This document shows positions 1 to 64,000 of a stretch of 64,000 nt of DNA, piece after piece. The number at the start of each line of letters is the position of its first letter. Position 1 is the stretch's first letter. The stretch spans positions 544,001 through 608,000 of the forward strand of contig JAYFMW010000006.1 in assembly GCA_042408215.1 (NCBI GenBank), given 5' to 3'. Both the position numbers and the translations under genes were made by a program. Source of the DNA: Microcoleus sp. Lineage in GTDB: Bacteria; Cyanobacteriota; Cyanobacteriia; Cyanobacteriales; Microcoleaceae. Below the pieces are notes generated by a model. It had not been told where the DNA came from, did no database searches, and worked only from the letters and a program-made list of their open reading frames with translations.

Positions 1-701
1 TCGGGAAAGTTCAAGACGCGATTTTAGATGAAGGCATCCACCCGATTTTACCGATTATCACCTCTGTCAAAACCCTGAGCGTGCGGGTACAAAAAACAGA
101 CATCCAAGCAGATGCAGCATCCAAAGACTTGCAAAAAGTTACTACAGACTTGGCAGTAAACTGGAACATCGACCCCGCCAAAGCCAACCAAGTCTACCAA
201 CAAATAGGAGACGAATCACAAATTGTTACCAGCATTCTCAGTCCGGCAATTTCCGAAGTTCTCAAAGCAGCAACTTCTAAAAAAACAGCAGAAGAAATTA
301 TTACTAAGCGCACGGAACTCAAAGCAGAAATCGACAACAGCCTCAAAAAACGCTTGGAACCTTACGGCGCGATCGTGAGAGATGTTTCGTTAATAAATTT
401 TGGCTTTTCTCCAGAATTTAGCAAAGCCATCGAAGCCAAACAGATAGCAGAACAAGAAGCCAAACAAGCAGAATTTACAGTCAAAAAAGCAACCCAAGAT
501 GCTCAAGCTGAAATTAACCGTGCTAAAGGTCAAGCAGAAGCTCAGCGCTTGCAGCGGCTAACATTAACTCCCGAACTTTTGCAGCAGCAAGCAATTCAAA
601 AATGGAACGGTCAGTTTCCGACAGTAATGGGCGGCGGTGGAGCTCTACCTTTAATTAATATTGCGCCGCCTGGTCAACCTGCGAGTCCTGCTGCTAAATA
701 A
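1..701 (+). CDS. SPFH/Band-7 prohibitin family protein (5' end truncated by window)
   Basis: ASKDLQ, AIEAKQIAEQEA and AQAEINRAKGQAEAQRL motifs; reading frame open to window start. Confidence 0.9.
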   Translation, partial: GKVQDAILDEGIHPILPIITSVKTLSVRVQKTDIQADAASKDLQKVTTDLAVNWNIDPAKANQVYQQIGDESQIVTSILSPAISEVLKAATSKKTAEEIITKRTELKAEIDNSLKKRLEPYGAIVRDVSLINFGFSPEFSKAIEAKQIAEQEAKQAEFTVKKATQDAQAEINRAKGQAEAQRLQRLTLTPELLQQQAIQKWNGQFPTVMGGGGALPLINIAPPGQPASPAAK

Positions 702-985
702 GCTGCTGTGCGTCCTGATTGACTTTTGGGAGAGAGGGGGAAGGGGGAGAGGGGGAGAGGGGGAGAGGGGGAGGGAGGATAGGGGGACAGGAATTAAGGG
801 TTTTCCACAACGGAAGTCAGCCGATTTGAGGTTTGAGATGGGAGATTGGAGATTTGAGAATTACTCCTAACCTAAAATCCCAGATCTTTTAGTCCCGAGA
901 TCAGATTCAGTATCCGTAAGTCCTGAAAAACGTTAAAGTAAGAAAAAACTCGGAAATTGTAAGGGTTTGCTTCAAAGTTCGGCTG

Positions 986-3900
986 ATGGGAAATCGGGAG
1001 AACCAGTCAATTTCTAATTTAGGTGGAGTGGGTGTTGGCGATCGCAATAATGGGTCAGAAGCACTGTGGCTGCGCGATCGAGCCTTGGCCGCTACTAGCA
1101 ACGGTATTGTGATTGCTGATGCTCAAGCCCCCGACAGTCCAATAATTTATTGCAATCCAGGCTTTGAACGGATTACAGGTTACAGTACCCAGGAAGTCTT
1201 GGGGCGTAACTGTCGGTTTTTGCAAGGCCCTGATACCGATCGGGCTACCGTAGCTAACATCCGCGACGCGATCGGCAAAGGTCGAGAATGCCAGGTAATC
1301 ATCAAAAATTACCGCAAAGACGGCACTGCTTTTTGGAACAAATTGTCCCTGTCTCCTCTGCGAGACGACAGCGGTAATTTGACTCACTTTGTCGGAATTC
1401 TTTCTGACTTATCCGAACGCATAGAAGTGCAGGAAGCATTGCAGCAAGCTAATGACCAACTGCAAACCATTTTGGAAGCAGTTCCGGGAATAGTATCTTG
1501 GATTAGCTCCGATTTGCGCTATTTGGGCGTTAACGGCCATTTAGCCACACTTCACGGTTTGCTACCGTCGGCGTTTGTTGGTCAAGATATCGGATTTCTG
1601 GGCGCTAGCTCGGATTTTGACTCTTTTGTGAGGGAGTTTTTTGCGCTCAACGCTACTGAAGCGGTGAAAGAACTCAGCGCTAGGGTCAAAACTGGCGAAG
1701 ACCAGTCTGCGGGACACTATTTGATTGTGGCTCAAAAGTACGATCGAGGTAAAGCAGCCTGTTTGGTAGGGATTGACATCACCGAACGCAAGCGGGCAGA
1801 AGACGCTCTGGTGCTGACTCGTAAAGCCGTGGAAAGTTCGAGCGATGCGATCGGCATGGCTGATGTCTCCGGCACTCATATCTATCAAAATCCAGCCTTT
1901 TCTCAGCTATTTGAATACTCTACAGCAGCGGAATTTAAGCAGGCTGGGGGTATAGCCGCAGTTTTTGCTGACCCCGCAGTCGCCTCGCAGATCCTCGACA
2001 CGATCGCCCAGGGTTATTCTTGGTGTGGCGAAGTTACTAACCGCACTAAAAGTGGCCGGATTTTGCAAGTGCTGCTGCGGGCCGATGCTATTAAAGACCC
2101 CACCGGGCAAATTGTCGGTCTGATCTACATTAATACCGATATTACCGATCGCAAACGCACAGAACAAGAACTGCGGAAAAGTGAGAAGCGCTTTCGATCG
2201 CTGATTGAAAATGCTAGAGATATTATTGTGATTCTCGACGAGAAAGGTTTCTGCCGCTATGTGTCTCCTTCCCAAGAGCGGATTTTGGGCTACCCGACGG
2301 CGGAAGTGCTCGGTCAGTCTATATTCGACCTGATTCACCCCGACGAATTGCCAATGGTGGCTCAGGTGTTCAAAGGAGTCATCGAAATGCCGAGAATTGG
2401 CTTGGGATTGGCGGAGTATCGGGTGCGGCACAAGGATGGTTTCTGGTGCAGTTTGGAAGCCGTAGCGACGAATTTGCTCGACGAGCCTTCGGTGCGAGGC
2501 ATTGTGGTCAATTGCCACGACGTGACAGAGCGCAAAATAGCAGAAGATAAGTTATTGCACGATGCTTTGCACGACGCCCTCACCGAGTTACCGAACCGGG
2601 CTTTGCTAACCGATCGATTGGGACAAGCTTTTGCCCGCGTCAAACGACATCCGAGCTGTCAGTTTGCGGTGCTGTTTCTGGATTTGGACAGGTTTAAGGT
2701 GATTAATGACAGTCAGGGACACCGCACGGGCGATCGACTTTTGGTGACTGTGGCTCGCCGTCTCTTGACTTGTTTGCGCCCTGGTGATACGGTGGCGCGT
2801 TTGGGGGGAGACGAGTTTGTGATTTTGCTCGAGGAAATTCAAGGTGTTGATGAGGCGATCGCCCAAGCTAAGGAAATTGAAAGGGCGATCGAACAACCGC
2901 TATATTTGGAGGGGAATAAAGTTTCAATTAGTGCTAGCATTGGCATTGCTTTGAGCACCGACGAATATCAGTGGCCTGGAGATATTTTGCGAGATGCTGA
3001 TATTGCCATGTACCGTGCAAAAGCCCTCGGCAAAGCTCGCTACGAAGTGTTTACCAGTGCGATGCACACTCGGGCTGTGGCTTTGATGCACTTGGAACAC
3101 GATTTGCGGCATTCGGTTGAACAACTGAATTTGAAAAATTCGATGTGGGATTTGGAATTGGGGAATACTGGACTAAAATCTGCGCTCTCGTCGATCAATA
3201 TGCAGTTACAGTCTCTCACATCTTCTATTTCAATTCCTAAATTGGCATCTCCTTTTGTGGTTCACTACCAGCCAATTGTTTGTTTAAAAAGTGGCTTAGT
3301 TGCCGGATTTGAAGCCCTCGTGCGCTGGGTGCACCCGGAACGGGGTTTGGTTTCCCCGATCGAATTCATTGCAATGGCCGAGGAAACCGGGCTAATTATT
3401 CCCTTGGGTTTGTGGGTTTTGAGCGAAAGTTGTCGCCAAATTATTAAATGGCAGAGTTTGAAATTACCTGTGGCGAATGGGCGGTTAACAGTAGCTGTCA
3501 ATCTTTCGGGTAGGCAGTTTTCGCAGCCGCAGTCGATCGAGCAAATTAAGAAAGTTTTGCAGCAAACAGGGGTAAACCCTCACTGTTTGAAGTTGGAGAT
3601 TACCGAGAGCGTGGTGATGGAAGATGGCGCCGCGGCAACGACTATGCTCTCGCAGTTGAAAGAGTTGGGGATTGAGCTGTCCATTGACGATTTTGGCACT
3701 GGTTATTCTTCTTTGAGTTATTTGCACAAATTCCCGATCGATATTTTGAAAATCGATCGCTCTTTTGTCAGCCGCATCGGAGAAAAAGGGGAAAATTTGG
3801 AAATCGTCAAGGCGATCGTCATGCTAGCTAGCAGTTTGAGGATGGAGGTAGTCGCAGAAGGTGTCGAAACCGCCGTTCAATTGGCTCAATTACGGGCGAT

Positions 3901-3991
3901 CGGCTGCGAGTACGGTCAGGGATACTTTTTCTCTAAACCACTCGATAGCGACGCAGCTACAGCCTTATTAAGTCGATCGCCCAAATGGTAA
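986..3991 (+). CDS. LOV/PAS-GGDEF-EAL diguanylate cyclase/phosphodiesterase
   Basis: N-terminal GRNCRFLQG LOV motif, further PAS repeats, RLGGDEF, FEALVRW and IDDFGTGYSS motifs. Confidence 0.92.
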   Translation: MGNRENQSISNLGGVGVGDRNNGSEALWLRDRALAATSNGIVIADAQAPDSPIIYCNPGFERITGYSTQEVLGRNCRFLQGPDTDRATVANIRDAIGKGRECQVIIKNYRKDGTAFWNKLSLSPLRDDSGNLTHFVGILSDLSERIEVQEALQQANDQLQTILEAVPGIVSWISSDLRYLGVNGHLATLHGLLPSAFVGQDIGFLGASSDFDSFVREFFALNATEAVKELSARVKTGEDQSAGHYLIVAQKYDRGKAACLVGIDITERKRAEDALVLTRKAVESSSDAIGMADVSGTHIYQNPAFSQLFEYSTAAEFKQAGGIAAVFADPAVASQILDTIAQGYSWCGEVTNRTKSGRILQVLLRADAIKDPTGQIVGLIYINTDITDRKRTEQELRKSEKRFRSLIENARDIIVILDEKGFCRYVSPSQERILGYPTAEVLGQSIFDLIHPDELPMVAQVFKGVIEMPRIGLGLAEYRVRHKDGFWCSLEAVATNLLDEPSVRGIVVNCHDVTERKIAEDKLLHDALHDALTELPNRALLTDRLGQAFARVKRHPSCQFAVLFLDLDRFKVINDSQGHRTGDRLLVTVARRLLTCLRPGDTVARLGGDEFVILLEEIQGVDEAIAQAKEIERAIEQPLYLEGNKVSISASIGIALSTDEYQWPGDILRDADIAMYRAKALGKARYEVFTSAMHTRAVALMHLEHDLRHSVEQLNLKNSMWDLELGNTGLKSALSSINMQLQSLTSSISIPKLASPFVVHYQPIVCLKSGLVAGFEALVRWVHPERGLVSPIEFIAMAEETGLIIPLGLWVLSESCRQIIKWQSLKLPVANGRLTVAVNLSGRQFSQPQSIEQIKKVLQQTGVNPHCLKLEITESVVMEDGAAATTMLSQLKELGIELSIDDFGTGYSSLSYLHKFPIDILKIDRSFVSRIGEKGENLEIVKAIVMLASSLRMEVVAEGVETAVQLAQLRAIGCEYGQGYFFSKPLDSDAATALLSRSPKW

Positions 3992-4161
3992 TCCGTCTCC
4001 GGGGGACGAAAGATCCCTCTTGTCCCCCCCTTGTTAAGGGGGGCTAGGGGGGATCGAGAGGAATGTGGACTTCTTTTAGTAGGGTGGTACGAGGCAATTT
4101 CTATCAAACTGATTCCGATCTACAATATAAACTGTATAAAAGTCAACTCATAGCAAAAAAT

Positions 4162-4954
4162 ATGTCTCAATCGATCGCCCAAGTTGTACCAGAAAAGCAA
4201 ATTGATAATTCCCCAACATTAACCTTTGAAGAATACCGAGTTTACCAAGGCAGATTCTGATGTACAATACGAACTGTACAAAGGCCAATTAATCCCGATA
4301 CCAACAGCAACAGTTTTACACATCAAAATTTGCGAATATTTAGTTTACAAATTGCAGCGTTATCTCGCTGAACACAATCTCGATTTAGTCGTAAAAACTT
4401 CTGTAGGAGTCAGAACAGAAGATGCCACATCCCGCATTCCCGATGTAGTTGTCTGCACAGAAAGTTTGTGGGAACAAGCTCTTGCAAGACCCGGTTCAGG
4501 CATCCTTGACTTTGATGAAACGCCGTTATTAGTGATAGAAGTGGTGAGCCAAGATCGGCGGGCAGACTATATAACTAAACGAGGAGAGTACGAACAAGCT
4601 AACGTGCCGGAATATGTGATTGTTGACCCAGCAGAAAACAGGCATCGGGTGCGACTTATGGCATTTCTCGAAGGTGATGACATTTATACAGAGGTAAATT
4701 ACTTGCCGGGAGAAGAAATGGTATCTGTAGTATTTCCCACTCTTGCATTATCAGTCAATGAAATACTTTGTCCGCCATTGGTGGAAGGGTTGATTAAGGA
4801 AGAACAAGCGCGATTGTTGGAACTCGGACAGCAAGCTGCAACGGAACGCCAACGCGCTGATGATGAGCGTCAACGCGCTGATGATGAGCATCAACGCGCT
4901 GAAAGGTTAGCTGCGAGGTTGCGGGAGTTGGGAGTAGATCCTGATACTGTTTAG
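4162..4954 (+). CDS. Uma2 (DUF820) family endonuclease with an apparent +1 frameshift near 4250
   Basis: N-terminus MSQSIAQVVPEKQIDNSPTLTFEEYR lies in another frame and aligns with paralog 20172-20942; RIPDVVV and LLVIEVVS motifs; coiled-coil tail. Confidence 0.85.
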
Positions 4955-5013
4955 GGGATTGGATGAAGTGCGTGAAGGGAAGCTATCCCGAAGGGAATCG
5001 CCCTTGTTTAGTC

Positions 5014-6474
5014 TCAACTATCCAGCGGTAAATCGCGGAGGAAATAAAAGCGATCGCGCCGCCAATCCTCTCCTTTAATTCGCCCTGCATAGTTTGTCAA
5101 AGGAGAGGAAAGCTCAACAAGAATTTCGTGCAAGTCTTTGGGTGATAAGGGTTTAAGTGCATTAGACATTGCATAAGCACCACTAAGAGCATCGACACTT
5201 GCTCGTTCAAAACCAGTATTTTCCTGATACTTTTTCAGAATAGAAAGAACCTGCGATCGCAAGTTAATTTCTCGTTCAACTTGCTCAATATATTTACCAA
5301 CTTCATCATCAGATTGTCCCGGTTTTAAGTATTCTTTCAGTTTAAATAAGTCCACTGAGTTAGGATAGTTGCTTTGAAGTTTAACCAGTTTTTCAAGCGT
5401 CTCAGGGTTCATAATCGCCATACCGTGTAATTGAGCTGCATCCTTAACTTGAGTAGTTGGAACACCAGGGCCAATAATTAGCTTAGTGACTCTTTTGAGT
5501 AATGCTTCATCTCTCAGGCGTAGGGTTCCTAAATTCAGCAATTGAACTGCTGTATCATTAGGGATTTTTTTACCCGCTTTGCATTCACCAACCAGAGGGT
5601 AAGGTTTTGAGCAGAATAAATCTAAGCCGCCAGCACCACCTTTGTGAGCATAATCTATTGTAAATCCCAAAAACTCAAGGCTATCGCGCACTACATTTTC
5701 AAAGTCGGTTCCTGCTTGATAGTTACTTTTACCCGTATCTTCTTCTTTGCTGCGATTCCCCAAAGCTGCTATAGTGTTGATCCAAGCTAAATCGGGTTGA
5801 ATTGGTTTTACAGGCTTGTCGCTACTCCAACCTAGAAATATTTTGATTTCTGCATCTAGTTGTTTGGCGTTTTGGTTGGTATTTGATAAAAGCGCGATCG
5901 CACTTTGCAACTCTTCCAACTCTGGATGCTCAGGAGGCTCTAGTTTTTCCAGTTGTTTGCGACGTTTAGCAAACAGAAAATCGCTCAAAACAGGCGTTGA
6001 ATCAGTAACATTTAGAGACTTTGGCAAAGATACAAAATTGCTGCTAGATTGCACAGACATTTCAAATGGCTGAGGTAGCAAATAAACCCGCAGGTAAGCT
6101 ACAAAAATAAAAGGACGCTGCTGGAGAATTTGCTGTAATGCCTTTGTTTTCCAGACTGTTAATCGCGACAAAGCCTCTAATGATTCAGGAGCATTCAGCA
6201 TTTGGCACAATTCGCATTTAGCCCAAGCTTTAATTAAAACTGTGTCAGAATTCAATTCAGAAAGTGCCGTTTGGGAAGTGGGCAAAAAACTTGAACGATA
6301 GTGTTGCTCGTGAGGTAGCAAATTAATGGAGATATTGGCTGGATATAGAGCATATGACTGACCATACTCGATAAACACCCGAGGTATGGCTGCAATCATT
6401 CGCCCTTGGATTAAAGCCTCAATATCTGGAGCTGGTAGAAGTAGAGCACTCTCAATTAACACTGATTTCTTCAT
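5014..6474 (-). CDS. DUF1802 (ASCH/PUA-like) domain fused to a PD-(D/E)XK restriction-endonuclease-like domain
   Basis: N-terminal APDIEALIQGRMIA; nuclease motifs GTDFENVVRDSLEFLGF...GGLDL...VGECKAG; start overlaps the ATPase stop (ATGA). Confidence 0.75.
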   Translation of the reverse strand: MKKSVLIESALLLPAPDIEALIQGRMIAAIPRVFIEYGQSYALYPANISINLLPHEQHYRSSFLPTSQTALSELNSDTVLIKAWAKCELCQMLNAPESLEALSRLTVWKTKALQQILQQRPFIFVAYLRVYLLPQPFEMSVQSSSNFVSLPKSLNVTDSTPVLSDFLFAKRRKQLEKLEPPEHPELEELQSAIALLSNTNQNAKQLDAEIKIFLGWSSDKPVKPIQPDLAWINTIAALGNRSKEEDTGKSNYQAGTDFENVVRDSLEFLGFTIDYAHKGGAGGLDLFCSKPYPLVGECKAGKKIPNDTAVQLLNLGTLRLRDEALLKRVTKLIIGPGVPTTQVKDAAQLHGMAIMNPETLEKLVKLQSNYPNSVDLFKLKEYLKPGQSDDEVGKYIEQVEREINLRSQVLSILKKYQENTGFERASVDALSGAYAMSNALKPLSPKDLHEILVELSSPLTNYAGRIKGEDWRRDRFYFLRDLPLDS

Positions 6475-8331
6475 TCCTTACTCAAATTACTAGGAACCTG
6501 ACCAGACGGATCGCTCAAAATTTCACAGATGACATAATTGTCAACTACTAGCTTCTTTCTGGCAATAAAATCAAAAAGTGCTGCCTCAGTAAAATCATAG
6601 TTTTCACGACTGCAATAAAGCGATCGGATAGCTAGAAGAGCCTTGATGTTATCATTTGTCAACTTTACCCATTCCCCACCTAATTTAGGAGACAAAAGAT
6701 CGCTTAAATACCCTTGAGCTTTAGTCGCACCGGGATTAATCTCTTTGGAACGAACTAAGCATCCACGAGTGATATTAAACTTTTTATAGTCGATTAGACG
6801 CTTCAATCCAGCTTGTACACCCATCCCACTAGGTATTTGAAGAACCATTACTCCAATTTTGATGGGGTTTCCATTTTCCTCACCTATGATTTTGAAGTCC
6901 AGACCGTAGCTTTTTTCTGACGCACTGCACCTAATCTTTTCAAGACTAATGATTTTAACATTTTCTAAAGTCTGTCCAATTATGGTGGAGAAGCTCAGCC
7001 AAAGAGCATCAGCTAATGTAATTTTCTCGTCCAGCAAGGTTGTTAGGGAATTTTCAACAGATATAAGTGCCTTGTTATATTCAATTTCAACAAGGTCTTT
7101 TGGTGGTGGTGGATTGGGGGTATCAAGAGTTTTAAAGTTTTCCAAACACCATGTCAACACTCTTCTAGCAGAACTATCAGAATTTCTGCCCAAGTCTCGC
7201 AATTGATTTTCTTCAAAAGGATATATTGGACTATGGGGAATTAAATTGCTTGACTGATAAAACTCTTTCATCCATAGCGAAACTAGCTGAACAATAGAGT
7301 CACCATCCATAAATTTTAATGGGATTGGATCTCCTCTTTTAGAAACTCGATCTACGACTCCACCAGGCATAAGCTTGATCTTCTGTGTCCATGTATCAGG
7401 CATCATTACGGTTAGAATTACAAAACCTTTACTTTGTTCAGAAAGTTGAATGTCATCTACCAAAGGCTTAATTAAACCAGCTATCGCTAGTGGTCTTGTT
7501 AAGCCACTTTCGGGATCAACTCTGTTATCCAAATCTAGTTCATCAAAACAAATAACTAGAGGCTTATATTCGCTAACCAAACTCAAAATTTGCGAAATCG
7601 TCTTAAAGGCTTCAGCATTTTGATATTTCTCTTCTGTGCTAGGATTGGGTAATCCCATAGCATTAGCCCTCACTTCAGCCAAGTTCTTTCCAGATAACCA
7701 CTTAACTGCAAAATCTGAATAGTCTTCTGAGAGTGTCCAAAAAATGGCACGAATAATATCAGGGTCACTGCGTCTTATTCGCCTGTATTTAGTTACCAAC
7801 TCATCTACCCAGTTATTATTTTCGGCTTGACTATATTTTTCCACTACCTTCTTAGCTGAAATAGTCTCTGCATTGGAATTTACATTTCTACCCACTTGGT
7901 TAACCATAGCTGCTGCTAGTTCCTGCCACTGCGTTACCCCTTGACTACCATTGTGATTGAGACTATCGGCTAAAGTTTGTAGAAAGTAATAATTAACAAA
8001 CTTTATGTCGTATGTCTCCACACCTGCATAAATAAATAAGGCACTGCCATCAGCTTTAAGACGATGATGAATACGACTAATAACATGGCTCTTGCCAACT
8101 CCTTTACTAGCTATGATGACCATTGAAGTTACTTTTTCACTGGTTCTTTGAGCAGAATGAACTCGGTCGATTGCCTGATAAACTGCATCCGAAGCATGAG
8201 CATTCAGCGTCGTAACATCAGGGAAACCCTGCTCCCAAACGTCTTGTTCTCTGACAACGGCAGCACCAGTTGGAAATGGGTTATAACTTTGAATAGCTGC
8301 GTTGAGTTCTTCAATTCGAGAGAATAGTCAT
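6471..8331 (-). CDS. P-loop ATPase (AAA+-like); probable true start at 8331, with a +1 frameshift near 8322
   Basis: Walker A ASKGVGKS and Walker B LVICFDELD; frame open upstream to SRIEELNAAIQSYNPF...GFPDVTTLNAHAS; ATG at 8331 is 1 nt out of frame. Confidence 0.8.
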
Positions 8332-8390
8332 AGTGATTTGTGTGAGGTAAAGAACTGAACCAGAATGAAGCTTGAGAAGCTTTATCGTTT

Positions 8391-9118
8391 AAGCTTGAGA
8401 AATTAAGCGCGTTGGCGTAGTAGCGTAATTCACCCAATGACGTTATGATGGAGTCTTCAGCTTTATCAGGCGTGATCTCTGTCATTTCGCCCCCCTGAAG
8501 CAGGAAAAAGCCATTAGCCTGCATTTCCAACAGCCACTCATTAAACTCCGATCGCCCTAACCTTTCCCCGATCGCCCGCCGCATCCGATAAATCGGCACT
8601 AAATCATCTAAGTTATAATCCCGGTTCAAGCTGTCATACACATCCAACGCCACAGCCTTAAATTCTTCATAGGATGCGATCGCCCCTACATCCCCCTTCC
8701 CCGCCTCAACACCAACACCCACCGCACCATCCTGATGCCGAATCCACTTCAACAAAGCATTTCCCAGCCGCGTACCAATTTGAGAACCATCAAACTCAAA
8801 CAGAGAATCCCGACTTTTCAAGCCATCCGCTAAAACTTCTTTCCCCCACGCGCTCAATTCCACCAGCGTCACCCGATTTGACAGCGAATAGACGATCGCC
8901 CCAGCATCCTTTAACTCGTCGAGCACCCCCCGATATCTCTCACTCGTCTCATTAGTACGCACAATCCGCTTAGTCAAATCGCCTTTTTTAACCATCATTT
9001 TGTCGCCGCCCAAATCCCACAAATTCAGCAGCACCCGAACTTTAGCCTTAGCATCCCACACCGCTTGCTCTTCGGCTGTCAAAGTCTTAGACACCGCAAT
9101 TTCATTTTTCTCAGACAT
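8391..9118 (-). CDS. hypothetical protein with probable winged-helix-like domains; ORF runs to 8204 as sequenced, but removing 1 nt near 8413 ends it as YYAKRLISQA*
   Basis: ORF 8204..9118; the tail after LRYYA overlaps the ATPase 5' end; C-terminal LVPIYRMRRAIGERLGRSEFNEWLLEM looks helical/wHTH-like. Confidence 0.6.
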
Positions 9119-9399
9119 ATCTATACCTTCAAATACTTGATCTCACCCTCGAATTATATCATAAATCTTGCTGAAAAAACATCTCAAATTTGCAGCCAAT
9201 TCTACGCGAGGCTGCGAACAACTTATGCAAATTTCCGGCTTAAATACTTTTGTCACTCATCCGCACCCTTAAACTCGATTATCAAAAAAAATAGGATTGA
9301 CTAAAAGGTTGTTTATTGATATAATATGCCGTCCGAAAGTAGCGGGGAGGTGCGCAATGCGCACCCTACAGATAGAGTTTATGCGTCCAGGACTATTTA

Positions 9400-9867
9400 T
9401 TAACTCTCCTTCCTCCCGTCCAAATATGCTTTAACTTCCCTCAAAACTTGCCGATTTGCATCAAAAGTAATCAAATTAATAGCTTCCTCAAAACAAATCC
9501 AAGCAGAATTTTGAATTTCCGCTTCTTGCAACTGAACTTCCATCGAATTTACAAAAGCCACAAAGTAAGTAACAATCTTTTCAATTGGCTCTCCTTCCTT
9601 AGCAAAGGAATAATGTTTAACAGAACTTGGCTTCCCTTCCTGAACAAAGGAATAATGTTCTACAAAACTCGGCTCCTCAAGCACTTCATACTCGCGGATG
9701 CCAGTTTCCTCCTCCAATTCCCGCTTCGCCGTTTCCAGTGCAGATTCCCCCGGATCGGCGTGACCTTTAGGAAACGCCCAATGTCCGGCTTGATGTTGAA
9801 TCAACAAAAACAAACTATCAGTTTCATTCGTAAAAATTGGCACAATCCCAAAACATTCATCTTTCAT
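9400..9867 (-). CDS. NUDIX hydrolase (Ap4A hydrolase-like)
   Basis: Nudix box FPKGHADPGESALETAKRELEEETG. Confidence 0.88.
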   Translation of the reverse strand: MKDECFGIVPIFTNETDSLFLLIQHQAGHWAFPKGHADPGESALETAKRELEEETGIREYEVLEEPSFVEHYSFVQEGKPSSVKHYSFAKEGEPIEKIVTYFVAFVNSMEVQLQEAEIQNSAWICFEEAINLITFDANRQVLREVKAYLDGRKES

Positions 9868-9976
9868 ATCTTTTCTATTTCCTATTGCTAACTAATCCAT
9901 TTTTTTGTTCTTTAGTCCGCTATGAGTGGACTTCGTTTTTGTAGACGCGATTTCCAATCGCCGGTAATTTGTGGTG

Positions 9977-10735
9977 TTAACTCAAACCCCACCCCAACCG
10001 AGTCTGCTGCTCATAAACCCGCTTCAAAGTATTAACATCCCTCGCCGAAATAGGCGGAGGATTTCTCACCTGAGAAAAATAAAGCACATCAGTTTCCATC
10101 AAACTGTGACCCCAAATTCCCAAAGCGTGACCCAACTCATGCCGCGCCGTCGCCGCAATATACTTACCCACTTGATTCGGATTCAAATAAACCGAAAACC
10201 GATGAGATAATAGAGTTTGATCGCCCTCCTGACTCGAATACAACTCATAGACAGCTTCTCCCGATCGCGATCGCAAATGCCCTTGCCGCAAAGGCGGAGC
10301 CTGACGTAAAATTTTAATATCAGCAACCTCCGAACTTTCCACCACTTCCAAAGGCAAATAAACCCCCCATTCCCGCACAACATCCAACACAGCCCCTAGC
10401 CAATCTTCAGAGCGATTAATATTAACCGGATGCTCCACATAAACCTTAATCGGAAACTTCGACCAAACCAAATGACCGACATTCGGCGGCTTCACAAGGT
10501 CAAAATAATCGCCGCTATTAGTTGAATCTTGCCAATTAGCCAGCGTTGGCGGCAAAGAGTGAACCTGTGGCTCTGGCCAACTATTCGACAGAGGAGGAAG
10601 ACTCGCAGCAGGAATATTAACCTGAGTCAAAATTATCAGGCTAAAACAACATAAAGCCAAGGAAAACACTGCCAGCGATCGCAATTTTCTCGTAACTTTC
10701 CACAACCACATTTTTGCAACCGCAGATACAAGCAA
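9977..10735 (-). CDS. Zn-dependent metallopeptidase (matrixin-like), exported
   Basis: HELGHALGIWGHS motif; hydrophobic N-terminus. Confidence 0.8.
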   Translation of the reverse strand: MLVSAVAKMWLWKVTRKLRSLAVFSLALCCFSLIILTQVNIPAASLPPLSNSWPEPQVHSLPPTLANWQDSTNSGDYFDLVKPPNVGHLVWSKFPIKVYVEHPVNINRSEDWLGAVLDVVREWGVYLPLEVVESSEVADIKILRQAPPLRQGHLRSRSGEAVYELYSSQEGDQTLLSHRFSVYLNPNQVGKYIAATARHELGHALGIWGHSLMETDVLYFSQVRNPPPISARDVNTLKRVYEQQTRLGWGLS

Positions 10736-10804
10736 ATAAACGCAGATGAACTTGATATGATCTGCGTCTATCTGCGTTCATCTGCGGTTAAAAATCCTCA
10801 TCTT

Positions 10805-11208
10805 TTGACACTCTCATGTCTAAAAACACTGAGATTCTTGGTTCTACGAGACGACTTGCCGAGGCCGGATTACTCCAACTTCAGCAGTGGTCATCTCTCC
10901 CCAAACGTTGCTCGGATCTAGTCCGAAAGTTTCGGTATGCCCTACCGTACTCAATGAGTTTTTTTTCTAGTTAAGTCTTGTCCAAATCTAGCTTTCCTAA
11001 ACTGCAACACCGTTAGGTGAGACCACGTACTCAACCAATCTAGTTAAGTTTTTACGTTGTTTAGTTATACTCAATTTTTGACTTAATGCTAACCATAGCA
11101 CATAAAATGTGTGGAGGATGTGTTCAACCAAGAAAGAGCGCGGTGACTAAAGTCACAGGGGTCGCTTAGCTCTGGGCCCTTTCATAGACTGAGTTTTACG
11201 CTTACCGA
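10805..11208 (-). mobile_element. non-autonomous IS200/IS605 derivative (left end + tnpB 3' tail/omega-RNA + right end, no ORF)
   Basis: minus strand starts after TTAC, contains a STVGHTET-like TnpB tail, ends AAGAATCTCAGTG-TTTTTAGA-CATGAGAGTGTCAA (subterminal hairpin + TCAA). Confidence 0.7.
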
Positions 11209-11214
11209 GTAACC

Positions 11215-11454
11215 CTATAACTTAGGAGTCAACCAACCAGCACTCAAAATCACAGTCAAACCCATAAAAACAATAGACAAACCCCAAGTAATCCGGTTAA
11301 GAGTCGTCTCCGCACTCTTGGCGCTGGTAAACAATTGAGCTTGTCCTCCAATCCCGCCAATGCCATCACCTTTAGGACTGTGCAGCAACACAAAAACCAC
11401 AAGTCCTAAAGCAGACAAAGACCAAATCACTTGTAAAACAGAAACAATATTCAT
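11215..11454 (-). CDS. secG: preprotein translocase subunit SecG
   Basis: VLLHSPKGDGIGGIGG and TLNRITW motifs; directly downstream of gpmI. Confidence 0.95.
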   Translation of the reverse strand: MNIVSVLQVIWSLSALGLVVFVLLHSPKGDGIGGIGGQAQLFTSAKSAETTLNRITWGLSIVFMGLTVILSAGWLTPKL

Positions 11455-11525
11455 CAGCGGTAATTGGTAATTGGTAATCGGTAATCAACGATCATATCAA
11501 ATCCGGTCGATCGCGCACAATTTCT

Positions 11526-12045
11526 GTAGGGACACTCAAGCGTGACCATTCGTCTCAACTTAAACCTAAAACCCTTGATAAATATTGCTTTTAGCTGAGC
11601 CTAGATCCCCCTAAATCCCCCTTAAGAAGGGAGTAGGGTGTGAGTAGGGGGTGACGAAAGATCCCTTTCCGGTTCCCCCCTTCTTAAGGGGAGTAGGGGT
11701 TGAGTAGGGGGCAAGAATGCGGGGGGATCTAGGCTTAATGGTCAAACAGCCATCTGTGACTGGGTTTGAGCTTAAGTTGACACCAATGGGCACGGCGCCG
11801 TGTCCATTAGTAGGGACACTCCAGGAGCCCATAGGTGTCAACTTAAGCCTGAAACCCTTGGTATCTCTTGCTTTTACCTAAGTCTAGATCCCCCTAAATC
11901 CCCCTTAAGAAGGGGGACTTTGAGAAGACTCCTGTCCCCCCCTTCTTAAGGGGGGCTAGGGGGGATCTAGATTTAATAGTCAAACAGCAGTCTCTGACTG
12001 GGTTTGAGCTTAAGTTGACACCAATGGGCACTGCCGTGTCCCTAC
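11526..12045. repeat. two adjacent REP-embedded MITEs (TIR CATTGGTGTCAACTTAAG-like), each with a GATCCCCC...GGGGGATC palindromic core
   Basis: GTAGGGACAC...GTGTCCCTAC flanks; GTCAACTTAAG/CTTAAGTTGAC inverted ends; same family as 53252-53556. Confidence 0.75.
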
Positions 12046-12056
12046 CTTTAGCTTTT

Positions 12057-13658
12057 CTACAACCGCACCCGCACCGGAGTGCGATTAGCGCGAACTTCAA
12101 AATCAGCCGATCGAATCATAGAGCGTCCCGTCATCTCAGGAGGCTGAGGCAACCTCAAAAGCTCCAGAATCGTCGGTGCAATATCAGCCAAACAGCCATC
12201 ATCCCTCAAAGGAACATCCGTTCCGTGAGCCGGAATCTTCAGACCTTCGCCTTCTACTAGAATAAACGGCACCGGGTTAGTAGTGTGAGCCGTCCAAGGA
12301 TTCCCCAGCTCATCGAACATCAACTCAGCATTTCCGTGGTCAGCAATAATAATTGCCGTACCTCCAGCCTTGGTAACGCCAGCCAACAGCCGCCCCAAAC
12401 ATTTATCTACAGTTTCGATCGCAATTACAGTCGCATCCATCATCCCCGTATGGCCCACCATATCCGGGTTAGCGTAGTTAACCACCACAAACGAATAAAT
12501 CCGCTTCTCCAAAGCCATCACCACCACATCCGTCACCTCAGCCGCCGACATTTCCGGCGCTTCATCGTAAGTAGCCACCATCGGACTCTGCACCATTTCC
12601 CGGTCTTCCCCCTCAAAAGGCTCTTCCAGACCCCCATTAAAAAAATAAGTCACATGAGCGTACTTTTCAGTTTCCGCCGTCCGCAACTGCCGCAAACCGT
12701 GTTTAGCAATCACTTCGCCCAGAATATTATTCAAATTCTGCGGTTCAAAAGCCACCAACACCGACGACAACTTCGGGTCATACTGAGTAAAACTCGCAAA
12801 TGTCAGCGGCTCAATTAACTGCCGTTCAAACCCCTTAAAATCGGGTTCCACAAAGGCCTGAGTCAACTCTCTAGCCCTGTCCGGGCGAAAATTAAAGAAA
12901 ATCATCCCATCGCCCGATGCCACCGCTCCGGGCGCAATCCGAGTCGGAATTACAAACTCGTCCGTCACCCCGATCGCATAAGAGGCCTGCAACACCTCAA
13001 CAGCCGATGGACCATCGGTTGCGCCCTCAGTCGTCATCACATCATAAGCGCGCTGCACCCGATCCCAGCGCTTATCGCGATCCATCGCGTAATAGCGCCC
13101 GCTGACGGTAGCAATCCGACCTACCCCTACCTTTTCGATATAACTTTCAATTTTTCCTAGAGCCTCGACACCCTCTTTCGGATTAGTATCGCGGCCATCT
13201 GTGATGGCGTGAATGCAAACCTCAGAAATTCCCTGTGCCTTTGCCAATTCCAGCAGTCCCAAAATATGACTGAGATGGGAATGCACCCCGCCCTCAGAAC
13301 ATAGCCCCGTCAGGTGCAACTTGCCGCCCGTGGCGCGGACTTTTTCGCACAGCCGAACCAGAGCCGGATTGCTCAGCAAAGAACCGTCTTCGACTGCATC
13401 CGAGATCCGCACCAATTCTTGAGGAACCACTCGGCCCGCACCGATATTCAAGTGACCAACCTCGGAGTTGCCCATTTGGCCATCGGGAAGGCCTACGGCT
13501 CTACCAGAAGTGCGAATCAGAGTTCTCGGATAAGCAGCCCAGAGGGAGTCCATCACTGGTGTTTTTGCTGCGGCGATGGCATTTCCGTCTTTTTCTTCAC
13601 GATAACCCCAGCCGTCTAGAATAATCAGCACTACAGGAGATACAGAGGCTTGTGCCAT
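12057..13658 (-). CDS. gpmI: 2,3-bisphosphoglycerate-independent phosphoglycerate mutase
   Basis: LIILDGWG, GQMGNSEVGH, GRYYAMDRD and ETEKYAHVT motifs. Confidence 0.97.
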   Translation of the reverse strand: MAQASVSPVVLIILDGWGYREEKDGNAIAAAKTPVMDSLWAAYPRTLIRTSGRAVGLPDGQMGNSEVGHLNIGAGRVVPQELVRISDAVEDGSLLSNPALVRLCEKVRATGGKLHLTGLCSEGGVHSHLSHILGLLELAKAQGISEVCIHAITDGRDTNPKEGVEALGKIESYIEKVGVGRIATVSGRYYAMDRDKRWDRVQRAYDVMTTEGATDGPSAVEVLQASYAIGVTDEFVIPTRIAPGAVASGDGMIFFNFRPDRARELTQAFVEPDFKGFERQLIEPLTFASFTQYDPKLSSVLVAFEPQNLNNILGEVIAKHGLRQLRTAETEKYAHVTYFFNGGLEEPFEGEDREMVQSPMVATYDEAPEMSAAEVTDVVVMALEKRIYSFVVVNYANPDMVGHTGMMDATVIAIETVDKCLGRLLAGVTKAGGTAIIIADHGNAELMFDELGNPWTAHTTNPVPFILVEGEGLKIPAHGTDVPLRDDGCLADIAPTILELLRLPQPPEMTGRSMIRSADFEVRANRTPVRVRL

Positions 13659-14147
13659 GCGAATACCCTATTTACGAATATAATTTTTCAGTTAAGTAGA
13701 CAGATGATATATACGGTGCTATTGTTCGTGGCCCCGAAGCAATGGGAGAACTTTATTGGCTTTTGTTTTTAAGGGCATGAAATTTTCATTCGCTATTAAA
13801 ACGGCAAATTAGCATAATTCACTGTCAGATGTCAAGACTATTGACCGAAAGCAATTTGATCCCTCGCCCCGGATTCATTCCTTCACATCCTGAGCCGGGG
13901 GCCCTGGCTCAGGACGAGAGTAATGCTCAAATCTCAAATCGGCTGACCGTTACGAAAACAATTTTGCATTTGGCCGATCGCCCATGCTTTCATAAGACTG
14001 AGGGCGGATGCAATTCAGCCTTGGAGAACTTGGCAATTTTAAGGCGATCGCATAACATCGAACACAGATCAACTGAGAGCGACAACTGGCTGTACTTGCA
14101 AAGCCTTGTTGGATATATTGAAATAAAGCAGTTAGGGGCGATCGGCA

Positions 14148-15928
14148 ATGCACAAACTTTTATATTTTGCAACTATAGGACTACTAGCTTTCTCGATCGG
14201 AGGATGCGGTGACGGCGGGGGCGGCAACACAGCCAGCCCCAGCCCCAGCCCCGGTGCAACTTCTCCATCACCGACAGCCGCAGCCAGCCCCACCCCAGCA
14301 GCTCAGTCTTTCCCGTCCCCAGTCGTCGCCGCCCAGCCTCCGGGGTTAATTCGATCGACAAACCCGGACGAACGAGCAAAACAGGCTCAAACAGGCATCG
14401 GCGAAAACAAAAACAGCAATCCAACGCTTCCGCCGACGCCGGCGTCACAAAGCCCCCTGACACCAGCCAATCTCCCTCAGATAGACCCCTTTGGGCAACT
14501 TCCGCCGATCGCAGTTCAAACCCCTGCCGGAGTCGCAGCAGGGCCGATGACAGCCAATCCGTTGCCCAAACTGCCACAGCGAGAGGTGGCGATCGTACCC
14601 AAACTGCCCGAGTTCTTGACTCCCCCCCCAATTAACAGGCCTATTCCGACAGCTACTCGCACAAGGCAACCCACAGACCGCCCCAGAGACACTCAGCAAG
14701 TAGCAGGCCGCCCCAGAGACCCTTTACTTCCAGGAGGCAATGGGGCGCAACTTGGCTCGCTGCGGCCAATTCCGGGGCTAAATACTCCTCAGATAGGTCG
14801 CGGTGGCAGAAATGGTTCCTTACCCGGAGGCGAAGGCGCGCAAGTTGGCTCGCCGCGCCAAGTTCCGGGGCTCAATGCTCCGAACTTGGGCCGTCGCCCT
14901 GGACAGCCTGGTTTACCCGGAGGCGAAGGCGCGCAAGTTGGCTCGCCGCGCCAAGTTCCGGGGCTCAATGCTCCGAACTTGGGCCGTCGCCCTGGACAGC
15001 CTGGTTTGCCGGGAGGCGAAGGCGCGCAAGTTGGCTCGCCGCGCCAAGTTCCGGGGCTCAATGCTCCGAACTTGGGCCGTCGCCCTGGACAGCCCGGTTT
15101 GCCGGGAGGCGAAGGCGCGCAAGTTGGCATCCCCGCGCCAAGTTCCGGGGCTCAATGCTCCGAACTTGGGCCGTCGCCCTGGACAGCCTGGTTTGCCGGG
15201 AGGAGATGGAGCGCAAGTTGGCATCCCCGCGCCAAATTCCGGGGCTCAATGCTCCGAACTTGGGCCGCCGTCCAACTTCAACAACAACTACCGGTACGAA
15301 TCCGCAGAATCGCCGTCCAGCACCCCCGCGTCCGCCCCAGCCAATTGCAGCTACACCCCTAGGAGTGCCGAATCTGCCGGCACTACCAGTAGACAAGCGC
15401 CCTCCCCAGTGGAGAGACCCCAATGCCATTCCCAGAAAAGTTACCAGCACTCCTAGCCGTCCAGCTCCCCCGCGTCCGCCCCAGCCAATTGCAGCTAGAC
15501 CCCTAGGTGTTCCGAATCTGCCGGCACTTCCAGTAGACAAGCGCCCGTCCCAGTGGATAGACCCAAATCCCCCGCCTCCTCCGCAGATCCCAGTAGTTCC
15601 TGCGTCGCCTCCACCGCCTTCTACTGACCTCGCTACAGGCACTGAAGTCAGCGGGGTGGTAAAAGTGGGGAATGAGACGCAAGTGATTGTCAGAGTACCG
15701 AATGAACCAACAAGTCGATATGTCAAAGTAGGGCAGCGGTTGTCTAACGGGCAAGTGTTGGTGAAGCGGGTTGATGTCAAGTCAGGAGCAGAGCCGATCG
15801 TGATTCTGGAGGAAAACGGCGTTGAGGTTGCCAAAGGAGTTGGCGAAAAACCCACAAGTCGCGAACCAAAACCGGCCAATGCTGTGATTAGCCGTCTGCT
15901 AAATCCGCATAGCTCAACGCGGCGCTGA
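14148..15928 (+). CDS. proline-rich lipoprotein with a PilP-like C-terminus; two apparent +1 frameshifts in the repeat region
   Basis: lipobox-like SIGGC; LIRSTNPDER; C-terminal VSGVVKVG...VPNEPTSRYVKVGQRLSNGQVLVKR in ORF 15155..15928. Confidence 0.65.
14819..15270 (+). repeat. intragenic tandem repeat of 93-94 bp, about 5 copies (31-aa unit LPGGEGAQVGSPRQVPGLNAPNLGRRPGQPG)
   Basis: near-identical direct repeats; the last two copies read GGCATCCCCGCGCC, 1 nt longer. Confidence 0.9.
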
Positions 15929-16003
15929 ACATTGACAGTAAAGTATGAAAAATGCTCAGGGTGAGAACCTGTAACTTAATTACTGGACAAATCTACCCAT
16001 TGC

Positions 16004-16171
16004 TTACCGTTTGTCCAATTCTTCAATGAGCTCATCCACAATTTTTCTTAACCGTGCTTGCCAGTTAGGGACGGTTTTGAGTTTTTCTCTTACTCCTGGT
16101 AGCACTTTGAACTGCACGGGAACTTTGTCGTATGCCACTTGATTATCTGGTTTGAATTTAGTCTTAGGCAT
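16004..16171 (-). CDS. small (55 aa) putative ribbon-helix-helix protein divergent from tnpB
   Basis: PVQFKVLPGVREKLKTVPNWQARLRKIVDELI fits a beta-alpha-alpha pattern; head-to-head with tnpB. Confidence 0.5.
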   Translation of the reverse strand: MPKTKFKPDNQVAYDKVPVQFKVLPGVREKLKTVPNWQARLRKIVDELIEELDKR

Positions 16172-16232
16172 TGTCAAAATCTCCAAACATCTGATATACT
16201 AGGCAATATAGCAAACATTGAAGGTCGAATCA

Positions 16233-17351
16233 ATGCTACTTAGCTTCAAGACCCAATTACTCCCCAACAATCAGCAAATAACGGCTTTTCGTAAAGCTTC
16301 TGGTGTTGCGAGACACGCTTACAACTGGGCAAATGCAGTTATTCAGGGTGTATTGGAGGATCGTGAAACTGACAAAACAGTAAAAGTACCATCGGCAATT
16401 GACTTGCATAAGCGATTAGTTGCCGAGGTAAAAACTCTGTATCCTTGGTATTATGAGACTAACAAAAATGTTCCACAAAAAGCACTGGCAGATTTGCGAC
16501 AAGCTTGGGATAGGTGTTTCAAGAAATCTGCCAAAAAACCACGTTTTAAAAAGAAAGGTCAACGCGATTCTTTCTATTTAGAGCAAGGAACTAAGGCAGC
16601 GCCCAAGATTCAAAACGATGGCAAGCATATTAGGCTTCCATCAATTGGTTGGGTACGTCTTGCGGAACCTTTGCCTATTACAGTAGTTCACAACTGCGTG
16701 ATTAGTCGTCAAGCTGACCGATGGTTTGTGGCTATTAAATACGAGATAGAGTTACCTATTGTTGCTGGTGATAGACCTACTGTTGGCGTAGATATCGGGA
16801 TTAAAGAATTGGCAGTTTGTAGTGACGGCAAAGTGTTCTCTAATCCGAAAGCTTACCGACGTATGAGTAAACGTCTTAAACGCTTACAACACCGTGTTAG
16901 CAAGAAAGTCAAAGGTTCTAAGAATCGAATTAAAGCGGTTCGCAAACTAGCTAAATTACACGCTAAAGTCGCAAATATTCGCGCCTTCGCAATTCATAAG
17001 TTAACTAATCACTTAGCCAAAAACCACAGCGAAGTGAGAATTGAAGATTTACACGTAAAGGCGTTTTTGAAAAATCACAAACTAGCCGGTGCGATCGCCG
17101 ATTGTGGAATGTATGAATTTCGCCGCCAGTTAGAATACAAAACTGAAAAGTTTTCGTCTAAATTGATCTTGGTGGATAGATTCTTTCCTAGTTCGCAAAT
17201 CTGCTCTAACTGTGGGAAGCATCGGCACAAAATGCCACTAAAAGACCGCATTTATATCTGTTATGATTGTAGGTACAAAGAAGACAGGGATTTAAATGCG
17301 GCTCGTAATATAGACCGATGGTTTGAGGGTATTTTTATTCCTGAGTCCTGA
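16233..17351 (+). CDS. tnpB: RNA-guided endonuclease TnpB (IS607-type)
   Basis: RuvC residues VGVDIG / RIEDL / DRDLNAA intact; CSNC..CYDC zinc finger. Confidence 0.93.
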   Translation: MLLSFKTQLLPNNQQITAFRKASGVARHAYNWANAVIQGVLEDRETDKTVKVPSAIDLHKRLVAEVKTLYPWYYETNKNVPQKALADLRQAWDRCFKKSAKKPRFKKKGQRDSFYLEQGTKAAPKIQNDGKHIRLPSIGWVRLAEPLPITVVHNCVISRQADRWFVAIKYEIELPIVAGDRPTVGVDIGIKELAVCSDGKVFSNPKAYRRMSKRLKRLQHRVSKKVKGSKNRIKAVRKLAKLHAKVANIRAFAIHKLTNHLAKNHSEVRIEDLHVKAFLKNHKLAGAIADCGMYEFRRQLEYKTEKFSSKLILVDRFFPSSQICSNCGKHRHKMPLKDRIYICYDCRYKEDRDLNAARNIDRWFEGIFIPES

Positions 17352-17519
17352 GCTATGCGTTGGATCAGAAACGGTGAGTTCCACCGAGATTGCTTGTGGA
17401 GCGGACAAACCTCTTAAGAGTCATCTTAAGACCGCTGTGAAGCAGGAAGTTAACACTACGGCCACCTAGGTCCAGCTAAGTCTAAACCTGGGTAGCTTTG
17501 GGTAAGTTTAATAGAACGG
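17340..17519 (+). ncRNA. putative omega-RNA / IS607-type right end
   Basis: ACGGTGAGTTCCACCG, TCTTAAGA-GTCA-TCTTAAGA hairpin, GAAGCAGGAAG, ending TAGAACGG. Confidence 0.6.
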
Positions 17520-17600
17520 ATTAAAAAATAGAAGAATTTTCAGCGAGTCTTAGCTTTTGTAAAATCTCTATCACTAATTGAAGTCAAAAGGAGTTTTCCC

Positions 17601-18353
17601 ATGCTCAGTTCAATTCAAAAATTAGGGATTGTGATCTTAGTTGCTTCTTGTATCGGCGGCGCAGCTAATCTGTTCAATCCCCAGCCGTCAATGGCTCAAG
17701 AAAAAGAAGAAGCAAAACCAGAAGAAGGCAAACGCCCTCCCGTCTGTCAAGGAAACCCTCCTACGGGGAGAGTGAAATGTAATTACGAGGGGGCCGATAA
17801 CTACGAGGGAGACTTCGTGAACGGCCTGCCAGACGGCACGGGAGTCTACGTGTACGGTAATGGCGATCGCTACGAAGGACAATTTCGCAAGGGAGTACCC
17901 AATGGCCGAGGGACATTCATTTTTAAGGATGATGCCCGCTACACAGGCGTGTTCCAAGACGGCACGATGAAGTCTGGGACGGTTGTTTTCCCCAACGGCG
18001 AGCGCTATGTCGGAGACTTCGCAGTCGTGATCAACATTCAGACTAAAGTTGTTAGCAGCCAACCCCAAGGGCAGGGTCAATTTTTTTATGCCAATGGCGA
18101 TCGCTACGAAGGACTATTCTTTGCAGGCGCACCCTTTGGCCCAGGGGTATTGGTGCGGGCAGACGGCACTCGCTGCTCTGGCCAGTTTTTTAATAGTGAA
18201 CTTGATGCTAGTGTCTCCTGCACTTTCCCCAACGGTACGCGCTATGAAGGAGAATTGCGAAAGGGAGTGCCTCACGGTGTCGGGACGATGATCGATGCTA
18301 GTGGCCGGCGCTTTCCGGGGGTATTTCGCAACGGCAAGTTCGGAGTTTCGTAA
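17601..18353 (+). CDS. secreted MORN-repeat protein
   Basis: signal peptide; repeated YEGxFxNGxPxGxG units. Confidence 0.9.
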   Translation: MLSSIQKLGIVILVASCIGGAANLFNPQPSMAQEKEEAKPEEGKRPPVCQGNPPTGRVKCNYEGADNYEGDFVNGLPDGTGVYVYGNGDRYEGQFRKGVPNGRGTFIFKDDARYTGVFQDGTMKSGTVVFPNGERYVGDFAVVINIQTKVVSSQPQGQGQFFYANGDRYEGLFFAGAPFGPGVLVRADGTRCSGQFFNSELDASVSCTFPNGTRYEGELRKGVPHGVGTMIDASGRRFPGVFRNGKFGVS

Positions 18354-18452
18354 AGGATAAATTGAGGTTTTCAGGCAACTTTTGACTCCTAATCCGACAA
18401 AAGACAAAGGACAGAAGAAGATATCTAAAAGCGCATAGGAGAATGTTGATTA

Positions 18453-19160
18453 ATGATTTCCCTTTTTAAAACCAGTGGAATCGCTCTATTAGTTGCCTCA
18501 GTGTTGGGAATTGGTAGTTACGCGACTTATCCGTTGCCCTCAATGGCGCAAGAAGCTAAAACTGGTCGCTGCGTTCCCGCTATCGCTACAGGTAGGGTCA
18601 GGTGCGATTACGACAGTGGCGATAGCTACATCGGAGACTTCGTTAATGGTTTGCCCAGTGGCACGGGGGTATATGTATATTCCAGTGGCGATCGCTATGA
18701 GGGGCAGTTCCGTCTCGGCCAGCCAAACGGTCAAGGACAATTTATCTTCAAGGACGACGCCCGCGTTGAAGGCCTATTCCGAGATGGCAAAATCAGCTCT
18801 GGGACAGCTATTTTTGTGAATGGCGATCGCTATGTGGGACCGTTTTCTCTGGATTGGAAGGTGGGTACGCCGACTGGACAGGGGCAATTCATTTTTGCTA
18901 ATGGCGATCGCTTTGTCGGTCAATTTTTGGGGGGCAAGCCTTTAGGTGCGGGGGTGTTCACCCGTGCCGACGGCACTCGGTGTTCGGGACAGTTCTTCAA
19001 TCAAGAACTCGATGCTAGGGGTACTTGCGCGTTCTCCAATGGTATTCGCTATGAGGGAGAGTTCCGCAAGGGATTGCCTCACGGCAAAGGCACTATTATT
19101 GATACCAGTGGCAAACGCTTTCCGGGATTGTTCAAGGACGGTCAGCGGCTGACTCGATAA
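18453..19160 (+). CDS. secreted MORN-repeat protein (tandem paralog)
   Basis: same architecture, colinear with the preceding ORF. Confidence 0.9.
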   Translation: MISLFKTSGIALLVASVLGIGSYATYPLPSMAQEAKTGRCVPAIATGRVRCDYDSGDSYIGDFVNGLPSGTGVYVYSSGDRYEGQFRLGQPNGQGQFIFKDDARVEGLFRDGKISSGTAIFVNGDRYVGPFSLDWKVGTPTGQGQFIFANGDRFVGQFLGGKPLGAGVFTRADGTRCSGQFFNQELDARGTCAFSNGIRYEGEFRKGLPHGKGTIIDTSGKRFPGLFKDGQRLTR

Positions 19161-19466
19161 ACTGGGAATAAGTGCGATCGGTTAGATCATGTCCGGTTAA
19201 TTACCGGACATAAAAGTTGTTTGTAGTAAAAACGAAGAGTCCTGATTGACTAAAAGCTTTAAGAGAGGACGGTCGTTCTCACTACAAACTCCAGAATGGT
19301 TATATGACCTGACATAATATTAGTAGGGCCAGGAAGAGGGTTAATCATTTTTGCACAAAACCAGCCCTTGCTAGGTTTTAAATTCACAACTCTTGATAAT
19401 TTATGACCGACGCTTTTTCACCCCAATTGCTAATCTTAAATCTCAACTTAATGGAGACTGTTTGAT

Positions 19467-20087
19467 ATGACAACTACTGCTTCTGCTTCCCCGCAAAAGG
19501 GCCAGTTTCCCTTCGACTTTGCCCCGCAGCCGACTCAAGATGCTGACTTGTTGCGACAACTCGATTTTGTCCCAGGCTTGAAGGAAGTCTTGACTTTGCG
19601 ACAAGTTCACGCTCTGGAACACGCTACCGTTTGGGTACTAGGCCAATCGGTTGGTACGGCAACAGCCAGAGCCGATAATGAATTATTGGGCGGAATGTCT
19701 ACAGACCAAGGATTTTATCTCTACGGCCACGTAAACACTACAAAATTGCGTCACGCAGTACAATCAGCTTTGCAGCGAATCGCCAGCGGTGAGTGGGATT
19801 TAGCAGTCCATCCGCGCTGTGGCACTAATTTGTCGGTGGCCATGCTGCTGACGGCTGGACTTGCTCTTGGCATCAATTTAGCCTTGCCGCGAGGGCCAAT
19901 TTTACAATTTTTGGGTTTGGGTGTGGCGGCGGCGGCGGCGGCTCAGTTAGCGCCTGATGTGGGAGCTCTCGCTCAGCGGTACGTGACAACTGCTATTCCG
20001 TTTAATTTGAGCGTAGTTGATATTTCCATAACCCACGACTTTTGGGGACGCGAAGCTCATTTTGTGCGGGTGCGTTGGGTTGAATAG
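19467..20087 (+). CDS. conserved hypothetical protein (DUF6391-like)
   Basis: RQVHALEHAT and LAVHPRCGTN motifs. Confidence 0.65.
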   Translation: MTTTASASPQKGQFPFDFAPQPTQDADLLRQLDFVPGLKEVLTLRQVHALEHATVWVLGQSVGTATARADNELLGGMSTDQGFYLYGHVNTTKLRHAVQSALQRIASGEWDLAVHPRCGTNLSVAMLLTAGLALGINLALPRGPILQFLGLGVAAAAAAQLAPDVGALAQRYVTTAIPFNLSVVDISITHDFWGREAHFVRVRWVE

Positions 20088-20171
20088 CCGCTCTGTATCA
20101 AGCCCACCTAAACAAACAGAATACCCAGCTCCCCGACTTATTTAAGAAGTCGGGGAGCTAACAGAAAGCTC

Positions 20172-20942
20172 CTAAATACTATCAGGATCTACTCCTAATT
20201 CTCGCAACTTCGCCGCCAATCTTTCAGCGCGTTGGCGCTGCTCATCAGCGTGTTGGCGCTCCACCGCAGCTTGCTGCTCAAGTTCCTGCAACCGAGCTTG
20301 TTCTTCTTTAATCAATTCTTCAACTAATGGCGGAGACAGTATTTCATTTACTGATAATGTCAGATTAGGAAATACTAAAGATACCATTTGTTGCCCAGGC
20401 AAAAAATCTGTCTGCCTATAGATTTCTTCACCTTCAGGAAAGGCTAAAAATCGCACCAGTTGCTTGTTAGGTGTAGGGTCAACAATCACATATTCGGGCA
20501 GGTTAGCTAGTTCGTACTCAGCTCGTTTGATCGCATAATCTGCGCGCCGATTTTGGCTCACTACCTCTATCACTAACAGCGGCTTTTCCTCAAAATCGAG
20601 GATGCCAGCACCAGGTATAGCAGCAGCTTGTTCCAAAAGACTTTGAGTGCAAACAACTACGTCAGGAATGCGGGATGTATCTTCTTCTGTTCTCACTCCT
20701 AGACCTGTTTTTGCTACCAAGTCAAGATTGTGTTCAGCTAGGTAACGCTGCAATTTGTAAACTAAATATTCGCAAATTTTGATGTGTAACACTGTTGCTG
20801 TTGGCAGCGGAATTAATTTGCCTTTGTACAGTTCATATTGTAGCTCGTAATCAGTTTGATAAAATCGGTATTCTTCAAAATTCAAGGTGGGTGAAGTATC
20901 AATTTGCTTTGATTCAACAACTGGCACGACAGATTGAGACAT
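20172..20942 (-). CDS. Uma2 (DUF820) family endonuclease
   Basis: RIPDVVV and LLVIEVVS motifs; AERLAAKLRELGVDPD tail. Confidence 0.9.
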   Translation of the reverse strand: MSQSVVPVVESKQIDTSPTLNFEEYRFYQTDYELQYELYKGKLIPLPTATVLHIKICEYLVYKLQRYLAEHNLDLVAKTGLGVRTEEDTSRIPDVVVCTQSLLEQAAAIPGAGILDFEEKPLLVIEVVSQNRRADYAIKRAEYELANLPEYVIVDPTPNKQLVRFLAFPEGEEIYRQTDFLPGQQMVSLVFPNLTLSVNEILSPPLVEELIKEEQARLQELEQQAAVERQHADEQRQRAERLAAKLRELGVDPDSI

Positions 20943-21038
20943 ATCCTTTCACCGATGTCGATAATATTCTATTATATTCGATTTTAATCTTAACAGTCAA
21001 GCGTTTTTAGATTTTCGATTGAAGAAGGCGAACTTAGC

Positions 21039-22826
21039 TTAAAATGTTACCCGATCGCGCCATCTCTCTAAAAGCTTGTCCCCAATGCCCTGAACCCGCG
21101 CCACGTCGTCCAAAGAGGTGAAAGGTTGCTGTTTCCTCGCTGCCATAATTCTCTCGGCTAACTTCGGCCCTACTCCTGGCAAAGTCTCTAATTCTGCCTG
21201 ACTCGCTGTATTCAAATTAACTAACTTTTTCCCAGCCACAATTTGAGGTTTTGCTGCCTGGTTTTCCCCCGCAACTGTTGCAGGTTTTGATGCTGCTTGT
21301 AATGATTCGCACTCTTTTTTCTGAGCATCAATTCTCTGTTTTATTCTGGGAGGAATGCCCAAAATTGCACCTTTGTAAAGCCGATCGAACACCCGCTCAA
21401 AATGGGCCGCAACTGTAGGGCTTTCGTTAGCGGATTCCTCGTAGAGGATCGCCAGCAGCGTCTCATCATTCCCGTGATTGGCAGCTTCGCTCCAGTTGTG
21501 AGAGCCTGTAATCACCGTCTTTCCGTCCACAACTGCGAATTTGTGGTGCAGGCGATCGCCCTTTGGTAACATCGGCACTCCCACCGTAGCGATCGGCCTT
21601 TTCCAAGGACGATTATCAGCTTCCAACTGGCAATTATCACTCAAAGTCACCCCCATCATATCCAATCCTTCACTGTAAGAGCGATAAATAAAATTAGAGT
21701 CAATTAAAGCTCGCACCGCAACTCCTCGGCTAGACTCAATTTCTAGAGTATTTGCTAACCGCTGATCCGAAAATACAAACAATGCTAAATCAACGGACTT
21801 TTTCGCATTACCCAAAGTTTTGTTAATCAAACCATTAACGCTTTTTTCCCAAGGTAAACTCTTGGAAGTCGGCGAAAATTGCACCGCCACAGTTGCATTA
21901 CCTACTCTGACTTTTTGCACTGGACGAAATGGCTTTTTAATGCCAAACTTGCTGTCTAGTTTGCCTCCGGGCCCGTCGCCCCACATGATGTTAAATTCTT
22001 GAGTAAATAGTTGTGCTAATTGACCATTCTCAATTTTTAGCAACTTGTTAGCATTGCCGCGACTTGCTGCGGTTTTGAAATCGCCGTGGACATCGCTTGT
22101 TGTAAAATTAGCTGAAGTTACAATTACTGTTTTATTATCAATTACTACAAATTTGTGGTGCATCAAACCGCTGCCTTTACTGCCGTCAGCAGTATCATCT
22201 ATTACCGGAATGCCTGCATTTTTGACAATTACCAAAGCATCGCCTTCTTTGATTTCCTCTGCACTCAATTTGCCGTCTTTATTTGTATCGGCAAGTTGGA
22301 CAAATTCGTGGTAGCGATCGCGCTCCCTGTCTGTTAATTTCGCCAACTCTTGCGCCGAAAAATCGCTCCAAGGGCGACTATACATATGTTCTACGATCAA
22401 TCTCACTTTGATCCCCGATCGCTGGCGATCGGCCAAAACTCGCGCAATACCGGGCAAGCGCAACTCCTGCACCGCTACATCTACCGTCGATTTAGCATCG
22501 GCGATCGCCTCCGCGATCAACTGTTCTAAATCATCTCCAGGTCTAGTTTGCAGGCGATAAGGCTCTGTATAACTCGAAGTGAGCGACTGGTTAAAGTATA
22601 CTTGCAACAAAGGGTCTTGAGGCAGCGGAGTCAAGCTCGGAGGCAAATTTTGGACATCTCCATTCTGTTTGCCACAAGCGACAAGGCACACTGCCAGCAG
22701 CGCAGCATAGCACAAACGCAGTAAAGTAAGATAAAGCACAGCCACAGAAATTGAAAGATTTTTGAGGTTGTTAGTCTCCCCACAGTTCAAACCTATTGGA
22801 TAATTTGATACTGTCCATGCCGTCAT
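21039..22826 (-). CDS. phospholipase D-family nuclease with C-terminal ComEA helix-hairpin-helix (competence ComA-like); start uncertain
   Basis: two HKD motifs (HHKFVVID, HHKFAVVD); VNLNTASQAELETLPGVGPKLA. Confidence 0.85.
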   Translation of the reverse strand: MTAWTVSNYPIGLNCGETNNLKNLSISVAVLYLTLLRLCYAALLAVCLVACGKQNGDVQNLPPSLTPLPQDPLLQVYFNQSLTSSYTEPYRLQTRPGDDLEQLIAEAIADAKSTVDVAVQELRLPGIARVLADRQRSGIKVRLIVEHMYSRPWSDFSAQELAKLTDRERDRYHEFVQLADTNKDGKLSAEEIKEGDALVIVKNAGIPVIDDTADGSKGSGLMHHKFVVIDNKTVIVTSANFTTSDVHGDFKTAASRGNANKLLKIENGQLAQLFTQEFNIMWGDGPGGKLDSKFGIKKPFRPVQKVRVGNATVAVQFSPTSKSLPWEKSVNGLINKTLGNAKKSVDLALFVFSDQRLANTLEIESSRGVAVRALIDSNFIYRSYSEGLDMMGVTLSDNCQLEADNRPWKRPIATVGVPMLPKGDRLHHKFAVVDGKTVITGSHNWSEAANHGNDETLLAILYEESANESPTVAAHFERVFDRLYKGAILGIPPRIKQRIDAQKKECESLQAASKPATVAGENQAAKPQIVAGKKLVNLNTASQAELETLPGVGPKLAERIMAARKQQPFTSLDDVARVQGIGDKLLERWRDRVTF

Positions 22827-22976
22827 GGGAGGGGGCTTCTTGATTCAAAGTGAGAACCTATTAAAATTATATAAGGGGATAGATTTTGCGTCTTGTAAGA
22901 CTGCCTCGATGCCGGGAGCATCACTGGTAGGGTAGCAGCATTCAGGGGCGTGGGTCAGACCCGATACCGCTGCTTT

Positions 22977-23378
22977 ATGGCTAAAAGAAAAAGAATTTTT
23001 CCGTGCGGTCACAAAGGATATGGTAAAGCGTGCCATCGCTGCACGCAAGAGTTTGTGGCGAATCAGCATTACGTTCAAGTCTTGACGGAAAAACAAACCA
23101 AAAAACAGGAGAGGGAAGCATCATTTGCCAGAGATATCATCGATCTCAGAGGTCTGCCAGATCATGTAGTTACTAAAGCCCGCACTATTATAGCAGCTTT
23201 GGGCGAAAATAAGAATTACAGAGAATTTGGCGGAAAACGCCTACGTCACAATCGTTTGATCGTAAGTATTCCTGTAACGCGCAACTACAGAATGCTGTGC
23301 GAAGATTGCGGCACTTTCTTAAATCCTCAAAAAGTTTTGTCGCACGAAGACTACAACGTCTGCAAACCTGGAAGTTAG
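22977..23378 (+). CDS. hypothetical protein: N-terminal Cys/His finger plus ParE/RelE-like C-terminus
   Basis: CGH...CHRC; GGKRLRHNRLIVSIPVTRNYRML. Confidence 0.5.
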   Translation: MAKRKRIFPCGHKGYGKACHRCTQEFVANQHYVQVLTEKQTKKQEREASFARDIIDLRGLPDHVVTKARTIIAALGENKNYREFGGKRLRHNRLIVSIPVTRNYRMLCEDCGTFLNPQKVLSHEDYNVCKPGS

Positions 23379-23727
23379 TCATTAGTCATCTAGTCATCAG
23401 TCATTAGTCATCAGTCATTAGTCATCAGTCATTAGTCATCAGTCATTAGTCATCAGTCATCAGTCATTAGTCATCAGTCATTAGTCATCAGTCATCAGTC
23501 ATTAGTCATCAGTCATTAGTCATTAGTCATCAGTCATCAGTCATCAGTCATCAGTCATCAGTCATCAGTCATTAGTCATCAGTCATCAGTCATCAGTCAT
23601 TAGTCATTAGTCATCAGTCATCAGTCATTAGTCATCAGTCATTAGTCATCAGTCATCAGTCATCAGTCATTAGTCATTAGTCATCAGTCATCAGTCATCA
23701 GTCATCAGTCATCAGTCAACAGTCATT
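23375..23727. repeat. heptamer tandem array (T/C)AGTCAT, about 50 copies (STRR-type)
   Basis: directly visible. Confidence 0.97.
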
Positions 23728-23748
23728 GATTATTAGTTATTTAAAGCC

Positions 23749-24921
23749 ATGCAAATTTATCTCGACTATAGCGCCACGACTCCTGCACGCCCAGAAGCAA
23801 TTGATGCTATGCAAAAAGCTCTCACTCAACATTGGGGAAATCCTTCGAGTTTGCACGAGTGGGGACAAAGAGCTGCCACAGCTTTAGAATTAGCAAGAAT
23901 GCAGGTTGCTGGCCTGATTAATGCCCTACCGGAATCAATGATTTTTACTTCCGGCGGTACTGAAGCTGACAACTTGGCAATCATGGGAATTGCTCGTCTT
24001 TATGTTACACCACAGCATATAATTATCTCTAGCGTAGAGCATTCCGCAGTATCAGAAACCGCGCGACAACTTGAACAGTGGGGATGGGAAGTGACGCGCC
24101 TACCGGTGGATAAATTTGGGCGAGTTCACCCTTGGGATTTGCAGCAGTCACTGCGATCGAATACAGTGTTAATTTCGATCATTTACGGACAAAGCGAAGT
24201 TGGCACGCTGCAACCAATTGAAGCATTGGGAAAGATGGCGCGCGATCGCCATATCCTGTTTCATACCGATGCTGTTCAAGTTGCCGGTAGACTACCGATA
24301 GACGTGCAGAAACTGCCCGTAGACTTGCTTTCTCTTTCCAGCCACAAGCTGTACGGGCCCCAAGGTGCGGGGGCGCTTTACGTGCGTCCTGGCGTAGAAT
24401 TAGTGCCAATCTTAGCCGGTGGTGGTCAAGAGTTGAAACTGCGTTCTGGGACGCAAGCAGTACCCGCAATTGTCGGTTTTGGGGAGGCGGCGGAATTGGC
24501 ATCGCAGGAAATAAATGTGGAAATGCCGAGGTTGATTGAATTGCGCGATCGACTTTTCGATCGATTAGCCCACGTACCCAGTTTAGTCCCAACGGGCGAT
24601 CGATATCGCAGACTCCCACACCATGTCAGTTTTTGTATTGTTTCTCCCGAGGGCGACACAGGGAGAGTGACTGGCAAAACTTTAGTCAGACAGCTCAATT
24701 TAGCGGGAATTGGGATTAGTTCCGGTGCGGCTTGCAGCAGTGGCAAACTGACTCCGAGTCCGATATTATTGGCAATGGGATATAGCGAAACTGCGGCTGT
24801 TGGTGGCATTCGCTTGACTCTGGGACGGGAAACAACCGAAGCTGATATTGATTGGACTGCAAGTGCGATCGAGCAAATTTTGGAAAGGTTAATGCCGAAG
24901 GTAGCATTATCTAGACGTTAG
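23749..24921 (+). CDS. cysteine desulfurase (NifS/IscS family)
   Basis: IYLDYSATTP, HTDAVQ, SSHKLYGPQG and SSGAACSS motifs. Confidence 0.93.
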   Translation: MQIYLDYSATTPARPEAIDAMQKALTQHWGNPSSLHEWGQRAATALELARMQVAGLINALPESMIFTSGGTEADNLAIMGIARLYVTPQHIIISSVEHSAVSETARQLEQWGWEVTRLPVDKFGRVHPWDLQQSLRSNTVLISIIYGQSEVGTLQPIEALGKMARDRHILFHTDAVQVAGRLPIDVQKLPVDLLSLSSHKLYGPQGAGALYVRPGVELVPILAGGGQELKLRSGTQAVPAIVGFGEAAELASQEINVEMPRLIELRDRLFDRLAHVPSLVPTGDRYRRLPHHVSFCIVSPEGDTGRVTGKTLVRQLNLAGIGISSGAACSSGKLTPSPILLAMGYSETAAVGGIRLTLGRETTEADIDWTASAIEQILERLMPKVALSRR

Positions 24922-24946
24922 GAGGAAATCTGCGGTTTAAAACCAA

Positions 24947-25424
24947 AGAAACCGGGTTTTTGACCGAATCTGCGGGCTGTAATGAAGTATCTCGCAAAAA
25001 CCCGGTTTCTGGCCACCCGTACACCCAAAAAACCGGGTTTTTTCCCATCTATAAGCCTGTCACCAAATATTCTCGCAAAAACCCGGTTTCTGGCTACCCG
25101 TACACCCAAAAAACCGGGTTTTTTCCCATCTATAAGCCTGTCACCAAATATTCTCGCAAAAACCCGGTTTCTGGCTACCCGTACACCCAAAAAACCGGGT
25201 TTTTTCCCATCTATAAGCCTGTCACCAAATATTCTCGCAAAAACCCGGTTTCTGGCTACCCGTGCACCAAAGAAACCGGGTTTTTTCCAGAATCTGCGGG
25301 CTGTCACCAAATATTCTCGCAAAAACCCGGTTTCTGGCTACCCGTGCACCAAAGAAACCGGGTTTTTTCCAGAATCTGCGGGCTGTCACCAAATATTCTC
25401 GCAAAAACCCGGTTTCTGGCTACC
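24947..25424. repeat. 81-82 bp tandem repeat, about 6 units, each with inverted AAACCGGGTTTT/AAAACCCGGTTT arms
   Basis: CTCGCAAAAACCCGG recurs at 24991, 25072, 25153, 25234, 25316 and 25398. Confidence 0.92.
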
Positions 25425-25468
25425 CCCAATTATGCTAAAATAAATCTCGGTGTTATTCACAACTTCCC

Positions 25469-26143
25469 ATGATAGATGAAAACCGCGCTCAAGCTTATCT
25501 ACAATTGATTTACACCCTGCTGAATTTCCCCAACGGTGAGGACTCCCAGATTTTAATGGATAACTTAGAATTGCTGGATCTGCGGTTTCTGCAAGCTTGC
25601 GAGATAATAGCGGCAACTTTGGAAGAGGACGGAGAGCAGAATCAGGCTAATTATTTACGAAATATTGCCAGTCATCTAGGGCAATTTGTAGGGAGGAATG
25701 ATGAGGGAAATCGCGATAATTCTGAGGGTGAAAATCCCCAATAGTATGCAAAGTTTATCCTTAAATTATTGCAAGCAGAAGCAAAAAGCAAGAGCGATAT
25801 TGCCGTAATTTATCCCATGCTGGCTCAACGGCAACATCTCCTCAATGCCCGTTTTGCCGATATTTTACAGCAAGTGGCAGAGAATTTAATTGCTGACGAA
25901 TATCCAGAAGCAATTGAGTCAATTGTCGCCATTCTTGGAAATTTGAGTATTCATATTAGTGACTTTCCGCGTGGGAAGAGAGCGAATAATATTGAAATTG
26001 CCATTACTGGTTATCAAATAGTTTTAAGTAATCGACAACCGGGGAGCGAAAAGTTTGATCGAACTCAATATAACCTAGCTAATGCTTACTCTGACAGAAT
26101 CAAGGACTCGCGGGCGGATCATCTGGAAAGGGCGATCGGCTGA
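25469..26143 (+). pseudogene. truncated TPR protein N-terminus with an in-frame TAG at 25742-25744
   Basis: two same-frame ORFs; RANNIEIAITGYQIVL and TQYNLANAYSDRI TPR motifs; stops after about one repeat. Confidence 0.75.
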
Positions 26144-26417
26144 TAATCTCATTGAATCTAATCTGATATCATGTCTGGTAGCTTCGTGTATGGGCGGGGC
26201 GGGTTTAGGAGATTATTGGTATTAGGCAATTATTGTTTGTCCAACCCGCCCCTACAGAACTTGTTAGTAGAAACTATCATTAGTAGCAGCGACTATAGCC
26301 CAATCTCAACAATAAAAAGCCGAACAAAATTAATCAAAATACAGTTTTGTTTTTCAATCTTTCGTCCGCGGCTCGACTCAGCGCTCGTCGAACATCCTAG
26401 GCTGACTAAGATCTGAT

Positions 26418-27410
26418 TCAGAAGTGTTGAAATCCTCGATCGAGCTTTAATACAATATCAGGATAAATACCGCTGCTATCAGTTAACCAGATATCCGTGC
26501 TCTCCGTAGCGATTCCGACAATCGCTGCTCCCTTCCCTATTTTTTCTACTAATAACTCAGCATTCGCCATCGGCAAAAACAGCACTAACTCGAAGTCTTC
26601 CCCGCCGTATAATGCCCAATCTAAAGCTTTTTCAGTTGATACTATTTCGCTCAGAATATTAGGAATTGGTATTTTCTGGCGATCGACTTTTGCGCCAACA
26701 CCGCTAGAATCACAAATTTGAATAATCGCATCCGCTAAACCGTCGCTACTGTCCATTCCAGCGATTAAAACACCTTCGGAATCTAATATTTCCCAAACAA
26801 CCGGCAAAACATCCAGCCTCGGTTTAGGGCGCTGGTGAGCGAGACTTAAACAAGTTCGATCGCCCTTTTCCAGATTTTGCCCAAATTCGGGATTTAACAG
26901 CAATTCTAATCCAGCGCGAGAAGCCCCGTGAACACCCGTAGCCACAATCGCCCAGCCCGATCGCCCATTTGACCGACTAATGGTACGATCGCACTCAACC
27001 TCCCCAAAAGCCGTAATCGCCACAGTCACAACGGGCGATCGCACAACATCCCCCCCGACGATCGGCGTATGATACTCTTGCAAACAAGCCGTCATCCCCC
27101 GATAAAACTCTTCCACCCAAAGCACAGCCGTATCCGCCCTCACAGCCAGGGCTACTGTCACCCCCAGAGGCCTTGCTCCCATCGCAGCCAGATCCGACAA
27201 ATTCGCCGCTGCGGCGCGCCATCCTGCATCATAAGGGCTTGTAGTGCGATCGCTAAAATGCACTCCATCCACCAACATATCCGTTGTCACAGCCAGAGAT
27301 TGGTTGGGATTTGTAGCCATGACAGCGCAATCGTCTCCCACTATCTCTGCGGGGCAGAATTTTTGCAAGATTGTTAAAAGACCTTGTTCTCCGATATCTT
27401 TAATTAGCAT
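26418..27410 (-). CDS. thiL: thiamine-monophosphate kinase
   Basis: GDDCAV, NLSDLAAMG, MDSSDGL and GGEDFEL motifs. Confidence 0.96.
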   Translation of the reverse strand: MLIKDIGEQGLLTILQKFCPAEIVGDDCAVMATNPNQSLAVTTDMLVDGVHFSDRTTSPYDAGWRAAAANLSDLAAMGARPLGVTVALAVRADTAVLWVEEFYRGMTACLQEYHTPIVGGDVVRSPVVTVAITAFGEVECDRTISRSNGRSGWAIVATGVHGASRAGLELLLNPEFGQNLEKGDRTCLSLAHQRPKPRLDVLPVVWEILDSEGVLIAGMDSSDGLADAIIQICDSSGVGAKVDRQKIPIPNILSEIVSTEKALDWALYGGEDFELVLFLPMANAELLVEKIGKGAAIVGIATESTDIWLTDSSGIYPDIVLKLDRGFQHF

Positions 27411-27643
27411 AATTTAGAATTAATTGCAAGAGATAGTTTTTGATTAATTTGATAATATTCTATTTGATTTTATGTACTATCGTTGACGATTTTTTCGGAA
27501 TGATTTAACCACAGAGGGCGCAGAGAGCGCAGAGTCAGAGAAAAGAGAGAGATGAATAATTTCGATACCAAATAAATAGAATACAAGATACCCGACTTCT
27601 TTAAGAAATCGGGTATCTAACATAATTTCTTAGTCCCCCTCTG

Positions 27644-29305
27644 CTAGGATTTTGTTTGACAAGAAGCGATTTCAATCGCCGAATCATCTTCTAATTTCCG
27701 TTTCCGCTTGAACACCAGCCCAGCAAAAAAAGCAGCAGCAGTTACGATTCCCGCAATTTCCGAAGGCTCAGGAACAGCTTCAGCCCGCATCTTAAAAGAA
27801 AATTTATCCCGATTCGATTCTAATTTAATCGGGAATGCTAGAGGGTTTTTCGGGTCAATTACTGCGTCGATACCAGTGACGCTAAACTCCGACACACCGT
27901 AACCGAGTAAAGCCACAAAATCTACTACTTCATTCGGCTTGAATTTGCCGATTTCTTTGCCGCCAACTAAGACAGAAAAAAGTTCGTCCGCATCAATACC
28001 GCTCGGTAAACCGAGGATTTTGGTAAATAGCGATGGTTCGTTTGGCTGGGGATTAACGGCGATCGGGCTTTTGTCAACAATACACCCATCACCAGTCCCG
28101 CCGCTGTACCGCCACCACTCAGAAGCCGCAGCATCGCCTATTTTGAAGGTAAAACCAGCAGCCGCGGGCGGATCGAACCAGTGACTACTTGCTACATTAT
28201 TAAAACTATGCCAACCATCCTCAAAATTATCGGGTAACAAGGGATTTCGCTGAGAACTACCGCACATCGGATTCAGCATAAAACCATGCTGTTTTCCCGT
28301 CGCACTGTTAATGCCTACGCCCACCATTTGTCCGCGATCGTTAATGCCGGTTACTTGCTGTAAAAACCAGCCAGAGTCCGCAGCAATCAGGCTATTGACA
28401 TCAGCCATCTGGCCATCTTCCCAGATGAAACCATGATTAAGCCCACCATTCCCAGTCGTGGTATCAAAACCTACTACTTGCCCTTTATTGTTAATCGCAA
28501 CCGCAGCGCTTTGATTGCCGCCGAGTGTGCCGAGGTTTGTGATTTCACCGTTTGACCACAAGGTAGCATGACTTTGCTTAATCAGAGTATTTGCAGAATA
28601 GCCCACCGCCTGCCCAGAATCATTGATATCATAAGCTGTGCTGCCGTTATAACCCTGGAAGAGTTCCCAAGTCAATCATCTTGCCATTTTCCCACTGGAA
28701 AGCATGAGTTATGCCGACAGCCAAGCCAGAATAGCCAACTACTTGCCCTTGGTTGTTGATACCCTGAGCTGCTGCTGCATCGATAACCAAGAGTACCGAG
28801 ATTGATCATCTCGCCGTCTTTGCCACAGAAAGGGAAACCATTTCTCTTGGGAAATCACAAACCTACCAACTATTTGCCCAGATTCATTGATGTCACTAGC
28901 CAGACTGCTGATACCACCAAAATAACCGAGGTCAGTCCTTTTACCGTTTTCCCACAGGTAGGCATTATCCGTCCAATTTTCACTCAGATAACGACCCACA
29001 ACTTGACCAGAGCTATTGATTTGGTAAGCCCAAGTGCTATCTTTGACTTCAGTCTTCTGACCGTTTTCCCATATCCAACCAACACCACCCTCACCAAGCA
29101 TCACTTGTCCGAGATTGTTCATACCATAGGTATGAGTTTGGCCGAGGTCGGTAATTGCATAGGAAGCGAAACCTGTATGGAGACTGGCGGCGTTGACAGG
29201 TTCAATAACGATAAATCCCAATACCGCGCTCGCAGTCAGCGACATACAGCTTTGAACAAACCCTTTCAGGGGATGTTGTTCAAGCGTTTTTTTTATTTTT
29301 TTCAT
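27644..29305 (-). CDS. HAF-repeat extracellular protein with a PEP-CTERM sorting signal; three apparent +1 frameshifts at about 28655-28820
   Basis: AYDINDSGQAVG/LGTLGG repeats; VPEPS + transmembrane helix + KRKRK; repeat pattern continues across frames. Confidence 0.8.
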
Positions 29306-29584
29306 GTGCACCTCAGATTTTGTCATCGGGTGTGGCCTCTTTGCAGAGTAGAGAAGAAGTTCTCTATATCTCTATCTCAGGGGCGATCGAGATTTTATGC
29401 ACAGATACAGGATTTGTTACAAAAATTTACATTCTGAGTCAGTAGTTATTGGTTATTGGTTATTGGTTATTGGTTATTTGTGGTACCTTGAGCGGAGTCG
29501 AAGGGTTATTTGTTGTTTGTTGTTTTAATAACCAATTATCCATGCCCCATGCCCCATGCCCTATGCCCCATGCCCCATGCCCCA

Positions 29585-29917
29585 TTACCATTCCTTACTC
29601 GAACTCGGCGGCAAGCGCAACCTCGGAAATCTGTAAAAAGTATCTCCTTCATCATCTACCTCTAAAACCGCCGAAAAAATCTTAACTTGTCTGTCTAAAT
29701 ACTGCTGAGCAACTTGAGCCTCCACCCTAGCGCTAGCCGCCAGTTGAATCAGCGAAATTTGACTATTTTGATTTTCCAATAACTGATAAAAAGCCTCATC
29801 TAACTGTCGTTTTTGCTTGCCTTCATTCACATTATTAACAATCAACAAACCGACAAATCCACCCAAACCAATTACCAATAAAAATTCTAAAATTGCCATA
29901 TTCTTGATATAATTCAT
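29585..29917 (-). CDS. hypothetical membrane-anchored protein
   Basis: N-terminal transmembrane helix; 110 aa ORF. Confidence 0.6.
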   Translation of the reverse strand: MNYIKNMAILEFLLVIGLGGFVGLLIVNNVNEGKQKRQLDEAFYQLLENQNSQISLIQLAASARVEAQVAQQYLDRQVKIFSAVLEVDDEGDTFYRFPRLRLPPSSSKEW

Positions 29918-30159
29918 GAGTTAAATAACGCAGCTATAAAAATCCTCTATTCTTCTAAGTAAGTCAACCTAATTCAACGTAAAACCCTTTTCTGTTGGCT
30001 CCCCGACTTCTTAAAGAAGTCGGGGAGCTGGGTATTATGTTTTTTTATGTGGGCTTACTTAGCCCGCGTCGGCGGGCTTTGTTTGACAAGAAGCGATTTC
30101 AATCGCCGTCACTTTTGACAAGAAGCGATTTCAATCGCCCAGAATTGGGGAATTCTTTA

Positions 30160-31287
30160 CTAAGCCGCTTGAGGTCGAACCAAATTTTCCATCCCTTTAA
30201 TTACCTTAGCAGATACAATCTTGTCTCCCTGCTTCAGTTGATCCAAAACCTCTTTTCCCTCAATCATGTAACCAAAAACAGCATAGCGACCGTCCAACAG
30301 ATTCAGACCAGCGGGCGTCAGTTCAGGCTCAAACAAGAAAAAGAAAAACTGAGAAGAACCGCTATCAGGTTCAGCTTCAGCACGGGCCATCGCCACAGTA
30401 CCAAAAGCAGAAAAAGGCAAAACTGGCTCGTCGCGATAACGCCCCGCATCTTCTAGAGTAATCCCGTAGACAGGTTCCTTGTCGTCCCTGACGAGCACTT
30501 CCAGCGGAATATTCCGGTATTTGCCCGTAGCAGGGTCAATAAAACCTACTTCTTTGCCTTCGGGGTCTCCTGTTTGTAGTACGTAGGATTCCTCCGATCG
30601 AATAAACGGCAAACCGTCATAAAATCCTCGATCGACCAAATCCACAAAATTACCAGCCGTAACCGGCGCGCTGTAGCCATCCACCACAACCGTAATTTGC
30701 CCCTTCTCTGTTTCCACAGCCACAGTAGCGCGACCTTTCAGTTGAGGCAGATTAGCATACTTGGCAGGCACTTCAAAGGGAAATTTTGTCACCATCAACT
30801 CTTGGAGTTCGCCCACCGAACCGAGTATTTCGGCTTTCAAATCAATCACTTTTTCCCTGTCTTTAGTCTCAACAGCCTGGGAAAGTTGGGAAACTCCTTC
30901 TTTGACTCGTGCCACTAGAGTTTCAGCTTCGGGCTTTTTCCCGTCGGGAATACTCTCTAAAATGTCAGACTTCCGAAGATTCAGAACCCTCGAAGCCTTG
31001 CTGACATCGCTACTAATCGGCCCCCAGCGTTTAGAGCGTATATGGTTACCAATGTCTTCGAGATTGATTTGCAACTCTCGTATAGCCTTATTGTCAATAG
31101 GTAGAGCGTAGCGCAGCAGCGCCCGACCGTCCGTAATCGCATTACCCGCAGGCATACTGCTGCTGGGGCGTTTGGCATGGGATACCGAACTGAAACTCAG
31201 GGAAACAGTGAATAGCAGGAGTGCTAAGACGGCGGTTTTGACCCAGCGCTTGCACCTATCGATCGAGAAATTAGACCAATGCAGCAT
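30160..31287 (-). CDS. cyclophilin-type peptidyl-prolyl isomerase (thylakoid lumen TLP40/CYP38-like)
   Basis: ALLRYALPID, APVTAGNFVDLV, SGSSQFFF and LDGRYAVFGY motifs. Confidence 0.9.
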   Translation of the reverse strand: MLHWSNFSIDRCKRWVKTAVLALLLFTVSLSFSSVSHAKRPSSSMPAGNAITDGRALLRYALPIDNKAIRELQINLEDIGNHIRSKRWGPISSDVSKASRVLNLRKSDILESIPDGKKPEAETLVARVKEGVSQLSQAVETKDREKVIDLKAEILGSVGELQELMVTKFPFEVPAKYANLPQLKGRATVAVETEKGQITVVVDGYSAPVTAGNFVDLVDRGFYDGLPFIRSEESYVLQTGDPEGKEVGFIDPATGKYRNIPLEVLVRDDKEPVYGITLEDAGRYRDEPVLPFSAFGTVAMARAEAEPDSGSSQFFFFLFEPELTPAGLNLLDGRYAVFGYMIEGKEVLDQLKQGDKIVSAKVIKGMENLVRPQAA

Positions 31288-31555
31288 AAGTTTAAGTTTT
31301 ATTACCTTTATTATCTTCCCACAGTGCTGTCCGCCCTCTAAGCTGAAGTCTCTGTTCCTTCGCCCGTCGGCCTAGGGCATGGGCATGGGGCTATGTTTCT
31401 TCCTTCTTCCTTCTCAGATCAGTAAAGCACTTGCTCCCTTTCAACGGTAAAATAAAATGCAAATTGTTTTTTGATGCCGTCAGCTAGACTGCGGTTTGAA
31501 GCTGACATTAGTTCCCCCGTGCCACTTGGCGACGGGATTGCCTGCAAAAATTTTT

Positions 31556-32113
31556 ATGATTTCCAGTAACGACTTTCGATCAGGTGTTTCCATTGAATGG
31601 AATGGCGGCGTGTGGCGGGTGATTGAATTCCTCCACGTCAAGCCAGGAAAAGGCTCGGCTTTTGTGCGGACAAAACTTAAAAATGTCCAAACCGGAAACG
31701 TAGTAGAGAACACCTTCCGGGCTGGCGAGACTATGCCTCAAGCCAATCTGGAAAAGAGCGCTATGCAGCATACCTATAAAGATGGCGACCAGTTCGTGTT
31801 TATGGATATGGAAACTTACGAGGAAAGTACCCTCACTGCTAAGCAAATAGGCGATCGCGTCAAATACCTCACCGAAGGCATGGAAGTCAATATCCTCCGC
31901 TGGAACAACCAAATTCTCGAAGTGGAACTGCCCAACTCGGTTGTCTTGGAAGTGACACAAACCGATCCCGGAGTTAAAGGAGATACTGCCACCGGCGGCA
32001 GCAAACCCGCCATCCTCTCCACCGGAGCTCAGATCATGGTACCTCTGTTTATTTCGATCGGAGAACGGATTCGGATCGATACTCGCGAAGACAAGTACCT
32101 CGGCCGAGAATAA
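31556..32113 (+). CDS. efp: elongation factor P
   Basis: [14 protein letters not shown] and PGVKGDTA motifs. Confidence 0.97.
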
Positions 32114-32304
32114 ACACTCAAAGGCAGGAGTTATGAGTTGTGAGCTATGGGTTTTGAGTTCTGAATGCACTCAAAACTCACCACTCAAAACTTAAAATTA
32201 TCTGTTTCTTTGTCTCCAGTCCGGGCGTCAAGTACCCCGCCTGAAAGTCCAATTCCCAATTTTCAATTCTCAATTTTCAATTCTCAATTACCCTTGAATC
32301 TGCT

Positions 32305-32868
32305 GTGCAACTAGACTTAAACCAGCTTTGCGAACTGCTAACTGTTTTAGATAAAACCGGCATTTCGGAGCTGACGTTAAAAAGTGGAGAGCTTGAACTG
32401 ACTATACGCAAAGGCATTCAAGCCAGCGAACCAGGAACCGTCGCTGTTGGCCATCCAGCAGTTACGACTCTCGCTCCAACGATCGCAGAAACTTTTGCGA
32501 GCAACACTACCGCGTCACATCCTGCTCTGGGCCAAAATTCAGGCTCAAGTCTCACCGACGCTGCACCATCGCCACCTGCTGCTGTGCTTGCTGCTGTCGA
32601 ACCCAAATGGGTGTCAATTATTTCGCCGATGGTAGGAACCTTTTATCGGGCTGCTGCTCCCGATGAACCGCCTTTTGTCGCAGTGGGCGATCGCATCAAG
32701 GTGGGCCAGACAGTCTGCATTATTGAAGCGATGAAGCTGATGAACGAAATCGATGCCGATGAAGTATCCGGTCAAGTGATGGAAATTTTAGTTCAAAATG
32801 GTGAACCTGTGGAATACGGTCAAGTGTTGATGCGAATTAATCCGGACAGCGGCTTACTAGGATTATAG
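32305..32868 (+). CDS. accB: acetyl-CoA carboxylase biotin carboxyl carrier protein
   Basis: SPMVGTFY and EAMKLMNE biotinylation motif; efp-accB synteny. Confidence 0.96.
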   Translation: MQLDLNQLCELLTVLDKTGISELTLKSGELELTIRKGIQASEPGTVAVGHPAVTTLAPTIAETFASNTTASHPALGQNSGSSLTDAAPSPPAAVLAAVEPKWVSIISPMVGTFYRAAAPDEPPFVAVGDRIKVGQTVCIIEAMKLMNEIDADEVSGQVMEILVQNGEPVEYGQVLMRINPDSGLLGL

Positions 32869-33290
32869 AGTAACCCATAATTGGAGTGAATTGGAATAAA
32901 TCACAACGCTCCAAATACAGTTCACTTTTTCGACTCCTCTGTAGTCGCTTCCTTCAGTTTATGGGACGAGCCACGGCCAAATAGAGCGTAGTGAAGTAGG
33001 AATCTTGAGGCAGTTTACCCAAGCCTCGTACAATCTTTCGTGGTAGTCGCGCTTACACCATTCTAGTTTGATAGCACACCCAAAGCATTACTGCGTCTAG
33101 CTTTTAAGATTAAGCGTAGCCTCAAAGAGGTGGCGCTTGATTGCTTTTAACGCCACATTACGAGCAGGATTCAAGCCACTACGCAGCTCTGTACCCATCA
33201 ACCGTTGCCACTAATGCAGCACCCTGATTGATAGCCATCAAATTTCAAGTAGGGTTGAGGGCAATTTGCATCCTCAGAGAGAGTCTACAG
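32846..33290 (-). mobile_element. probable non-autonomous IS110-family relic retaining the structured left-end non-coding (bridge-RNA-like) region
   Basis: minus strand begins GTAGACT (-10-like); nested stems; ACAG at both borders; resemblance to IS110 non-coding regions is from memory and unverified. Confidence 0.45.
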
Positions 33291-33367
33291 TCATCAGCCA
33301 TCAGTTATCAGTCCCTATTCCCTGCCTTTTGACCAATGACTCATGACTCATGACTCATGACTAAAAA

Positions 33368-34171
33368 TTACTTGAGCGTAAAATTTTTGTCAAAAGTTTG
33401 GCGTGTACTCGGCTGAGCCACCTCCAACCCTTCCCCGCCCAAAAGTTCTAAAGGCTTGCTTTCCACCGAAATCCAAACCTTGGTATCCGGTTTTAAACTC
33501 GTAGCCGTATAGATAACTTGGCCCAACCGACCGATCATCGAATTGCTGCCTCCCCCCGAAGTAAATTCGGCGGACAAATCGACGTAAACTCCCTGATTCT
33601 TGACACTCAAACTCCTGAGTTTTGTCCCCTTCGGAATTGCGCTAGAAACACTTGCATCCTTCGGCCCAGCCAACAAACTGTTAAAAGCAGCTTGTAGGGT
33701 GGCATCAGGCTTGTCAGCTTCTTTGAGAGCTACTTTGGTAGGAAATACCTCAATTTTGTCGCCCACATCTTTAACCCAGTAGACTTGCACTGTCTGAGCA
33801 GCCGTCGGCTGCACGGGCTTCGGCTGCACGGGCTTCGGATTCAAAGCCTGTGGCGTCTGAGATTGAGACGTTTGAGATTCAGGCGTTTGAACCAGGGGCT
33901 TCTGAACCAGGGGCGTTTGAGCCTGTGGCGTCTGAGACAGGGGCGTTTGGACAGGATTTGGAAGGGGTACGGGAATAATTACAGCAGGGGATTCCGCAGG
34001 AGTTGGGGATAGTGCCGAAGGGGTGGGAGGGGCGGAAGACTGCGTGTCTACCGGGGTTGAGGAACGGTTCGCCGTCCACAAGGCAATTCCCCCTCCCGTC
34101 ACTAAAGCCAACCCGCAAACACCGGCAATCACGGCTGTGGAGACGCGACGTACTTCTTGTCCATCTTTCAT
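33368..34171 (-). CDS. GerMN domain protein
   Basis: N-terminal transmembrane helix; SAIPKGTKL...VDLSAEFTSGGGS...GRLGQVIYTAT. Confidence 0.88.
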   Translation of the reverse strand: MKDGQEVRRVSTAVIAGVCGLALVTGGGIALWTANRSSTPVDTQSSAPPTPSALSPTPAESPAVIIPVPLPNPVQTPLSQTPQAQTPLVQKPLVQTPESQTSQSQTPQALNPKPVQPKPVQPTAAQTVQVYWVKDVGDKIEVFPTKVALKEADKPDATLQAAFNSLLAGPKDASVSSAIPKGTKLRSLSVKNQGVYVDLSAEFTSGGGSNSMIGRLGQVIYTATSLKPDTKVWISVESKPLELLGGEGLEVAQPSTRQTFDKNFTLK

Positions 34172-34429
34172 AAGAACCTCACGGGAGCATGGAAACCGCG
34201 CACTTTTAGGTCGCGGAGGAAATGCGAATCGGCCAATAAATTTGCCGTCCAACCAGGAAACATGGTAATATCTGGGAGTCTAACAAGACACGGCGACCCT
34301 TGAATAATCGTGAAAAACGGCTCGCCCTGGACGTTAAGTTTAACAGCACTTTCCCCGCCAGAGAGCCAGTTAATCAATCTCAAGGTGAGTGAATCAAAAA
34401 CAACAAAAACCCAGTTAGACATAGAACCT

Positions 34430-34646
34430 TTGACACTCCCCGGCCTGAAGGCACGGGGATTCTTAAGACATTTCGGTCTTAATATCCCTATTTCTAGGGT
34501 TCCCAGGCTGACCACGTTTGCACAAAAATGTGTGTAGTCATATCTCCTCAAAAGTGTTTTGGGCGTATACTTTCCCCCTGTCCAGGGGTAGGTTTTTAAA
34601 TCTTGTCTGATGCCTTTACGTTGGCCACACACTGGTGGGTGCGTGG
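34430..34646 (-). ncRNA. second (distal) omega-RNA / IS605 right end
   Basis: about 63 nt identical to the tnpB right end at 34647, upstream part divergent; ends GGGGAGTGTCAA. Confidence 0.7.
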
Positions 34647-36219
34647 TTGACACTCCCCGGCCTGAAGGCACGGGGATTCTTAAGACATTTCGGTCTTAAT
34701 ATCCCTATTACGCTTAGTTCCCAAACTCACCACGTTTGCTCTTTGAGCGTGGTGATATCTTTTGGGCGTTTAGGTGCAATGCACCAGGTTTCGCGGAGTC
34801 CCCGCGTACATCCAAGGCTCTATCTCTAAGGGTTTTTGCAGCACCAATATCAGCGTGTTCGTGGTAGCCACATTCAACACAGATGAATTTTTCACCATCT
34901 CTGTTTGACTTGTCAATATTGCCACAATTTCTGCATTCTTGGCTGGAGTATTTGGGATTGACTTTAATTACGACTTTTCCTTGCTTCGCAGCTAGATACT
35001 CAATCTTTAAAATCAAATCACCCCAACTTGCGTCAGAGATAGAACGATTCAAACCTTTCTTTCTAGATTGTCCATTTTTCAGAAATCTCCCCGTCTTATC
35101 GTCAACCTTTACACGAGTGCGACGCATCATTCCCGAAATATTCAAATCTTCTAACGCAATCCCATCAACTTGACGAGATACAATTTTGTCAGCTGTTTTC
35201 CATTGATAGGCTTGGCGTCGATCGCTATTTTTTTGGTGTAACCTCCCTACTCTTTTCGTTACTTTCTTGCGATTGTTGCTACCTTTAGCTTTGCGACTAA
35301 TTCGTCGCTGTCTAATTTTTAGAGTGCGTTTAGCTTTTTTTGTGGTTGAGAATTTAGGGTTTTCAATCTGATATCCATCAGAAAAATGAACCAGTTTGGT
35401 TAGCCCCAAGTCACACCCAATTACTTTGACAACATCCTTAAGAGACCTCGCAAGGTAATCGGGAACAGACTGATCTTCAATGCGAATAGACACATACCAA
35501 CCATTTTGTCGCTTTCTAATCGCGCCAGCTTTGATGGTAAAGCCATCTGGGATTGGACGTGAGTTGTAGAATCGCATCCACCCTAATTTAGGTAGATAGA
35601 TTTTGTTACCTTGTATTTTTACACCCATTACAAAAGTAAAAGATGTAAAATTACTACGGTTCTTGAATTTAGGAAACCCCCTGCCCTCAAAGAAATTCTT
35701 GTAGGCAGTATCTAAGCGTTTAACATTCTGCTGTAGAACTGTTGAATCTATTGTGCCATACCAAGGTCTAGCTGTTTTTAAATCAGGCAGTGCCGTGATT
35801 TGAATATCGCCAGCACTTCGACGAGGATTTCTAACTTTACCTTCTTTGTCGAATTTAGGAGCTTTCCAGGGATTGCCAGTTGCACCATTTTTACTGACAT
35901 AGCAAGTGAGCGGAGAAGCTTCACTTTGAGTTCTAATGTCACAGTAGTCGCCTTGAATGAACTGTTGGTTATACTGGGTGATTCTATCGTTCAGACACCA
36001 ATTGTAGTGGCTTCTTAACATATCCACCCAGCTCGACATTTTTAAATCTTGCGCTTGGTTAGGACGGAGTTTGTAAACGTAGTTTATTAGCAACTTTAAA
36101 TTACCTCCTAAACTGTTTCTATTTGAGAATCTATTTACTTGTTTAGTCAACTAATTGTTATATTACTTAAACTTGGAAAAGCCGTCCTACAAGGACGGGG
36201 TTTTAAACCCAAATTTTTG
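34647..36219 (-). mobile_element. IS605/IS1341-type element (tnpB only)
   Basis: left end after TTAT with CCGTCCT-TGT-AGGACGG hairpin; right-end hairpin CCCCG...CGGGG followed by TCAA. Confidence 0.85.
34714..36093 (-). CDS. tnpB: RNA-guided endonuclease TnpB (IS605-type)
   Basis: GCDLG / ALEDL / HADIGAA RuvC triad; CRNC..CVEC finger; GGAGGT RBS before TTG at 36093. Confidence 0.93.
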   Translation of the reverse strand: MLINYVYKLRPNQAQDLKMSSWVDMLRSHYNWCLNDRITQYNQQFIQGDYCDIRTQSEASPLTCYVSKNGATGNPWKAPKFDKEGKVRNPRRSAGDIQITALPDLKTARPWYGTIDSTVLQQNVKRLDTAYKNFFEGRGFPKFKNRSNFTSFTFVMGVKIQGNKIYLPKLGWMRFYNSRPIPDGFTIKAGAIRKRQNGWYVSIRIEDQSVPDYLARSLKDVVKVIGCDLGLTKLVHFSDGYQIENPKFSTTKKAKRTLKIRQRRISRKAKGSNNRKKVTKRVGRLHQKNSDRRQAYQWKTADKIVSRQVDGIALEDLNISGMMRRTRVKVDDKTGRFLKNGQSRKKGLNRSISDASWGDLILKIEYLAAKQGKVVIKVNPKYSSQECRNCGNIDKSNRDGEKFICVECGYHEHADIGAAKTLRDRALDVRGDSAKPGALHLNAQKISPRSKSKRGEFGN

Positions 36220-36231
36220 ATAAAGCACTCT

Positions 36232-36412
36232 TTGAAATACTCACCGCCCGGTCGGTGCGGTGATTCTTGACGCTTCACCGACTGATGCTACCGGAGTAGT
36301 CTTACTCTGTCTCTGCGCCCTGAAGCGAGTCGTGGCGATTCCCCATCCCGACTTTTCTCAATTTTAGCTTAAAGTCGTCCTAGAAGGACGGGGCTTGTAT
36401 CCCAGTTTCTTG
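36232..36412 (-). mobile_element. 181-bp minimal IS605-derived element (left-end hairpin + omega-RNA-like segment + right end)
   Basis: follows TTGAC; CGTCCT-TCT-AGGACG hairpin; ends AAGAATCACCGC...GCGGTGAGTATTTCAA. Confidence 0.72.
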
Positions 36413-36438
36413 GTCAAAAAAATCTTTTTTCCCCAAAC

Positions 36439-36470
36439 AAAAAGCGCCCCTATTTCTAGGAGCGCTTTTT
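36439..36470 (-). terminator. intrinsic terminator of psbA (copies also at 37794-37825, 39150-39181 and 40506-40537)
   Basis: AAAAAGCGC...GCGCTTTTT hairpin about 20 nt after each stop codon. Confidence 0.85.
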
Positions 36471-36489
36471 GTTAATCAAAAGCTAAAAC

Positions 36490-37572
36490 TTAGCCGTTGA
36501 TAGAAGGAGCAACCAAAGCCACAGGAGTTGTTTCACCAGCGGCCAAGTCGAGAGGGAAGTTGTGAGCATTGCGCTCGTGCATGACTTCCATACCCAAGTT
36601 AGCGCGGTTGATGACATCAGCCCAAGTGTTGATGACACGACCTTGAGAGTCGATAATCGATTGGTTGAAGTTGAAACCGTTCAAGTTGAAAGCCATTGTG
36701 GAGATACCCAGTGCTGTGAACCAGATACCGACAACTGGCCATGCACCCAAGAAGAAGTGCAAAGAACGGCTGTTGTTGAAAGAAGCGTATTGGAAAATCA
36801 AACGACCGAAGTAGCCGTGGGCTGCAACGATGTTGTAGGTTTCTTCTTCTTGACCGAATTTGTAACCGTAGTTTTGCGATTCGGTTTCGGTTGTTTCACG
36901 AACCAAGGAAGATGTTACCAAAGAACCGTGCATGGCGGAGAACAAAGAACCACCGAAGACACCAGCAACTCCCAACATATGGAAGGGGTGCATCAGGATG
37001 TTGTGCTCGGCTTGGAACACGATCATGAAGTTGAATGTACCGGAGATACCCAAAGGCATACCGTCTGAGAAGGAGCCTTGTCCGATCGGGTAGATCAAGA
37101 ATACTGCGGTAGCTGCTGCAACTGGTGCAGAGTAGGCTACGCAAATCCAAGGGCGCATTCCTAAGCGGTAGGACAGTTCCCATTCACGACCCATGTAGCA
37201 AAATACACCGATCAGGAAGTGGAAAATTACCAATTGGTAAGGGCCGCCGTTGTACAACCACTCATCGAGGGAAGCAGCTTCCCAGATTGGGTAGAAGTGA
37301 AGACCGATGGCGTTAGACGAAGGAACAACAGCACCTGTGATGATGTTGTTACCGAACATCAAGGAACCAGCCACTGGTTCGCGGATGCCGTCGATGTCTA
37401 CAGGAGGTGCACCAATGAAGGCGACGATGTAGCAGATGGTGGCGCTTAAGAGGGTAGGAATCATCAAGACGCCGAACCAACCGATATAAATCCGGTTGTC
37501 TGTGCTTGTGACCCACTCGCAGAAGCGTTCCCAGACATTGGCGCTTTCGCGTTGTTGTAAGGTTGTTGTCAT
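36490..37572 (-). CDS. psbA: photosystem II D1 protein
   Basis: canonical 360 aa D1 sequence. Confidence 0.99.
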
Positions 37573-37620
37573 TTGTTTATGATTGCTGTATTTGGTTGTC
37601 AATGTTCGGATGATGTCTCT

Positions 37621-37650
37621 ATTATTACGGTAATCACTCTGGTTTGTAAA
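37621..37650 (-). promoter_or_regulatory. putative sigma70-type psbA promoter (TTTACA ... TAATAAT), repeated before the three downstream copies
   Basis: consensus-like -35/-10 about 50 nt upstream of the ATG; identical in the three copies. Confidence 0.6.
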
Positions 37651-37844
37651 GGGGTTTGGCGACAGTTAAACTGATGACGGTGATAAGTTTTGGTTATCGG
37701 ACGTTGGATTGCTTGCTGTGTCTGAAGAAACGTAGTTTAAATAAATAAGAAACTCAGCCACAAAGAACGTTAGAAAAATCTTTTTTCCCAAACAAAAAGC
37801 GCCCCTATTTCTAGGAGCGCTTTTTGTTAATCAAAAGCTAAAAC

Positions 37845-38927
37845 TTAGCCGTTGATAGAAGGAGCAACCAAAGCCACAGGAGTTGTTTCACCAGCGGCCA
37901 AGTCGAGAGGGAAGTTGTGAGCATTGCGCTCGTGCATGACTTCCATACCCAAGTTAGCGCGGTTGATGACATCAGCCCAAGTGTTGATGACACGACCTTG
38001 AGAGTCGATAATTGATTGGTTGAAGTTGAAACCGTTCAAGTTGAAAGCCATTGTGGAGATACCCAGTGCTGTGAACCAGATACCGACAACTGGCCATGCA
38101 CCCAAGAAGAAGTGCAAAGAACGGCTGTTGTTGAAAGAAGCGTATTGGAAAATCAAACGACCGAAGTAGCCGTGGGCTGCAACGATGTTGTAGGTTTCTT
38201 CTTCTTGACCGAATTTGTAACCGTAGTTTTGCGATTCGGTTTCAGTTGTTTCACGAACCAAGGAAGATGTTACCAAAGAACCGTGCATGGCGGAGAACAA
38301 GCTACCACCGAAGACACCAGCAACTCCCAACATGTGGAAGGGGTGCATCAGGATGTTGTGCTCAGCTTGGAACACGATCATGAAGTTGAATGTACCGGAG
38401 ATACCCAAAGGCATACCGTCAGAGAAGGAGCCTTGTCCGATCGGGTAGATCAAGAATACTGCGGTAGCTGCTGCAACTGGTGCAGAGTAGGCTACGCAAA
38501 TCCAAGGGCGCATTCCTAAGCGGTAGGACAGTTCCCATTCACGACCCATGTAGCAAAATACACCGATCAGGAAGTGGAAAATTACCAATTGGTAAGGGCC
38601 GCCGTTGTACAACCACTCATCGAGGGAAGCAGCTTCCCAGATTGGGTAGAAGTGAAGACCGATCGCGTTAGAAGAAGGAACAACAGCACCTGTGATGATG
38701 TTGTTACCGAACATCAAGGAACCAGCCACTGGTTCGCGGATGCCGTCGATGTCTACAGGAGGTGCACCAATGAAGGCGACGATGTAGCAGATGGTGGCGC
38801 TTAAGAGGGTAGGAATCATCAAGACGCCGAACCAACCGATATAAATCCGGTTGTCTGTGCTTGTGACCCACTCGCAGAAGCGTTCCCAGACATTGGCGCT
38901 TTCGCGTTGTTGTAAGGTTGTTGTCAT
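37845..38927 (-). CDS. psbA: photosystem II D1 protein
   Basis: identical protein. Confidence 0.99.
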
Positions 38928-39200
38928 GTTGTTTATGATTGCTGTATTTGGTTGTCAATGTTCGGATGATGTCTCTATTATTACGGTAATCACTCTGGTT
39001 TGTAAAGGGGTTTGGCGACAGTTAAACTGATGACGGTGATAAGTTTTGGTTATCGGACGTTGGATTGCTTGCTGTGTCTGAAGAAACGTAGTTTAAATAA
39101 ATAAGAAACTCAGCCACAAAGAACGTTAGAAAAATCTTTTTTCCCAAACAAAAAGCGCCCCTATTTCTAGGAGCGCTTTTTGTTAATCAAAAGCTAAAAC

Positions 39201-40283
39201 TTAGCCGTTGATAGAAGGAGCAACCAAAGCCACAGGAGTTGTTTCACCAGCGGCCAAGTCGAGAGGGAAGTTGTGAGCATTGCGCTCGTGCATGACTTCC
39301 ATACCCAAGTTAGCGCGGTTGATGACATCAGCCCAAGTGTTGATGACACGACCTTGAGAGTCGATAATTGATTGGTTGAAGTTGAAACCGTTCAAGTTGA
39401 AAGCCATTGTGGAGATACCCAGTGCTGTGAACCAGATACCGACAACTGGCCATGCACCCAAGAAGAAGTGCAAAGAACGGCTGTTGTTGAAAGAAGCGTA
39501 TTGGAAAATCAAACGACCGAAGTAGCCGTGGGCTGCAACGATGTTGTAGGTTTCTTCTTCTTGACCGAATTTGTAACCGTAGTTTTGCGATTCGGTTTCG
39601 GTTGTTTCACGAACCAAGGAAGATGTTACCAAAGAACCGTGCATGGCGGAGAACAAAGAACCACCGAAGACACCAGCAACTCCCAACATATGGAAGGGGT
39701 GCATCAGGATGTTGTGCTCGGCTTGGAACACGATCATGAAGTTGAATGTACCGGAGATACCCAAAGGCATACCGTCTGAGAATGAGCCTTGTCCGATCGG
39801 GTAGATCAAGAATACTGCGGTAGCGGCTGCAACTGGTGCAGAGTATGCTACGCAAATCCAAGGGCGCATTCCTAAGCGGTAGGACAATTCCCATTCACGA
39901 CCCATGTAGCAAAATACACCGATCAGGAAGTGGAAAATTACCAATTGGTAAGGGCCGCCGTTGTACAACCACTCATCGAGGGAAGCAGCTTCCCAGATTG
40001 GGTAGAAGTGTAAGCCGATCGCGTTAGACGAAGGAACAACAGCACCTGTGATGATGTTGTTACCGAACATCAAGGAACCAGCCACTGGTTCGCGGATGCC
40101 GTCGATGTCTACAGGAGGTGCACCAATGAAGGCGACGATGTAGCAGATGGTGGCGCTTAAGAGGGTAGGAATCATCAAGACGCCGAACCAACCGATATAA
40201 ATCCGGTTGTCTGTGCTTGTGACCCATTCACAGAAGCGTTCCCAGACATTGGCGCTTTCGCGTTGTTGTAAGGTTGTTGTCAT
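39201..40283 (-). CDS. psbA: photosystem II D1 protein
   Basis: identical protein. Confidence 0.99.
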
Positions 40284-40556
40284 TTGTTTATGATTGCTGT
40301 ATTTGGTTGTCAATGTTCGGATGATGTCTCTATTATTACGGTAATCACTCTGGTTTGTAAAGGGGTTTGGCGACAGTTAAACTGATGACGGTGATAAGTT
40401 TTGGTTATCGGACGTTGGATTGCTTGCTGTGTCTGAAGAAACGTAGTTTAAATAAATAAGAAACTCAGCCACAAAGAACGTTAGAAAAATCTTTTTTCCC
40501 CAAACAAAAAGCGCCCCTATTTCTAGGAGCGCTTTTTGTTAATCAAAAGCTAAAAC

Positions 40557-41639
40557 TTAGCCGTTGATAGAAGGAGCAACCAAAGCCACAGGAGTTGTTT
40601 CACCAGCGGCCAAGTCGAGAGGGAAGTTGTGAGCATTGCGCTCGTGCATGACTTCCATACCCAAGTTAGCGCGGTTGATGACATCAGCCCAAGTGTTGAT
40701 GACACGACCTTGAGAGTCGATAATCGATTGGTTGAAGTTGAAACCGTTCAAGTTGAAAGCCATTGTGGAGATACCCAGTGCTGTGAACCAGATACCGACA
40801 ACTGGCCATGCACCCAAGAAGAAGTGCAAAGAACGGCTGTTGTTGAAAGAAGCGTATTGGAAAATCAAACGACCGAAGTAGCCGTGGGCTGCAACGATGT
40901 TGTAGGTTTCTTCTTCTTGACCGAATTTGTAACCGTAGTTTTGCGATTCGGTTTCAGTTGTTTCACGAACCAAGGAAGATGTTACCAAAGAACCGTGCAT
41001 GGCGGAGAACAAAGAACCACCGAAGACACCAGCAACTCCCAACATGTGGAAGGGGTGCATCAGGATGTTGTGCTCAGCTTGGAACACGATCATGAAGTTG
41101 AATGTACCGGAGATACCCAAAGGCATACCGTCTGAGAAGGAGCCTTGTCCGATCGGGTAGATCAAGAATACTGCGGTAGCTGCTGCAACTGGTGCAGAGT
41201 ATGCTACGCAAATCCAAGGGCGCATTCCTAAGCGGTAGGACAGTTCCCATTCACGACCCATGTAGCAAAATACACCGATCAGGAAGTGGAAAATTACCAA
41301 TTGGTAAGGGCCGCCGTTGTACAACCACTCATCGAGGGAAGCAGCTTCCCAGATTGGGTAGAAGTGAAGACCGATCGCGTTAGAAGAAGGAACAACAGCA
41401 CCTGTGATGATGTTGTTACCGAACATCAAGGAACCAGCCACTGGTTCGCGGATGCCGTCGATGTCTACAGGAGGTGCACCAATGAAGGCGACGATGTAGC
41501 AGATGGTGGCGCTTAAGAGGGTAGGAATCATCAAGACGCCGAACCAACCGATATAAATCCGGTTGTCTGTGCTTGTGACCCACTCGCAGAAGCGTTCCCA
41601 GACATTGGCGCTTTCGCGCTGCTGTAAGGTTGTTGTCAT
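40557..41639 (-). CDS. psbA: photosystem II D1 protein (first copy, distinct upstream region)
   Basis: identical protein. Confidence 0.99.
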
Positions 41640-41704
41640 GTTTTTATGATTGCTTTATTTGGTTTTCAATGTTCGTGGCGGTTGTTTGTTCCGCCATGTA
41701 AATA

Positions 41705-41733
41705 AACATAAAGCATATTCTAAGGTTTGTAAA
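41705..41733 (-). promoter_or_regulatory. putative promoter of the first psbA copy (TTTACA-N17-TATGTT)
   Basis: consensus-like spacing; differs from the other three copies. Confidence 0.55.
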
Positions 41734-41998
41734 GTATTTTAACAACAGATTAACTTATATGTGTCATAAGCAAAGCTGATTCAAGTCTGGAATGCTTACT
41801 GTATGGGGATTGTAAAAACACAATCGGAAATTTGTTAAGGATCGCCCGATCAAAGAAATCTCATAATCTAGCTGCACAAGGAGATTCGGGACTGGCGTCA
41901 GTGTTAAGATAAATGAAGGGTGGCGATCGCAATCAATAAAAGTCGCAACTATATAGATAGGTAATTTTTGCGTAAGTCCGATCGATAAGTCCCAAGGA

Positions 41999-42949
41999 AT
42001 GTCCCGCACCGTCACCTACAGCCCTGCTTATACCCTCGTTCCCACTTACGAGTGTTTTAACCGCTGCACCTATTGCAATTTTCGAGCTGAACCACTGGAA
42101 AGTCCTTGGCTGACACTACCAGAAGCCCAAAAACGGCTACTGCAACTGCAAACTCAAGGTGTGATTGAAATTCTCATCCTCAGTGGCGAGGTACATCCCC
42201 AAAGTCAACGGCGCAAAGCTTGGTTTCAGCGGATTTACGAGCTCTGTGAACTCGCACTTACTCTAGGATTTTTGCCCCATACTAATGTGGGCCCACTCAG
42301 TTTTGAGGAGATGGCCCAGTTAAAACAGGTGAATGTCTCAATGGGGCTGATGTTAGAACAGTTAACGCCGAGCTTGCTAAAAACAGTTCACCGACACGCA
42401 CCCAGTAAAGTGCCAGCCCTGCGGCTGCAACAGTTAGAATGGGCTGGGGAATTGAAAATTCCGTTTACAACTGGTTTGTTGCTGGGAATCGGGGAAAGTG
42501 AGGCAAATTGGGTGGAGACATTAGAGGCGATCGCCCGAATTCATTCCTGTTATCATCATATTCAAGAAGTTATCCTTCAGCCTCACAGTCCGGGAAATAA
42601 ACAAAGTTGGGATGGTGAAGTTTTTGATGTTACAAAAATGCCGGAATTAATTGCGATCGCCCGCAGCATTTTACCTGATGAAATCGCCATCCAAATTCCG
42701 CCCAATTTAGTTACACAGCCAGAAATATTACTTGCTTGTTTAGAAGCAGGTGCTAGAGATTTAGGAGGAATTGGGCCACTGGATGAAGTCAATCCCGATT
42801 ATCCTCACCTACAACACCAAACTTTAACAGAAATTTTAGCAGCAGCGGGATGGCAACTCGTAAAGCGTTTGCCAGTTTATCCTCAGTACGATAAATGGCT
42901 GCCCCAGACATTACAAACCGCTGTCAAACACTGGAGAGTTAATGATTAA
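41999..42949 (+). CDS. cofG: 7,8-didemethyl-8-hydroxy-5-deazariboflavin (F0) synthase subunit CofG
   Basis: VTYSPAYTLVPTYECFNRCTYC radical-SAM motif; PFTTGLLLGIGE; IQIPPNL. Confidence 0.92.
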   Translation: MSRTVTYSPAYTLVPTYECFNRCTYCNFRAEPLESPWLTLPEAQKRLLQLQTQGVIEILILSGEVHPQSQRRKAWFQRIYELCELALTLGFLPHTNVGPLSFEEMAQLKQVNVSMGLMLEQLTPSLLKTVHRHAPSKVPALRLQQLEWAGELKIPFTTGLLLGIGESEANWVETLEAIARIHSCYHHIQEVILQPHSPGNKQSWDGEVFDVTKMPELIAIARSILPDEIAIQIPPNLVTQPEILLACLEAGARDLGGIGPLDEVNPDYPHLQHQTLTEILAAAGWQLVKRLPVYPQYDKWLPQTLQTAVKHWRVND

Positions 42950-43115
42950 TCACTCTTACTCTTATTTTTTAGTCCGCGCTTGAGTGGACTTCGTTTGACA
43001 AGAAGCGGTTTAAACCGCCAAGTGATATCAAATCCGTTGGTATCGGAATTATTCATCTCTCTTCTCTTCCTCAGCGCCCTCTGCGCCCTCTGTGGTTAAA
43101 TCATCCAGAAACATT

Positions 43116-43892
43116 TCAAATCAAAGAACCACCACCATCAATCCAGACCTCAGTACCTGTGATGAAACTGGAGGAGTCTGAGACTAAAAATAAAACTAAT
43201 TTGGCAACTTCTTCACTAGAACCTGCGGTATTATTAGTCAAAGGAATCAGATCGCGAATGAAATCCGCCACTCCTAGAATGCGATCGAGATTTCGCTTAA
43301 TAGCACTTTCCTCAATACCAGTCAGCACCCCACCCGGACAGATCACATTAACTCGGATTTTGCTAGCAGCGAGTTCTAGGGCTAACATTTTTGCAAAGGT
43401 TACTTGAGCAGCTTTAGTACAAGCGTAGGCTGTAGCACCAACTTTCCTGAAACTTCTAGTGCCATTAATCGATGATGTAATGACAATCGAACCGCCTTGT
43501 TTTTTAAGATGAGGAACAGCATACTTTACCGTCAAAAATGTTCCTCTGAGGTTAGTATTAATTGTCCGATCCCACTCATCCGGTTCGATATCTTCTATCG
43601 GCGACCATACACCATTAATCCCCGCATTTACAAACAAAATATCAATTTTTTGATACTCGTCAAAAATTGTTTTAAATGCCTGTTGCATTTGCTGAGAATC
43701 TCCCACATCTGCGACAACTGCCAGTCCACAGCCGCCTTGATTGACCAACTGGCGGACGGTTTCTTGCCCGCTATCTAGAATGCGATCGATAATAGCAACT
43801 TTTGCGCCTTCCTTGGCCATTAAAATTGCTGCTGCACGACCAATCCCCGACCCACCGCCAGTAATAACGGCAACTTTATCTAAAAGATTCAT
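43116..43892 (-). CDS. SDR family oxidoreductase
   Basis: TGGGSGIG, VNAG and YACTK motifs. Confidence 0.92.
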   Translation of the reverse strand: MNLLDKVAVITGGGSGIGRAAAILMAKEGAKVAIIDRILDSGQETVRQLVNQGGCGLAVVADVGDSQQMQQAFKTIFDEYQKIDILFVNAGINGVWSPIEDIEPDEWDRTINTNLRGTFLTVKYAVPHLKKQGGSIVITSSINGTRSFRKVGATAYACTKAAQVTFAKMLALELAASKIRVNVICPGGVLTGIEESAIKRNLDRILGVADFIRDLIPLTNNTAGSSEEVAKLVLFLVSDSSSFITGTEVWIDGGGSLI

Positions 43893-43959
43893 AAATTTTT
43901 ATCTATACAATATTTGAGGGGTTAAAAATATTCAAGTAACAAGAAATATATCTTGTTAT

Positions 43960-44080
43960 AAAGCAACCGCCAAGGCGCTTAGGTCGCTGAGCCCTTCGAC
44001 TACGCGAGCGGGTAAACTCCGTCGAAGGGCGAGCGTGCGACGCTCCGTCGAAGTATCCTAACGGCCTTGGCGGTGGCTAT
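43960..44080. repeat. MITE-like element with inverted ends ACCGCCAAGGC / GCCTTGGCGGT and an internal CCCTTCGAC...GTCGAAGGG palindrome
   Basis: inverted repeats visible. Confidence 0.6.
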
Positions 44081-44227
44081 ATATATAGTTTCCGGTTGCA
44101 TCGGTATTGTTCAAACAGTCAACATTCAACAGTCAACATTCAACAATCAACAATCAACATTCAACAATCAACAATCATCTGACGGTGCAACCGGAATTGA
44201 TATTACTTATTACTTGTTATACGGTGT

Positions 44228-45706
44228 TTAGGATTGTGGAATCCAGACAGAAACGGAACCACCATTACACCTAAAGTCTGCCCAACCTTCGTTATTAGTT
44301 GTGATAGATTCTTTGATGTTTTCGGTGATGTCAATATAGGTGCGATTCGGTTGTCCGACTTCCATAAACTTGCTGCCCTCACCCCCGTTACTCAGTACCA
44401 CAGCCATGCCACCTGGATGTTCTTCATCTCCGAGTCGCGTCCAGCCAATTGTATTAGCGTGGTCAAAGTAATCGTATTGATTGCCGTAGGAATAGCTTTG
44501 GCGGGCCAACAGGAATTTATCAATAATCCACTGATGTTTGTCTAACCAAATCTCGTATTCCTTGCCATCTTTTCCTGTATCCTTATAATGATCGCCGTAA
44601 TAATCGGGGGAAAAAATGCAGGGATATCCTTCACGCCGCAGCAGGATTAAAGCATAAGCAAGGGGTTTAAACCAAGACTCGACAACAGATTCTAGGGATT
44701 GTAAGGGTTGGGAATCATGGTTATCAACCAGGGTAACGGCGAGGGTTGGTTGCTGTTGAACAAGGGTGCCGTCAAAAATTGTTCGCAAGTCATAGTTATT
44801 GCCGGATTTGCTTGCCGCGTGGAAATTGTAGTGAAGGGGTGCGTCAAATAAGGCGACTTTACCATCGGTAACAGTAATGAAGTGGTGCAATGCTTCGACT
44901 TCATAAGACCAATATTCACCGACGGCAAATAGGTCGCGTTTGGCATAGTTGCGAACGTGTTCTAACCATTCTTGGAAAAATTCTGCTGATACGTGTTTGA
45001 CGGCATCGAAGCGAAAACCGTCAACGTTTGTTGTATCGACATACCACTCACCCCAGTATTTTAATTCCCCGGTGACTTCTGGGTTGTCCATATCTAAATC
45101 GCAACCCATGAGGTAGTCAAAATTACCTTTTTCTAAGTCTACTTCTCGATCGAATTCTTTGCCTTTGAGCAAGTAAATGGCATTTGCGCCTGTATTGTAA
45201 ACGTTGTAATCAATGGCGTCAAAATGCCACCAATGCCACTCCATGCTGGAATAGGTTTTGCCACGGCCAGGGAAGGTAAAATGCGTCCAAGCTTTAATTT
45301 TTTGATATTCGCCTACTGTGGCATTGCGGTCATCGGGATTGAAGGGTGTGGCTTCGGCTTCTTCTTCGGCATCAGCACCTAATTTGTGGTTGAAGACAAC
45401 ATCGGCATAAATCCGAATTCCTGCATCTTGTGCAGCTTTGATCGCCCGCAAATACTCATCTTTTGTCCCGTATTTCGTCCGTACCGACCCTTTTTGATCG
45501 AACTCGCCTAAATCAAATAAGTCGTAGACGCCGTAACCCACATCCATACCGCCGCCCGTTCCTTTATATGCGGGTGGCAACCAAAGGGATGTAACGCCTA
45601 TTTTGGCTAAATCTTTTGCAGATTCGGCTAGCTGATTCCAGAGGTTGCCGTCAGCGGGGGTGTACCAGTGGAAATATTGCATCATCACGCCATTGACTTC
45701 AGACAT
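44228..45706 (-). CDS. alpha-amylase (GH13)
   Basis: MMQYFHWY, DVVFNH, GFRFDAVKH, GEYW and VDNHDSQ motifs. Confidence 0.95.
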   Translation of the reverse strand: MSEVNGVMMQYFHWYTPADGNLWNQLAESAKDLAKIGVTSLWLPPAYKGTGGGMDVGYGVYDLFDLGEFDQKGSVRTKYGTKDEYLRAIKAAQDAGIRIYADVVFNHKLGADAEEEAEATPFNPDDRNATVGEYQKIKAWTHFTFPGRGKTYSSMEWHWWHFDAIDYNVYNTGANAIYLLKGKEFDREVDLEKGNFDYLMGCDLDMDNPEVTGELKYWGEWYVDTTNVDGFRFDAVKHVSAEFFQEWLEHVRNYAKRDLFAVGEYWSYEVEALHHFITVTDGKVALFDAPLHYNFHAASKSGNNYDLRTIFDGTLVQQQPTLAVTLVDNHDSQPLQSLESVVESWFKPLAYALILLRREGYPCIFSPDYYGDHYKDTGKDGKEYEIWLDKHQWIIDKFLLARQSYSYGNQYDYFDHANTIGWTRLGDEEHPGGMAVVLSNGGEGSKFMEVGQPNRTYIDITENIKESITTNNEGWADFRCNGGSVSVWIPQS

Positions 45707-45896
45707 AATTGAGTTTCTCCTGTTTTGTCAAGCTGCGGGCGATATTTTTTGTTACTAATTAGTATAGCTATGCCTGCAATCTTTGGTCAATAGATATCAT
45801 AAAAGATGGGGTAGATCAAAACAATCTATCTGTTGATGGATTGACAAAAAACATAAATTTGATCTTAAAATCTTTCAGAACATTTAAAAACATTAA

Positions 45897-46039
45897 TACC
45901 AATTTTTTATGAGGCTGCATAGAATCTGATCCCCCCTAACCCCCCTTAATAAGGGGGGGACAAGATTCTTCTCAAAGTCCCCCTTCTTAAGGGGGATTTA
46001 GGGGGATCGAAATATATGCAACTTCACATTAAATTGGTA
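45897..46039. mobile_element. 143-bp MITE with TIR TACCAATTT/AAATTGGTA and a 3-bp TSD (TAA)
   Basis: TAA at 45894-45896 and 46040-46042; sister copy at 57617-57779 with TTA TSD. Confidence 0.85.
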
Positions 46040-46818
46040 TAAGAGGTTGTTGCTTCTGTGGTAATTCGCTCAACTCTGGTGTTCCAAGTGCCATCGATCG
46101 CCAATTCGAGCAACCTAAATCCAGGCGGGATTTGGTCAACTATAATCGGATGGCTTTTTGGTAAAAGTTGGAGACAGGTACTGGGCGTGCCCAAGTAGGA
46201 AACGGGGCCCCGCTGTTGGTGGAATTCTTGGTGAATGTGGCCACAGAGGACGATTTTTATTTGAGGGTATCGATCGACAATAGCAAAAAATTCATCAGAA
46301 TTGTGCAGCATCATCTTGTCCATTATTTCACAGTCGATCGCCAATGGATGATGGTGCAAGGCGATCGTCACAAATCGATCGCCCGTTTGTTGCAATTGAG
46401 AGTCCAGCCAATCCAAGCTTTCTGGGGAAAGTTTGCCGCCATCGCATCCCGCTTCCACACTCGAAAGCAAGAGAAATTGCCAGTTTCGGAGGTTCCACGA
46501 TTTTTCTGGGGAAATAGGCGGCTTATCTAATATTTGCTGCATTACCGGCAAGTTGTCGTGATTCCCAGGTATCCAGTAAGTGGGGATGTTTAGGGGGGAA
46601 ATCAGGGAGGCCAGGATCTCGTAGGATTCGGGTGTTTCATCTTGGGATAAGTCCCCTGTCAGCAGGAGTAAGTCTGGCTGGGGCTGGATCTGTTGCAGCC
46701 GTTCGAGAACTGCTTGGAGGGTGCGGGCGGTTGAGAGGCCTTTCCAGGTGCGATCGAACTCTGCAAACAAGTGAGTATCGGTGATTTGGGCGACGAGTAG
46801 GGGAGAAGCGGGTGTCAT
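46024..46818 (-). CDS. cpdA: 3',5'-cyclic-AMP phosphodiesterase
   Basis: QITDTHL, LTGDLSQD, PGNHD and CGHIHQ motifs. Confidence 0.9.
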   Translation of the reverse strand: MTPASPLLVAQITDTHLFAEFDRTWKGLSTARTLQAVLERLQQIQPQPDLLLLTGDLSQDETPESYEILASLISPLNIPTYWIPGNHDNLPVMQQILDKPPISPEKSWNLRNWQFLLLSSVEAGCDGGKLSPESLDWLDSQLQQTGDRFVTIALHHHPLAIDCEIMDKMMLHNSDEFFAIVDRYPQIKIVLCGHIHQEFHQQRGPVSYLGTPSTCLQLLPKSHPIIVDQIPPGFRLLELAIDGTWNTRVERITTEATTSYTNLM

Positions 46819-46972
46819 GGCTGGTGTTGCGGGCGATCGATCTAATTCTAGAGTACCCTGTCGCAAGGGTTTTGGGGATGTGGGAACAAAGGGCGATGGA
46901 AATTTTTGAGAAAAGTGTTGAAATAATCAAGATTTGGTGTAAGATAAAAAAGCGTCAAATTTCTGACGTGAC

Positions 46973-47043
<71 letters not shown>

Positions 47044-47169
47044 TAATTTTTAGTATTTTTAATAAGTCTTAAATGCTTGTGTGACAAGGTTTTTGGGTTT
47101 GTTATAGATTGTAAATTGTATTTAAATGTGCATAATTGATTGCGGAAAGTAATGCAAATTTAATGCAAT

Positions 47170-47506
47170 GCAAAAAGTGCTGACCATTAAGACCAGAGTG
47201 GGCAGAATAGTGGGAGCTAGCGGACATTAAGAGACCACCTGTTACGGGTGAATGCCATGCTGATCTTGGCGATCGCGTTTGTAAGTTTTTGCCTGATCGC
47301 CCTTCGACTTTTGCGCTTACGATTTGCGCCACGCTTGGGCGATTCGAGCGATTCGTTTCCGGCTAGATTCCTCGCTGGCTGCTAAACAGATGGGGCACAG
47401 CTTAGCCACGCATACGCAAACCTATCACCTGGCTCTCAATGAGCGCGAACAGCAGCGAGCTTACGATCGGATTTTGTCGCTGCACGCGCTTTCTGACTAC
47501 ACTTAG
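47170..47506 (+). pseudogene. tyrosine integrase C-terminal relic
   Basis: YDLRHAWAIR...AAKQMGHS...HTQTYH box II motifs; upstream fragments carry stops; adjacent to the tRNA. Confidence 0.8.
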
Positions 47507-47582
47507 ATTTTGGATTTTCTACCTAACACAGCATCATAGGGGCGTGGTTGTGCTTACGTGCCTCCCACTACAACAATTTCCA

Positions 47583-48506
47583 CTAACTGTCCTCAAGTAT
47601 TCTCAGATTTGGCAACTGTCTGATCGCTTGTGGGATGGAAATAATCTGATCCCCTTCGATGTCAAGGTATCTCAGGTTGAACAGTTGTCCGAGCGATTCT
47701 GGAATGGAGGTAATCGGATTACTTCCAATGCTAAGCTCTGTCAGATTCGACAGTTGCCCAAGCGCCTCTGGGATGGAGGTAATCTGATTATCAGAAAGGT
47801 AAAGCAGTTGCAGATTATACAGTTGCCCAAACGCTTCTGGTATGGAGGTGATCTGATTACCAAAAAGAATAAGGTCTGTCAAATTCGACAGTTGTCCAAG
47901 CGTCTCTGGAATGGTTCTAATTTGATTATCGTTGAGATCAAGCTTTCTCAGATTGAATAGTTGCCCAAGCGCCTCTGGTATGGAGGTGATCTGATTACTG
48001 TCGAGGTGAAGCTCTGTCAGGTTTGATAGTTGCCCGATCGTTTCAGGTATAGAGGTAATGCGATTTCCTCTGAGGTTGAGTTCTGTCAGGTTTGACAGTT
48101 GCCCGACAGCTTCAGGGATGGAGGTAATGCGATTGTAGCTGAGGTCAAGCTTAGTCAGGCTTGACAGTTGCTCTATCTCTCCAGGGATGGAGGTAATGCG
48201 ATTTGAATAGAAGTTCAGCTCTGTCAGATTTGATAGTTGCCCGATCGCTTCAGGGATGGAGGTAATGCGATTTGAACCGAGGTTAAGTATTTTTAAGTTG
48301 GTTAATTCAAGGACAGCATTAGGAAACTCAGTTAACCTATTTCCAACCTGTCTGTCTTCATCTTGGCCCAACAGCAAAGTTTCAAGTTTTATGCACTTGG
48401 CAATTTCTGGTGGCAACTTTTTCAACTTCAGCCCCGACAAATCCAGTTTTGTCGAATTCTCCTCAGATGCTTGATCGATTCTCTGCACTGCTTTCTCTCG
48501 CGTCAT
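47583..48506 (-). CDS. leucine-rich repeat protein (23-aa repeats)
   Basis: repeated LTELxLxxNRITSIPEAIGQLSN units. Confidence 0.93.
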   Translation of the reverse strand: MTREKAVQRIDQASEENSTKLDLSGLKLKKLPPEIAKCIKLETLLLGQDEDRQVGNRLTEFPNAVLELTNLKILNLGSNRITSIPEAIGQLSNLTELNFYSNRITSIPGEIEQLSSLTKLDLSYNRITSIPEAVGQLSNLTELNLRGNRITSIPETIGQLSNLTELHLDSNQITSIPEALGQLFNLRKLDLNDNQIRTIPETLGQLSNLTDLILFGNQITSIPEAFGQLYNLQLLYLSDNQITSIPEALGQLSNLTELSIGSNPITSIPESLGQLFNLRYLDIEGDQIISIPQAIRQLPNLRILEDS

Positions 48507-48630
48507 GTTCTTTGCCTCTCAGTGAAATTCATTTTAGTGTGACTATGATTTTAGTCTATCTCTCGTCTATCAAGTTCTTCTTTCCGCAGTAAAACTTAGC
48601 TAAAACTGTCCGAAATTTCGGACAGTTTTA

Positions 48631-48743
48631 GGGTAGTGGTATTTCGTAAAGGACAGAGTAAAATACTCTATTTTGGAAGTCAGACTGGGTAAGACTCCTC
48701 GAAAGGTCGATTATTCTTCATCCTTTACGAAAAGACACTACCC
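48631..48743. mobile_element. 113-bp MITE with TIR GGGTAGTG..TTTCGTAAAGGA (IS1-like ends)
   Basis: imperfect 23-bp inverted repeats. Confidence 0.6.
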
Positions 48744-48785
48744 GTACTCCTACGCGATATTTGATTTTTTGTAGATGTCTATTGA

Positions 48786-49415
48786 CTACGATCGCAAATC
48801 CTCGATCAGTTTTTCTATAGCCATACTTTTTGTGGTTTCATCCGGAAGATAATTAAACACTTTCTGTAAAAGTTCTATACACGCATTTTTAATAAACCAA
48901 TCTTCACCCGGATTATCCCCAAGATTCAAAAAATACTTTAAACGTTCCTCTATCGCTTCCTTATCTGGTTTATCCAGTTGTCCAACTCGCTCAACCCAAT
49001 CCCCCTGCGAATCTTTAAAACAGTTAGCATCAACAGTACATATCTGATGCACTAGAGCAAAGGAATTATTAGAAAGACCATTTCTCTTGGTAGAATTAAT
49101 CGGATATACTGTTGGTAAACCTTTATAGGTTTCTTGTGAAGTCAACGGAATTAGCGTCAAAGTTTGGATGTATTTAGAGTTATATTGAAATTCGTCACCT
49201 GTCCAAATGATATAAGGATGCTCTCCCCGAAAAACCCTACTAGCATTAATTACCTGGTCGCAAGAAATTGTCTGGCACTCAATCGCCCCTGGTTCATTTA
49301 TATCATAAATATGATGATGACCGAGTTTGCAACGAAGAGATACTCTATAGGGATCGATCAAATAAATCCAACCTTGACGCGGTTTTTGTCCAGCCACTCG
49401 CTCACCCCAATTCAC
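48786..49415 (-). CDS. PemK/MazF-like toxin
   Basis: PRQGWIYLID...LIPLTS...SFALVHQICTVD...RVGQL pattern; overlaps the upstream gene. Confidence 0.7.
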   Translation of the reverse strand: MNWGERVAGQKPRQGWIYLIDPYRVSLRCKLGHHHIYDINEPGAIECQTISCDQVINASRVFRGEHPYIIWTGDEFQYNSKYIQTLTLIPLTSQETYKGLPTVYPINSTKRNGLSNNSFALVHQICTVDANCFKDSQGDWVERVGQLDKPDKEAIEERLKYFLNLGDNPGEDWFIKNACIELLQKVFNYLPDETTKSMAIEKLIEDLRS

Positions 49416-49884
49416 TCATTAACTTTTCTCTTTCTTTGTACAGATTCAGTCTCACCTGTTCCTCTGGTTCATGGCTATATTTAACCTCAATCATGGGAGC
49501 AGTGCTATACACATATTCTAGTAACTGCTTGAGTTTATCCTCTCCTGAACCAGCCCATTCTCTCCTGATGTTGTCAAGCATGAGCTTCAGACCTAAAGGT
49601 AACTTTAAATCATCCACATTACCTGCTCCCTCACCAAGTCTGATGAATATACTTTCTCCCTGAGATTCTTGCAAAATCTCTTTGCCATTCATTTGATTTA
49701 AAGCAGCGTTAATGTCTTCGTTCCAAGGCCCATAGTAATAATAACGCCAATCTAACTCAGTAAGCTGTTTTTCTGTCCATTTGACTGCATAAAGATCGGC
49801 TAAGTACAAAAATTTGATTAACTGCGTTTTTGTAATATAGCCTTTGGTTGCGTAAACAAAATACTCGATCAGGGTTTCCAGCAT
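49402..49884 (-). CDS. Panacea (DUF4065/SocA-like) antitoxin
   Basis: TKTQLIKFLYLAD...WRYYYYGPW...LLEYVYSTAPM. Confidence 0.8.
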   Translation of the reverse strand: MLETLIEYFVYATKGYITKTQLIKFLYLADLYAVKWTEKQLTELDWRYYYYGPWNEDINAALNQMNGKEILQESQGESIFIRLGEGAGNVDDLKLPLGLKLMLDNIRREWAGSGEDKLKQLLEYVYSTAPMIEVKYSHEPEEQVRLNLYKEREKLMSELG

Positions 49885-50079
49885 AGCTTTCCTTCTTTTC
49901 TCTCAAAAAAAACTGTCTCCACAATTGATCTTATTACTATTTAAATTAATTTAACTTTAGTCTATTATATCATCCGCAGGAACGTTTGGCTATTAAAGCA
50001 TATAAAAAAATATGACAATTCAATTGCTAATCGCCAATCACCCCAAGGCAATTAGCAATTAGCAATCTTACCCAAACAA

Positions 50080-50550
50080 TCACATTTTGCTGATAATTCT
50101 CTGCACGATTTCCACCCCTGTTACCGCTTGCCAGCCAAACAGCCCCAAAAGCGCAACATTCAGAAAGATGTGAGTATATCTGGCAAAATCATTGCCTTTT
50201 TGCATCAAAGGTGTCAGCGACGCAGAAATGGCAATTATTGCTGTCATTCCCAACCCTGCTAGCAAGTGGGAACCCACGAACAATTTGCCGTTATTGATAT
50301 AGGTGACGGCCATACCGCCGATCGCCCCCGTTACCATCAAGGCTAGCAGCAAAGAACCCATCTGGTGATGCTTGAGGTTGAATTTGCCCTTAATTAACTC
50401 TTTTTTGACCTCGCCTTCGGCACTTCTGGTGCGCCGGATTTGAACGCCGAGATACAAAGCATAAAATGAGATGGCCAGCAGTACCCACATTAACACTGGG
50501 TGGAAAAATTGGCTCCAAACTTTAACAGACTGCGGAATTTCGAGATTCAT
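50080..50550 (-). CDS. DUF4079 family membrane protein
   Basis: FFHPVLMW, KHHQMG and GSHLLAG motifs; four transmembrane helices. Confidence 0.8.
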   Translation of the reverse strand: MNLEIPQSVKVWSQFFHPVLMWVLLAISFYALYLGVQIRRTRSAEGEVKKELIKGKFNLKHHQMGSLLLALMVTGAIGGMAVTYINNGKLFVGSHLLAGLGMTAIIAISASLTPLMQKGNDFARYTHIFLNVALLGLFGWQAVTGVEIVQRIISKM

Positions 50551-50646
50551 GGTGCGATCGGGATTAGTAAAGATACTTCATAAAACTTAGCATACCAGTC
50601 ATGCCGTCTCATGTGATGGTAAAAACATACGGGATGAGAGGCTATT

Positions 50647-52128
50647 ATGACTGCCACTAAACAAGACGCTGTATTAATCCAAGCTGCCAAGACTGGCAAC
50701 ATTATTCACGTACAAGCCTTACTCGCTAAGGGTGTTAACGCTAACGCCAAAGACTCTGAGGGGACGACGGCTTTGATGTTTGCGGCCCAAAAGGGCTATG
50801 CGGAAATCCTGCGTATTTTACTAAAAAATGGCGCTAATGTCAACCAAGTCAGAAGGCGTTTTGGCCTGACGGCTTTGATGCTGGCGGCGGCTCACAAGCA
50901 GGCTGATTCTGTGCGGCTGTTGCTGGCTGGGGGTGCTGATGTTAATGCTAAAAATGATGATGGTAGTACGGCTTTGATGGCGGCTTGTTTGAAAGGTGAT
51001 ATCAATGTTGTGCGGCTGTTACTTGCTGCTAATGCTGATGTGAATGTGCGCGATCGAGATGGAGATTCTGCTCTGAAAATAGCTGCTTTATCTGGCAAGG
51101 AAATTGTAGTAAAAGCTTTGGCAGATGCGGGAGCTATTGCTGACAATTCTATGCTGTCTTTGGCAGTTAGTCAAGGTCGCGCTGAAATTGTGCGAATTTT
51201 GCTCAATTGTGGCGCGGATGCTAATGTTAAAAATCAAGTCGGCAAAACTGCTTTGATGCAGGCTGCGACGGCGGGAAATTTGGCTGTTGTTGAGGTGTTG
51301 TTGGCTGCTGGTGCTGATGTTAGCATTCGAGAGCAAGATGGCGAAACTGCTTTAACTTTGGCTGCTGATTTCGGTCATATTGATGTGGTGCAGGCTTTGC
51401 TTGATGCGGGTGCTGATGTGAATGTGAAAAATGGGGATGGGGGAACGGCTTTGATGGCGGCGGCTGCTGGGGGAAATGCGCCGATCGCTCTTATTTTACT
51501 TGATGCTGGTGCTGAGATCAATGCTAAGGATAAAGATGATGAAACTGCTTTAAATTTGGCTGTTGTCGAAGGCTATGAGGATGTTGTGGAATTGCTTTTG
51601 AACCGGGGTGCTAGTGTCGAGCATAGAAATCGGTTGGGCGATACGCCTTTGCTGGTAGCGGCTGTTCACGGTGACACTGCGATCCTATCATATTTGCTGC
51701 AAAAAGTCAATCAAAATAACGCTGATTTTCTGAATGCTAAAAACTTTGGGGAGACGGCTTTAACTTTGGCGGCTTTTCAGGGACATACTGAGACGGTAAA
51801 GGCTTTGGTTGAGGGCGGTGCGGATGTTAATCTCGCTGCGGATCGAGGGAAAACGGCTTTAATGAAAGCGTGCGATCGAGGTCATGTTGCGATCGCCCAA
51901 TTATTAGTTGACAACGGTGCTGATGTCAATGTGCGGGATGATTCCGGTGCAACTGCTTTAATGTGGGCCGCCCATCGGGGCTGTGCTGGTGCTGTCAAGA
52001 TTTTAATTGATGCGGGTGCTGAGCTAAATCATCAAAATTTGGGTAATTATACGGCTTTAATGCTGGCTGAGTTTAACGGTTATAAAGAGGTGGTGAAACT
52101 GCTGAAAAGTGCTGGATCGCGGGAATAA
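50647..52128 (+). CDS. ankyrin repeat protein
   Basis: many GxTALMxAA...GADVN repeats. Confidence 0.95.
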   Translation: MTATKQDAVLIQAAKTGNIIHVQALLAKGVNANAKDSEGTTALMFAAQKGYAEILRILLKNGANVNQVRRRFGLTALMLAAAHKQADSVRLLLAGGADVNAKNDDGSTALMAACLKGDINVVRLLLAANADVNVRDRDGDSALKIAALSGKEIVVKALADAGAIADNSMLSLAVSQGRAEIVRILLNCGADANVKNQVGKTALMQAATAGNLAVVEVLLAAGADVSIREQDGETALTLAADFGHIDVVQALLDAGADVNVKNGDGGTALMAAAAGGNAPIALILLDAGAEINAKDKDDETALNLAVVEGYEDVVELLLNRGASVEHRNRLGDTPLLVAAVHGDTAILSYLLQKVNQNNADFLNAKNFGETALTLAAFQGHTETVKALVEGGADVNLAADRGKTALMKACDRGHVAIAQLLVDNGADVNVRDDSGATALMWAAHRGCAGAVKILIDAGAELNHQNLGNYTALMLAEFNGYKEVVKLLKSAGSRE

Positions 52129-52251
52129 TATCGGTCTTATACCAAGACTGGTTATGCAATTATCCTTAAGTTTGTAGTAAGGATTTAATTCCTTTCTTTG
52201 TCCGATCATCCATCGGGACTAAAGTCCTTACTACAAACCTCACTACAAACC

Positions 52252-53190
52252 TCAATCTGTTCGCCTTACCCAACCGTTGATAGTAAAGCGGCTGTCAGCA
52301 AAAGCTTTGGAAGGACAACTGACTGGTAAGACTTCGTGCATATAGCGGCTCAGAAAAAATACGATGCTGTTGTTGCGCGGTTCAACTGTTCTAAAAGAGT
52401 CAGCGGCTACATAGAAATTGTTCTCGATTTTACTGTCATAAATCTGCAATTCACCACCAGAAAAAGCCTTTGGTTCTCGATTGAAATAGTAAACATAAGT
52501 AAAAAATCTGGTTGCTGTATCGGGAGAGCCACTATCGTTATGAAGTTTGTAATAGTTATTGTCGTTGTGCATAGTTAGCTGAGATTCTATCTCACCAATA
52601 GAAAATGATGGAATATTTAATTTTCCCAGCACGTCGGGGAGAATTGCTTTAATGCGATTAATCATCAGTTCTGAGAATTCTGGGAACGAATGGAGTACCA
52701 TAGAACGGCGGTATTCGTCGGCATTGGTTGAGGTGCTGGTAGTCACAAATTCTGATTCTTTTGCTAAAACATATTTGATGAGTTTATTCTTTTCTGCGGC
52801 TGTGAGGAAGTTGTCAATTTGGGCGTATCGAGATATTAATTCGTCATTTACTGGCGCAGATGCGGGAATTTCTACGGGAATTTCTACGGGAATTTCTACG
52901 GGAATTTCGGGCTGCTGCGCTTGCAGTTGCTGTAAGTAAATTGGGGGTTCTGTGACTAAGCCGACTAGGTGTTCGCCTGGAAAACAAAGTGCCGATCGCC
53001 CTGAGTCTATGGGAATCTGAAATAAGGTGGAAAAACCTGGTGTTTGTTGGGTGCGATCGACTAATGTTTTAACAAGATTGTGCAATAATGGTGTGTCGGA
53101 TTTGAGCGTGATTGTGCATTGATGTCCGCCAGTAAGCAGGATTTTGACTTTGACATCTTGGGGTTGAATTTGCGGTTGAGTGTAGGTCAT
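52252..53190 (-). CDS. 2OG-Fe(II) oxygenase (prolyl hydroxylase-like)
   Basis: YYKLHND, FSGGEL, HEVLPV and RFTINGW motifs. Confidence 0.88.
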   Translation of the reverse strand: MTYTQPQIQPQDVKVKILLTGGHQCTITLKSDTPLLHNLVKTLVDRTQQTPGFSTLFQIPIDSGRSALCFPGEHLVGLVTEPPIYLQQLQAQQPEIPVEIPVEIPVEIPASAPVNDELISRYAQIDNFLTAAEKNKLIKYVLAKESEFVTTSTSTNADEYRRSMVLHSFPEFSELMINRIKAILPDVLGKLNIPSFSIGEIESQLTMHNDNNYYKLHNDSGSPDTATRFFTYVYYFNREPKAFSGGELQIYDSKIENNFYVAADSFRTVEPRNNSIVFFLSRYMHEVLPVSCPSKAFADSRFTINGWVRRTD

Positions 53191-53270
53191 AATTTTTTCA
53201 AGACACGATGGGAAACTCGCTAAAGATATAATTCGTAAGGGAAACAATTCGGTAGGGACACAACACTGTT

Positions 53271-53537
53271 CATTAGTGTCAACTTAAAACTGAAACCCCT
53301 TGATCGATCTCGTTTTTACCTGAGTCTAGATCCCCCTAAATCCCCCTTAAGAAGGGGGACTTAAAGAGGCTTCCTGTCCCACCCCCTACTCCCCTTAAGA
53401 AGGGGAGTAGGGGGGGACTTTGAGCCATTTCCGGTTCCCCCCTTCTTAAGGGGGAGTAGGGGGCAAGCTAAGGGGGGATCTAGACTGGGGTGAAAGCGAT
53501 ATTTATCATGGCTTTCAGGCTTAAGTTGTCACCAATG
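53271..53537. mobile_element. MITE (CATT...AATG ends) with a 9-bp TSD AACACTGTT, inserted in a REP-like palindrome
   Basis: TSD at 53262-53270 and 53538-53546; outer GTAGGGACAC/GTGTCCCTAC arms. Confidence 0.85.
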
Positions 53538-53561
53538 AACACTGTTGTGTCCCTACAATAA

Positions 53562-55106
53562 TTAATGCAAAAAGTGGCGGATGTCGGTGAAAACCATTGT
53601 GATTCCGAGTTGGTTAGCGCAGTCGATCGAATCTCGATCGCGCATACTACCTCCCGGTTGGACGATCGCACTTATTCCCGCTTCCGCCGCCGTTTTTACC
53701 GAATCATCAAAGGGGAAGAAACCATCGCTAGCTAAAATCGCTCCTTTGGCTTGATCGCCCGCTTGTTCTAATGCTAGTTTAACCGATCCGACACGATTCA
53801 TTTGTCCAGCACCGACACCGATTGTAGTGCAATTTCGCGTCACCACGATCGCATTTGATTTAACGTGTTTCGCTACTTTCCAAGCAAACAGCAATTCTGC
53901 TAACTCTGATGCTGTCGGCTGTTTCTCAGTAACTACGCGCCATTTACTGGTATCTTCTACTACATTATCTGAGTCTTGCACCAGCAAACCACCTGCGATT
54001 ATTTTAACAGTTTGCGACGGGCCTTGAGTCAAGTCTGGCAAAATTAAGACTCGCACTTTTGCCTTCTTTTTGATAATTTCTTCAGCTTCTGGTTCGCATC
54101 CAGGAGCGACAATACATTCTAAAAATGTCTTAGTTAATGCAGTTGCAGTAGCTGCATCAATCGGGCGATTTAGCGCAACAATGCCGCCAAAAGCTGATAC
54201 TGAATCCGTGTCAAATGCTTTTTGATACGCTTCGGAAATAGTTGTTCCCAAGGCGGTGCCGCAGGGATTTGTGTGTTTGAGAATAGCGGCGGCGGGACTG
54301 TCTGGAAATTCGACAATCAGCCTCCTTGCTGCTTCTAAATCTACTAGGTTATTGTAGCTTAATTCTTTGCCTTGCAGGATGGTGCTATTCGTCCAGCCTG
54401 TGGGTGTAATTCCGCTTTGATACCAGCTTGCGGCTTGGTGGGGATTTTCGCCGTAGCGCAGAGTTTGCAGCTCTTTTCCTGATAGGTTAAACTCGGTTAT
54501 TTGGGATGATTTTTGAGTGGATTGAGCGCTGAGATAAGTGGCGATCGCACTGTCGTAGTTTGCCGTGTGCTGAAAGGTTTCTAGCGCGCAATTTTGCCGA
54601 AATTCTAATGAGGATTCGCCTCCGTTTTGTCGCAGTTCTTCTAAATAAATATTGTACTGCTCTGGATTGCACAAAACTGTTAAGTGTGCATGATTTTTTG
54701 CTGATGCTCTCAGCATTGCCGGTCCGCCGATATCTATTTGCTCAATGGCGTCTGCTAGGGTTACTCCCGGTTTGGCAATTGTCTGTTCAAAGGGATACAG
54801 ATTGACAACGACTAAATCAATAGGGCGAATTTGGTTGTTTGTTAAATCTGTGATATCCTGTGGTATATCCCGACGTGCTAAAATACCGCCGTGGATGCGG
54901 GGATGCAGTGTTTTGACTCGCCCGCCCAAAATTTCGGGAGAACCAGTATAGTCTGCCACTTTGGTGACAGGGATTCCAGCTTGTTTCAGGGCCGCTGCTG
55001 TGCCGCCGCTGCTAATGATGTCAAATTCAAATTCTTCTACTAGACTCCGTGCTAAGTCAATTAGCCCGGTTTTGTTGGATACGCTCAGAAGTGCTAGACG
55101 TGCCAT
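53562..55106 (-). CDS. purH: bifunctional AICAR transformylase/IMP cyclohydrolase
   Basis: ALLSVSNK, GGRVKTLHP, LRYGENPHQ and RHFLH motifs. Confidence 0.97.
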   Translation of the reverse strand: MARLALLSVSNKTGLIDLARSLVEEFEFDIISSGGTAAALKQAGIPVTKVADYTGSPEILGGRVKTLHPRIHGGILARRDIPQDITDLTNNQIRPIDLVVVNLYPFEQTIAKPGVTLADAIEQIDIGGPAMLRASAKNHAHLTVLCNPEQYNIYLEELRQNGGESSLEFRQNCALETFQHTANYDSAIATYLSAQSTQKSSQITEFNLSGKELQTLRYGENPHQAASWYQSGITPTGWTNSTILQGKELSYNNLVDLEAARRLIVEFPDSPAAAILKHTNPCGTALGTTISEAYQKAFDTDSVSAFGGIVALNRPIDAATATALTKTFLECIVAPGCEPEAEEIIKKKAKVRVLILPDLTQGPSQTVKIIAGGLLVQDSDNVVEDTSKWRVVTEKQPTASELAELLFAWKVAKHVKSNAIVVTRNCTTIGVGAGQMNRVGSVKLALEQAGDQAKGAILASDGFFPFDDSVKTAAEAGISAIVQPGGSMRDRDSIDCANQLGITMVFTDIRHFLH

Positions 55107-55502
55107 TGGTTTGAAGTTGCGATCGCAAAAATAGACAGGTTATATTCTAGATCAAATTTGGCGGCATCGGCATGATTTAGTAATTGCTAATTGGTGATTA
55201 TTCTTGATTCTTACATCATAAAGATGAGTTTGTTTATCTGCCAGGGCACTTATCTTTACAAAATCTTCATAAAAATATACTAATTTATGTCGATCTGTTT
55301 TTTGAAGAGTGTTGAAAATATTTGGTGATCTGTGATACATCATCAAAGGGCGATCGTGCTTTATTATTAATAATAATTTATGATTGTTGGTCGCAGTAGT
55401 GTGCTAGGATTTCTTGTAAATTGGTCTATTCCTGAATAGGCTTGAGAATTGAGCGATCGCAACAGCTTAAGTTAATTAAGATTTTTCTTGTAGGGCTTAA
55501 AT

Positions 55503-57419
55503 ATGTTTGATCAAAATACAGACCCAGAAAGTAAGATCGGTAATCTTAGCAGTTTCCCGAACAACACAGCTCAAAATAGTGGCGATCGAGCCAACTATCA
55601 ACAGTCACCAAAAAGTTTAGCACAGAATTCGGCAGACGGTCACATCTCAGAAGCTTATAGTATTAATCTGTGTGAATTGCAGCAGATGGAAATAGCAATG
55701 GAACAGCTAAAGGAGGATTTAAAAGCTAGCGAATCTCGATTTCGTAATGTAATCAGAAAAAATGCAGACGGCATCGCAATCGTCAACAAAAAAGGACTTG
55801 TTTGTTTTGTTAATCCCTCAGCAGAAGCACTGTTTAATTGCAAGGAAGAGGAACTTTTAGGTCAAGCGTTTTTTGGCAATTTAGTAGTAGAAGGTTCCGC
55901 CTGCGACATAGACATGGAAACCGATATTATTCCCCTAGTTGGAGAAACAGACGCAGCCGGAATTCGCGTCGTGCAAACAGAAGTTGAAGCTATTCGCAAG
56001 CAGAAAGAAAATGCTGTGGTAGATATGCGGGTGGTGGAAACGGAATGGGAAGGAGAAATAGCTTATCTAGCTTCGCTGCGAGACATTACCGATCGCAAAC
56101 GCACAGAAGAAATGCTGTGGCTGTACAATCGGGCTATGGCAGCTACTAGCACCGGAATTGCGATCTCCGACGCCACTAAACCCGGATATCCAATTATTTA
56201 TTGCAATCCAGGATTTGAAAGCATGACGGGCTATCAGCGGGAAGAAATTATCGGAAAAAACTGCCGTTTTTTGCAGGGGAATGATACCGATCCGGCGGCG
56301 GTAGAAACCATTCGTCAAGCCTTGCAAAACGCCAGCGAATGTCAGGTAATATTGAAGAATTATCGGCTGGATGGAACGGCTTTTTGGAATGCTTTGTCTA
56401 TATCTCCATTGCGCGATAGCAAGGGAAAATTAACTCATTTCGTCGGCGTACAAAGGGACATAACCGAAGGCAAAGAATCTGAGGAAGCGTTGCAAAAGTC
56501 CGAAGCACAAAGTAGAGAAAAAACCACTCAATTAGAAGCAGCACTTAAGGAAGTTAAAGACACTCATTCCCAATTGGTTCAAAGCGAAAAAATGTCCAGT
56601 CTGGGATTGCTAATTGCCGGAGTCGCTCACGAAATTAACAACCCCGTCAGCTTCATTTACGGTAATCTCGATCATCTCAAAAACTATACTCAAGACTTGT
56701 TGCATATGGTGGCACTTTACGAACAGCACTATCCCGATCCCGTAGCGGAAATTCAAGAGGAAAAAGAAACCATCGAACTCGATTTTATAGCTAAAGACTT
56801 ACCTCAAATACTATCTTCAATGAATGTGGGAGTTGAGCGGATTTCCCAGATTGTCAAATCCCTGCGAAACTTCTCGCGGCACGACAATTCCGAAAAGAAA
56901 CCCGTTCACCTTCACGAAGGTATTGATAGCACGCTATTAATTCTCAATCACCGCTTGAAAGGAAACGGCGAAACCCTTCCTATTCAAATTGTGAAAGACT
57001 ACGGCAATTTGCCACCTGTTGAGTGTTTTCCCGGACCGATAAATCAAGTATTTATGAATATTCTCAGCAATGCGATCGATGCTTTGAATGATTGGAATCA
57101 ACAGCGAGGGTTGCCAGAAATGCGATCCAATCCCAGCCAGATTAAGATTAGCACAAAAGTGGACGATAGCAATTTCGCAGAAATCAAAATTGCCGACAGC
57201 GGGCCCGGAATGAGTTCAGCAGTCAAGCAGCACATATTTGATCCTTTTTTTACCACCAAACCCATTGGTAAAGGCACAGGAATGGGTTTGTCAATTAGCT
57301 ATCAAATAGTTGTAGAAAAACACAAAGGCGTATTAGATTGTATTTCGGAAATCGGCCAGGGCACAGAGTTTATTATCAGAATTCCGATCGAAAGTCCAGG
57401 ACACAAGTGTCACAATTAG
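55503..57419 (+). CDS. PAS/LOV sensor histidine kinase
   Basis: GKNCRFLQG LOV motif; AHEINNP H-box; NAID, DSGPG and GKGTGMG boxes. Confidence 0.93.
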   Translation: MFDQNTDPESKIGNLSSFPNNTAQNSGDRANYQQSPKSLAQNSADGHISEAYSINLCELQQMEIAMEQLKEDLKASESRFRNVIRKNADGIAIVNKKGLVCFVNPSAEALFNCKEEELLGQAFFGNLVVEGSACDIDMETDIIPLVGETDAAGIRVVQTEVEAIRKQKENAVVDMRVVETEWEGEIAYLASLRDITDRKRTEEMLWLYNRAMAATSTGIAISDATKPGYPIIYCNPGFESMTGYQREEIIGKNCRFLQGNDTDPAAVETIRQALQNASECQVILKNYRLDGTAFWNALSISPLRDSKGKLTHFVGVQRDITEGKESEEALQKSEAQSREKTTQLEAALKEVKDTHSQLVQSEKMSSLGLLIAGVAHEINNPVSFIYGNLDHLKNYTQDLLHMVALYEQHYPDPVAEIQEEKETIELDFIAKDLPQILSSMNVGVERISQIVKSLRNFSRHDNSEKKPVHLHEGIDSTLLILNHRLKGNGETLPIQIVKDYGNLPPVECFPGPINQVFMNILSNAIDALNDWNQQRGLPEMRSNPSQIKISTKVDDSNFAEIKIADSGPGMSSAVKQHIFDPFFTTKPIGKGTGMGLSISYQIVVEKHKGVLDCISEIGQGTEFIIRIPIESPGHKCHN

Positions 57420-57607
57420 TAAGGTGCGTCAGATATCTAAACCCTCGATAATCGCCCTATAATATTAATTCCGGTTGCATCGGAATAATATATTTGGCTC
57501 CTGTCAGTGCGAGCGGATTTGATATAACTTAGTCTGACGCACCCTACAAGTTGATGGTCATGTGCCAGTTGCATCTAGGACTATACAAACAGTAGGAATA
57601 ACAACTT

Positions 57608-57862
57608 TAGGACTTATACCAGTTTTTTATGAGGCTGCATAGAATCTGATCCCCCCTAACCCCCCTTAATAAGGGGGGAACAAGATTCTGCTCAAAGTCA
57701 ACCCCTACTCACACCCTACTCCCTTATTAAGGGGGATTTAGGGGGATCGAGATATATGCAACGACCCATTAAATTGGTATTACGCATTTTAATGTTTTTG
57801 CAAGGGCTTGAGATTCTTCGCTTCTCTCAGAATGACATAATTACGTTGTTGCGTAAGTCCTA
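57608..57862. mobile_element. nested MITEs: outer TAGGACTTACGCA-type element interrupted by a TACCA...TGGTA MITE (57617-57779)
   Basis: TTA duplicated inside the outer left TIR; intact right TIR TGCGTAAGTCCTA. Confidence 0.8.
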
Positions 57863-57865
57863 AAC

Positions 57866-59342
57866 TTAAAACACCTCAGCACCCTCCAACTTCTTCACAA
57901 TTTCCACCTTAGCCCTCGCCGCTTCCCCGCAACTGCGAGGAGTGGGAAACATCTTCCCAGGATTCGCCAAACCCTTCGGATTAAACACCTCGACGGACCC
58001 ACTGCATCGTCTCCAAATCTACCTCAGAAAACATATCCGGCATAAAACACTTCTTATCAGCACCGATGCCGTGTTCTCCAGAAAGACTTCCCCCAACTTT
58101 CACGCAAAGTTTAAGAATTTCGCCGCCCAATTCCTCCACCTTTTCCAGCGCCCCTTCTACCGAATTATCGTAAAGAATTAGCGGGTGCAAATTTCCATCT
58201 CCCGCATGAAATACATTGGCAATTCGATAGCCATATTTCTCGCTCAAGCCCTCAATTTCTTTAAGAACAAATGCCATTTGTGTACGGGGAATTACACCAT
58301 CTTGTACATAATAATCTGGACTCAAATGACCAGCCGCCGCAAAAGCAGCTTTTCGCCCTTTCCAAATTTTTAGCCGCGTTTCTAAATCATGAGCCGTCGT
58401 GATATTCCGCGAGCCATTCTGCTTGCAAATTTCTGAAATTCGCTGTTTATTAGTCGCAACTTCTACCTCTAAACCGTCGATTTCTATGAGCAGTATTGCC
58501 GCTGCATCGCGGGGATAGCAGCCTGTAGCGACAACATCTTCTACAGCATTGATACTGATGTTGTCCATGATTTCCATGCCACCGGGAATAATGCCAGCAC
58601 GGATAATATCTGAAACCGCTTCGCCCGCCGCTTCAATACTGGTAAAATCAGCTAGAAGAACGCAAATAGATTCCGGCGCTTTGAGAATTCTCAAAGTAAC
58701 TTCTGTCGCTATGCCTAAAGTGCCTTCGGAACCGACAAATACACCAGTTAAATCGTAACCTGGCATTTCGGGAATTGCGCCGCCCACATCGACAATTGAA
58801 CCGTCTGGCAGTACCAATTTTAATCCTAAAACGTGATTGGTTGTTACTCCGTATTTGAGGCAATGAACCCCGCCGGAATTTTCGGCAACGTTGCCACCAA
58901 TCGAGCAAATAATTTGACTAGAAGGGTCAGGCGCATAGTAGAAACCGGCACCGCTAACTGCTTGAGTTACCCAGTTATTAATTACTCCTGGTTGCACGAC
59001 TACTTGCTGATTTTCTAAGTCTACTTTCAGGATTTTTCGCATCAGCGCCGTGACAATCAACACGCAGTTTTCGACGGGTAGCGCGCCGCCTGAAAGACCA
59101 GTACCGGCACCTCTGGCTACCCAGGGAATGCCATCGCGATCGCATATTTTGACCACTTTTGCCACTTCCTCCGTAGTTCGCGGCAATACCACCAAGGCAG
59201 GCCGCTGGCGGTAGCTGGTGAGTCCGTCGCACTCGTAGACTAGCAATTCTTCGCGGCGCTTTACGACGCCGTTTTTGCCGACTACAGCCTCAAATTCTTT
59301 AATAACGGGCTGCCAATTGCGTTCTGTTTCTATGGCTATCAT
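57866..59342 (-). CDS. glcD: glycolate oxidase subunit GlcD; apparent +1 frameshift near 57993
   Basis: ARGAGTGLSGG, YAPDPSS, FHAGDGNLHP and SGEHGIG motifs; conserved tail FNPKGLANPGKMFP lies in the next frame. Confidence 0.92.
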
Positions 59343-59503
59343 TAGTAGTGATTTTAATTAAGGAACTCTAAATAATATTGTGACAAACTTGAGGACTTTT
59401 GTGCAACTAAGTAAAAAATAATACCCAGATACCCTAATTCTTAAAGAAGTCGGGTATCTAACAGCGATCGCATTTTACGCGATCGTAAAAAATTAGACCT
59501 AGG

Positions 59504-59896
59504 CTAACTTCCTCCCGCCGCCCCGACCGCTTGACCTCTGAGCACAAAAATTACTCCCGTCATGATTAACCCCACGCCTACCAATCGCAGTGGTGGTAAA
59601 GGCTCGTTAAATACAATTTTGCCGCCCAAAACAGTAAACAGGTAACTGATTGACAATAAAGGCGAGACTATGCTAATGTTGGCGCGCGACAGAACTACTA
59701 TAAAGCCGATCGAAGAAATTGCGTACAGAGAAAGACCGGCTATGATCAAAGGCTGAGTTGCCATTGCTGTAATTTTTTCAACTAAATTAGCAGCGCCAAT
59801 CGGCCCTAAAATTTTAGCTCCAGCCTTCAGACTAAATTGACCTACTACGCCGCACAAAATAGCAGCAAGCAAAAGTAGAAAAATACCTCGACTCAT
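59504..59896 (-). CDS. small DMT/EamA-family transporter (ArnE/F-like)
   Basis: four transmembrane helices; GQFSLK, SPLLSISY and FNEP motifs. Confidence 0.75.
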   Translation of the reverse strand: MSRGIFLLLLAAILCGVVGQFSLKAGAKILGPIGAANLVEKITAMATQPLIIAGLSLYAISSIGFIVVLSRANISIVSPLLSISYLFTVLGGKIVFNEPLPPLRLVGVGLIMTGVIFVLRGQAVGAAGGS

Positions 59897-60053
59897 CAGT
59901 TCACCTACCTAATAATACAGCGCGAGAATTGCCGACATAAAAACTACTATTAACAGCTTTGATTAAGTCTTATTGACTTTTATTAGCCACTCAGATTTTA
60001 ATTATAGATGCTGGAAAAGCAAGTATTGTCGCGAAAAAGTGTCAAACAAAACT

Positions 60054-61232
60054 ATGGCAGAGCAGACAAACACAACCGGAGAATACACTCTCGAATTATC
60101 AATACTAATGCCATGCCTCAACGAGGCAGAAACATTAGAAGTCTGCATAGAAAAAGCACAGAAGTCACTACGCGAACTTAATATTGCCGGCGAAGTTATC
60201 ATAGCAGACAACGGCAGCACTGACGGTTCTCAAGATATCGCTACGAGAATGGGAGCCAGAGTCGTGCCGGTAGCAGCCAAAGGCTACGGTAGCGCCCTGA
60301 TGGGTGGCATCATCGCGGCGCGCGGAGTCTATATTATTATGGGCGATGCCGACGACAGCTACAACTTTTCCCACCTCGGCGCTTTTGTCGAAAAATTGCG
60401 GGGAGGCTACGATTTAGTCATGGGAAATCGCTTTCAAGGTGGCATCAAACCGGGTGCAATGCCGCCGCTGCACAAATACTTAGGAAATCCAGTGCTGACT
60501 TGGGTTGGGAGGCTATTTTTTGCAAGTCCCGCCGGCGATTTTCACTGCGGGCTGCGGGGTTTCAGAAGAGACTCAATTTTGACACTGGACTTGCAAACAA
60601 CGGGGATGGAATTTGCTAGCGAAATGGTAGTCAAAGCTTCTCTGTACAAGTTGCGAATTGCTGAAGTCCCCACCGTACTTTTTCCCGATGGCCGCAGTCG
60701 CCCGCCACACCTGCGAACTTGGCGAGATGGCTGGCGACACTTGCGATTTTTGCTGCTTTATAGTCCCCGGTGGCTGTTTTTGTATCCGGGTGCTGCGCTG
60801 ATGATTTTGGGTTTAATTGTCGTTATTTGGCTGTTGCCTAGCAGCAGAACTGTAGGAAGTATAACCTTTGATGTGCACACGCTGCTCTATGGTGCGATCG
60901 CAATTATCATCGGTTTTCAAGCAGTAACATTCGCTTTCTTCACCAAAGTTTTCGCCATCAGCGAAAAACTACTGCCCGAAGACCCCAAACTCAATAAAAT
61001 ATTTCGCTATGTCACCCTAGAGACAGGATTAATTGTCGGAGTCGCGCTCATGTTAATCGGCATAGCTGGCTCGTTCTTATCATTGACTATTTGGAGCGAA
61101 ACTGCTTTCGGTTCCCTAAACCCTTCCAAAACTCTGCGTTTAGTTATTCCCTCGCTCACTTGCCTGACTGTCGGTTTGCAGATGGTTTTATCCAGCTTTT
61201 TCTTAAGCGTACTCGCTTTGAAACGGCGGTAA
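60054..61232 (+). CDS. GT2 polyprenol-phosphate glycosyltransferase
   Basis: MPCLNEAE, DNGSTDG, GDADDSY motifs; C-terminal transmembrane helices. Confidence 0.9.
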   Translation: MAEQTNTTGEYTLELSILMPCLNEAETLEVCIEKAQKSLRELNIAGEVIIADNGSTDGSQDIATRMGARVVPVAAKGYGSALMGGIIAARGVYIIMGDADDSYNFSHLGAFVEKLRGGYDLVMGNRFQGGIKPGAMPPLHKYLGNPVLTWVGRLFFASPAGDFHCGLRGFRRDSILTLDLQTTGMEFASEMVVKASLYKLRIAEVPTVLFPDGRSRPPHLRTWRDGWRHLRFLLLYSPRWLFLYPGAALMILGLIVVIWLLPSSRTVGSITFDVHTLLYGAIAIIIGFQAVTFAFFTKVFAISEKLLPEDPKLNKIFRYVTLETGLIVGVALMLIGIAGSFLSLTIWSETAFGSLNPSKTLRLVIPSLTCLTVGLQMVLSSFFLSVLALKRR

Positions 61233-61260
61233 CAAAAATCAAATCGGATCCATCGCCCTT

Positions 61261-61728
61261 TTACGGATAATTATTAGGATTATCGATCGCCAACCCGGCC
61301 GACTGAGCAATATTCAGCAGTCTGTTGTCCGCCGAAACAAAAACCAGTTGAGTATCTGGTATTAATGTTAAAAGAGATTGAACGCGCAAAGCAGACGCCA
61401 ATTGCACAGCATCATAAGCCCGCAGTGGACATTGAACAATCAGTTCACCCGCCCTTTCAATCAGTACCTCATCAACTTCAATAACTCTATACCGACTATT
61501 GAATTCAGAGCGAAACGTTTGAATAAGTGCAGCAACTTCCGCAGGAGTTATACCGCCTTCACGTTGTCTGCGTGCAAAAGCACTAAGAACTTCCACCCAG
61601 GTAATCCGCACCAGAAGCAGCGAGTTACCCGTCTGGGAATCCGTGAGCGTTTTGATCCAAGGGCTACCAATTTCAGCCACATATCTTTTGATGAGGGCGC
61701 TACTATCCAAAAAATAAATGTTTACCAC
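61261..61728 (-). CDS. VapC PIN-domain toxin
   Basis: YFLDSSALIKRY, LRAYDAVQLA and VSAD motifs. Confidence 0.9.
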   Translation of the reverse strand: MVNIYFLDSSALIKRYVAEIGSPWIKTLTDSQTGNSLLLVRITWVEVLSAFARRQREGGITPAEVAALIQTFRSEFNSRYRVIEVDEVLIERAGELIVQCPLRAYDAVQLASALRVQSLLTLIPDTQLVFVSADNRLLNIAQSAGLAIDNPNNYP

Positions 61729-62018
61729 GGGCCGCGATCCTCGATAATAATTTCTGATAAAGGCTTGCCCGGTTTTGCCCCTAACCTTTTAGCCAATTCA
61801 TACACATCTTCATCGGTGACAGCCTCGACGTTATGGGGAGCGTTAGGTAGTGGAGTCACCAATCCTCGGTCAACTAAAAACTGGATTGCCAATTCTGCTT
61901 GCTTTTTCGGAGCATCTGGCCAGAGTTGAATCTGCACAGTTTCCCCATCTTTGAAAGACACAGAGTTCAGGGGACGAAAAACCCCATTTTCGTACACAGC
62001 AGTAATAGTTTCTGGCAT
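61722..62018 (-). CDS. antitoxin (DUF104/AF2212-like)
   Basis: ITAVYENGVFRPL and LSEIIIEDRG motifs; overlaps vapC. Confidence 0.85.
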   Translation of the reverse strand: MPETITAVYENGVFRPLNSVSFKDGETVQIQLWPDAPKKQAELAIQFLVDRGLVTPLPNAPHNVEAVTDEDVYELAKRLGAKPGKPLSEIIIEDRGPW

Positions 62019-62064
62019 AATTAGCCTCTTAATTAAATGCTTTGACTTATTGTACTTCTTTTAA

Positions 62065-62865
62065 TTACTTAGTTGCCACCACAGCCAAATTCCAAGCCAA
62101 CCGCTTCATCAAAGGCAACTGCTTCAAAAAACCATCCAACCCTTCCAAACGAGAGTATTCCGGTTCTAATCTCTCTTCTTCAAGAATAATCTTCTTCCAA
62201 TAACGCTCCTGATTCGGATGCACTTTTTCGATTAAATAAAAGCGCAAAAAAATCCAAAGCGCCGTCAGCCAAAACGTATCGTAAGCCGTTTGTGAAAACA
62301 GAGACTTGACAAATTGCACAATATTAATGTCTAAAGGAGTTTCATCCTCAGTCCGCACCTCAGTCGCCATCCGGCGATAAACATTAATTACAGGATTGTG
62401 CTTCATCGGGTCCCAAAAACAAGCTTTTCCCCCAGGCTTCAGCACGCGGTGCATTTCGCGAATAGCCTTTTCTGGTTCCGGTAAATGGTGCAGCAAATTA
62501 GAAGCATAAACAATATCAAAACTATTGTCGGGGAAATCTAGGGCCATTGCATTTACAGTGCAACCTTCGATTTTTACATTGTTTGTCTCTGCCAATTTCA
62601 GAGCAACTTCTACCATGCCAGGAGAATAGTCAGCAGCCACGCACAGCGCCCCTTTTTTAGCGAAATAAACGCTGTTTTCTCCCGCGCCGCAGCCTAAATC
62701 TAAGAGGCGTTTGCCAGTAATATCGCCCATTTGCTGGACGATAAATCTATTTTCTGGTGCTGTACAAGCTTCAAAGTAATCGTTGACTCGAATGCCGTCA
62801 ACGTCGATTGTGGATGCCCAAGCATCATGGAATTGTCGCTCTTTTTGTAAGGTTTCTTCTTGCAT
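62065..62865 (-). CDS. class I SAM-dependent methyltransferase
   Basis: LLDLGCGAG, FPDNSFD and RVLKPGG motifs. Confidence 0.9.
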   Translation of the reverse strand: MQEETLQKERQFHDAWASTIDVDGIRVNDYFEACTAPENRFIVQQMGDITGKRLLDLGCGAGENSVYFAKKGALCVAADYSPGMVEVALKLAETNNVKIEGCTVNAMALDFPDNSFDIVYASNLLHHLPEPEKAIREMHRVLKPGGKACFWDPMKHNPVINVYRRMATEVRTEDETPLDINIVQFVKSLFSQTAYDTFWLTALWIFLRFYLIEKVHPNQERYWKKIILEEERLEPEYSRLEGLDGFLKQLPLMKRLAWNLAVVATK

Positions 62866-63258
62866 ATTATTGAATATTAATTATTTGTGTACTTCATTGA
62901 CTGGGATTAGTTGTAACTTATTCGTATCTTCTGGCGAAGTTTTCTATAATCTCTAAAGCTAAGTATAAAATTCTAACTCCAATTTTGCCAGAGGTTCTAA
63001 TTCGGCTCGCGTCCACTTTATTGTACCAGATGCTGCCAATGGATTAATATTGTTTCTGGTTGCATCGGAATGATTTAACCGCAGAGAACACAGAGGACAC
63101 AGAGGAAGAGAATAGAGAGATGAATAATTTAGATGCTACCGGATTTTATCTAACTCGCTGTAAACAACATTTTCGCTGATATTCGGGTAATTTTATAGCA
63201 GTAGGGCGAGCAATGCCCGCCCTACAAATTAACTGAAAACTGGTAAAGAATTGGCAAT

Positions 63259-64000
63259 TTAAGACTGAGCGACTGTTACAACTTTGGATGTCTTACCAGC
63301 AGTAGATTCCTGCTGCAATACTCCGTAAAGGCGATTTAAAGCGCTGATGTAAGCTTCGGCGGAGGCTACAATAATGTCAGTATTGGCTGAGTGACCGGAA
63401 AATACTTGGCCGTTGTGACGCAAGCGAATTGTCACTTCGCCGATCGCATCTATTCCCGCTGTCACCGATTGTACAGAAAACTCGATCAACTCATTTGGGA
63501 CATTGACAACTCGGTTAATTGCTCTGTAAATTGCATCTACAGGCCCGGTGCCGATCGCCGCATCAGTCAATTCTTCCCCCGCAGGATTTCGCACGGTGAC
63601 GGTGGCTGTCGGACGTGATTTGTCGCCGCAAGAAACCTGCACCAATTCTAACCGGAAAAGTGCCGGAGCTTGGTGTACTTCGTCGTTGGCGATCGCCTCC
63701 AAATCCCAATCAGTAATCTCTTTTTTCTTGTCGGCTAAATCCTTAAACTTGACAAAAGCCTTATTTAGCTCATCGTCAGCCATTTCAAAACCCAACTCTT
63801 TCAAGCGAGTGTGAAAAGCATGGCGGCCCGACAATTTGCCCAAAACAATTTGATTTTCCGTCAAGCCGATCGACTCAGCGTCCATAATCTCGTATGTCAG
63901 CTTATTTTTCAGCACCCCGTCTTGGTGAATTCCCGACTCGTGAGCAAAAGCATTTGCTCCCACAATCGCCTTATTTGGCTGCACCAACATCCCCGTCAAA
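63259..64000 (-). CDS. leuA: 2-isopropylmalate synthase (5' end truncated by window)
   Basis: [29 protein letters not shown] and GTGPVDA motifs. Confidence 0.96.

Follow-up and report, generated by a model that had tools for sequence, protein, structure and literature searches.

Among the closest described systems, an unnamed operon of an Orc/Cdc6 ATPase, an ASCH-REase plus a triple-wHTH protein resembling DndG was predicted in one sentence of section 22 of Rakesh, Aravind and Krishnan (2024, PMC10853773). There, the Orc/Cdc6 and ASCH-REase set is assigned to immunity against selfish elements as a prediction alone, and HerA/FtsK-linked ATPases are described as having two further domains behind the AAA+ core, first an inactive REase and then a wHTH. 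Tolypothrix PCC 7601 provides another reference point, the RcaD-RcaG pair, which is reported in PMC2799420 as a transcription regulator, a description that runs against the reading preferred below. In the accessible portions of the same paper (Jones et al. 2009), protein 5335 of the All4300/5335 family was treated as a candidate transcription factor. Native 5335 was recovered on promoter DNA, and GST-tagged 5335 gave no shift of the DNA tested, which also counts against our reading. Gupta and Mathews (2010, PMC2823733) later counted All4300 among the signature proteins of Nostocales and Oscillatoriales. The accessible portions of these two papers mention neither a nuclease gene nor a defence role.

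Modification-dependent restriction enzymes such as the EVE-HNH protein VcaM4I and the SRA types combine a PUA-like barrel with a nuclease and have no cognate methyltransferase, as outlined in the available text of PMC6765204 and PMC7897488. A literature search on DUF1802, all4298-all4300, RcaD/RcaG and ASCH with ATPase, REase or Orc returned no experimental study of the cassette described here; papers behind a subscription, among them the first account of RcaD-RcaG, lay outside its scope.

The locus and its reading frames

The DNA analysed, here called the window, is a stretch of 64,000 nucleotides from Microcoleus sp. (GCA_042408215.1, contig JAYFMW010000006.1, forward-strand positions 544,001–608,000). 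It holds a cassette of three genes, A, B and C, which is single-copy in the genome. As the initial annotation had stated, the genes are co-oriented, all on the minus strand, and B is coupled to C through an ATGA overlap of stop and start codon (6471–6474). It was also right that the cassette encodes no methyltransferase, as none was found among A, B and C by Pfam, PADLOC and NCBIfam searches.

The frames of A and B had to be revised. Compared with four of four same-allele relatives, the window has one base too many near 8414, which displaces the reading frame of A, and one near 8322, which displaces that of B. A metagenome contig (run X5, low depth of 4.3) is without the single bases at 8322, 8352, 8374 and 8414 and differs from the window in one other letter in 298. 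The base at 8322 is also absent from a contig of run X3 at a low depth of 2. The four extra bases in 8322–8414 are likely assembly errors, judged from the contig and the relatives. It was because of the bases at 8414 and 8322 that A had been given as 304 aa (8204–9118) and B as 550 aa starting at 8123; allowing for them, A comprises 242 aa (8389–9118) and B 619 aa with its ATG at 8331 (6471–8331). A and B were also considered as pseudogenes, which is unlikely because the relatives and the independent contig lack the extra bases and a contig of run X1 matches 6216–8287 with one difference.

Housekeeping genes flank the cassette. With NUDIX, Uma2 and a PAS-GGDEF-EAL-type gene as neighbours, the window locus was judged not to lie in a defence island.

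Domain architecture

Gene C (5014–6474, minus strand, 486 aa) encodes an ASCH (DUF1802) domain, a helical linker, a PD-(D/E)XK nuclease and a C-terminal winged helix. Pfam and fold matches confirmed the ASCH/PUA-like and nuclease parts that had been read from the sequence. The ASCH/PUA-fold domain (residues 5–161; 5992–6462) matches Pfam DUF1802 at 4e-31 and resembles CXorf40A (6kir; Z 8.9, rmsd 3.9, 141 aligned) and the Zymomonas ASCH protein (5guq; Z 8.2, rmsd 3.5, 125 aligned). Catalytic ASCH proteins carry a G-x-K-x-x-E-x-R motif, and column counts show that this domain is without it. From its fold, we infer that it may sense modified DNA. The nuclease domain (residues 223–401; 5272–5808) resembles Nt.BspD6I (Z 13.7, rmsd 3.4, 171 aligned) and FokI (Z 12.8, rmsd 4.0, 149 aligned), and Mrr_cat was detected in 35 of 40 C members at E<=0.05. 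Its motifs had been called intact, and E259, D285, E297 and K299 are indeed unchanged throughout all 106 C sequences compared. The winged helix (residues 400–486; 5017–5277) matches that of Cdc6 (Z 10.9, rmsd 2.4, 82 aligned) and many others at Z 8–10.

Gene B, which is RcaG-like, is by its model (AF2 pLDDT 89) an Orc/Cdc6-TnsC-type AAA+ ATPase with a C-terminal alpha/beta domain. Its best fold matches are Cdc6 (Z 14.9), archaeal Cdc6/Orc1 (14.2) and TnsC (12.9), with rmsd 3.6–4.4 over 232–242 residues; NLR ATPase modules follow at Z 11–12, and Pfam AAA_16 matches at 6.8e-8. Fold match and conserved columns place the AAA+ module at residues 10–408 of P0001 (7104–8300, minus strand), with Walker A ASKGVGKS, Walker B ICFDE and an invariant R388. 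The claim of intact Walker motifs held across 110 of 110 B sequences, in which G-x-G-K and the Walker B D are invariant; at E263, 97 sequences have E and 13 have Q. The C-terminal domain of B (6603–7040, minus strand) may be an inactive restriction-endonuclease fold, a resemblance that the initial annotation had suggested, as its predicted secondary-structure order fits that fold and no conserved D or E-x-K, the catalytic residues, is present. Only three short helices follow it. Whole-model Foldseek gave weak matches to Nt.BspD6I at an rmsd above 21 A, and domain-level profile tests and a profile comparison of B with C were blank. In one of the B proteins there is a domain resembling the C-terminal part of SeqA (E 6.6e-5, short of the Pfam cut-off).

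Gene A likely encodes two winged-helix domains (about residues 20–130 and 140–235), although wHTH matches were weak throughout. Atlas comparisons gave solely unnamed clusters and no model of A. Profile comparison of A with C gave no match, and a complex prediction for A and B scored 0.00, which is evidence neither way. By its sequence A belongs to the All4300/5335 family: the published 5335 reverse primer encodes LRCYAKRL, the C-terminus of the A family. In addition, an RcaG-like gene lies downstream in both, and A falls within the size range of the 5335 homologs listed in PMC2799420 (217–245 aa). A is also homologous to RcaD (HHalign against the RcaD profile 97.9%, E 3.8e-13), which is about 280 aa long.

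Comparison with the described systems

The initial annotation had called the system undescribed, which is too strong because section 22 of PMC10853773 predicts the domain combination. Compared by description, the cassette shares with that operon an ATPase of Orc/Cdc6 type, as borne out by the Cdc6/Orc1 matches and invariant Walker motifs, an ASCH-fused nuclease, as seen from Pfam, fold, invariant residues and Mrr_cat, a likely multi-wHTH partner and the lack of HerA/FtsK. It differs in that A looks like two winged helices rather than three and C carries an extra C-terminal winged helix. The predicted operon is called mobile; the cassette sits near-core at a fixed chromosomal position and matched no plasmid, but its alleles appear to move between lineages. 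A HerA/FtsK translocase, expected of the Orc/Cdc6-HerA/FtsK capture systems of PMC10853773 (RcaD type), was not found in A-B-C by Pfam or NCBIfam. To the 2024 prediction the present analysis adds the family identity of A, the RcaD homology, the near-core fixed site, allele reassortment and in-place replacements.

At RcaD-type loci a B homolog comes next in 21 of 21 cases, followed in 18 of 21 by a PD-(D/E)XK-FtsK gene; most of the latter loci also have a 3'-5' exonuclease. The third gene of the cassette, in contrast, is ASCH-nuclease-wHTH, and no RcaD-type match was found in the Microcoleus genome. Like type IV enzymes, the cassette fuses a PUA-superfamily domain to a nuclease, with no cognate methyltransferase; those enzymes are stand-alone with EVE, SRA or YTH readers, whereas the cassette has an ASCH/DUF1802 barrel and two obligate partner genes. 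A named system was not recognised, in line with the earlier reading. No PADLOC-DB 2.0 model matches A, B or C at E<=0.1, which weighs against a defence function, NCBIfam 20 gave only sub-cut-off matches (Sll1717 ATPase, 42.7 bits against 75; DS41_1, 29 against 370), and sequence comparison with the PDB did not yield a named match for the cassette either.

Distribution and allele exchange

The cassette is near-core, single-copy and confined to one fixed chromosomal site. Failure of the third gene to co-occur with the first two had been named as a possible objection, and C does co-occur: the order A-B-C is complete in 68 of 80 loci and in 34 of 40 further loci from a phylum draw. Among the 12 incomplete loci, eight end at a contig border or lack a flank, two have a PLD-SNF2 gene instead, one is broken and one has A alone. 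Judged by DNA comparison, all 24 congeners (24 of 24) have A; for one family (f7) the count is 28 of 32 genomes, and the range is mainly filamentous groups. No cassette match was found among 72,556 plasmids, and no transposase or integrase adjoins the cassette in the loci examined. A near-core, housekeeping-flanked and plasmid-free cassette is unlike most defence systems, which speaks against the preferred reading.

A, B and C are under purifying selection, with dN/dS of 0.23–0.39 against four same-allele relatives and 0.18–0.21 in the nuclease domain of C. Across 65 complete loci, the AAA+ module of B has a mean identity of only 47%, compared with 80% for the N-terminal domain of A, and the neighbouring gpmI is 83% (minimum) and 91% (median) identical to the window's copy in 50 loci. 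In a quick ATPase tree of 56 rows, the 19 Microcoleus rows need six changes, all forced by starred branches; by this tree, Microcoleus alleles sit in six places among those of other families, and alleles appear to move between lineages. Three main types of nuclease domain occur, and which type is present is independent of the B allele (adjusted Rand 0.02). The C-terminal domain of A is linked to B (0.84), which may be mere adjacency. Allele blocks are swapped, with breakpoints within A and within C.

Besides this exchange at a fixed site, the cassette is replaced in place by other defence-type genes. In two loci (L085, L086) a BnzB-like gene (PADLOC 4e-62) and a TPR gene follow a truncated A, in L048 the front half of A and the last 120 codons of C enclose a retron-type RT and an AlbA2-TPR gene, and in L023, L032 and L049 a PLD-SNF2 helicase occupies the cassette position.

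Proposed function and alternatives

Very different versions are swapped at one fixed chromosome site, and the cassette therefore likely fights invading DNA. On balance, A-B-C is probably an ATP-gated anti-invader nuclease. The initial annotation had proposed ATPase-assisted, modification-sensing restriction; its defence role gains support from allele exchange and replacement by defence-type genes and agrees with the 2024 prediction of immunity. It is the A-B block (the C-terminal domain of A plus B) that varies most, not the ASCH reader. By analogy to the established cases of TnsD-TnsC and Cdc6 loading, A would bind a DNA site or structure and B would oligomerise on the duplex with ATP. Assembled B could then recruit and license the FokI-like nuclease of C to cut nearby, so that the three proteins would form one machine acting on invading DNA. 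In C, the ASCH barrel together with the winged helix may check the DNA, possibly for foreign base modification, in which case a protective methyltransferase would not be needed. Both the A-B block and the nuclease fall into allele classes, which would differ in specificity and be maintained in the population through an arms race.

The variability of the A-B block rather than the ASCH domain would also suit an abortive-infection switch, in which this block detects, in a STAND-like manner, either a protein of the phage or a replication structure and frees C to destroy host DNA, so that the infected filament cell dies: a defence without restriction or modification dependence. The similarity of B to NLR ATPase modules, the replacement by retron and Bunzi-like genes and the mainly filamentous range, for which the accessible part of PMC2823733 speaks too, fit as well. 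We still consider it unlikely, as B has no recognisable repeat sensor domain, the accessory domains are all of DNA-binding types, and the best folds of B (Cdc6, ORC, TnsC) all act on DNA.

In a housekeeping role, ASCH would sense damaged or alkylated bases, or A-B would regulate transcription as proposed for RcaD-RcaG, and C would be a repair or processing nuclease. The near-core, single-copy, fixed site, the RcaD homology and the reported signature status of All4300 and promoter recovery of 5335 are compatible with this. It is nevertheless quite improbable: identities of 28–47% among congeners at one locus are atypical of housekeeping genes, retron or Bunzi-like genes replace the cassette, and it is lost or broken in L016, L036, L061, L065 and L074. 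A selfish addiction or allele-drive module, whose nuclease attacks DNA or cells without the matching allele and whose alleles spread when the conserved flanks recombine, would explain the breakpoints inside A and C and the TnsC-like ATPase but is very unlikely given the single copy, the lack of an adjoining transposase or integrase and of plasmid matches, and the occurrence of clean losses.

Returning to the anti-invader nuclease, a wider version is conceivable but doubtful. In filamentous cyanobacteria the cassette would then be an immune locus of ancient origin and near-core status, a bacterial counterpart of MHC-like or NLR-like loci, with several deep allele lineages balanced across families and sensor and nuclease modules shuffled by recombination; RcaD-RcaG would have been misread and would in fact load a defence nuclease, and ASCH/DUF1802 would be a new modified-DNA reader.

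If the cassette restricts DNA, most filamentous cyanobacteria have a barrier to phages and genetic engineering that is unannotated and escapes both PADLOC and NCBIfam. A testable role emerges for DUF1802 and for All4300, the clade signature, a predicted-only system is now tied to tractable strains, and RcaD-RcaG, long taken as pigment regulators, is reopened. The defined allele classes permit direct swaps on specificity determinants.

Transcription signals and base composition

Scans for promoters and for terminators did not depart from chance (10 against 8.8 and 5 against 3.7, respectively), and in six RNA runs just 5–10% of words were present. Gene B had been described as HIP1-poor and AT-rich. 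It has no HIP1 site, but this is also true for 33% of same-size genome windows and the depletion is not significant. Its AT-richness is real: with 39.1% GC compared with 45.1%, it belongs to the lowest 3% of 1.86-kb genome windows.

The cassette and its gene models

The initial annotation had taken the cassette for a candidate undescribed defence system, but it belongs to a kind of system that was already predicted, without a name, by Rakesh, Aravind and Krishnan 2024 (PMC10853773; Orc/Cdc6, ASCH-REase and multi-wHTH). The available passages of a 2026 follow-up (PMC12839542) hold nothing further on the ASCH-nuclease variant. The present analysis adds the link to All4300 and RcaD, the modular make-up of the alleles and the replacement of genes in place.

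Positions 5014-9118 hold three open reading frames, all on the minus strand, for a wHTH-like protein (A), an Orc/Cdc6-type AAA+ ATPase (B) and an ASCH, FokI-like nuclease and winged helix protein (C), each present as one copy in a cyanobacterial genome whose nearest named homologs come from Microcoleus. Upstream of the listed start of B lie 68 codons of open frame, and A of relatives has 237-244 aa. Each of four same-allele relatives is one base shorter near 8414 and again near 8322; the single bases 8322, 8352, 8374 and 8414 are missing in a contig of sequencing run X5 and base 8322 in a contig of run X3, and base 9173 is missing in all four sequencing runs compared. The true minus-strand frames are therefore most likely 8389-9118 for A (242 aa), 6471-8331 for B (619 aa) and 5014-6474 for C (486 aa). 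B had also been described as AT-rich and HIP1-poor, of which the AT-richness held (lowest 3% of windows), whereas HIP1 depletion was not significant (host genome density 0.69 per kb).

Short dispersed repeats (at about 4966-5006 of the window and 4389-4440 of a search query) lie beside the 3' end of C, with many copies elsewhere in the host and related genomes. A proline-rich gene (14148-15928, plus strand), in which 4.7 tandem copies of a 93-bp unit occupy 14826-15267, seems broken across several frames, possibly by more assembly insertions.

Domain structure of C and B

C matched the Pfam families DUF1802 (4e-31) and, weakly, Mrr_cat, the latter being matched at E<=0.05 in 35 of 40 nuclease domains. 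In its AF2 model (pLDDT 82), residues 5-161 form an ASCH barrel (structure match Z 8.9 and 8.2), residues 223-401 a nuclease like FokI and BspD6I (Z 13.7 and 12.8), and residues 400-486 a winged helix (Z 10.9); Foldseek ranked the same families, with no match at E<=0.001. E259, D285, E297 and K299 are unchanged in 106/106 C sequences, and these residues together with the fold matches bear out the earlier proposal of an ASCH/PUA-like domain and a PD-(D/E)XK nuclease.

The AF2 model of B (pLDDT 89) holds a Cdc6/ORC/TnsC-type AAA+ module (residues 10-408; Z 14.9) with intact Walker motifs. A second, degenerate nuclease fold had been proposed for this protein. The secondary-structure order of its C-terminal domain agrees with a restriction fold, but domain-level tests for that fold gave no match; catalytic residues are absent, and from the model the domain is likely an inactive REase. 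Glutamine replaces the Walker B glutamate in 13 of 110 B sequences, which may slow ATP hydrolysis; the variant appears to mark one deep allele class (L149-L154, L158 and L076-L081; this match was observed in the alignment for L018 only). At the homologous locus L052 (4240-6690), an 817-aa B carries at its C-terminus a SeqA-like domain that scores below the cut-off (E 6.6e-5), possibly a methylation reader.

Relation of A to All4300 and RcaD

Winged-helix matches of A were all weak. Its last 100 residues also occur, frequently in two copies, in numerous unrelated larger proteins. Fusions of this C-terminal domain to phage portal plus InPase, ParB and ferritin-like proteins were seen (P0492, P0486, P0541 and P0411), which suggests a mobile DNA-binding module that phages use too.

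In the available parts of Jones et al. 2009 (PMC2799420), a native protein, 5335, annotated as All4300, was pulled down on promoter DNA, is described as weakly RcaD-like and is followed by an RcaG-like gene; its GST fusion gave no DNA shift. The reverse primer for 5335 (Table S1 there) translates to LRCYAKRL, the C-terminus of the A family. The part of PMC2823733 at hand lists All4300 as restricted to Nostocales and Oscillatoriales. L087, a distant match of the A profile, has 41-44% identity to proteins named RcaD, and profile-profile comparison of A with RcaD gave 97.9% (E 3.8e-13).

RcaD-type operons resemble the cassette in having adjacent A and B homologs, whereas their third gene is usually PD-(D/E)XK-FtsK: among 21 loci fetched from 38 genomes with a match, a B homolog directly followed RcaD in all 21, and a PD-(D/E)XK-FtsK gene was then present in 18. 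A ParA-like gene (N-terminal motif) follows these operons in L172, L176 and L178-L181, and the FtsK protein of L185 contains a kinase.

Distribution and possible function

Of 251 genomes of the phylum searched for both genes, 53 contain A and 56 contain C, each gene being present in 28 of 32 genomes of family f7 and in none of 107 of family f37. A-B-C was complete in 68 of the best 80 of 230 loci, and so were 34 of 40 loci retrieved in the draw across the phylum; these counts are descriptive, as kin are included and are not independent. Within the genus, the cassette has a single site, with a NUDIX or rhodanese-like gene on one side and Uma2 on the other. B and C had no match in 72,556 plasmids. 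L038 (8498-12992) has the order B-A-B-C, its two ATPase alleles being about 50% identical to that of the window, and L165 an extra B downstream of C.

It is fairly probable that A would mark DNA, that B would assemble on it ATP-dependently, in the manner of Cdc6 or TnsC, and that B would thereby license C to cut invading DNA with its FokI-like nuclease. Given such a defence role, chances are about even that the ASCH domain reads a foreign DNA modification; the available part of PMC7641849 treats reading of modified DNA by ASCH as a prediction as well. Against defence count the near-core, fixed-site distribution, the fact that no named defence model fits the cassette, and the published regulatory account of RcaD. 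Among the alternatives, an abortive-infection switch is unlikely, housekeeping repair or regulation has a slightly smaller chance, and a selfish module is the least probable reading.

Allele variation and replacement in place

Across 65 complete loci, mean identity is 80% for the N-terminal domain of A and 47% for the AAA+ module of B, which falls into five allele classes of 5-19 members, and the nuclease domain of C has three main types. The C-terminal domain of A co-segregates with B (adjusted Rand 0.84), whereas neither the nuclease nor the winged helix of C is linked to B (0.02-0.03). When 56 ATPases were placed in a quick ML tree, the 19 Microcoleus rows came out at six places amid other families. 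Within an allele class, dN/dS is 0.23-0.39. The variation is compatible with old balanced polymorphism as well as with repeated transfer.

At some loci other genes, known as model matches and not confirmed as complete systems, stand in place of the cassette. A truncated A is followed by BnzB-like and TPR genes in L085 and L086, where no BnzA match was seen, and by AlbA2-TPR, a retron-type RT and then the tail of C in L048. In L023 and L032 the gene behind the truncated A encodes a PLD-SNF2 helicase, which in L049 comes after a full-length A; this helicase matches the DpdE, DrmD and PLD-helicase models weakly. This conserved helicase (1083-1097 aa; L023, L032, L049, L156 and L162) could, from its sequence, be a stand-alone defence gene.
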